A stretch of DNA of 63,407 nucleotides, counting the filler, from Rozella allomycis CSF55 (lineage: Eukaryota): assembly GCA_000442015.1 (NCBI GenBank). It is 12 parts of 12 records of this genome, joined end to end, with 100 filler letters (N's around TTAATTAATTAA, not from the genome) between each part and the next. Parts side by side here need not be neighbours in the genome. Positions count along the whole stretch, not along the records: positions 58,049 to 63,407 come from KE561138.1; 11 more parts are not named here. One strand, 5' to 3'. Under the pieces are notes generated by a model. That model ran no database searches, was not told the DNA's origin, and saw only the letters and a list, made by a program, of their open reading frames with translations. Made by a program: the position numbers and the translations under genes. Shown here piece by piece: positions 1-63,407 of this stretch (positions are counted from its first letter, which is position 1; each line of letters opens with the position of its first letter).

Positions 1-163
1 AACTGTTTTGTTATTATATCTTTATCATTTTTTGACATAATTTGGACAAATCGGATGCCCCAAGTTCTTTTGGAAAGCCGGACACTGGTTTTTGGGTTCC
101 ATGTCGTTATGTGTTTGATGAAGTAGATGATAATTGATAGACGATATTTTTGAAACCTTTTTA

Positions 164-223
164 TCAGACGGGGAGTTTACGACCCGGACTTCAGAAACGA
201 TTATTGGCAAGTTGAGTTAATGC
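164..223 (+). mobile_element. Terminus (TIR plus subterminal sequence) of a DNA transposon family, cut by an assembly junction
   Basis: TCAGACGGGGAGTTTACGACCCGGACTTCAGAAACGATTATTGGCAAGTTGAGTTAAT nearly matches the reverse complement of the right end (~45674-45731) of the TIR element at 44983-45731. It is preceded by TTTA, the reverse complement of that element's TAAA target duplication. Confidence 0.75.
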
Positions 224-224
224 N

Positions 225-2287
225 TGATACTTGTACCCCTGTGGCCCTGTCAACCTGATGATTACAGAGAAAGACTTTAGAAATTGGCTGGTCACAACAA
301 GCAAGAAGCTCAAAGAGAAAATTGAAAATTTGAAAGATGAAGATGGAGATAGCATTGAATTTGGGGTGTATTGTCTATGGAACAAGAAAAAGTGGATTAA
401 GAAACTTGGTGATGACTATGGTACATCTATTTACGTAAAGCTCAATTCAGCAAGTAAAAAATCAAAGTTTGAATAACACGTAGGTACTGTGCAAGTTGCG
501 GTAGACGTGGATCAAACGCCGCCTGAGCCGAAGATAACCAAAAAGAATTTTATAGAAGAAAAAAGTAACGATTCTCCAGTGGGTAAAAATTCGAGAATGA
601 TGTAAAGTTAGAAGAGACTGTAGAAACTGCAGGGACCAGCGATCCCAATCGTTCCAAAATACTTTCTACCATTCAAAATTTCAATGAAAATTTATTGGCC
701 CTCAAACAGATCATGCCAGACTCTTTTGCTTCAATAACACAAGAAACCAATCCCTTCTCATTGAACAGAGGTCTATGGGACAAAGAAGAGTGGATCAGAA
801 AACTTGGCGATGACTATGGTACATATATTTACACCAAGCCCTATTCAACAAGTATGAATAATAATTTAGCGCTATCTGCTGCATTCGACACCTCTGGTCT
901 TGCCGCATACTGGAATGCGCTACGGGTTTTGGAAATTGGTGATGCCAATACTGTCGTAAATCTACCAGAGGATGTTCATATCCTTGGGAATTTAAGCATT
1001 GGAAAGTCTTGGTTTGTGCGTCCTTGTTATCCCTTGCTTCTAGAAAAATGCTTGGAGATTATTGCAGAGCCCACCACGCCTCACTTGGTTATTCTAGGCA
1101 ATCCAGGGATTGGGAAAACATATTTCGGGTATTTTCTTCTTCATTATTTCGCGAAGAATAACCATACTGTGGTTTATGAGCGAGGAAAGAGCAACGAGAG
1201 ATATCTATTTTCGTCTGGAGTGATTAGCTGGGGGTCTCAATCAGACTTTGTTCCTTATCTCCGTGAGCCTAATACCATATACATTGTTGATGCCTTCAAA
1301 CCAGTGGACGTTGCTGCCAAGACCATTCTTCTCTCATCTCCCCGTCAGGACGTTTGGTACAAGTTCAGCGATGATCATTGCACTATTCGCTATATGTCAG
1401 TTTGGAGCAAGGAAGAAATTCAAGCTTGTCGTGCTCTGCTTTACGCAAGTCTGTCAGCAGATGACGTTGATAAATTGTATTCAAAGTGGGGAGGGGTTCC
1501 CAAATTTGTTCTAGAGAATGCACGAGACATTTTTCAGCAAAAGAAACTAGACAGTGCAATTTTATCCGTGGACTTGGACGGCCTGGTGAAGGCCATTGGA
1601 AACCCAGACGTATATGACCTTCCAGCACATCGACTTGTTCACATTACTGTCTTGGACGATTTCATCTATGTGACATACGCCTTTGCATCAGATTATGTTG
1701 CCGATGCTGTGTATTCTCGTCTTTACGTTTCGAAAAGACAACAACTTCTTAATTTCATTGCTGCCTCTGATAGTTTTGGAGATTTGGGAGTTATCAGGGG
1801 CGTTCTGTTTGAGAGATTCGCACACTCAATCATCCAAAATGGAGGCACTTTTAAAGTGCGAGAGTTGTTTGAAAATGGCACGCGAGGACCTGATGAAGAA
1901 GTTATCTTTGAGCCGTCAAGACTAGTTGTATTTGAACAAGAGCTTGAGGATATTGGAGATGACAATGTGTATGAGAAACCAAAGACGAAAATCTATGAAG
2001 CTGTGGATTCATTTATCAGAAAAATTGCAGCGATGTTCCAAATGACAGGTGAAAGATATCACCCGACTAAGCAAGCTGGTGTACAAAAGGTTCTAAATTT
2101 GATGAATAACCCTGAGCATCCACGTCTATACTTTGTGGTTCCTAAAGATCGCTTTACTAACTTCTCCTATCAAAAGTATGTGGGTGCCAATGGCCAAAAT
2201 CTAGAGACTGGACTTTCGTATAGGAATGTTCAGAAGGTCCGCCAATTTGTTCTTTCTATTGATGTCACATCATATGCCAAACGCTGA
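225..2287 (+). CDS. Crinkler (CRN/CR)-type effector: SAM-like header repeats, P-loop NTPase, C-terminal restriction-endonuclease-like domain (5' end uncertain)
   Basis: Introns 454-483 and 583-611 (GT..AG) join ORF 231-476 in frame to ORF 695-2287. Walker A GNPGIGKT, Walker B YIVDA, WGGVPK, and REase-like G..FE / AVDSF / FQMT / LYFVVP match the CR-NTPase+REase architecture. Confidence 0.85.
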
Positions 2288-2560
2288 AATAAAAATATTT
2301 ATTTAAATATATAGAAATTTGTAATGAAACAGTGTTGAGTTTACGTAAAACGACGATGAAGTCTCGGGAAAAATGACCATGTAAGCCATCGTTCGAAAGG
2401 TCAAAGTCAGCAATTATTTTGCAATGAGGTCCAATTTAACACCCAATTTTAATCATTTTTTAATTTTTAAAACATATTCAACATATTTTTTTCCAGAAAT
2501 CACGTCGGGAAATAATTTCAAGTTTCAAATAATTCAAATACGCCACCAATTTGCTTGAAC

Positions 2561-3008
2561 ATGGGTAAGAGCGAGTCATTGTTTGAAGCTTTAACCAAAG
2601 CATTCCAAGCATTCTCATCTGAAGAAAAGGCGGCACAAAGCAAAAAAGTACATAATCGATTAATCCATCATAGGTAAACGCCATTTTCCAGTTTGATGTG
2701 AAATCTGAATCAGGGGACATCTCCACATGGATTGTTGATCTAAAAGGAAATGCAGAAGTAACTAAAGGAAAGGTATTTGGATCCACTAATACTGTCTAGA
2801 CTGATAAAAAGCCGGATGTGGTCATTACTGTTGCTGATCAAGATTTAGTGGACATTGCAACCGGAAAGCTGAGTGGTAAAATATTTATTCTTCATTGATA
2901 GGTCAAAAAGCATTCACTTCTGGAAAGCTCAAAGTCAAGGGAAATATAATGACTGTTACCAAAGTGGAAGGGGTCTTGAAAGTTGCAGTTAAGCAAGCCA
3001 AGCTTTAA
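2561..3008 (+). CDS. SCP2 sterol-carrier/fatty-acid-binding domain protein (3 small introns)
   Basis: Spliced translation MGKSESLFEAL...VNAIFQFDV...WIVDLK...KPDVVITVADQDLVDIATGKL..GQKAFTSGKLKVKGNIM...QAKL*, with SCP2 motifs and a C-terminal AKL peroxisomal signal. Absent from the ORF track. Confidence 0.9.
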
Positions 3009-3015
3009 TAAATCC

Positions 3016-5085
3016 ATGGCAACCGATATAATGTCGGAGAAAGTCATTTCTATTTCGAACTCATTATCTTCTTCAACTATTATTTCTAATGATGAGGATT
3101 CAAGATTCAAGATCTCAAAACTGCCTGATCCGTCGCCCGCGAAAAAGAAAAAACATCCAGTGATTATAAATAGCCTGGAATGTAAATATGATATTGGTAT
3201 TTATTTTTATACAAGTTTATAGTTAAATATTGCGCAAAGAAAGCTGGATATAGGTTAGCGGATGATCCAAAGGAATCATGGATGGTGTACTGGTATGAAA
3301 AGTAGACACGAATGAAAAGGCTAGATACTGGATGTTCAATGGAGCGAGTAATGAGCATGAAGCCCTATCAAAAAATTAATCACTTTCCCGGTATGTCGGA
3401 GATTTGCAGGAAAGATAACTTGGCGAGGAACTTGACAAGATATCACAAGGTTCTCCCAGCGGAGTACAATTTCTTTCCGAAAACATGGATTCTTCCTGTA
3501 GAGTATTAAAAACATTAATGATTCAAACAGTTATGCTGATTTCACTCGCTGCGCAAAAGAAAAACGAGTGAAATTTTTTATCGCCAAGCCTGATTCCGGA
3601 AGCCAAGGACGGGGAATCTTCCTTTTTAAAGATCCAAGTCTTATTAATGCTAACAGCAATATGATTGTTCAAAAATATTTGCATAAAGTAAGAAATGAAA
3701 CGAGAGATTATTAGCCGTATTTGATTGACGGGAAAAAGTTCGACATGAGAATTTATGTGTTGATTACATCGTGTGACCCTCTGCGAATATTTCTTTATAA
3801 AGAAGGTCTGGGCAGATTTGCTACAGAGTCGTACAAGGAGCCTAATTACTTCAATTTGGTAAGCAATAATCCGACCAAGAACAGGCAAACACATGCATGC
3901 ATTTAACAAACTATGCAATAAATAAAAAGAACAAGAATTTTGATAGAGATTCAACGGAAAATAAGGGAAGCAAGAGGTACTTGCGAAATGGTTTGCAATA
4001 TAGGACATTGACATCAGTTTTTGATCTTCTTTCTCAAAATGGCCATGATGTGGATAAAATTTGGGATAATATAAAAGTAAAACCATCATATTAAAACTGA
4101 AAGGACGTCATAATCAAAACCATTCTTGTTGTGCAAAACCATCTTAAGAGGACACACAAGTCTTGTTTTCCGAATAGAATTATAGGAAGTAGTTGTTTTG
4201 AAGTGCTGGGATTTGATATCATGCTTGACTATAAATTGCGACCTTGGGTGTTAGAAGTAATAAAAGTGCAACAAATCAAAAGGTTAATCATTCACCTAGT
4301 TTCACATGTGATGCTGAAATTGACTTTATGGTTAAAGAAGCCTTAATATCAGATACGTTCAGATTACTAAATATAAAGAATTCAGAAAAGCGCAAGTTTT
4401 CACAAAATGAAAAAGTCCAATCTAAACGGCGCTTGATGAAGAAGCAAGATAAAAGCCCTAGTACTGAATTTGTATCAAAGGTTGCTAAAGAAAAAGATGT
4501 GAGCGGAATCAAAGCCAAATACCTGCAAGAGCTAGAAGAATATGAAAACGAAAACATGGTAATGATAAAAATGGTGATTGAAAGGGAAATTTTGAGAGGA
4601 TATTTCCATCAACAAATCCTGAAAGACAGCAAGTATACGAGAACATTTTATCGACTGTTCAAAGTGGCCTTGATGTAGAAACTGCGAGTGTTAAAGCCAG
4701 AAAAGCATTTATAGAAAAGAAGCGCAAGGAAGACGAACTTGTTAATTTACCATTTAAACGTACATTATCAAACATTGCGGCCACTCCGCGTTACAATAAA
4801 CCTATAAGCGAGCTGCAAAGAATTCGAAGAGAAATGGAATCCATGTCCATAGCATTAAAACGAGCCAGTAGTGCTAGACCTAGTTTGACAATTGGAAAAG
4901 AACATTTGTTCAATGGATATCTTTCGAATGATATAATCTCGATAAGCCCAGAAAAGAGTTTTTTAAAAGTTCAATCATTTGTAAAGCCGAAAAGACTTGG
5001 CGGTAGTTTACAGAAAGCAATCACAACGGAATCTATTAAAATGATGCAGAGTAATAATAGTAATAACACCTATTTCTGGCAATAA
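3016..5085 (+). CDS. Tubulin polyglutamylase, TTLL6/TTLL13-like (multi-exon)
   Basis: Exon motifs [86 protein letters not shown]. Confidence 0.92.
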
Positions 5086-5141
5086 TCAAATAAATTAAAA
5101 GTCAATTCAATTGAATAATAGAATGTGTTTAAAAATGATAT

Positions 5142-6891
5142 TTATTGTTGTCTTGTCTTTTTCGCTGATTGAAATTCAATTTTACGGCCAGAAGAGGCAG
5201 AAATTTCTTCCTTTGAGCCAGCGTAACCGCCAACAGTCATTAAGCCTTTTGAACCAATAGAGTCCAAAGCACGCTTGCCTTTCTTAGCTTCTGTTAAAAA
5301 TTCATTGAGGCCAAAAGGATCGTCTTGCTCTTCATCCTTCTCAAACTGCACAGGACCTTCGTATGGTTTAGCTTCTTCAGTTCCAGCGAAACCTTTTTGT
5401 GGTTTGAAGCGGGCTGTATCCAGAAGGGCGTCCACAGCAGCTGAAGTTCCAGCAATTTCATCATCAACGTTTGATTTCTTTGGACGATAAATAAGATTAG
5501 CTGAACTTCCTTTAAACAAGGGTTTATCATACAGATCATAAGCTACAATAACAAAAAAGATGAATTGGTACCTTCTTCATCTTTAAATCCTGAATTAAGG
5601 CCTTCAGATTGATTGAAGAGTCTAGAATCAAAAGATTGTTCAACAGAATAAGTTGGTTTGGCAACACCAAGCGCAACTTTCTCAGAAACATCCCTGTCAG
5701 AATCTTTTCCTCTTCTTTTAGACTTCAATTCTCTTTCTCTTTCTTTTTGGCGAATTCTTCTAATTTCTTCTCTTTCTTTATATGATGAATCATGGCGTCT
5801 TTCATCATCGCTTTCTTCTTCTTCTCTTCTTCCAATTCCAGATCTTTCTTCTCTCGCTTGTTGCGCCAATAATCTCAATTTCTCTTCCTTTTCTCTCTTT
5901 TGACTTTCTGCCAACTTTCTTTCCAAAGCAGCACGCTGTTCAATTTCGTCTCTCGCTTGTCTATCAGCAATGTAGAGAGATTCACTCAGCTTTGCAAAAT
6001 TATCGTTAATGACAACTTCTTGCAATCCTCTTCCATCAGCCGCTAATCTCTTATCTAGAGGGATCGTATAACCACGCGGATTCTTCCAATTAGACACACA
6101 GGGCGGTATCTTCCATGCATTCTGCTCTTGCACAGTCACTTTGCGTGTAGGTGAATGTAGAACAGGCGCTGGAGGTGAAGGTGGTGCTATTTACTTTATC
6201 TTAATCATCTTACGTCTAGGCATTCTTCTATATTTCGCCATCGGTGGTTCCAAAGGATCAGCTTGCAGCTGCACTATGCGGACTACTCTTTCCTTTGGCG
6301 CATTAGGATTATTAAATTGTTCTGTTGGCGTGTACTTGTAAAATTTTGGCGCTTCCGTTTCTTTCTTTGCTATCACATGCTTAGGTTGTGAATTTGCAAC
6401 TTTTTCATCTATTATCTTCTGAAGAGCCATCTTTGTCTTTTCTGTGACTTCATCTATTTCCTCTTGACTAGGCTTTTCAAACTGGTCTCTAGCTGTTAGA
6501 TCAGTCGGCATCGCGTCTCTAAACGACGTCTGCACTTTCCTATCTTTATCTTGCCCATACTTCACAAGTGCTGAATAATCCAACTTTCCATTAGCATCCA
6601 CCTTTAGCGGAAGCGTCGAATTCTTTTCCGTCTCTTTCAACCCCATATTTAATGGAAACTGTGATACGTGGATTTCAGGAAAAGCTCCTCCATCTCCAAA
6701 ATCCTGCATTATTTATATTTATAAAATGTTACTGCCGGAGTTCTGGGCGCAAAGCCCAGTCGCTTTCTATACGGTGGTGGTCCTTTGACCGTAACAGCAA
6801 CACTGGTATTCTGTACAAAATTGCTCTTTTTATATGTGGATTCTCGAAAAGTATTCTTCGGTTTAGGTAATAAAGATGTCAAGGATGCCAT
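5142..6891 (-). CDS. SNW1: Pre-mRNA splicing factor SNW1/SKIP/Prp45 (multi-exon)
   Basis: MASLTSLLPKPK start; DFGDGGAFPEIH, DPLEPP, WKIPPCVSNWKNPRGYTIPLDKRLAADGRGL, DSRLFNQ, GPVQFEKD, DPFGL. Confidence 0.95.
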
Positions 6892-7094
6892 TTGAAAATG
6901 TGGCTTGGTTGCCAATGATCCTGAGCCAAATTTAGCCTGAATTTATATGGTGCCTGAAAGATATTGTGGATTAGAATTTTTGGTTTGTCGTTAACAAAAG
7001 ATTCCATTTGAGATTTGTACTTTAAAAATATTGCAAGACTCAAATTCAAATGTGAATTCAGCTTTTTGATGAAATGTTGTCTTGGTGACACAAT

Positions 7095-7601
7095 ATGCTA
7101 AAACAAATTATACCCTTCTTCCTACTCTTTGCATTAGTCCTAGGGGACATTCAACTGCCTGGACAAAGTCAGACAAGTAATTTATTCAACTACAATTTAA
7201 CATAGATGGGACTAATTTTTGTCTCAATTTCAGTTCCAATTGCACATATTGCGTAGGTCAAAGTGATTGCGGTTGGTGTGCCACGGATAACCTTTGCATT
7301 CCAGGCAGCGCACTAGGATCTACATTTGCAAACATCAAATGCTCTGATTCATCTTTCACTTGGGGTTCATGCAAAGGTAAGCGAATGAGAGTCTAAAACA
7401 TTAGTTACTCTAAATCAAGCATACATTGGTATCATCGTTATTGTTATAATAGTCGCCCTCATTGTAATTGCTATCCTAATCAAAAGATGCGTTTCAAAGA
7501 AAAGATCTGAAAACAATTTCGTAAAAATGATTGATGACATATCAGTCGTTAAAAATAATAAGAAGAGCGGAGTTGCTGCTAAATTGAAAAATTTGGTCTA
7601 G
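7095..7601 (+). CDS. Small type-I membrane protein with signal peptide, PSI-type Cys domain and TM helix (PTTG1IP/PBF-like)
   Basis: Introns 7177-7205 and ~7377-7404 give MLKQIIPFFLLFALVLG...CLNFSSNCTYCVGQSDCGWCATDNLCIPG...CSDSSFTWGSCKV...IGIIVIVIIVALIVIAILIKR...*. Absent from the ORF track. Confidence 0.75.
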
Positions 7602-7673
7602 TAAAAGAATTTCTCTTTTATTTAAATTGCTCCTTCTATAGTCAAGTGTATTTCTTCTTTGATATAATTTTGA

Positions 7674-8852
7674 TTAATCTAAAATGAATTGATCTTTGAT
7701 TATATCTTTTTTGAGAGTTCCGTCGATTTTTTTCATTATCACTCGGTCTATGCCAATTGTGGCTCTTCTAATCTCAAAAGCTCTATTCGATTCAGTTCCT
7801 TTTTTCACGCCACCAAAGTCAATAATTTGAAGCTCTGCTTTAGGCATAGAAACGTCTACTAATATATTGCCGGGATGGAGATCGGAGTGGACTTTACCCA
7901 ACTTGTGAATTTCCTCAATTCTATTCACCAGCAGGTTTTTAATATTCTCTATTTTCTTAACGTCCATATTCATGAAATCCAGCTCATCTATATTCAATCC
8001 ACGCACAATATTCATCAAGATAAAACCATACTCTTCTAATTTTGTCGATTGACAAAATCTAGACAATTCTGATAGTGAGTTGACTTCGGTTTCAAACATT
8101 TTCCTAGCTATTCTCGAGTATCTTGCTTTATTTTCAGCTTTTGGAAAGTCACGATTCAAAGTAACAATTTTCAATGCGAATTTTTCACCGAATCTTGATT
8201 CCACTTCCCGGACAACTGAAAATTTGCCTCTACCAAGTTGCAAACCTGTAAATCTATAAAATTCGTCGTCGATTTTAATTCCTTTGCCTTGAATTGACGG
8301 TAAAGGAGCTGGGTCAATGTGTTTGATCATTTCATTATCATTCTCAAAAATATAACTAGGATCTTTGAACATCTCTGAATCATCTTCTTCGTCTTCATCG
8401 GATTCGGACTCAACGTCGTTGTTTATTGTCTGCTTCAATGGGGTTGATGCGTGAAAAAAGTTATCAAAGGTGAACCTATTGAACATGTCATCTACTCCTT
8501 CATCAAATGAGCCAATAGAAGAAGACGAGTCGAATTGCGATGAATAATCAGAGTCAATATCACTTCCGGCTATGGAGGTGGACGCAGACGAAGAGCCACT
8601 TGATGAAGCTTGCATTTCTATATCATTCAAAAGCTTCTTCTGAGATTCGCGCAGTCTTGTTAAGGATGACGATGTTCTTGACTGTATCACTTTTCTGCCC
8701 CTTGAAGGAGAGGTAGGCAAGGAACTGGGTCTTTGAGGAGGAAGAGAACTATGTCTGGACGAGGAGGCAATGAGGTTATTAGATTGACGGGTGGTGGAGC
8801 ATATAATAGCGAATAATGCTAGTACGACTGTTGTTGTATTGAATATAGTCAT
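7674..8852 (-). CDS. Protein kinase-like protein with N-terminal hydrophobic signal/anchor and Ser/acidic linker; short C-lobe
   Basis: Intronless. First in-frame ATG at 8852 (MTIFNTTTVVLALFAIIC). Kinase motifs LGRGKFSVV, FALK, FETE, HSDLHPGNILV, IIDFG. Confidence 0.8.
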   Translation of the reverse strand: MTIFNTTTVVLALFAIICSTTRQSNNLIASSSRHSSLPPQRPSSLPTSPSRGRKVIQSRTSSSLTRLRESQKKLLNDIEMQASSSGSSSASTSIAGSDIDSDYSSQFDSSSSIGSFDEGVDDMFNRFTFDNFFHASTPLKQTINNDVESESDEDEEDDSEMFKDPSYIFENDNEMIKHIDPAPLPSIQGKGIKIDDEFYRFTGLQLGRGKFSVVREVESRFGEKFALKIVTLNRDFPKAENKARYSRIARKMFETEVNSLSELSRFCQSTKLEEYGFILMNIVRGLNIDELDFMNMDVKKIENIKNLLVNRIEEIHKLGKVHSDLHPGNILVDVSMPKAELQIIDFGGVKKGTESNRAFEIRRATIGIDRVIMKKIDGTLKKDIIKDQFILD

Positions 8853-9044
8853 GTGGCGTGGCACAGTCGCACATGGCCTTTAAGGTCACATGAATTCGAA
8901 ATTTCCTAAATAGAAACAAGGTTCACATGACCAGTAAAAATCACGCATTGTTCTCTGATTATCCCAGGGTGTGACTCACCATCGATGTAATAATAAAAAT
9001 TTTATCATCCATTAAGTTGTATTTTTTAGTGCAAAGCCACTGAA

Positions 9045-10395
9045 ATGTCCAAATCTTTACTGTTTTTAGGAGCCATGACAGTCGCTTTTACTGTAACATA
9101 CTTTTCAGTAAAATCGAATTTAAAAGGAAAGAAACGGGAAAGAAAGTTTAAAAATATCCAGAAAAACACAAGTAGGTTTTGATCATCTGCTTAAAATAGG
9201 TGAAATAGTTTTTGACGAAACCTTGATTAGAGAGCAGTTAAGTAGAAATTACCTCTACTTTGGAGATGAGAAAATGGAAAAGATAAGAAATTCCTTTGTC
9301 GTCGTTGTTGGAGCAGGTAAAATGATTTTATAAATCTGAAAAGGCGGTGTTGGAAGTCATGCCATATCTATGCTAATAAGAACAGGTGTAGGAAAAATAA
9401 GAATAATAGATTTTGATCAAGTGACGTTGTCATCTTTGAATAGACATGCATGTGCTGTTCATAGCGATGTTGGAACGTCGAAAGTAGAATGTATTAAACA
9501 ATATTTTTCAAAAGTCGCCCCTTGGTGTGATATAGAAATTAGAAATGAAATGTACAATTTAGAAAAGTCGGATGTACTACTTTCGGGGAATCCTGATTTT
9601 GTTATCGACTGTATTGATAATATTAAGACTAAAGTGGAATTATTAAAATATTGCCATGAAAATAAAATCCCTGTAGTAAGCTCAATGGGTGCAGGAGCGA
9701 AATGTGATCCTACCTCCATCCAAATATGCGATATCTCTGAATCATCGGGTAAATAGTCTATTCAAATGTCATTTTAAGAAGATCCTTTAGCAAAGGCTAC
9801 TAGAAAATCATTAAAGAAGTTTGGCATCACTGACGGGATTCCAGTAGTTTATTCAACAGAAAGAGCAAATGGAATATCGTTAATGCCCCTATCAGAAGAC
9901 AATGTTAATGATGCCAAGCAATTTGCACCATTCGATGACTTTCGTGTTCGCATCCTACCTGTCCTCGGAACCCTGCCTGCACTTTTTGGGAATACAATTG
10001 CCACCTACGTTTTGCTCAAGATCACGAACTGGGAGCACTTTCATCCCCTGGTTGCAAAGAATAGAACTGCCTTGTACACCAAATTTCACAAAGACTTGGT
10101 TCTAAAAGAAGGACAAAAAATTAATTTAACAATTTCAGATTTGAAATATGTTTTTGAACAAATTTGGTTTGGTCGCTCCATAACGAGTTTAGACAGTGAC
10201 AACTTAATTTTGGTAAAATGGAGAAAGGAAAATCCACTCTCTATGTTTAATTTGGTATGTTTAACAAAAAATGAATCTAAACTTCATGAAAGCTATGAAA
10301 ATCTTGAAGATGCATATGGTCTTGAATTTGTTTCATCTGTGGACAATAAACTTGATAGAGAAAGAACGTATTTATGGGATAAGCAAAAGTCTTGA
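9045..10395 (+). CDS. tRNA threonylcarbamoyladenosine dehydratase (TcdA/Tcd1-Tcd2, ThiF family)
   Basis: N-terminal TM segment; REQLSRN, VVVVGAGGVGS, DFDQVTLSSLNRH, DFVIDCIDN, SSMGAGAKCDP, EDPLAK, FRVRILPVLGTLPALFG; 3 small introns. Confidence 0.92.
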
Positions 10396-10502
10396 AAGTA
10401 AAAATAAATAGTTATTTTGAATGCTTATTTACCATTTTTGCTCAAATCGGTCATGCCATAAATTCAACCCAATATTCTAAATTTTGTAAATTTAGGAATC
10501 AG

Positions 10503-11335
<833 letters not shown>

Positions 11336-11341
11336 ACACCT

Positions 11342-11596
11342 TTATGCGCCTAAATGTTTCCTTCCTTTCATCCATCTACGAAAAAGAATCTTTTTCCCTG
11401 CTTTAGTCTTCAATCTTGCCAAAAATCCGACTTTTCTCTTCCTCTTTCTGTAATTAGGCTCGTAGTTTTCGAAGAAGACCTTCGAACGGATTTGCACAAA
11501 TTGAAATGGGTTCGTATTGATATTTGTTATCTTTTGGTAGGGAGCATGAGATATCTTTATGATAGAAGTACCAATTCTGCGAGCAATACCTAGCAT
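11342..11596 (-). CDS. Mitochondrial ribosomal protein bL34m
   Basis: Presequence-like N-terminus followed by YEPNYRKRKRKVGFLARLKTKAGKKILFRRWMKGRKHL. Confidence 0.9.
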   Translation of the reverse strand: MLGIARRIGTSIIKISHAPYQKITNINTNPFQFVQIRSKVFFENYEPNYRKRKRKVGFLARLKTKAGKKILFRRWMKGRKHLGA

Positions 11597-11733
11597 TATG
11601 GATTTTCAATTTGACAAATTTGAATTTGGAAATAGTCTTAGTCCTATTGATGATTATAACGTGTCTTTAATAATTTAATTACTAAATACTAAATGATTAA
11701 TTTATTAAAAATGCAGTAAAGTTGAAGCAGCAT

Positions 11734-12015
11734 TTATTTAGCGCTCTTTTTCTGATTGTTCCGAAGTTCCATTAGCTTTCTCTTTCGTTCCATAACTTCC
11801 TTTTTCGTGCCTTTTATCGTGACGAAAATTCCATGCTTTTCTTTAGTTCTTACTCTCCTTGTCGATTTGTTTCTAATTGATAGATAATTATGAGGATGGA
11901 TGTCCTTAACTTTACAAATGTTGCCCATTATGCTTGAAATATTTCGGTTGATGAAATGGTTGGTGATGTTGTATGTTGATGTTCTACCAAAAGCACTTTG
12001 CACAAATGATAGCAT
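11734..12015 (-). CDS. Small basic protein with mitochondrial presequence-like N-terminus; possible diverged bL34m paralog
   Basis: 93 aa, N-terminal region nearly devoid of acidic residues ending ..SIRNK; C-terminus RRVRTKEKHGIF..KGTKKEVMERKRK weakly echoes L34. Confidence 0.55.
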   Translation of the reverse strand: MLSFVQSAFGRTSTYNITNHFINRNISSIMGNICKVKDIHPHNYLSIRNKSTRRVRTKEKHGIFVTIKGTKKEVMERKRKLMELRNNQKKSAK

Positions 12016-12098
12016 TTGCCAATTTCAGAAATAGGTATTTTTACAGACATAGCGCAACAATGAAATAAATGCGTAATGTACATAATTTATTGTAAATT

Positions 12099-12737
12099 TT
12101 AACTAATTGACATTTCTTTTTTAAGTTCTAAAAGACGAATATATTTTTCTTCACTCTCTTGAATTTTTCTTTTCACCATGGATAGTTCGCAACAATCTCT
12201 TAAAACTTTTCTCACTAGAAATCAATCTATTACCATTTTTAAATATTATTTGCGGCTTCGTCAGATGCTGCCGCAGGAACACTCCAAACCAGTTCAATGG
12301 TTCTGTCTTGTCGAGTGTTGTTTTTTCCCGCATCTCGATTCCCTCGTTAGATTCAAATGCGTTTAATAACCTTTGCCTCTCAATTTCAACATTTAGATCC
12401 TCATCTTTATTTAGTTCTTTAGTTTCGTTGTTCATCAACGCGGTCAAATTACAAACACCGTCAAGTTCCCTTTATATAACTCCTTTGAACTATTTTTACA
12501 TATCAACAGCTAGTCTTGCATCAAATTTATTAGGCATTTTCCAAAGTGACAATGCGTTTTGACCATGATTATAACGTATCTGTGCTGTACAAATAAACGC
12601 CTATTCATGCTTAAAGTTTGATGAATTACTTGCTTCAAATTTTCTGATAGTTGTTCCTGTAATGCGTTATATGTCTCGAGTAAACTAAAAATAGAAATTA
12701 GTTCTTGATCTAGCTTGGCAGCGAGAGAATCTGACAT
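12099..12737 (-). CDS. V-ATPase assembly factor Vma22/CCDC115-like
   Basis: N-terminal LDQELISIFSLLETYNALQEQL coiled coil and EPLNWFGVF..LTKPQIIF motif; small introns; last exon ends KKEMSIS*. Confidence 0.75.
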
Positions 12738-12874
12738 TGAAATTTCAAAAATTGTAAAAATGCTACTTTATTTGAAAGATTTTCATTAATATAAATTGAC
12801 TCTTTCCACTTCTCTACTTCTTTAGTTATTAATACATCTAACAATTACCAAGAAGAATATCGCCGTGGCTTGGT

Positions 12875-13873
12875 ATGTCAGAATTTTTTGTTATTGCTGG
12901 ATCCTATGAAAGACTGTTATATGGCCTAAAGTATGAAGAAGGAAATGTAGCAACATTATTTATATTAAATTTAGACTGACCTGACTCCTTCATTTATAAT
13001 GCCAAGTCACACAAATATGGTTTCATGTGTTTCAGCTGGCTCAAGATATCTAGCCTCAGGATCTACTGATGAGACTATAAGAATTTATGATTTAAAAACG
13101 AAAAAAGAATTGGGATCATTATTCCAACATGATAGTAGTGAACTTTAATGCTTTAAAATAGATTCAATTAGATCATTAGCTTTTTACGAGAACACGCATT
13201 TATTATCAGCTTCAGATGACGGAAAAATATGTTTGTTCAGAACAAATGACTGGGAATGTTTAAAATCATTTAAGGATCATTCAGGTCCCGTGTTGAGCCT
13301 TTCAATTCATCCTTCTGGAAGACTAGCATTGTCAATTGGAAAAGATAAGAAAATGTGCATTTGGAACTTGATGAATGCTTCACTTGCGAAATCAATCAAG
13401 CTTCAACAAGTATTTGAAAAAGTACACTGGAATCAATCCGGCTCTTTGTACATCTTGGTGAGCGAAAACTTTTTCAGAGTATTTTCAATTGAAGTAAGAT
13501 TTTGCAATTTTTTAAATAGCCTAATACATGTGTTTTCGAATATAAACCACACACCAAGGTCTATGCCTGCAGATTTGTTGGCGAGCGTCATATTGTATTT
13601 GGAGGAGAGGATTCAGAATTGTATTTATTAGATATAGACAATGAAGGATCTATGAAGAAGCTTGAATCATTCCCTGATTCTAGAAGAGTGAAAGACATTG
13701 ACGTTATTTATACTACATCAGGGACCTACATTTCAGCTGTCTACTCTAGTGGTACTGTGGGCGTTTGGTCTTGCCCAAAAGATTCTCAGAATTTTACGCC
13801 ATCTGCTGTCTATCAGTCAAAATGCCGCTTAACGTGCGTCACCACTTCTCATGTATTCGGAGAATCGAAATAG
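12875..13873 (+). CDS. MAK11: WD40 ribosome biogenesis factor Mak11/PAK1IP1
   Basis: IAGSYERLLYG, YLASGSTDETIRIYDL..KKELGSL, LLSASDDG, LSIHPSGRLALSIGKD, RVKD, CRLTC; small introns. Confidence 0.88.
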
Positions 13874-13970
13874 AATAAAACCATGGATGTTAATGGATGT
13901 TAATTTTATTTAAAATAGAAACATCTTTTGACGAATTTGGATTTATTCTTTAGTTTATAATTGCAAGACA

Positions 13971-15076
13971 TTATGATGAATTCAGTGATGATCGGGAAGG
14001 GGAAGGAATCAATCTGGTTTGCTCTTGATTAAGTAAGAAGCACAATTCATTTAATCCACTGTTTGCATTTTCTCCCAAGGCATTGTTAAGACAAAGAATC
14101 ATCTGGGAAATCCTTCTAATGGATTGTAATGTGCGCTTCCCTGATATGGCTTCATTAATCATTGAACCAAAATTTTCTTGGATAACTTTACTGTTAGGCA
14201 CAACAATTTTATCCAAAAATATTTTAAAGCAAGTATTCTTTAATTTATTTCGATTTCCTGACTGATTAATAGCGGGCAGAAACATCGCCTGGGACAATTG
14301 TGCAATGTTTNATTTATTTCGATTTCCTGACTGACTAATAGCGGGCAGAAACATCGCCTGGGACAATTGTGCAATGTTTAGGTTACCTGTAACAGTGGAA
14401 TGACCGTTCCATAAAAGAACGCCCAGATTTCAGAGAGACGTAAAAGAAGTTGATCTTCGTTTGTATTAGACAATTTAAAGGAAAAAGTCAGTATTCCTTG
14501 CTCAATCAATTGAAAGGCATCCTCAATTATTATTTCTATTCCCACATCAATAATCAAGGAAGAAAGTGTATTATTCGTAGTTTCAATTGGGTTCTTTAAT
14601 CCTTCACCGTTGAAAAGAGACATGACTGCATTGCTAATATTCTGCCACTTGGTTTCAGGCGACGAATAGTCAGCTACAGGTGTGGATTTTCCGCTTCTAA
14701 TCACTTTAGAAACCAATGAATCCGAAAACGTTGCAATATTTTCAGGTATTGGTGTAGATTTTCCACTTTTTCCTTTTGATATCAAGAGGTTAGCCAGGGT
14801 CGAGTCGCCATCATTTGGCAAAGAAGTTTTTCTTTTATGTTGAATTACACTTGGAATGGAAAATGCTGACGATGAATTTGTCATTGAACTATTGTCTGGT
14901 GCCTTGAAATTATAATTGTATTTTGTCCTTGTTTCTTTAGCCTCGTGACTGTAACTTTGCAATTGTGATTCTGATGCAAAAGGTTTATTATTGAGGTACA
15001 CAAAGTTTGCTGCATGTTCCTTTGTATTATTTGAGTCGCTTGAATCCTTAGAAACCGCAGTCGAATTCTCAGACAT
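13971..15076 (-). CDS. HbrB-domain protein (Bit61/Protor TORC2 subunit-like)
   Basis: Ser-rich N-terminus then WQNISNAVMSLFNGEGL..PIE, LLRLSEIWAFFYGTVIPLLQ|AMFLP, RISQM. The duplication around n at 14311 is an assembly overlap. Confidence 0.8.
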
Positions 15077-15257
15077 GGTCCCAAAAATCAAAATTCAGAA
15101 ACTAGGATCATCTATTATTCGATTAGCTGATAATATAATATGTAATAATTAATAGATCACGTTCTGTTTCTAAAAGAAAATCGCCAAATTGAATCAGACT
15201 AAGCCATTTCCAATTAAGGATTAAAAGGGAAATCAAGAAACTACCAGGGTTATCGAA

Positions 15258-16039
15258 ATGTACAGACAGTCAGTTATGCGTATGACCAAGCTTGGAAGTG
15301 GTTCTCTTTGCAATGCCTTGCGTGCTATGAGTAAGCCTGCTTCACTTTTCAGAGTTTGCAATGTAAGAAGCTATTCCTCGGGTAACGCAACAAGGCCTGT
15401 TGACAAAGCAGCCAACAATGAACTCAAACGGGTCCTCATGGAAGAAATTAAATACGAAATGGAAAATAAAGAAGATACATTGGGATCTTTAAGCATTGAT
15501 GAATTTAGAGCTGGAAAATTGCCTTCTGAAGTCCAAGAATTTTTAAAGGAGACTGGACTATCTGTCGAGCATAAACTTGGAAGCTCTCTAGTTAGCTTTA
15601 AAAAGGAAACTGATTCTGAAATAATTACTATGAACATTGATATTGAAAATTTGTATGATCACATGGAAGAAGAGTATGAAGAAACAGAAAGTGATTTGGA
15701 ACAAGATAATTATTTCACTACTCAAGTTACAATTGAAAAGAAATCAGGTGGTTTGAAAGCTTTATTTGAATTGGAAGTTTACACGTAAATACATTTACTT
15801 TCTTAAATAGTGATTCTGTATCTTTGGCTTCTGTCTCCTTTTCCAACAACGACAAAGATGCATTCAGGGGACCTGATCTATCACAATTAGACCAACAATT
15901 AGTTGATGGAATGCTAAATTTTCTCTCTTCTCGTGGCATTGACAGTGAATTGTACGGATTGTTTTACAATATGGCAAGAGCCAAAGAATCATCAGAATAC
16001 TTGAATTGGTTGTCAACTTGGAAAAAGTTTTTGGAATAA
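15258..16039 (+). CDS. MAM33: Mitochondrial acidic matrix protein Mam33/C1QBP family
   Basis: Presequence, L.EEIKYE, acidic loop, GPDLSQLDQQL..FLSSRGID..KESSEYLNWL; one small intron near 15785-15810. Confidence 0.88.
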
Positions 16040-16242
16040 TTCAATAAAGCATTCCAGACTATTTAAACCTTCAATTGTTTTTAAGAATATCTTTTTCAAT
16101 TTTGTTTAGTCTAATTATGTTTGCATTAATGGAATCCCTAACCCTAATCCAGTTCACAATTCAAAGATGGATCTTCCAGATCGCGATTGCCATGTACAAA
16201 GCTAATGGTAAAAATGTGTTTATTAAAACAATGCATTTATTT

Positions 16243-17295
16243 TCAATTTCTACTTCGAAAGAGAAACGATTTTGCCGCATTTCTAAATCTAGGAGTTATT
16301 AATATCATCAGTGTCAAATTTAGAGGCGCACCTGAATTTGCCATAAAACAACCAACCATGTCAAAGATAGCACTAGAAGTACCTGTTATCATGTTGTGGA
16401 TAATCATAATCACATAAGGAGTCCAACAAAGAAAGGCGACGACAGCAAAAGTCATAGCACGTATAAACACTTTCTTTTCTTGATCCAAATTCAATGTTGA
16501 CTTTCTTCGTGCATTCGAGTCCACGCTCCTTGTTTCACTTGATGAAATTCGTTTCCTGCTTTTTTGCAGCACTGAATTCGCAGATCTTTGAAACATACTG
16601 AAGACCTTACTCAAACTCTTTGCTTCGCTTGATGTAGATTGTTTCCCGCTTCTTTGCACAGAATTTGAAGATTTTTGAAATACTTTGAATATCCTAAACT
16701 GCATATACACAATTGCTACAACACCTAAACCAAGAATAGACATGATTATAGACGAGACAACGAGATCAGATATTTCCCTTGAATGCCAACTTAAGATACA
16801 ATATACTTCGCTTGGGGCTGACCTATATCCAAGACCCAAGAATAATGGCACTGTGCAAACGCATGCCATAAAGAGAGCACCAAAGAATATCTTTTTTGTA
16901 ATGTCAGCAAATGCGGGGCTTTGACGTTTGGAATTTACAATAACAGCGTAACGTTCATATGTTATGGCTGCCAATGATATCAATTCAAGTGGATAGCCAT
17001 ATAGCACAATAAAACCTAGGACTGCGCATCCTATGTCGCCAAATAATGAAAAGCCCTTTCCTACATAAACCAAAAGCTGAACGATTGCAATCGCTAATGA
17101 CTTAGCACATTCTGTAAATATAAATGGAATCATCGCAAGAGTGGTCGGTGTTTGAATAATAGATCTATCGTAAAAAGATAGAAAGAGCATGAATACGGCA
17201 AGAAAAAAGGAGTACCAGTTAATCAACGACATTGTCAGGATGAAGGTAAGTTGAGGCCAATCAACATGTAAGGGCACAAAGTTAAACGTCAACAT
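16243..17295 (-). CDS. Class A (rhodopsin-like) GPCR, opsin-like, without the Schiff-base lysine
   Basis: Seven hydrophobic segments; TM3 GC...ITYERY, ECL2 YCILSW, TM6 FLCWTPY, TM7 FMANSGAPLNL, helix 8 PRFRNA; intronless. Confidence 0.85.
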   Translation of the reverse strand: MLTFNFVPLHVDWPQLTFILTMSLINWYSFFLAVFMLFLSFYDRSIIQTPTTLAMIPFIFTECAKSLAIAIVQLLVYVGKGFSLFGDIGCAVLGFIVLYGYPLELISLAAITYERYAVIVNSKRQSPAFADITKKIFFGALFMACVCTVPLFLGLGYRSAPSEVYCILSWHSREISDLVVSSIIMSILGLGVVAIVYMQFRIFKVFQKSSNSVQRSGKQSTSSEAKSLSKVFSMFQRSANSVLQKSRKRISSSETRSVDSNARRKSTLNLDQEKKVFIRAMTFAVVAFLCWTPYVIMIIHNMITGTSSAIFDMVGCFMANSGAPLNLTLMILITPRFRNAAKSFLFRSRN

Positions 17296-17677
17296 TTACA
17301 TTCCGATGGTTACCATGAAAGAGAATACTCAACATTGCACCATAAAAAATCTATTTTCCACAGTTCACAGAATTACTAAGGGGCAAGAAATAGGTTTTGG
17401 TTAAAATAGAAGAAAGATAACTGACAAGGGTTTAAATCTAAAATCCATAAGGAAGTTCTAGACAGGGCTATTCTCAAGAATTCTTTAAGTGCTTTATTAA
17501 TTTTCTCCGATGTTAAAAAATCAAGCAATGCGAAATGATTTATTATCAAGAATTAGTGAAAACATCACATCTCTATTACCAACAACAATGTGATTAAGAA
17601 GAAGGGTTTGGAATTAGGTATATTCATACATGAAGTAACGATGATATAAAGTGATCGTAATGTTTCGAAAACGGCAT

Positions 17678-18664
17678 TTATTTTCTACTTTTATAAAGAA
17701 ATGACTTTGCGGCGTTTCTAAATCCAGGAGTGATTGTGATCATGAGAGTCAAATTTAAAGCCGCTCCTGAATTTGCCAGAAAACAAGTAATCATATCAAA
17801 CAAGACACCATCAGTACCTGTAATCATGTTGTAAATAATCATGATGACATACGGAGTCCAACAAAGAAACGAAACGCCCGCAAAAGTCATTGCACGAACA
17901 AAGACCTTCTTCTCTTGTTCCAAATTCAAAGATGATTTTTTTCTTGAAGCCGAGTCGAGACTCTTTGCCTCACTTGATGAGCATTGTTTCCCACTTTTTT
18001 GTTGCACCGAATTTGTAGAACTTTGAAATNAAACAATTGCAACAACCCCCGCAGAAAGAATGGACAGGATAATAGAGGAAACAACGAGATCAGAAATTTG
18101 CCTTGAATGCCAACTCAAAACACAGTAAACACCGCATGGGGCTGGTCTATACCCAAGACCCAAAAATAGTGGCACTGTGCAAATGCATGCCATAAAGAGA
18201 GCACCAAAGATTATCTTTTTTGCAATGTCAGCAAATTCAGGACTTTGACGTTTGGAATTTACAATTACGGCATAACGTTCATATGTTATGACTGCTAATG
18301 ATATCAATGCAAGAGGATAGCCGTATAGCACAATAAAGCCCAAGACTACGCAGCCTGTGTCGNGATAGCCGTATAGCACAATAAAGCCTAAGACTACGCA
18401 GCCTGTGTCACCGACTAATGAAAAGCCCCCGCCTATGTAAACCAAAAGCTGACCGTTGGCTATCGCCAAGGATTTTAACGATTCTGTGAATATAAATGGA
18501 AGCATTGCAAGAGTGTTTGGCGTACGAATGATAGATCTATCGTAAAGAGCTAGAAAGAGCATAAATATGGCTAGAATGAAGGAATACCAGTTAACAAAAG
18601 ACATGGTTAGAACGAAGGTAAGTCTAGGCCAATCAACATGTAAGGGTACAAAGTTAAACGTCAT
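17678..18664 (-). CDS. Tandem paralog of the adjacent class A GPCR (two assembly junctions inside)
   Basis: High similarity to 16243-17295 with the same ERY, YCVLSW, CWTPY and ANSGAALNL motifs; n at 18030 and 18363. Confidence 0.82.
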   Translation of the reverse strand: MTFNFVPLHVDWPRLTFVLTMSFVNWYSFILAIFMLFLALYDRSIIRTPNTLAMLPFIFTESLKSLAIANGQLLVYIGGGFSLVGDTGCVVLGFIVLYGYXDTGCVVLGFIVLYGYPLALISLAVITYERYAVIVNSKRQSPEFADIAKKIIFGALFMACICTVPLFLGLGYRPAPCGVYCVLSWHSRQISDLVVSSIILSILSAGVVAIVXFQSSTNSVQQKSGKQCSSSEAKSLDSASRKKSSLNLEQEKKVFVRAMTFAGVSFLCWTPYVIMIIYNMITGTDGVLFDMITCFLANSGAALNLTLMITITPGFRNAAKSFLYKSRK

Positions 18665-18831
18665 TTAGGATATCCGTACCTGTATTTTTCTTCTATAGTG
18701 ATCTCCAAGGAAACAAGGTATATATTGTAATGGGTGCCATGGAATTGCTTGTTGCCTACAATACATTCAATCACTTCTTTTTTTTAGTTTGCAAACTAAT
18801 TTTATTTAAAGTATTTATGCCAGTCTTCTCA

Positions 18832-18931
18832 NNNNNNNNNNNNNNNNNNNNNNNNNNNNNNNNNNNNNNNNNNNNTTAATTAATTAANNNNNNNNNNNNN
18901 NNNNNNNNNNNNNNNNNNNNNNNNNNNNNNN
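18832..18931. other. Artificial scaffold linker (N-TTAATTAATTAA-N, 100 nt), first of 11 in the window
   Basis: Identical linkers also start at 23048, 27833, 29488, 33273, 36962, 40565, 43204, 51187, 56176 and 57949; the 12-mer gives stops in all six frames. Confidence 0.97.
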
Positions 18932-20455
18932 TTTGGATTCAAGCAGACTCAATCTGACTGGGGAGTGTACATTATTAATGAAGGAAATGAATTTACTATC
19001 TTAATTGTTTATGTTGATGATATTTTAATTGGATCAAGAAGTGAGAAAAAGCTTAATGATGTGATATCTTACTTGGAAAAGAGTTTTTAGATTGGTTCAA
19101 ATACTGATATAAATTGGTTCTTAGGAATACAAATTGAANGATGAAACCGGAATATGAATCATTAATGATCAATAATACATGGAAACTAGTTGATTTGCCT
19201 AAAGGTAGAAAAGCTGTAAATTAAGATGGGTCTTTAAGAAGAAAAAGAATGAACACGGTCAAGTTAGTCGATATAAAGCAAGATTAGTTCTCAAAGGATT
19301 CACTCAAAAATTTGGCATTGATTATTATGAAACTTTTAGTCCAGTAGTAAATATGAATTCAGTGAGAATATTTTTATCTTTGGTAGCACAATGCGATCTT
19401 CACACTAGACAATTGGTCATTTCAACCGCATATTTGAACAGTGAGATGGATTGTGAATTATTCATGGAACAACCCGAAGGTTTCGTTGAACAAGGAAAAG
19501 AAGATAAAGTTTGCTTATTATTGAATCGTTGTATGGTGCTAATCAATCAGGAAGAAATTGGAACAAATGCTTGCATCAAGTGTTAGTAGATTTTGGATTC
19601 AAGCAGACTCAATCTGACTGGGGAGTGTACATTATTAATGAAGGAAATGAATTTACTATCTTAATTGTTTATGTTGATGATATTTTAATTGGATCAAGAA
19701 GTGAGAAAAAGCTTAATGATGTGATATCTTACTTGGAAAAGAGTTTTTAGATTGGTTCAAATACTGATATAAATTGGTTCTTAGGAATACAAATTGAAAG
19801 AAATAAAGTATTGAAAGAAATTTATTTGAGTCAAACTGCATATACTAAAAAGATTGTGAAGAATTTCAAATTGGAAGAAGCAAACGTCATGTCTACTCCG
19901 ATCGAAGCAGGAAGGAAATATTCAAAGTCTTCTTGTCCAGTGATTAATAGTGAAGAATATTATGAAATACAGAGCGTACCTTATAGACGAGCTGTCGGAA
20001 GTTTGTTAGGATGTACTCGCCCTGATATTGCATAGAGCCTTCTTCAACTAAAAAGTCGACTTTTCAAAAGTAGATAATTTTCGAAAATTCATCCAAAAAC
20101 CCGGCTTAAAAGCAAATTTCCTACTTTTTTGAAAAGAAGCTACCCGTGCTACTTTTTTAGAATTATCTACTTTTTCAATTTTTGAGCCCAATTCTTAGAA
20201 TACTAAAAANCAAATTGAAAGAAATAAAGTATTGAAAGAAATTTATTTGAGTCAAACTGCATATACTAAAAAGATTGTGAAGAATTTCAAATTGGAAGAA
20301 GCAAACGTCATGTCTACTCCGATCGAAGCAGGAAGGAAATATTCAAAGTCTTCTTGTCCAGTGATTAATAGTGAAGAATATTATGAAATACAGAGCGTAC
20401 CTTATAGACGAGCTGTCGGAAGTTTGTTAGGATGTACTCGCCCTGATATTGCATA

Positions 20456-21050
20456 GAGCCTTCTTCAACTAAAAAGTCGACTTTTCAAAAGTAGATAATT
20501 TTCGAAAATTCATCCAAAAACCCGGCTTAAAAGCAAATTTCCTACTTTTTTGAAAAGAAGCTACCCGTGCTACTTTTTTAGAATTATCTACTTTTTCAAT
20601 TTTTGAGCCCAATTCTTAGAATACTAAAAATATTTTTAAACAAATAATTTATATTAATATCTATCTTTCTTACAAGTGAAATTTGCAGGGTAAAATAAAC
20701 AAATAAAATTGAGTCCGTCGAATCACAAATAGCACGATTTTGTCGTGCATTAAAAATCCTGTTAGCGTAATACACATTTAGAGAAATAAATTATGATTCT
20801 TTGTTGCTATTGCCATAAACCAAGTCATAGAATTCCTAACTCCAGGTTTTCGTCATTTGCAACAGCCCAATATAGGTATTTTGAAAATCTTATACAATAT
20901 TAGTTATTTTTATGTGCTCCGGTGAACTTTAAGACAACATAATGTAAAAATCGAAGTGGTGTTTTATTAACTTCATACTTGAAGCACTCATCCACTTTCT
21001 ATTAACTTTTTATCGACTTAGAAAAGCGACTTTTTAGTTGAAGAAGACTC
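20456..21050. mobile_element. Non-autonomous TIR element (MITE, PIF/Harbinger-Tourist-like) inserted in copia RT
   Basis: TIRs GAGCCTTCTTCAACTAAAAAGTCG and CGACTTTTTAGTTGAAGAAGACTC; flanks ATA/TTA. Removal restores copia DIA-YAVG. Its left part also appears at 20035-20209 from assembly overlap. Confidence 0.85.
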
Positions 21051-21174
21051 TTATGCCGTAGGTGTCGCCTCCAGATACTTAATCAATCCAGGAAAGGAAC
21101 ATTGGGCACTTGTGAAGAGAACTAAAAGGTATTAGAAAGGAACTAAAAGTGAAGTGTTAAGTTTTAGGTGTGAC

Positions 21175-21535
21175 AACGTAGCCACACCAAAAATATATCA
21201 GGGCCATCGTTAATCTTGAAATGGCACGTTAGGTGCACATCACCACAATGTATGGTCTCACTGAACCTTTTCGACCTGTACAATCAATCGCGAAAGGCTC
21301 TCCGGCTTCGTGCATTCTGTTCAAAGCACACTGTGATCTATTATATGAAATGACAAACAAACTAACGCTAGCGTACATGCTGCACAAAACACTTATCTCT
21401 ACCCTTGGCTATGCAGACGACAAGTATCAACCAACTTCGCACGTGGACCACATCCAATCATTCACGGTTACCAATTATGAATTCTTTGACTCGATCCACC
21501 ACCAGCCAATTGGCCCCATCAAAACCAAAGTCCTT
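21175..21535 (+). mobile_element. Non-LTR (LINE) RT fragment nested in copia remnant
   Basis: SIAKGSPASCILFKAHCD and LGYADD, homologous to the RT at 31562-32230. Confidence 0.75.
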
Positions 21536-23399
21536 AATGAGGCTCACCATTACTGGTTTAGAAATCTTATGGAAGGAAACGTAGTTAAGACAAAAAAATT
21601 TAGCCGTATGAGACCGGACTATTTATTGATTATCTCCGAGCCTTTTCACTGGATTTGTTCTATTCATATTAATTAAGAGATCTAACAATATTTAGTCGCA
21701 GTACTTGAAAGTAATTAAATATATTATTGCATTACTGATGCTTGCTCACATCAAATGTTCTTTAGAGAATATAGTTGTCGCCAATTGGGAGGTTGAGATG
21801 AAGTTCATACCAATGATTATTTGAATTGTAAAAATAGAAATAGTTATATTAATGTAGTCATGGATCACATTAATTGTACCGATTGAAGAGACAATTTGTT
21901 GCCAATATGTCTAGTGGTCGAAATCATCGCGATGGACTTTCAAGTGCAAAAATGATATATTACCTATAATTGACTAGTAGCAAGATCTTAATTATTTTTA
22001 TGGACCTGAAAATCCTTGCTATCGTCAAGGACCTTTAAGTTGGTCTGGTATGTCATTACCCCCTTCCAATAGCTAGAGGCGTTGATAATATGTAATATTA
22101 GGTGACTTGTCATGTAAATTACTAGTATAATGTTCAATGTGCAAATTGAAAACGACATCTAAGGATGTAAAGAAAAGTTTATTGACAAGTCTGTGTAGCA
22201 CTTCAATTTGCAGGAACTAAAAAACAAGTAGGTCAATAATCTTTTGTAGTGTTGTGGTGCGCCGACGGACAGGGTTAGACACGAAATGTCAGAGTATTCA
22301 TCTGCGTGGTTATTACTGGCACTGTTTTCTTGGGTTGTTGCAAACTTAAGATTTTAGTTTGGCAACAGCAAGAAAAGGTTTGGTTCTATCCTTGCCTCAA
22401 TTTTCAAAACTAGTGTCAGAATTTAGTGTTGCCGAAAGGTATGCTGCTCAACTTTCCAGGATTTTACGGTACCTATTCTACTTTCAGCCACCTCGTGGTG
22501 ATCAATTTCAAAACACTGCGCCACTAAATGGTATTGGCGGCAGTCCATAGTCTCAAAATTTTCATTCCATCTATAAAATTGTCAAATCAATTAAATCGAA
22601 AAATGAATGTAATTGGATAAGATAACGGCAAAGAATATTTTTCAATTAAATTTGACAATTATTGTATGGCGCGTGGTATTGTGCAAGAAACAAATCCCGG
22701 ATATATTCCGGAAATGAATGGTATTGCAGAAAGATTTTATCGAATTTTAAAGATGTACATGGAAAGCAAGATTACCCAGTCATGCTTGGGATGATGCATT
22801 TATATATTTTGTCAACATACGGAGAAGATGTAAAACAAAAGGCGAAAATTCATTTATGACTCCATTTGAATTGATGTGCGGACATTAACCAAATTTCAAT
22901 TACATTAAAATACTTGGATGTTCTGCTTGGGTTCAGGTATCTAAAGAAATGCTAAAAAGTTAATACAAAGCAACAAAATATATAATGTCCGCCGGAGACC
23001 GACGGAGACTCCCCAAATATCAAAATTTTTATTTAAAAAATAAGTATNNNNNNNNNNNNNNNNNNNNNNNNNNNNNNNNNNNNNNNNNNNNTTAATTAAT
23101 TAANNNNNNNNNNNNNNNNNNNNNNNNNNNNNNNNNNNNNNNNNNNNTAAAACAGTTGCAGAGACAGATTTTGGAGCTTGTATCATCAATAATGATATCC
23201 CTATGTTCTATAATTTTTCTTATTTCCTAATTACACCCATTTCTCATTTTCGTGTTTTTTTCTCATTCCTTCACATGGAGTGTCAGGGTTCTCATTGGGA
23301 CTCGTACATGAAACAAAACTTCCAGGACCCCATAGTATCAAGATGCAAGTATGACAGGAATTTCACATAACATAGAGGATGAATATTGTAAAATTATAT

Positions 23400-25170
23400 T
23401 AATAAACCATATTTTCGGCTACCTGCCAGGACCGGCAGGATGTATGTTGCTACGGTCGCTAATTTGGAAATCCTCCAAAGACCAAAATTTACATAAACTT
23501 ACCTTTTCATTTTCATTTTTCTTACCACCATTTTAAAGCATTAAAGTAGACGTGTTGCATAGACGAATGTATACACTGACGCGAAGGCGAATCAAATAAT
23601 TCTGTATGTTTTACATCTCTGGGCATGTTTCGTGCCTGGTAACGATCAAGTTCGTCCTCAATCATCTGGTCAAGACTTCGAGCGTCCTTTCGATCTTAAA
23701 TTCATTTTCAGTTACCACATCCATAAATCCTAAAATCGTCAACACAAATTGGTACCTGTCATTAAACCAAATGATTGATCTACATCTTTAGTGTTTTGAA
23801 CAGCAATTTCCAATTGTCCCTCCTCTTTGTCGCTTAAGACGACCTTCATAAATTCTTTCATTTTGCTCAGCACACTTGCTTTTTGAGGAATGTCTACGTT
23901 TTCATCTTTTAGGGATTGTAAGAGGGGATGAAAAAACATGGCCCACTAATGTTAGTCCCCAAAAACGGGGTTTGGACGCAAAAGTTTAATTGTCTCGTCA
24001 TTAAACATGTTTATTAGGCGCCACACCCCTGCCTATAATCGCTAAGTCAACCCAGAATAGAATACATATTGAGAATTTTACCAACTTTTCGCCGCAAAAG
24101 ACAATGACATTTGTTACATTACCAGCCTCTGCTTTCACCTCAGACAAAGAATGATCAAACACANTTTCACCTCAGACAAAGGATGATCAAACACATCACC
24201 CACAATTGTGCTCAGCCAATTGCATTTCAAGACATTAAAAATGTAAATTTATCGAATAAGAAGTACAAATAAATCTTGATTCACGGAACATAGCGTTGTA
24301 AGTTTGCGCTACACGTCTAATTTTAATGTTGATTGCATCTTTTTCAGTTTGTCCCAAAGGCGATAATGCCACTTAACAATTGTAAAAGATCTCGTTAATG
24401 TCCACGTAGTACATGGTACATCAAAGGTATGGAATTCGTACGTTATTAGTCCAGATATCAAGGTTCACCGGTAGAGCAAGTAAATCATGTGCCACTTGAC
24501 ATCTCAGGCGAATAACATTTCCCAGTGCTTTTTCAACACGTTCACTTATCATTATATTTTTTCGAGAAAGTGAATCGTCAAACAGGAAATCAAACCAAAT
24601 TGTCCACAAAGAATTTCTACATGTGGATAGGTCTCACGATTCGCAGTGCCTTGGCCACAAGTCTCAAACAACGTACCCGAGATCTTTTCAAACGGGCGAT
24701 TATCAAGAACGCAGCAACGTTAACAATCCTTAGTCATTTGTCGGTTTAGAGCTTGTGTCAATTTTGACATGCTCAGAAAACTGGTAATTTTTTGCTACGG
24801 AGCCGTTAATACATTGGCATATTGTTTTATTGTTTTTTAAATAACTATGACCCCAAATTTTTGACAATTAAGAGCAACGCTGTACGGCGTTGCTCTTAAT
24901 TGTACATATAGTATCCCGATCGCGAAGAGTTGCCCTCTTCGTTGAAATTCAACAATTTCACTTTTTGCCAAGCATCTACTGAAAAGGACTTGTCGGGCTC
25001 CACAAGAATATGATCACCGTTTGTCACCGTTGCATCTATCTCCATTATTGTCAGTTTTGCTGACTACAATTGTTCGTCTTCGGATGTCGATATGTCATCG
25101 TTGTCAAATGCCCCGTCAGATGAGTCAATATATGTAGACAGTTGAGTTTAGTCGGCTATCGAAATGAAAT
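23400..25170 (-). pseudogene. Decayed hAT transposase
   Basis: Minus-strand fragments in hAT order: BED-like SKIWGH..ICQC, DNRPF, LDIWTNN..PY, FFHPLL, and C-terminal dimerization-domain-like KFW..F|KLATVATYILPVLAGS. Multiple frameshifts. Confidence 0.65.
24864..24903. repeat. 40-nt near-perfect palindrome/hairpin
   Basis: ACAATTAAGAGCAACGC-TGTACG-GCGTTGCTCTTAATTGT, 17-bp perfect arms. Confidence 0.9.
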
Positions 25171-25499
25171 GAAAATATATTGAAATGACATGAATTGAAA
25201 TGAAAATTTATTAACGAGAAGGTGCCGGTCACATCAATTCTACAGCTCAAATCGTGCGAACAAGACCAAAGCGGGTTGTTAAGTCTGCCGTTTCCTTTGG
25301 GCGTCTCGATAGCGAAAGAAGCTGTGCTCCATCGCTTTCATGAAGAGATAAATAAGCTCCCACGTCACCTTCGCGCTCCTTCATTTACATCTCTCACCAC
25401 CTGTCTATTACGTTTTTTCTTCCTCTCTCACCACCTGTCTTTTACGTTTTAAGTATTTGATTTTGGCCAATTACTGCCTCTGTGTTTGTTTTTTCTATT

Positions 25500-27832
25500 C
25501 TCGATATTATTTCTGCGTGACGCAGAGGTATTTCTGTGAACAAGTGACGTCAGTTCCTGGGTCGTCGCGGTTGTCCTTGAGGCTGGTTTATTGGACGTGG
25601 TTCCGGGCGCCTATTATTTGCATTGGGGATGTTACGTTGTTTCCACAAAATTTGGTGTATAGCTTTGAGCCATAAGTCCATAATATGGAGTATTGTTATT
25701 TCAGCTTTATGAGAGGGGATGCCTAAGTTCGTGAGTCTTTGAAGGAGATACTTGGTGATTATACCTTTGCCGGGTGGGGTGAGTAGGATGTTAGCATGGT
25801 TAAATCTTACAAAGTGAAGGAGTTGATCATTGGTCATATTGATTTGTGACAGAATTGTTTCTGAGATATGTTCTAGGACAAAGCTGTTCATTGTAGGGAA
25901 TATGGCTACGTTACCTGGACATTCAATAACATGTCCTTGATTTTCATCAGGGTGGTAGCATCGCGGACATGGTGGTTTGTGTCGTTTTTAAAGTTTACGG
26001 GGAGCGCATTAGAATAGTATTTTACTCGGAAAGATGTTTCAATAGATGATAACGTCTATGTTTTTGGGTTAAGAAGTTTGAGTGTTATTTCATGAAGCGT
26101 GTCCTGACGGGGTGCTCCGAAATATCGTTCAAAGGCATCTTGGATTGCGGAGAGGGTGTGATGTTGGTTTAATAGTCCAATAATAGTTTTTGGTCTTGTG
26201 TCATACCTGCATTGAATGTGATGAATATATGTAAGTCTGTGTATTGTGTTGTTTAGATAGTTAAATAATTTTTGTTTTGGAGCTTTTGTAGAGGCATACT
26301 TTGCCATACTATCTGCCGGTTCGTTCCATTTTACACCCGAATGGGCCGTAATTTTGAACAAGTTCGTCTGAGCTTGCCGTTGTAATAGTAAATGCTGTAA
26401 TAAATCTATTAATGCTTGTTTGTTAAACTGTATTCTATCTCCTTCAGTCCAGATGATTTGGTTTTGTATGTAGCGTATTGTGGTTATAGCGTTAAGTGAG
26501 TCTGTGTATTTATTAAAAGGCGCTGTTGTTGGGGTATGTGTAAGACATTTAATAGTGGCAACTAATTCGGCCCTAGTGGAGTTTAGAGGTCCGTCCAGGT
26601 TGGTAATGATTTGTTTGCTCATGTGGCCAGATAATGGGTTACTTTGATTGTAGTTTGCAATCAGTAGAGCGCTTGAGCCCTTTTGTCTAGTTGTAATATT
26701 TGTTGAACCGTTAGTAAAAAAGCTGTACGTGTTGGTGACCAGTGACTGGTTAGGTTCCGTTCTAAAAGGTGATGGTAATGGTACGAGTTGTTCGTCATGT
26801 TGACGTCCTCGTGTTGGGCGTTGTCGCCTTTTGGAAGGCTGTTGGTATTCACGTTTTAAAGTAAGAACAGTGTTGGGGTTCACTGCATCTATTGAAGGTA
26901 GGCAAAGAACTTGTTGGAGTGCTAGGTAGGCTGATGGAATGAGGGCTGTGGTTTGCTCCTCTAGGTTTTGTCTAGTAGTGTCTTGAATTAATTAAACGCT
27001 ATCATAGATAAACCATTTTGCGAACTTATGTCTGCCACAGTGTGAATGTTCATGGCTTTTAGGTCTTTATAGACAAGCGGGTAGATATGCTGTGGGAAAA
27101 GTTTATAGATATTGATTGAACTAGACCGAATGGCTCTGGGTAAGGGTCGTATAGCCAGTTGGTGTTAAAACAGTTTGTTACTTATGTATGATATTAGATA
27201 CATGGTGTGCTTCGGTGCCAGCAGAGGGCACTCAAGTGGGTTTTGGGGTAGGCTAAATTGAAATTGGTACTCTTGAATCGCTGTGCGCAAAATGTCACCA
27301 GCGTTTCTGAACGGTATATTGTGAACATATTCGTTATCATATTTTTGGTGTGCACATCCTAAAAGGAAGGTATGTGAAGTGCTATGCGTGCTTCTAACAT
27401 CCAGTTGGGAGTGTTGCGAGGTATTTGGAATTTGCGTTTCACGGCTTGTCTGATTACAGTGTCAATTTGTTTGTATTGGGTGAAATTAAGTGGTGTTACT
27501 TGAAGGCGGTAGTTGAGTGTCTTGTGAATTACTGCTTGCACTATGTACTGTGCAATGTGAGTAGGTGTATGTTTTCTATGTTTGATGTTTAGCGTTCGCT
27601 TAAGTGCATTTAAAACGTGTTTAAACGTTTGACTATGCGAAGAGTCCAAGCTCAGTTAGCCACCACGTACTTTACTTAAATTTGTCTTTTCAAGTGCCAT
27701 AATGGCTGAAGTTCGACACGGACATGTTGTACAGTGCAGAAATCGGGTGTCATCGTTCAGCAGATTGGTAGCTATATTGGTCTTGAAGACGCAAAAGCCT
27801 GGTCGTTTATTACTACAGGGAAGGTATAGGTT
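25500..27832 (-). mobile_element. 3' part of a LINE: end of RT, RNase H domain, Cys/His knuckle (degenerate)
   Basis: FFTNGS, NSTRAELVA, YTDS, KITAHSGVKWNEPAD (RNase H) and CPRC..ENQGHVIEC. 26740-27830 is homologous to 32000-33150 on the opposite strand. Confidence 0.85.
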
Positions 27833-27932
27833 NNNNNNNNNNNNNNNNNNNNNNNNNNNNNNNNNNNNNNNNNNNNTTAATTAATTAANNNNNNNNNNNN
27901 NNNNNNNNNNNNNNNNNNNNNNNNNNNNNNNN

Positions 27933-29487
27933 TTTTTCCATTTTTGAACATAGTATCAATACCTTGATCATCCAGTTGACTGATTGACAAAAGATTTTCA
28001 GAGATATCCGATGAATAGAGGACTCGATTCAGGTCAAATGTACTGCTTTGAAGTTTTCCAATTTCTGTAGCATAAATGAATTCACCGTTTGCAACTTTGA
28101 TAGGATGAGTAATAGAGGCATAAGATTGTAATCCGGCTTTATTGGATACAATAGTATCAGTGGCACCAGAATCTGCATTGAAACGAATAGTGGACACAAG
28201 TGCATTGGCTTCGGAGCTTCTGAATTTCCTGTTTTTCTTGCAAGTGAAGGAATTTGGCTTGTGGTTTACTTGGGTGCCGGATAAGCCACTGTTGATACAA
28301 ATGGAGCATGTGGGGGCAAGGTCTGGATGGCAGTACCAGCAAGTGTCTTTAACCTTGTGATGTTCACAGTATTTTGCCGATGCTTCTTTGTCGATTCTTT
28401 GAATTGTTGTTGAGGATGCTTGTTGTGATGTTTCTTCCCTTGCCAGTGATTGAAATAGATTGTCTAGCGTAAGGGTGCTTTTGTTTGTTTCTTTAATGGT
28501 TGAACGCAAAGNGGTGCTTGCTTGAGTCCATTGAAACTCTTTTATAAGTGCCAGACTTGGGTGAAGATACGTCGGTATATCCTTCACGTTGTCTCATATA
28601 AATATCGTCTGGACGGCTGCCATTACGCAATTCTCCTGTGACATCCATTTTATGAAAAGGTATGTCCATTTTTGCCGCCATTGTTCGGAATAAGCGTAAC
28701 GACTCTTTCTTGGGGACTGGAGCATAATGTTCTTTATAGACTACCCCTTTAACATGACTGTAGTCACAGGCAAAGAGACGGACCTTATACTTGGTCACTT
28801 CACCTTCTGGATCAATGGTTGAACGCAAAGCATGATAATTCATTGGTAAGTTCACTAGCGAAAAGATTGAGACAAGAGATCCAATAGAGATGGATGACTC
28901 GTTCTTGAAAGCTACCCGAAGATCCCTTTGTAAACTTAATAAATTTGTCATATTTTCTAGCATTGAAGGTTTAGATATTTGAAGTTAATCATGCTATTGA
29001 TTGCGTTACCTTTGTGGACAAGTTTGATGTGAGGAATGTTTCCTTGAGATAAGTTCCAGATGGTGTTGCTATTGAGGTCGGAGTCGATGATTTGTAATGA
29101 ACGAAAAGCATTTTGTGTCTAGCGGTTGTCATAGCTTCGCTCACATTAATAGAGTTACATATACCCAGGTTCGCGCGCTAGGATTTCGTCTGCGATGGTG
29201 CATATTAGAAGTGAAGCTACTTGGCCGTTCGTCTTTTGTTGGTCCCGATTGATTGATTGATTGAAGGTACAGTTTGACGCGTTTAGTCCAAATATGATAA
29301 CCTTGCTTACGTGTCAGGGTCTTGATGTTGGCCTTGTGCATTTGATATGAAGTGTTTGTATCTTAGTTNGTGCATTTGATATGAAGTGTTTGTATCTTAG
29401 TTTGCTGGGAATTGTTTGTGTTCGCTGTATACTGTTTTCGTCTGTGACATTTGCTGATAATGTATTGAGTTAGAGTAAGAAAGGTAG
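27933..29487 (-). mobile_element. Ty1/copia fragments (gag, protease DSGAT, plus an RT piece), rearranged
   Basis: LVNLPMNYHALR (gag), FNADSGATD..IKVANG..NLLSISQLD (protease region), YKVRLFA..YAPV..MDV..IYMRQ.EG (RT). Confidence 0.8.
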
Positions 29488-29587
29488 NNNNNNNNNNNNN
29501 NNNNNNNNNNNNNNNNNNNNNNNNNNNNNNNTTAATTAATTAANNNNNNNNNNNNNNNNNNNNNNNNNNNNNNNNNNNNNNNNNNNN

Positions 29588-32500
29588 AATGCCACCATAA
29601 ACCCACAAATGGATCGATGCGAGTCAGCAAAAGCTGTAAACTCCAACGCTCCTGAAAATACTATTCTAAAATTTCTTATAAATCATGGATTTAAGGACCC
29701 CGACCGGGATCTTTACCCTTGTACAAAGAACTTTACCTATAGCAATACCTCACGAATAGATTTCTTTCTTATAAACAACCCATTGCATAACGCGGTTAGA
29801 GACTGTGCCATTATCAGCAGTAATATGGATACCGACTCAAAGCTATTAAATTGAGGATGCAAATACCAATTGCTTTGCCAAAATACAAATCATTTGAGTA
29901 TAGTAGGTGGAAAATAGACATCGACACCATTACTGATACAGACATAGAGGCGTTTAAGACGGCCTTAAGCACTAATAAATATATATTTAGCAGCTTATCA
30001 AAAACATGCAAACGAATCATACACTCAACTACACCCACCACTTAAACCAAATTCAATACCTTATTCGCAAATCGGCAAAGCAGACGCTGGCCATNGCGGT
30101 TAGAGACTGTGCCATTATCAGCAGTAATATGGATACCGACTCAAAGCTATTAAATTGAGGATGCAAATACCAATTGCTTTGCCAAAATACAAACCATTTG
30201 AGTATAGTAGATGGAAAATAGACAACGACACCATCACTGATACGGACATAGAGGCGTTTAAGGCGACCTTAAGCACTAATAAATATATTCAGCAGCTAAT
30301 TAAAAAAATGCAAAAGAATCATACACTCAACTACACCCACCACTTGAACCAAATTCAATACCTTATTCGCAAATCGGCAAAGCAGACGCTGCCCATTAAA
30401 AACATAAAATCAACACGCAATACTAAATACACACCATCGGCACTACTTCGTGACATTAAAAGGTTAATACGAGCAAAGCAGCAGGACTACCAAATATGTA
30501 ATAGCGCCCTGACTGCGATCGCCACTCGCCACGACTACGAAATTATAGAGAGTATGCCCACCAAAGAATGTATAGATTCATTACTTAAACACATTAATAA
30601 CTTACGAAAGAAAATTTTAATTACAACAATTAGGCAAAAGTGCAAGGCCCGNGTCCTGACTACGATCGACACCCGCCATGACTACGAAATTAATGAGAGT
30701 ATGCCCACCGAAGAATGTATAGATTCATTACTCAAACACATTAATAAATTACGAAAAAAGATTTTAATTACAACAATTAGGCAAAAGTGCAAGGCCCGTG
30801 AAAAACATTTCATGGAACGCATTAAACGAACACGTAAAGCCATCTTTGATGACAATGAAATCCCTTTATTAAACTACTTTATGGATCAGGATTCAATATT
30901 AGTTGAACCAATGCAAGTTAAAAGTAAAATGTTATCATACTACAAAAACAACATCTACGCTGCACAAAATAACCACCTACCAAACTTACAGCGCTTGCCN
31001 ACGCTTGCCCCAAGAATGGCAAGATATTTATACTCCGCCGCCAATTCCACAGGGCTCAATACAAAAGCTCATGCAATGTATTACAACTGAAGAACTTCTA
31101 AATGCTCTATCAAACGCACCANAAAGAATGGCAAGATATTTTTACCCCGCCGCCAATTCCACAGGGCTTAATACAAAAGCTCATGCAATGAATTACAACT
31201 GAAGAACTTCTAAATGCTCTATCAAACGCACCAACAAATAAAGCCCCTGGACCATCGGGCATAACCTTTGAATTGCTTAGACTTTTACCACTACCCATTT
31301 TCACAATTAGCACGCAATGTTTTAATAACATCATTACATTTGGCACAATACCAACGAGTCTTTAACAAATGAACCTAATCATTCTCCCAAAAGATAAAAC
31401 ATGGAAAGGTGACATTATCCGCACACGCCAGATTTCGTTACTAGAGTGTATTAAGAAACTTCTGTCATCCGTAATTACCAATCGAGTACAAATATATCTT
31501 TGAAAACAACCTCTTAAAGGGGGCCAACGCAGGCTTTACACCAGGGCATGATTGTACAGATGTGTTAATGTCACTGCGCACTACTATTGACCATGCCAAC
31601 GCAAACCAACAACCACTATATATATTCACAATAGATATTCAAAAGGCATATGACACAGTTAAGCCATCGTCCATGTACTTGGCTTTACACCGACTTGGCA
31701 TTCCCCCAACACTTATTAATAGTATTATTAGCCTCGAAATGTCCCGCGACATTAAAATACTAACATATTTCGGACCTACAGATACATTTACACCAGAGCG
31801 GTCCATAGCCCAAGGTTCACCCGCATCGTGTATACTGTTTAAAACTCACTGTGATCCGTTGTTTATAATGACCACCAAACATAACATCCGTTACAAAATT
31901 GATCGAACATTTGTAACCACAATCGGTTATGCTGATGATATGCACTCCGTCACATGGACCTTAGAGGCGCTTCAAACTGCCACAAACATAACCTATACTT
32001 TCCTTGTAGTAATACACGACCAGGCTATCTGCGTCCTCAAAACCAATCTCGCTACCAATCTGCTGAAAGATGACACCAGATGTCCGCATTGTATAACATT
32101 TACGTGTAGAACATCCGCCATTATGGCATTTGGTAAAGTACTTGGTTGCCAATTGAGCTTGGACTCTTCCAATTGTCAAACTTTTAAACATGCTTTAAAT
32201 GCACTTAAGCGAACGCTAAACATTATACATAGAAAACATACTCCTACCCNGATTCCTCCCATTGTCAAACGTTTAAACATGCTTTAAATGCACTTAAGCG
32301 AACGCTAAACGTTATACATAGAAAACATACTCCTACCCACATTGCACAGTACATAGTGCAAGCAGTGATTCGCCAGACACTCAACTACCGCCTTCAAGTA
32401 ACACCACTTAACATAACCCAATACAAACAAATTGACATTGTCATCAGACAAGCCGTTAAACGCAAATTCCAAATACCTCGCAACACTCCCAACTGGCTGT

Positions 32501-33272
32501 TAGAAGCACGCATAGCACTTCACATACCCTCCTTTCAGGAAGGGCACACCAAAACTATGATAACGAATATGTCCACACTATACCGTTCAGACAAGTTCTC
32601 TGGGGACATTATGCGCGCAGCAATTCAAGAGTACCAACTCCAATTTATCTTGAGTGCCCTCTGCCAGCACCGAAACAAACCATGTATCTAATACCATACT
32701 TAAGTAACAAACTGTTTCAACACCCATTAGCTATGAGATCCTTACCCAGAGCCATTCAGTCTAGTTCAATCAATATCTATAAACTCATCCCACACCATAT
32801 ATACCCGCTTGTCTTTAAAGAGCTAAAAGCCATGAACATTCACAATGTAGCAGACATAAGTTCGCAAAGTGGTTTATCTATGTTATCTTTTAATCAATTT
32901 AAACAGAACATCAAAAACCTAACTACTAGGCAAAACCTAGAGGAACAAACCACAGTTCTCATTCCATCAGCCTACTTAGCACTCCAATAAGTTCTTTGCC
33001 TACATCCAATGGATGACGTTAACCCCAACACTGTCTGTACTTGAAAACGTGAATACCAACAGCCTTCCAAACGACGACAACGCCCAACACGAGGACGACA
33101 ACATGACGAACCACTCGGACCATTACCATCACCTCTTAGAACGGAACCNATACCCGCTTGTCTTTAAAGAGCTAAAAGCCATGAACATTCACAATGTAGC
33201 AGACATAAGTTCGCAAAGTGGTTTATCTATGTTATCTTTTAATCAATTTAAACAGAACATCAAAAACCTAAC
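29588..33272 (+). mobile_element. LINE ORF2 (APE endonuclease + reverse transcriptase), fragmented by assembly junctions and stops
   Basis: FTYSNTSRIDFFL (APE), KAPGPSGI, R.ISLLE, AGF, DIQKAYD, QGSPASCILF, GYADD. Confidence 0.88.
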
Positions 33273-33373
33273 NNNNNNNNNNNNNNNNNNNNNNNNNNNN
33301 NNNNNNNNNNNNNNNNTTAATTAATTAANNNNNNNNNNNNNNNNNNNNNNNNNNNNNNNNNNNNNNNNNNNNC

Positions 33374-36300
33374 CAAATGCAACAAAAAAGATTGGGCTCA
33401 ACATTGGATGGCTCAATTTCCAAAGAAACATCGAAACTTGAAATCGAGAAAGCTGAAACATTTGACAAATATACCTTACCTCTTTCGTCGCCCAATAATC
33501 ACCTTGTTAACAAAAATGAGATTCTTACAAATAATCCAAAATTTGCTCCATCTAAGTTAAACACGATGAAAGATTTACCAACATTTGAATATATCAATCA
33601 ATTGTCAGCAAGGAGCGGTCGACGTCTGGCAGAAAGCAAACAATGTCTTGATTTACACTTAAATCCTTCTTCATCATTACCTCTATCTATTTCTAACATT
33701 AAAAATGACAACGAAATCACCCCAAATCGTCAAACAAACAAAAAAGCATTAGTTGAACCATCTTGTATTCCCTTTTGCACGAGAACTCTTAAACAACCAG
33801 GTCTACATAAATCAGACAAAAATCAAATCTTACCATCAATGGAAACAAGGCAAATTTCGAAGCCTACAGATCCAAAGAGACGTGAAAGGTTCCAGCATAC
33901 AATGTCAACAGACGGCCGACGTGTCTGTTCTGTAGATCAATCAAATATTCCAGCTTCATCATTGTCTAAAGTGAATTTTTCAAAGAAGTTATTACCTAAA
34001 GAATGTGCAAAGAACATTGCCAAAAAGGCAAAGTCGAAAATTTGGGAATCTTCTTTAAGTAAAACTCCTTCAAAAACTAAATATTTTAAAAAATTAACCT
34101 ACCTTAAATATATAAATGACCTTGAGTGTGGAGAGGGAGGTGATAATTGCAAAAGCGAGAGAAGTGGAGAGGGTTGGAGACCGAGTATAGAGAATCTAAG
34201 AAATATATATCACAATAAAGAAAAGTATCCACCAAGAAAGGTAGAAATTGATTTGGACAATAGACAAACTGTAGGAAACGAATTCGAAGTCGAGCATAAA
34301 ATGGAAACTGATAACAGGCAGTGTGGATCAAACGACACCAAAGAAACAAATTATTTTATGAATCAAGTCAACAATGAGGAGGAAATTGTAGAAATTAGTC
34401 CAGCGATGGACTTGGCTGAGAAGGGAGGAGTAAAGAAAATTGGAAAAGAGGATGGAATAGCCAAGGAAATCCTAATGGGAAACCTCAACAAAAGCAAAGT
34501 GGAAAAAGAATTTGATGTGATGATGGATGGATCAAAAGGGGGAATGCCAAGTATACCGTCCTATTTCACTAATGGAAAAGAAATGAGTGCCGGACATGGA
34601 AACAAGAGCGACAAAAGAGATGCATCCCAGATTGAATTTCGAAAGATTAAAATGGAAAATGATGAGAGTAAAATGGGAATGGAATCTGATTCGAACGCGA
34701 AAAAAAAGACTTTAGACTATGCGGAGAGAAAAAATGAATTGGAACCCAGATCAGATTTTGATCAGCTAGAAGTAATAGAAGATGAGAGTGCAGGCAGAGC
34801 AGATCATAAAATAGCGATAGATGTTAATAAGGGGAGAGTAATGGGAGTCGAAGCAATAAAGGGCAATGCAAAAGATATAAAACAGGGAAGAGTAATGGGG
34901 AAAGATGATAAAAAGGGGGGCGTAGATGAGAAAGCAATATTACAATTTAAGAAGATTGAGAATCGAAAAGACATAGAGGGATGGGTAATGGGTAGAGAGA
35001 AAATGGAGGGAGGCGTAGATGAGAAATTAATACTCAAATTAATTAATTCCAATGAGGGAGGAGCAATGGGAATCGAGAAATTGAAGGGAAGTGTAAATGA
35101 AAAATCAATATTCAATTTCAATATCGAGAAAATGAAGGGAAGTGTAAATGAGCAATCAATATCCAATCTCAATAACTCTAATAAGGGAGGAGTAATGGGA
35201 ATCGAGAAAATGAAGGGAAGTGTAAATGAGAAATCAATGTTCATATTCAATAACTCTAATAAGGGAGGAGTAATGGGAGAAGATGATGAACAGGGAGGAG
35301 TAACGGAGACGGGAGGTGTAGTCCAAAGGGATCTGAATATAAGCAATTATGATGACGAAGAGGGAGGAGTAGATGTCCTAATGGATCTGAAATTCCATCA
35401 AGTTAAACAAAAACAGGGAGGCGTGAAGGAGAAGGGAGGTGTAGTCGAAAAACTTAAATTTAATTTACATAAAATGATATTAGAAGATTATGAGGGAGGC
35501 GTAGATGTAGTGATGGGTCCAGAATTTGAAAAAAATGATATAGAAATAGAAGAGGGGGGAGTAATGGGAAATGATAATGAAAAGGGAGGTGTAGATGTGG
35601 AAAATAAATCCAGAAAAGATAATGAAAAGGGAGGTGTAAATGTAAGTGTGGAGAGAGGCGTGCATTCAAATTCATTCTTCGGTTGGCAAAAGCGCAACAT
35701 AAAAAGAGGAGAGGGAAGTGTAAGAAAAAGGAAAAATCCAAATAATTTTATTTTAAATCAGGAAGATGAAAGCTCAATCAATTCCTTCTTCTCAAGAAGG
35801 AAGAGATNAGAGGAAGCGGGGATTCAAATTCATTCTTCGGTTTATCAAAACGAAACATAGAGAGAGGAGAGGGAAGTGTAAGAAAAAGAAAAAATCCATA
35901 TNGTATATGAGAGAAATAGAGTAGTTTGTTCAACCAACGCAGGAGATAAATTCAAGAAAATAAATGAGAAAGAAGTTCCAATGGGAGAGAGAGAAGCAGA
36001 TGAAGTATCAAGACAAGAATTACATAAAGGGAAACAAGAAGATGAAGATGACATTGAAAATGAAAGAAAAGAAACACTTGGGATAACGATGGAATCTATA
36101 GGGAATAATAAAGAAGGGATGGACCTAACTGGTGATGCGGGGGGCTTAAAAATGTTAGGGGGTCTCATAAAGAAATTAAATATAGAAAAGGGGAGCGTAA
36201 AAGAGTTGACGGAACCAATTTATACAACGATAATAGATGGAAATCAGGATACAATAAACATAGACTTTGGTGAGGGATGGGTAATGGGTAGAGAGAAAAT

Positions 36301-36961
36301 AGAGGGAGGCGTAGATGAGAAATCAACATTCAAATTACTTAATTCCAGAATNATTAATTCCAATAAGGGAGGAGTAATGGGAATCCAGAGAATGAAGGGA
36401 GGCGTAAATGAGAATTCAATAGTCAATTTCAATAACTCTAATAAGGGAGGAGTAATGGGAGAAGATGATGAACAGGGAGGAGTAACGGAGAAGGGAGGTG
36501 TAGTCCAAAGGGATCTGAATATACACAATTATGATGAAGAAGAGGGAGGTGTAGACGTTTTAACGGAACTAGAATTTGAACAAACTAAAAAGAAATTAGT
36601 ACAGGGAGGTGTAAAGGAAAAGGGAGGTGTAGTCGAGAGGATTGAAACTGATTTGAATAACCTGACTAAAGCGATAATAGAAAATGATTATGAGACAGAA
36701 GTTAAAGAGGGAGGAGTAAAGGAGCAGGGAGGTGTAGTCGAGAGGGCTTTAGATATAATGAAATTCGAAGATGATGAGGGAGGAGTAGATGTGTTGATGG
36801 GTCCGGAATTTGATAAATTAGAAAAAGAAATTAAGGAGGGAGGAGTAAAGGAGCAGGGAGGTGTAATCACAAGGGATTTCGATATAATGATATTAGATGA
36901 TGATGAGAGATTTGATTCAACCTTCGGTTTATCAAAACGAAACATAAAAAGAGGGGAGGGA
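33374..36961 (+). CDS. Large orphan low-complexity protein with tandem GGV-containing repeats (partial, spans junctions)
   Basis: More than 800 codons open in one frame, then a second frame after junctions. Dozens of (K/E)GGV(M/D/V/K) motifs in an E/K/N-rich background; no recognisable domain. Confidence 0.55.
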
Positions 36962-37061
36962 NNNNNNNNNNNNNNNNNNNNNNNNNNNNNNNNNNNNNNN
37001 NNNNNTTAATTAATTAANNNNNNNNNNNNNNNNNNNNNNNNNNNNNNNNNNNNNNNNNNNN

Positions 37062-37156
37062 GGAATTCGGGTATTATTGTGGGGAGTATTGCTGCTGGCC
37101 TCGGACTATTAGGAGTTGGATCATTTGCATACAAGAAGCGTAAGAAAGCCATTTAA
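37062..37156 (+). CDS. C-terminal fragment of a membrane-anchored protein
   Basis: Reads NSGIIVGSIAAGLGLLGVGSFAYKKRKKAI* directly after a gap: TM helix plus basic tail. Confidence 0.55.
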
Positions 37157-38034
37157 CTATTTAATTTTATAAATTCTATTTAATTGAAAATCTCTTTACT
37201 CTATAAGTAATATCTTAAATGGCAAGTCTTACATTTACCTAATACACTAAAGAGATATTATATACGTACTTGCACCAATTTTTTTTCAAATACCAACTAT
37301 GTATACATGTGTACAAGTAAGCTTTGCAAATGCCCATTCTCTGATTCCCAAGAACGAATGGAATTCTCGAAAGTCATAAAAACACATTTCTGCGAGGACA
37401 ATTATGTTGTATATGGCCTTCAACCATCCAAATGCAAAGTGATATCTGCGAAACTTTGAAAATGAATTTGAAGATTTTTCATTAGTTAAAGTTCGGCTGC
37501 AGCATGATACACTACTGTATACAAAGAAAAAAGCCATCAAATATTTATGTGTTGCTAAATTTTTGCGAAACTTTTTGAAACTAGTCCAAAGTCTGAGAAA
37601 ACTACTTAATTGGGTATTTAAAGTTATCTTTGTTGGAAAAATCATCGTTTGTAATTCAATTCGGCAGAATATGCAAGCCTTGCATTTCGCGAGCGGAGCC
37701 ACATCCTACCCACAAGAATACATGAAAAGTTGGAGGAATACATTAAGAATTCTATTAAATTTGTAATCGCCGCAATATAGCCTTTAATCCCTTTGGTAAA
37801 GATATAAATATCTTTTACCCGCAAAACTATTTTTAGAATCAAATTCGGTTATTAATAGCAGGGATCTATTTTTAAATGGTGACGGCACATGACCAAAGCC
37901 AAGCCAGACCAGCCAAGCCACAAGAAAAATGTTATTCTGGGGTCTGTTGACAGTTGTGACGGTGATTGCTGGCTCTTCATCTTTTGAGCAAAAACTTGGC
38001 GAGTTAGCTGCAGTAAAAGACTTGGGAAGTGAGN

Positions 38035-52530: not shown

Positions 52531-52934
52531 TGCCCCAAACCCAAGATGAGAACAACAAGAACATCATCCAATTCTCCATATGGTGTGGCTTAATAAAAAT
52601 CAACTCTTAAATTTTATTATTTATATGACTAGTTACGTTGCAATATAACCAATTTTGCGTTGTAAGATTTGATAAATATAGACACATGAACGCCACTGTT
52701 TGCCAGCAACTCTAACCAACAAAATTAAATAAAAAGGTAAAAGTGTGACTCAAAACTAATTTATTATCATTTAATATTAGTCTTGGCGTGGCGTCTCCAA
52801 ATTCATTTTTCAACCCTCTAAAATACAGTATGTTTGCACATGAGCGATGATCAAAACTGTTTATTAGTATATAAAAATCAACTTCTATTAATGCCTAGCA
52901 CTGCCATTTACATTAGGTGTTTAAAACAGGTGAA

Positions 52935-54120
52935 TACGGTTGCACCCCAATACTTTACAATTAGCGATGGATTTATGCTAATACAATTGATGTACTTCTA
53001 ATCTCTGAACACTTATTTATCTTTTTCATTGACCTCAAAAATTAAAGATAAGATACCCAATCTGGGTGTCGACATTAATAATACACGGTTGCACCCCAAT
53101 ACTTGACATTTCGCGCTGCAATCATGATAAAACCAGTCTCCGTAGTCTAATATCTCTACATTAATTTATTTTTTTGCATGACCTCAAAGATTTAGATACG
53201 ATACCTAATCTAGGTATCGGTATTACTAAAACACGGTTGCACCCCAATCCTTGACATTTTGCGTTGCAATTATACTAAGACAATTGTCCTGCATCTAATC
53301 TGTCTACATATATTTATCGTTTTATATGATCTCAAACTTGACATTTTGCGCTAGATTCATGCTAAAACAATTATCCGACATTTATACTCTTTACACAAAT
53401 TTATCTTTTTACATGATCTCAAAGATTTAAATAAGATACCCAATCTGGGTATCGACATTACTAATACGGTTGCACCTCAACCCGTGACATTTTGCGTTGC
53501 AATCATAGTAAAACAATTGTCCTACATCTACTCTCTCTACATTAATTTATTTTTTTACAAGAATTCCAAGATTTAGATAAGATACCCAATCCTGGTATCA
53601 CATTACTAACACACGGTTGCACCTCAATACCTGACAGTTTGCGTTGCAATCATAGTAAAACAATTGTCCGTCATCTACTCTCTCTACAGTAATTTATTTT
53701 TTACATGACCTTAATGATTTAGATACGATACCCAATCTTGGTATCGGTATTACTAATACACGGTTGCACCCCAATACCTGACATTTTGCGCTTGAATTAT
53801 GCTAAAACAAATCTCTGTAGTCCAATATCTCTACATTAATTTATCTTTTTACATGACCTTAAAAATTTAGATACGATACCTAATCTGGGTATCGACATTA
53901 CTAATACACGGTTGCACCCCAATAAATTGTTGACAAGTGATTGGAGCACTAAATTTGTTAAATTTATAAAAAAAGAGTNAATATCTCTACATTAATTTAT
54001 CTTATTACATGACCTTAATGAATTAGAGACTATACCCAATCTGGGTATCAGCGTTACTAATACACGGTTGCACCCCAATACCTGACATTTTGTGCTGGAA
54101 TTATGCTAAAACAATTGACA
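52935..54120. repeat. Diverged tandem satellite, unit 147-148 bp, each unit with a GATACCCA-ATC-TGGGTATC hairpin
   Basis: CACGGTTGCACCCCAAT recurs at about 52935, 53084, 53232, 53465, 53612, 53759, 53907 and 54063. Confidence 0.9.
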
Positions 54121-55303
54121 TCGATCCAATAATTTTTCAAAAGTTACGATGCAATTGAACTAGTTATGTGATGTAAGATGAACACATGAATGTCACTGTT
54201 TGCCAGCGACTCTAACCAACAAAATTAAATAGACAGGTAAAAGTGTGACTCAAAACTAATTTATTATCATTTAATATTAGTCTTGGCGTGGCGTCTCCAA
54301 ATTCATTTTTCAACCCTCTAAAATACAGTATGTTTGCACATGAGCGATGATAAAAACGAATTATTAGTATATAAAAATCAACTTCTACTAATGCCTAGCA
54401 CTGCAATTTAAATTAGGTGTTTAAAACAGGTGAGTAAGGTTGCACCCCAATAAATCGTTGACAAGTGATTGGAGCACTAAATTTGTTAAATTTATAAAAA
54501 AAGAGTTACATTAAGGCTTTACCATTTATCCTTGACTTGTTTTGCAATGTTGACGCTGTAAAATAGGAATCCAATGATCCTTGTCCCGAATGTCTAATAC
54601 CTACAGGACCTAATCGGTGACCAAGGTACAATATCCTATTTTTAATATTTTGGTCCATAGCATCTATAAATTGTTTCTATTTTAATAATGACTATTTTTT
54701 TACAATTAGTGGACAATTTGATAGNTGCTACAATTGCATCTAAACTACAATCTGTAAATTTTAATTCCGGGTTTAAAATTTGAGGACTCGCAACAATAAA
54801 GTACCATAAGACGATATGTTTTGATTTTGGTCAATTTTTAAATTTACTAAATCATGTAAAATAGGAATCCAATGATCCTTGTCCCCAATGTCTAATACCT
54901 ACAGGACCTAATCGGTGACCACGATACAATATCCTATTCTTAATATTTTGATACATAGCATCTATAAATTGCTTCTATTTTAATAATGACTATTTTTTTT
55001 ACAATTAGTGGACAATTTGAAAGACTATCAATTTCGTCATGTATTGACTTACGTACCTCATAAAATATATCCGCGTCATCATACACTAAAAATTTATTGC
55101 CTCCAAGTAAGTGTTCAACTTGATTTTCTTAGTCTTCCCCATACGAAATTTCCGACAAAGGGGCGAATTATATATCGTATGGCCAGGAGTTTGTTTCAAA
55201 GTAGTTCGACTAAAAATATACTTTGATACTATAAATTGTGCTTGACTACGTAAAATAAATAAATTTCATTGTTTGCTTAAAGTCCACGATGTCTTAAGAC
55301 CAA

Positions 55304-55608
55304 CTGGGTATCGACATTACTAATACACGGTTGCACCCCAATACTTGACATTTTGCGTTGCAAGTAGCCTAAAACAATTGATCGAAATCTACTCTCTCAA
55401 TATCTTTTTATCTTTTTACATGATCGCAAAGATTTAGATAAGATACCCAATCTGGGTATCGGTATTACTAACACACGATTGCACCCCAATCCATGACACT
55501 TCGCGATGCAATCATACTAAAACAATTGGGCTGCATCTAATCTGTCTACATATATTTATCGTTTTATATGATCTCAAAGTTTTTAAGAGGATACCCAATC
55601 TGGGTATC
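55304..55608. repeat. Second array (about 2 units) of the same 147-148 bp satellite
   Basis: Same CACG(G/A)TTGCACCCCAAT and GATACCCAATCTGGGTATC motifs. Confidence 0.88.
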
Positions 55609-56275
55609 GCTCCAGGCTAGGCATCAATTGTCTTAATTTACCAGTCGAGTTTTGTTATTGATGGATGGTTATTATTATTAACAATTGTTAAGACCTATCT
55701 ATATAGATGTACTTGGATGTGCTTCTAACTGGTCCAAAAAGACATTAACGGGTAGTTCATGTTTCATCTACTTTTTGAGACTAGCCAGACGAGTAAAAGC
55801 CCTCAAAGAACGCAATAAGGTGTGACCACTTAAAACTACATAGCTAACGTATTTCCAAGCTAGCAGCAACGGCAGCATCTGCTTTTATGATACAAAAACA
55901 CAAATGACCACCACCGCTGCACTTCTTAAATTGCTAACAATACCATTATTCTGATTAAAATAATAAAAAAAGTTGAGGGACAAAAAAATAGGTATATTTT
56001 GACTCCAGCAACGGTTTTTTGTTATTTACGATAATTCCAAATTGACTTTCAGTAAATAAAGATAACATGATTTATAGTTATGTTACAAAATGAGTCTAAA
56101 AATTTAAGGGGTAAGGACAAAATCAATTTAAGGAGATTCGGCAGAAAAGTTATATTATATTAATAACTGGCTTGTNNNNNNNNNNNNNNNNNNNNNNNNN
56201 NNNNNNNNNNNNNNNNNNNTTAATTAATTAANNNNNNNNNNNNNNNNNNNNNNNNNNNNNNNNNNNNNNNNNNNN

Positions 56276-57676
56276 TTCGTAAGGTGGTCCGGAACAACGA
56301 TTTTGAGATGCACAGGATCGTAATTTTCATGGGTTGAGTAACCCGCAGACCCAACAATTTGTCTTATGGGCAGTTGTTGAAAATAGTTGCCTTCCGCCAC
56401 ATCATGTTTCCAGTGAAGGCCTATTCGGATATCCGCTGGATCAACCCCCGCCTCTTGAAGATCCTTGGCGCAATTTTTACGTCCCAAATGCACACACTTG
56501 GTAAAATGATAATTGTGATGACCGGCGACTTTACTTATGCGTTCCGTGTGTGTCGAGGACGATATTGCCTTAAAGCAAGCCTTTTTGGATGCATGCGAAA
56601 TATGAATTTTCATTAGGGTATCAAAATCAGTCCAATCCTCAACCTCTTTATCGAAATCCAACATACGATGCATTTGCAATAACAACCAAAAAATGGAACA
56701 TAATTGGGGATCGCGATGCGGCACTATACCGGATTCTTTAGGGACTTCCAACTAGTTAACTAAAACTAAAAACTCTTACATTAGGCATCCATTTACTTTC
56801 ATACATGATCGCTAGTATACCATGTATTTCCCGCCCCCTAAATTTAAATCTATTTGGCTGAAATTGAAGCAACTTCATTGGTCGAAGATCATCGCCCCGA
56901 TTTCCCGTTTGGTACAGAAAGGCCCACATGAAGGCATCCCTTATTCCGCATCCCAGACTAACCCTGCCTGAGCTACAGCATGTTAACAAGCCGAAAAGCA
57001 TTTGCTTTCTTTGATCTGTTGTAAGCCTATTGTCTAAAGAAGAATTCCGGATTACATCCGTGATGCTTGACTTTTTGTTGCGATCGCGCGCTAATCGTTT
57101 TAAATGATTACTTAAAAAGGTTTTTACGTCGGCGTTAAATAACCGCCCTTCGGATGCTAATGCTGGATTATTGATTGATTGTGTCAACCAAAGACGACTT
57201 AAACCAAAAACTATTTTTTTCAAACTTTGATATCCAATTGTGCGATTTTCCCTTCCTTTGATTTTTTGACTTCTAGTCACGGAATATTGGAGATATTTTA
57301 GAAAACGTACTTTCGTTAATTGATCACTACCCTCGCCTTGGTCCTTGCACCACTTTTGATATTCTTCCACAACTCTCCGTTGGGTCTCCTTTCCCCCTGT
57401 TCGTCTCACGGCTAATTCGTCTTCGTAAATGTCTAATCGCAGTCTTTTTAAGGTTAAATCATACTCTGCGCCTTGTTCCTCATGTACGAATTCAACATCC
57501 AGGTTTTCCAGTTCAAGAATAGCATTGGCATGCGAATCAGTGGGTGCATTAATAACAAGGTCACTACCATTAGATATATCAGCAATGGCCTCCTGTATTT
57601 CGGTGAATAATTCTTCTTCCTCAACGTCTTGTTCGATTTCCTCGTCAAAAAGTAAGCTAGTGCTAAGATTTTCCAT
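56276..57676 (-). CDS. Crypton (CryptonF)/Ndc10-II-like tyrosine recombinase, one intron, 3' end lost in gap
   Basis: Phase-0 intron 56752-56779 joins the two ORFs. RD..TGNRGDDLR.MKL, HRDPQLC, KCVHLGR..A..L.EAGV..IR..LHW..AEGNYF..LP..AGY, with R, HxxR, W and Y catalytic positions present. Confidence 0.85.
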
Positions 57677-58048
57677 TTTGTATTAATTTAGATGTGTTTG
57701 GCCCCTTAGTATTTATTTGTTTCTAGGAGGGTTTCAAATATTTATAGATTTTGTTGCTATTCTATACAGATGAGCCTATACAGATAAGCGTATCAAATAA
57801 AGTATAACAGAAAATAATAATTATTTATGATAAAAATGAAAAATGGAATGTTACAAGTTGTGTTACGAACTGTAACAAGTGTGGCGCAGAGGGGTCTAAC
57901 TCTGGAAAGAACTCTCGCTCCCAGAGGGAATTGGCTTAGCAGGCCAACNNNNNNNNNNNNNNNNNNNNNNNNNNNNNNNNNNNNNNNNNNNNTTAATTAA
58001 TTAANNNNNNNNNNNNNNNNNNNNNNNNNNNNNNNNNNNNNNNNNNNN

Positions 58049-60583
58049 GAGTTGGATTCTTCTTCAATTAAATCTATTTTTGGATTTCTTAAATTTCTTA
58101 AATCATCAACTGGTAAAAACAATTTCTCAAATTCAATTGAAAATAATTTAATCAAACTAAACATTAAAGAAAATAAATTGAATCTTCCATGTTTAGCAAA
58201 TCCATTGTGTGGAAATGTTGATTTTAAAAAGGAAGCAAAGTTTGATTTCAATGTAGATTTGAATGGATTGCAAGATTATTTAAAGAATTCAATTGAATCT
58301 CTATCAGATGAAAAGTATCGTTCTTTTTATTTATTGTTAAACAAATATCCAAATTCTATCAATTATAACATTTTCATTGATTCTATTGAATTGTCAACTG
58401 AATTAAACTATGACAAGGTAGCCACCATCAAACTAGATCCAATTGACCTGAAAGGGAAAGAGAGTAGTGAAGGGGGTAGAGAGAATGTAGATAATAAAGA
58501 CGTTGTAGAGAGTAAAGATCTAATAGAGAATAAAGACATTGTAGAGAATAAAGATCTTGTGGAGAATAAAGATCTAATAGAGAATAGAGATCTTGTAGAG
58601 AATAAAGATCTAATGCAAAATGTTTCTCCTTCTAATTCATCTAATTCCCTTTCACTTTCTCAATCTCATTCTCCATCTTTGACTGTGGTTTTTACTGATT
58701 ATGAACCAATTGCCAACTTTTTGTATAATTATTTACCAGATAGACAAAAGAGTTTGGGTGTAGAGGGAAGATTGTTTAATGATTATAGACCTCAAATTAG
58801 ATCTCTTCTTAATAGCCCTGGTTTATTATCTCTAACTCATTCTGATTCTAGTAGCAATCTATTCTCATTCATTGTTGGTGCATCACTAGACTTTCATTCT
58901 ATTTTAAATCCATTAACTAAAAGTTCAATTGATTGGTTAGATTGGCAACCAATTCATGTTTCTCAATTTTCAATAAAAGTAAAGAAATCTATTTCTGAAA
59001 TTTCACAATTACAAAAATTAAGCAAATGGATTTCAATTGATTTAAATCATTCAAGTATTCTATTTAAAAATGGACTTGTGACATTTATGGAAATAGTTTG
59101 GGAAAATGATCAAATCACATTGGAATTGTTTTGTAATGAAAATGATCCTTCTTCTTGTGAAAACATGCAGTTTGGATTCTCTAAATTTGCTCTTGGGCAA
59201 GTTTTAAGTTTAAACGTTGAATTGACGCTGAATAAATTAATGCATATTTCATTTCCACTTGAACAGCAACACGGTGACTTTGCTATTGCTTTTATTCATG
59301 ATTTAAATGTCAGCATTTCAAGACCTTTTAGAAAATTTAAATATGAAGTTGGAGCGTTTTTGAAATTTAAAAATTCATTTGTTGTTGACATTGACGTTTT
59401 AGATCTAAGTGGCAATGTTACATTCAAGAAATATCCTGGATCTATTAATACAAACAATGAAATTTTAATTGGTCAATTGGAACCAGGAACTAGGGAAAGA
59501 TCTAATGTGTTTTTGAGTGTTCAGCATGGAACCTTTGAAAATCCATCTTTTAGTGAACAAGGCGAATTGGCTATCAAACTAAAACCAAACATTCTAGAGT
59601 TAACTTCAATATACAAAGGGAAGGCTTATTATGGCTATTGCATGACAATCAAAGGGTTAATGAAAGTTCAAGTTTCATTTGAAAACATGCCAGGCAAATT
59701 CAACATGACCTTTGTTGTTGATATTAGAGAAATGACTGAATATGAAAAACCTTTTTCATTCTCTCTTGTGAAAAACACGTGCAAAGATCATTTCACTCCC
59801 TGCTACAATTCTATTCTTCCTTCAACCGTTCATCTCTCCAAACAAGAAAATTATTATCTCTTGGAAAATTCCTCTCTTCTTCCGACAGATTCTTTCAAAC
59901 TATCAATCAAAAATTCAAACTCATTCTCAACCTACTTTATGGGTAACCAAATTATTCAATTCTATAAATAGATTCAGAAAATTGGCTGGTTTTGGAAATT
60001 TACAAATCTTCCTATTTTAGAAGTTCCAAAATTTCTCTAAAATATTTCAAAAATGGGAAACTATCAAACACCCTAGAGTCTCAGGAAATTGATTACAATA
60101 CTTCAAACATTGACATCATTTACGATGCTAATCAATCGCTCTTATTTGTTCAGTCGTACATTGACGATTCCAGAGTTCCATTCATTTCATACTTTTACAT
60201 AAACTTTAGAGACATTTTCACTTTAAGAATCAATCCTTACATTTCACACGACTTGAAAGATGTCGCATTCACAATCAGTAATTAATTACCTCCCTATTCA
60301 TCTAGTTTACCCCGTACTGGAAAAGACTAGAATATTCTTTGAATCTCCAAATGTCCCCAACGCAAATGAATCGGCAATCGCTATTGTTCAGTTCTACAAC
60401 TACTGTGACAGGCCGTTCATGTCATTTGGTTACATCAATTTTGAATTGGAGAATGGTCGTGTTAGCATCGCGGATGTGGATTACAGTCTGGGCGTCGTTA
60501 AAATATCCTATGCTTTAAACTCCCCCGGTAAATTTACCCTCCTGGCAAACGACCATCCTATTGGATTTCTATACGCTATTTAA
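58049..60583 (+). CDS. Large orphan protein (5' truncated) with ENKDL(V/I) hexapeptide repeats and possible C-terminal Ig/filamin-like domain
   Basis: Introns 59943-59971 and 60279-60305 join three ORFs in frame; 18-bp tandem repeat at ~58485-58612. Confidence 0.65.
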
Positions 60584-60778
60584 TAAATTTTGCTTTAGAT
60601 TAATTAGACTTTATGAGTTCAGAGTTATGAGTAAATGTAAATGCTTAATTGTCAAATCTTAATTGTTAATGTCAAATGTCATTTTAAAACTCCATTTATT
60701 TTGCTTTCCAAGCACATATAAAGTATTGCCTAAAACGGTTTCCCAATTTAATCTCCATTATTAAACAAGGGTCCTCCA

Positions 60779-62781
60779 ATGCCAGAATGCTACGGTCCCG
60801 TGCAAAATTTAGAGTCAATGTTGAAACCCCAATGGTGGACGAGTGTATTCGCCGACGAATGGTACCTGAAAACGGACGGCGACGTTGTGGAAGACCCTGA
60901 AATTACTAGAGAAGAAATCAAGCTGCTCGAGTCGTTTCCGTTCATCAAGCAAATACTCGAAACGCCGAATTGCAAGATTCTGGACCTGTGCTGTGGACAG
61001 GGCAGGCATTCTTTGGAACTTGCGTGTCAGTATCCGCATGCGGAGCTGTTTGGGCATGATCAGTCGGCGTTTTTGATTAGTGTGGCTGCAAAGAGGGCTG
61101 AGAGTATGACTTTGGAGGATGGGAATAGACCGGTTTTTACGATTGGCGATTGCAGGTCGGTGCCATACGAGTCGGGTATGTTTGACTTGGTGATTGTGAT
61201 GGGCAATTCGTTTGGGTATTTCGACCAATCAGAGTCTGATTCGTTGGTGCTAGAGGAGATTTACAGGGTGCTGAAGCCGAATGGGTGTATTGTGCTGGAT
61301 CTGACGAATGGCGCGTTTATGAAGGAGAATTTCGCAAAGAGAAGCTGGGAGTGGATTAATGAGACGTGTTTTGTGTGCAGGGAGAGGGAGCTCGCTAAAG
61401 ATGGCAAAAGGCTTGTGTCGAGGGAGGTGATTACGGATATTGCCAAGGGGGTGATCAAGGACCAGTTCTACCAGGAGAGGCTGTATACGGAGCAGGAGAT
61501 TTTTGGGATGCTGAAGAAAGCTGGGTTCAAGTATTCGGATGTGCTGTTGCAGGATGTGACGACGGGAAAGGAATTGAGCAAGAGGCAGCAGGATTTGGGG
61601 ATGATGGAGTGCAGAATGTTTATACAGGCGTCGAAAGAAGATGTTGGCAAAAGAATTCAATTGGATGTTGTGAATGAGCTTTCTTTATTTACGTTTTCAA
61701 AGTTGGTTGTGATTTTGGGAGACTCTAATTTGGATTGCGTAGGGAAAATGAAGAATGAGTGGGACAGACAGCTGGAAATTGAAACAAAAAATAAATTGAA
61801 AGATGCGATTGAAGAGATTGGATTTACAAGAGAAAATGTTTTGTATTTAGAAGATCATCCAAGATTGTTTGAAGAATTGAACAAGTTGAAGAATGAATCT
61901 GTTTTTGTATTCAATTTGTGTGATGATGGGTTTCAAAATAACGCGCTTCATGAACTTCATATTCCTTCGCTGCTTGAATTGTCTGGTTTGAAATACTCTG
62001 GGGCCCCGCCAAAAACGTTGGCTATTTGTTATGATAAAAATGTTACAAATCAAATTGTAAAGTCAATGGGAATCTCAGTGCCAAAAGAAATTTGGTTGGA
62101 TGATCCAGAACAGCTTCAAGATCCTTTAATAATTTCGAAAATTGAAGAAATTGGATTTCCGATTTTTGTTAAACCCGCGCNGTTAAACCTGCGCAAGCTG
62201 ACAATTCATTTGGAATCTTCAAGAATAATGTAGTTGAAAACTTTAAACAACTTAAAACGCGCGTTTGGGCACTTTTTAATGATTTTGAAGAGATTTTGGT
62301 TCAAGAATTTTTGAATGGCAACGAGTATTCAGTTGGATTTATAGGCAACGTTGACCAAGACAATTTCAGTGTTCTTCCGATTATTCAAGTTGATTATTCA
62401 AAGTTGGTTGAAAGCAATCTAAGTCCAATTCTCGGCTATGAATCAAAATGGGATCCAACTTCTCCTTATTGGACGCAAGTAGAATACAAGCAAGCTGATT
62501 CACTTTCATTGAAACAGTCAAAGGAACTAATTGAAAATTGTAAAAGACTCGCCAAACGATTCAAGTGTCTCGATTACTCTAGATTTGATTTTAGAACGGA
62601 TAGAAATGGAATAATTAAATTACTAGAAATAAATCCGAATCCTGGCTGGTGCTGGGATGGAAAACTCGCAAAAATGTGTAGCTTAAAAGAAACAAACTAT
62701 TCAAAAATGATCCAAGACATCTTGCTAGCCTCTGTAACTAGATGGACCCAAAGTGACAATTCCAGTATTCAAGATCGATAA
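60779..62781 (+). CDS. Class I SAM-dependent methyltransferase fused to D-Ala-D-Ala-ligase-like ATP-grasp domain
   Basis: ILDLCCGQGRH, GD.RSVPY..FDLVIVMGNSFGYF, VLKPNG; then VFNLCD, LELSGLKYSG, DK, FPIFVKPA|QADNSFGI, VQEFLNGNEYSV, YESKW, YSRFDFR, LLEINPNPG. The break at n62181 is a duplicated GTTAAACC.GCGC assembly overlap. Confidence 0.9.
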
Positions 62782-62806
62782 ATAAACATTAAAAGATTAA
62801 ACTTAT

Positions 62807-63407
62807 TTATTTTCTTAAACTTTCTAGAGCTCTAATCCTTTTCAAAAGTTCCAGATTTTCAATTTTCAAGTCTTCTATAGCCCTGTTAAACTTTGCTTCC
62901 CTTTCGTTAGAATTAACAATGTTATTTTGCACCAATGAATACAATGTGGAAAATGCATTTCTAAATTCGTCTCGCGTCAAGTATATCAAACTCTCATTCT
63001 TTAACAAGTAATCTTCGGCTTTTCTTTTTAATAATTTAATGGTAGAATCAGTCTCAAATTTAATATTCTTTTGCTCTGGAGCAACAGCGTCTGTCAGTTT
63101 TCGCTTTTTGCCGGGTATAGATAACGGCGGCTGATTAACANTTTTTGCCGGGTATAGATAACGGCGGCTGATTAACAGATTCTATTTGTGGTCCCTTTGG
63201 AGACGTTTGTTTCTTCAATAGTGCTTCTCTAAGTATCGTTGATGGCGACTTTGTTGATTTTGAAGATGATGGTGTTGATTGATGCGAGCTTGCTACACTG
63301 AGTAATAATTCCGCCTCTTTAAGCATTGTTCTTGGTGATGATAGCTTGAATGTTTGGTTTGGAGGTGAGGTTAGATTAACAGTTCTGATTTCAGAAACTC
63401 TGCCAGA
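62807..63407 (-). CDS. C-terminal part of an unidentified Ser/Pro-rich protein ending in a coiled coil (runs off window)
   Basis: Open frame either side of the junction at 63141, ending AIEDLKIENLELLKRIRALESLRK*. Confidence 0.55.

What the first reader, a model, noticed from the sequence alone, without database searches (positions are those of the whole stretch)
60779..62781. Intronless methyltransferase / D-Ala-D-Ala-ligase-like ATP-grasp fusion in a eukaryote
Seen: one intronless gene (after removing an overlap artifact) joins a class I SAM methyltransferase to a complete Ddl-like ATP-grasp domain with an EINPNPG motif. It shares a gap-bounded segment with a tiny-intron gene. Established: Ddl-type ligases are mainly prokaryotic and fungi make no peptidoglycan; ATP-grasp ligases paired with methyltransferases build modified small peptides such as mycosporine-like amino acids. 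Inference: a horizontally acquired, self-contained two-step enzyme making an unknown methylated amino-acid conjugate.
Basis: partly seen in the sequence, partly recalled or inferred. Interest (0 to 1): 0.8.

Follow-up and report, generated by a model that had tools for sequence, protein, structure and literature searches.

The report
Methyltransferase–ligase fusion gene in Rozella
This is a real, intact gene of the fungal parasite Rozella for a two-part enzyme (a methyl-adding part joined to a bond-forming ligase part) that belongs to a widespread, highly conserved family of unknown product, and Rozella inherited it from early fungal ancestors instead of taking it recently from bacteria.

Summary
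Window 60779-62781 (+) is one intronless ORF of 662 codons once a 14-nt assembly overlap (13-nt duplicate plus n at 62181) is removed. Independent contigs from four runs lack those 14 letters. The gene encodes a class I SAM methyltransferase joined to a complete Ddl-like ATP-grasp ligase. It is the Rozella allomycis gene deposited as a 648-aa model, which skips 14 conserved residues.

The "horizontally acquired" reading is not supported at the level of Rozella. The same fusion occurs in many chytrids, Blastocladiomycota and Monosiga. A methyltransferase-only form occurs in Mortierellomycota. At least 583 prokaryote species genomes also carry it. Eukaryote sequences form one clade whose branching follows the species tree. 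Contamination is excluded by linkage to a tiny-intron neighbour.

The closest characterised relative of the methyltransferase half is NmbA, the bacillithiol N-methyltransferase. The ligase half keeps the ATP/Mg motifs but not Ddl's D-Ala site. My best reading is a self-contained ligase plus N-methyltransferase that makes an unknown N-methylated aminoacyl amide.

One feature is unexplained: a mirror-image C3/G3 skew island centred on the upstream spacer makes the 5' kilobase of the gene G-ending.

Interest is moderate.

The parts
60779..62781 (+). Whole coding region of the fusion gene as it stands in the window. It includes the 14-nt artefact. The true ORF is 662 codons plus a stop.
60779..61633 (+). 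NmbA-like class I SAM methyltransferase domain (residues 1 to about 285). The Pfam core covers residues 62-186 (nt 60962-61336).
60977..61012 (+). SAM-binding motif I, ILDLCCGQGRHS. This is the family signature DLCCGQGRH.
61108..61119 (+). Allelic or strain indel site in a variable loop of the methyltransferase. All four runs also hold a longer form here. The window's form is present in X1 and X3.
   Evidence: tables 7 and 8. The in-frame reading of the longer form is by eye only.
61634..61693 (+). Short non-conserved linker between the two enzymatic halves.
   Evidence: In the fold of the bacterial orthologue the linker has pLDDT under 50.
61694..62180 (+). N-terminal and early central part of the Ddl-like ATP-grasp ligase, up to the VKP ATP-binding strand.
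62168..62181 (.). Assembly overlap artefact: one copy of a 13-nt duplicate plus n. It is absent from real DNA.
   Evidence: table 4
62182..62778 (+). Remainder of the ATP-grasp ligase (Pfam Dala_Dala_lig_C). Its first 13 nt repeat 62168-62180.
62626..62646 (+). EINPNPG motif, part of the family signature NPNPGWCWDG. The E and N correspond to the Mg-binding E-x-N of Ddl/VanA.
60779..61775 (+). Stretch rich in G-ending codons. G3 is 0.47 before and 0.17 after the maximum-likelihood change point at codon 332. The support interval is nt 61634-61817.
59850..60583 (+). 3' end of the upstream gene, rich in C-ending codons. This is the mirror half of the skew island.
60584..60778 (.). Intergenic spacer at the centre of the C3-to-G3 switch. 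It holds the presumed promoter of the fusion gene, which is not mapped.
   Evidence: Bacterial promoter-like sites are no more frequent than chance.
58052..60583 (+). Upstream neighbour gene with two tiny GT-AG introns (59943-59971 and 60278-60305). No Pfam family was found.
   Evidence: It is linked to the fusion gene in contigs of 7.2 kb and 5.8 kb.

Best explanation
This is an intact nuclear gene of Rozella allomycis for a 662-residue bifunctional enzyme.

The C-terminal half is a three-domain, Ddl-like ATP-grasp carboxylate-amine ligase. By analogy with Ddl, it would use ATP-Mg to turn a carboxylate into an acyl phosphate. An amine then attacks this to give an amide. This step is inferred.

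The N-terminal half is a class I SAM methyltransferase of the group with a four-strand cap. Its closest characterised relatives methylate the free alpha-amine of an amino-acid moiety whose carboxyl is already in an amide bond (NmbA, CypM, CcbJ).

The most likely product is therefore an N-methylated aminoacyl amide, that is, a small dipeptide-like metabolite. It would be made by ligation followed by N-methylation. The order of steps and the substrates are inferred and are not shown.

The gene belongs to a highly conserved, uncharacterised family. It is patchy in bacteria and archaea and present in zoosporic fungi and a choanoflagellate. Rozella received it by descent from the fungal ancestor.
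For: Gene is real and single:
- The 14-nt artefact is absent in 4 of 4 runs.
- Contigs of 3 of 4 runs bridge the boundary between the domains.
- Contigs of 7.2 kb and 9.7 kb run on into both flanks.

Domains: Pfam and NCBIfam.
- Methyltransferase fold: pLDDT 88.8, pTM 0.89.
- Best Foldseek hits: 3d2l, CypM, CcbJ, TylM1, GSMT and 9ri2.
- 9ri2 is NmbA. It is the best sequence match in the PDB, with E 1e-19 to the single sequence and 3e-31 to the family profile over almost the whole chain.
- The activity of NmbA on the cysteine N of bacillithiol comes from PMC12719100 (abstract and sections 2.1, 2.3 part 1 and 2.4 read).
- Ligase half: the fold of the bacterial orthologue matches Ddl chains with TM about 0.8 normalised to the target. 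The VKP...S.G, R.D and E.N motifs align to VanA.

Still functional in Rozella:
- It keeps 170 of 190 columns that are at least 90% conserved in 101 relatives.
- It keeps 6 of the 8 columns that fall in the stretch skipped by the deposited model.

Descent:
- Eukaryote against prokaryote split 100* (145 rows; 41 rows with LG+C20).
- Both domain trees agree.
- Mortierellomycota methyltransferase-only proteins nest among the fungi.
- Blastocladiomycota carry the fusion.

Self-contained:
- Only one recurrent neighbour was found, an AstE/AspA-type deacylase. It occurs in 10 of 132 flanking genes and in 13 of 80 loci within about 1.2 kb.
- That fits a hydrolysable N-acyl-amino-acid bond.
Against: - No substrate, product or activity was tested.
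- The link to NmbA is only 23-25% identity, and C-methyltransferases (PsmD, SeMT) are also among the fold hits. N-methylation is therefore likely but not shown.
- Methyltransferase-only forms (Mortierellomycota and several prokaryotes on long contigs) and ATP-grasp-only forms exist. The two reactions are therefore separable, and the methyltransferase may act on a common metabolite and not on the ligase product.
- The full-length fold gives no fixed orientation between the domains (pTM 0.61). Nothing supports channelling.
- The deacylase is absent from 4 of 5 and 5 of 6 fusion-bearing genomes examined.
- The trees are unrooted, and 16 of the 45 'chytrid-like' rows are unnamed sequences placed only by the tree.
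- No RNA evidence for expression was obtained.
Confidence: 0.6

Rival explanations
1. The gene was recently transferred from bacteria into Rozella, or the contig is bacterial contamination.
For: - Ddl-like enzymes are mainly prokaryotic.
- The gene is intronless.
- It lies on a 5.4-kb contig.
- Its 5' half is GC-richer than the rest of the window.
- A Batrachochytrium 'D-alanine-D-alanine ligase' with a methyltransferase GO term was listed as a bacterial transfer (PMC5005798).
Against: - Rozella groups with chytrids, Mortierellomycota and choanoflagellate-like rows, apart from 96 prokaryote rows (100*).
- Both domains behave alike.
- There is no closer prokaryote donor: best prokaryote identity is 52% in the methyltransferase half and 44% in the ligase half, against 59% and 48% for eukaryotes.
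- The gene is linked to a tiny-intron gene in independent contigs.
- Arg codons are AGR and NNY codons end in T, which is not a bacterial codon usage.
- Bacterial promoter-like sites are no more frequent than chance.
Confidence: 0.03
2. The enzyme modifies a protein or peptide and not a small molecule. The ATP-grasp half would add a residue to a carboxyl terminus or side chain, as RimK or tubulin ligases do (recalled). The methyltransferase would methylate an amine of the same target. The M14-like deacylase would remove the tag.
For: - Conservation is very high across domains of life, about 50% identity between Rozella and archaea in the methyltransferase half. This is common for enzymes with macromolecular substrates.
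- CypM, a peptide N-terminal methyltransferase, is among the best fold hits.
- The recurrent neighbour is a carboxypeptidase-like enzyme.
- In some Planctomycetota the gene lies next to trmD.
Against: - The ligase half is closest to Ddl proper in both sequence and fold, and that clade acts on small molecules.
- No precursor-peptide or partner gene recurs.
- The family is sparse: 6 of 201 Planctomycetota genomes carry it. That is unexpected for a modifier of a universal protein.
Confidence: 0.17
3. The order is the reverse, or the two reactions are uncoupled. The methyltransferase would first N-methylate a free amino acid or another common metabolite, and the ligase would then use it. Alternatively the two halves serve different pathways.
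For: - Methyltransferase-only orthologues occur in Mortierellomycota and in prokaryotes.
- Ligase-only relatives occur.
- GSMT, a methyltransferase of a free amino acid, is among the fold hits.
- No docking between the domains is predicted.
Against: - The fusion and its domain order are kept in all full-length members, from archaea to fungi.
- The nearest characterised methyltransferases act on amide-linked amino-acid moieties (PMC12719100).
Confidence: 0.17
4. It is a true D-alanine-D-alanine ligase, a relic of or a contributor to a peptidoglycan-like pathway.
For: - The best Pfam, NCBIfam and PDB matches are Ddl and VanA.
- Several sources name relatives 'D-alanine-D-alanine ligase'.
Against: - Scores are far below the curated Ddl cut-offs: 121 bits against 245.65 for a full bacterial orthologue, and 38 and 61 bits for the two Rozella pieces.
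- The segment after the PG turn reads WCWDG where VanA has FTSYS.
- The loop that closes the D-Ala site is replaced by a family-specific YE.KW.P.SPYW block.
- The gene is found in archaea and in Chlamydiae, Patescibacteria and fungi irrespective of wall type.
Confidence: 0.03

Closest known systems
D-alanine-D-alanine ligase and VanA-type D-Ala-D-X ligases (ATP-grasp)
   Same: - Complete three-domain fold (TM about 0.8 to Ddl chains).
- Conserved ATP-binding strand (VKP...S.G).
- Conserved R.D and E.N metal and transition-state motifs.
- An acyl-phosphate mechanism is therefore expected.
   Different: - Scores are below every curated Ddl cut-off.
- The residues after the PG turn and the lid loop differ and are family-specific.
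- It is fused to a methyltransferase.
- It occurs in organisms without peptidoglycan.
NmbA, bacillithiol N-methyltransferase (PDB 9RI2; PMC12719100)
   Same: - It is the best sequence relative with a solved structure. It aligns over the Rossmann core and the cap region.
- It supports the likely chemistry of amine N-methylation.
   Different: - Identity is only about 23-25%.
- NmbA is a stand-alone enzyme that co-occurs with BshA, BshB and BshC.
- The paper found no bacillithiol pathway in eukaryotes or archaea (section 2.1). The substrate here must therefore differ.
Mycosporine-like amino acid pathway: O-methyltransferase plus the ATP-grasp MysC and the Ddl-like MysD (recalled, not tested here)
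   Same: It pairs an ATP-grasp or Ddl-like ligase with a methyltransferase to build a small amino-acid conjugate.
   Different: - Its enzymes are separate and lie in a gene cluster with a sugar-phosphate cyclase.
- Its methyltransferase is of another family and O-directed.
- No such cluster surrounds this family.
Carnosine synthase plus carnosine N-methyltransferase, which make anserine (recalled, not tested here)
   Same: An ATP-grasp ligase makes a dipeptide that a SAM enzyme then N-methylates. This is the closest functional analogy among eukaryotes.
   Different: - The two proteins are unrelated to this family and are not fused.
- The methylation is on the imidazole ring and not on an alpha-amine.
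RimK or tubulin-ligase type ATP-grasp enzymes paired with M14 carboxypeptidases (recalled)
   Same: The pairing of a ligase with a carboxypeptidase-like hydrolase resembles the accessory AstE/AspA neighbour seen in 13 of 80 loci.
   Different: - Those ligases belong to other ATP-grasp clades and act on proteins.
- Here the hydrolase is absent from most genomes that carry the fusion.

Membership tests
Ddl / VanA D-Ala-D-X ligases | Three-domain ATP-grasp fold with ATP and Mg motifs | tested here: met
   - Foldseek of the bacterial orthologue model gives TM about 0.8 normalised to the Ddl chain.
- The motifs align to VanA.
- The Rozella sequence keeps them.
- The Rozella protein itself could not be folded whole because of the artefact.
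Ddl / VanA D-Ala-D-X ligases | Score above the curated family cut-offs (NCBIfam TIGR01205 and equivalogs) | tested here: not met
   - 121.4 bits against a cut-off of 245.65 for P0053.
- 38.3 and 60.7 bits for the two Rozella pieces.
Ddl / VanA D-Ala-D-X ligases | D-Ala-binding residues: the Ser after the PG turn and the Lys/Tyr or His of the lid loop. The identity of these residues is recalled. | tested here: not met
   - The alignment to VanA shows PGWCWDG against PGFTSYS.
- The lid region is replaced.
- The family-specific residues are invariant or nearly so.
Class I SAM-dependent methyltransferases | Rossmann-like fold with the glycine-rich motif I and an acidic residue after strand 2 | tested here: met
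   - Pfam Methyltransf_31/25/11 scores are above their cut-offs.
- Model pLDDT is 88.8.
- There are at least 500 PDB methyltransferase hits.
- Motif I lies at 60977-61012.
NmbA (bacillithiol N-methyltransferase) orthologues | Close sequence clustering with NmbA and co-occurrence with BshA, BshB and BshC | tested here: not met
   - Identity is 23-25% only.
- The bacillithiol genes were not searched here.
- The paper reports no bacillithiol pathway in eukaryotes or archaea, although the fusion occurs in both.
- The result is 'works like' and not 'member'.
Uncharacterised methyltransferase-Ddl-like fusion family (no curated name found) | Both domains in one ORF in this order, with the signatures DLCCGQGRH and NPNPGWCWDG | tested here: met
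   - Both signatures are present. They were the patterns that retrieved 583 prokaryote loci.
- 170 of 190 conserved columns are kept.
- The sequence groups inside the family tree.

The most novel reading that the evidence does not exclude
The family makes a not yet described N-methylated aminoacyl-amide metabolite, for example a new low-molecular-weight thiol or a compatible solute. This compound would be shared by many anaerobic bacteria, Asgard and other archaea, zoosporic fungi and choanoflagellates. An accessory M14-like deacylase would turn it over in some lineages. Rozella, despite its reduced parasite genome, would have kept the pathway since the origin of fungi.
Probability: 0.35. Interest if true: 0.7.

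Novelty: new variant of a known kind. Interest (0 to 1): 0.4.

Why it matters
The gene is one member of a large, strongly conserved enzyme family. Identity is about 50% between a fungal parasite and archaea. No product is known for the family, and I found no functional paper on it. The recent characterisation of NmbA now gives a concrete, testable chemistry, which is ligation followed by amine N-methylation.

Finding the product would add a metabolite to the biology of Asgard archaea, of many uncultured anaerobes and of early-diverging fungi, including the amphibian pathogen Batrachochytrium.

For genome annotation, the case shows that the deposited Rozella model hides 14 catalytic-core residues behind a false intron caused by an assembly overlap. 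It also shows that 'bacterial-looking' genes of chytrids can be old fungal genes.

The mirror-image C3/G3 island around the upstream spacer may mark a replication or transcription start region in an organism where neither has been mapped.

Tried and rejected
- Own genome: none is held. Paralogues, the genome-wide frequency of G3 islands and a Rozella deacylase could therefore not be searched.
- RNA evidence: no RNA holder was listed among the runs.
- Assembly chimera as the cause of the compositional break: rejected, because contigs of 3 of 4 runs bridge it.
- Foreign origin of the methyltransferase half: rejected.
  - The per-domain trees agree.
  - The shift is to G-ending codons only, with AGR Arg codons.
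  - It runs past the domain border.
  - It is mirrored by C-ending codons in the upstream gene.
  - 75 prokaryote orthologues show no such difference (-0.01 +/- 0.04).
- GC-biased gene conversion: unlikely, because C3 is unchanged.
- Antisense ORFs 60815-61228 and 61250-61660: they are codon-aligned by-products and match no Pfam family.
- Deacylase as an obligate partner: rejected.
- Search for a deacylase orthologue in eukaryotes: the 120 listed hits were all prokaryote-like, and the Atlas gave only bacterial clusters, so this stays unresolved.
- Bacterial promoter and terminator scan: no more sites than chance (8 against 5.6 +/- 2.5).
- Rfam: no match.
- NCBIfam: no family reaches its cut-off.
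- Papers:
  - No hit for the fusion with several term sets.
  - No hit for four locus tags.
  - A PMC id recalled for the 2009 amidoligase survey was not held, so that paper was not seen.
- One opposite-strand joint (61346 to 62492) occurs in a single contig of depth 9 in run X5 only. I take it as an assembly error.
- L041 'fusion' of the deacylase: only AstE was found in that long ORF. It is probably an overlapping-frame artefact of my ORF caller and is not claimed.
- Stand-alone ligase in Mortierellomycota: not seen among the 20 of the 150 best representatives that I looked up by name. This does not show absence.
Full report
**What is in the sequence**

The stretch 58049-63407 is one 5359-nt contig. 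The window as a whole is a chain of small contigs joined by N44-spacer-N44 blocks. The 100% protein hit comes from a contig of exactly this length.

On the + strand an ORF starts at 60779 and runs for 467 codons to 62179. There a 13-nt direct duplicate (62168-62180 against 62182-62194, one mismatch) flanks an n at 62181. Read from 62182, the frame stays open to the stop at 62779-62781. Removing 14 nt gives a single ORF of 662 codons.

This is an assembly artefact. Eleven of the 31 single-N sites in the window carry flanking duplicates of 12 nt or more. Logan contigs from 4 of 4 runs laid (three studies) show '14 letters left out' at 62168 or 62177.

The deposited model (P0003, 'ATP-grasp fold, sub 2 domain-containing protein', Rozella allomycis CSF55, 648 aa) bridges the artefact with what must be a false intron. 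It thereby loses 14 residues. Eight columns that are at least 90% conserved in the family fall in that stretch, and the window's true reading restores six of them.

**Domains**

Pfam finds Methyltransf_31/25/11 at residues 62-186 and Dala_Dala_lig_C in the C-terminal piece.

The upstream neighbour (58052-60583) becomes one 824-codon ORF when two GT-AG introns of 29 and 28 nt are removed. Only 4 intron combinations in the searched ranges do so.

**Is it really one Rozella gene?**

- Contigs of three of the four runs (X1, X2, X3) bridge the border between the two domains.
- A 7206-nt contig (X2) and a 5768-nt contig (X5) join the 5' part of the gene to several kb upstream.
- A 9682-nt contig (X2) carries the 3' part about 8 kb further downstream.
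- All four runs break at 61107/61120, where they hold a second, longer form of a variable loop. The window's form is also present in X1 and X3. I read this as an allelic indel that stays in frame, but that reading is by eye only.
- No RNA run holding the gene was listed, so expression is untested.

**Relatives and descent**

A search with the first 467 residues gave 3997 hits among the 8000 candidates scored. Of the 120 listed, the best 50 or so are eukaryote or eukaryote-like:
- 32 named rows, namely Rozella, about 25 chytrid genera, Monosiga brevicollis and one transcriptome protein.
- After these come bacteria and archaea of many phyla, including four Asgard groups. Nearly all have the same two-domain make-up and about 640 residues.

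The family is nevertheless sparse: 6 of 201 Planctomycetota genomes carry it.

Longer fusion proteins of Blastocladiomycota (Paraphysoderma 939 aa, Blastocladiella 1075 aa) came to light only in the search without a length limit. Mortierellomycota carry methyltransferase-only orthologues of 330-435 aa.

Trees:
- With 145 rows, the 96 prokaryote rows separate from the 49 eukaryote-type rows at 100*. The 47 fungal-type rows are supported at 98* (FastTree).
- With 41 rows under LG+C20 the result is the same: prokaryote against eukaryote 100*, the two choanoflagellate-type rows 99*, chytrids 96*, and Rozella plus one unnamed sequence at the base of the fungal set (94).
- The methyltransferase and ligase columns analysed apart both keep Rozella in the eukaryote clade.
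- In the methyltransferase tree, Mortierellomycota (99*) join the chytrids above Rozella.

This is the order of the species tree, so descent from the fungal, and probably the opisthokont, ancestor is the simple reading.

Caveats:
- The trees are unrooted.
- 16 of the 45 'chytrid-like' rows are unnamed and were labelled by position only.
- The prokaryote rows were a sample.

An ancient transfer between prokaryotes and the eukaryote stem is neither shown nor excluded. A 2016 study of Batrachochytrium lists a bacterial-origin 'D-alanine-D-alanine ligase' with the GO term SAM-dependent methyltransferase activity, and next to it a 'succinylglutamate desuccinylase' (PMC5005798, table passages). That this is the orthologue is my inference, because the supplements were closed.

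**What the two halves are like**

Ligase half:
- The family profile matches VanA and many Ddl entries (E 1e-32 and below). The ATP-binding strand and the R.D and E.N motifs align.
- The AlphaFold model of a bacterial orthologue (pLDDT 85) superposes on Ddl chains with TM about 0.8.
- It is not a Ddl. Scores are half or less of the curated cut-offs. The residues after the PG turn read WCWDG where VanA has FTSYS. The lid region is replaced by an invariant family block.

Methyltransferase half:
- The Rozella domain folds with pLDDT 88.8 and pTM 0.89.
- Its best Foldseek hits are 3D2L, CypM, CcbJ, TylM1, DesVI, GSMT, some indole C-methyltransferases, and 9RI2.
- 9RI2 is the best match by sequence (E 1e-19; profile E 3e-31 over residues 14-241 of 266).
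- NmbA, CypM and CcbJ all methylate the free amine of an amino-acid unit whose carboxyl is already in an amide. That is the kind of compound a Ddl-like ligase releases. For CypM this rests on its entry title. For CcbJ it is recalled. From this comes my proposed order, ligation followed by N-methylation.

**Context**

In 80 prokaryote loci the gene is mostly solitary. Among 132 immediate neighbours of 76 loci, the only family seen more than three times is AstE/AspA (10 times). By clustering it lies within about 1.2 kb in 13 of 80 loci. This is a zinc deacylase of the carboxypeptidase clan. Its weak best NCBIfam match is the ectoine-pathway deacetylase DoeB.

The deacylase is accessory:
- Only 1 of 5 fusion-bearing genomes has it.
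- Only 1 of the 6 fusion-bearing Planctomycetota has it. No genome without the fusion scores above 260 bits, against 524 bits for the one that has it.

Mechanosensitive-channel genes occur in 7 of 80 loci. I treat this as a weak hint only.

The full-length model gives no confident orientation between the domains (pTM 0.61; linker under pLDDT 50). The linker varies from about 20 to more than 100 residues in eukaryotes.

**An unexplained feature**

The first 283 codons have third-position G of 0.48. The rest of the gene has 0.19, and 15 other long ORFs of the window have 0.16. C3 is unchanged at 0.15.
- In four-fold boxes G is 61 of 99 against 24 of 125 (p 8e-11).
- Arg stays AGR and NNY codons stay T-ending.
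- The change point is at codon 332 (support interval nt 61634-61817). None of 500 permutations reached the observed log-likelihood ratio.
- The 75 prokaryote orthologues show nothing similar.
- The upstream gene, on the same strand, shows the mirror image. Its last 220 or so codons have C3 of 0.29 against 0.08-0.12 earlier, with G3 unchanged.

The locus thus carries a C-to-G skew switch centred on the 195-nt spacer 60584-60778. This speaks against a foreign origin of the methyltransferase half and against an assembly chimera. It would fit a replication-origin-type skew jump, or divergent transcription from one promoter. I could not test either without the genome.

**Verdict**

The gene is an ordinary member of a widespread family. 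That family is uncharacterised, unusually conserved, and now open to a specific biochemical test.

Noticed in passing
window 59850-61800: A mirror-image skew island at synonymous sites. Codons end in C in the last 220 or so codons of the upstream gene and in G in the first 330 or so codons of the fusion gene. Both genes are on the + strand. The island is centred on the spacer 60584-60778. It may mark a replication or divergent-transcription start region.
   Followed up: partly
window 61107-61120: All four runs laid hold a second, longer form of a variable methyltransferase loop. The window's form is also present in two of the runs. About 35 further single-base differences between runs lie across the gene, roughly 1.7% of sites.
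   Followed up: partly
window 60629-60688: In the four runs, 58 nt of the upstream spacer are replaced by 65 other letters in one contig each. This is a second structural difference, close to the presumed promoter.
   Followed up: no
window, 31 single-N sites (for example 14311, 18363, 24164, 29369, 30652, 31122, 32250, 43014, 49418, 63141): Eleven of the 31 single-N sites are flanked by direct duplicates of 13 to 344 nt. These are unmerged contig overlaps. They will break or distort other gene models of this assembly in the same way.
   Followed up: partly
window 40665-43203: This small contig carries gag-like and aspartic-protease-like ORFs, so it looks like an LTR retroelement. It is the only other patch of the window with about 50% GC, and it holds a 119-nt overlap duplicate at 43014.
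   Followed up: no
window 56756-57676 (-): A 306-codon ORF on the preceding contig has no Pfam match.
   Followed up: partly
L046:7944-9900 and L046:11607-13500: One uncultured bacterium carries two copies of the fusion gene about 1.7 kb apart.
   Followed up: no
P0243-P0291 (Mortierellomycota proteins): Mortierellomycota hold two size classes (about 335 aa and about 400 aa) of methyltransferase-only orthologues. Whether a separate ligase gene exists there is unknown.
   Followed up: partly
G080:C36:16330-18333, G140:C52, G030:C197 and others: Many Planctomycetota carry tandem pairs of stand-alone ATP-grasp genes that are distantly related to the ligase half (about 200 bits). They have no fused methyltransferase.
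   Followed up: no
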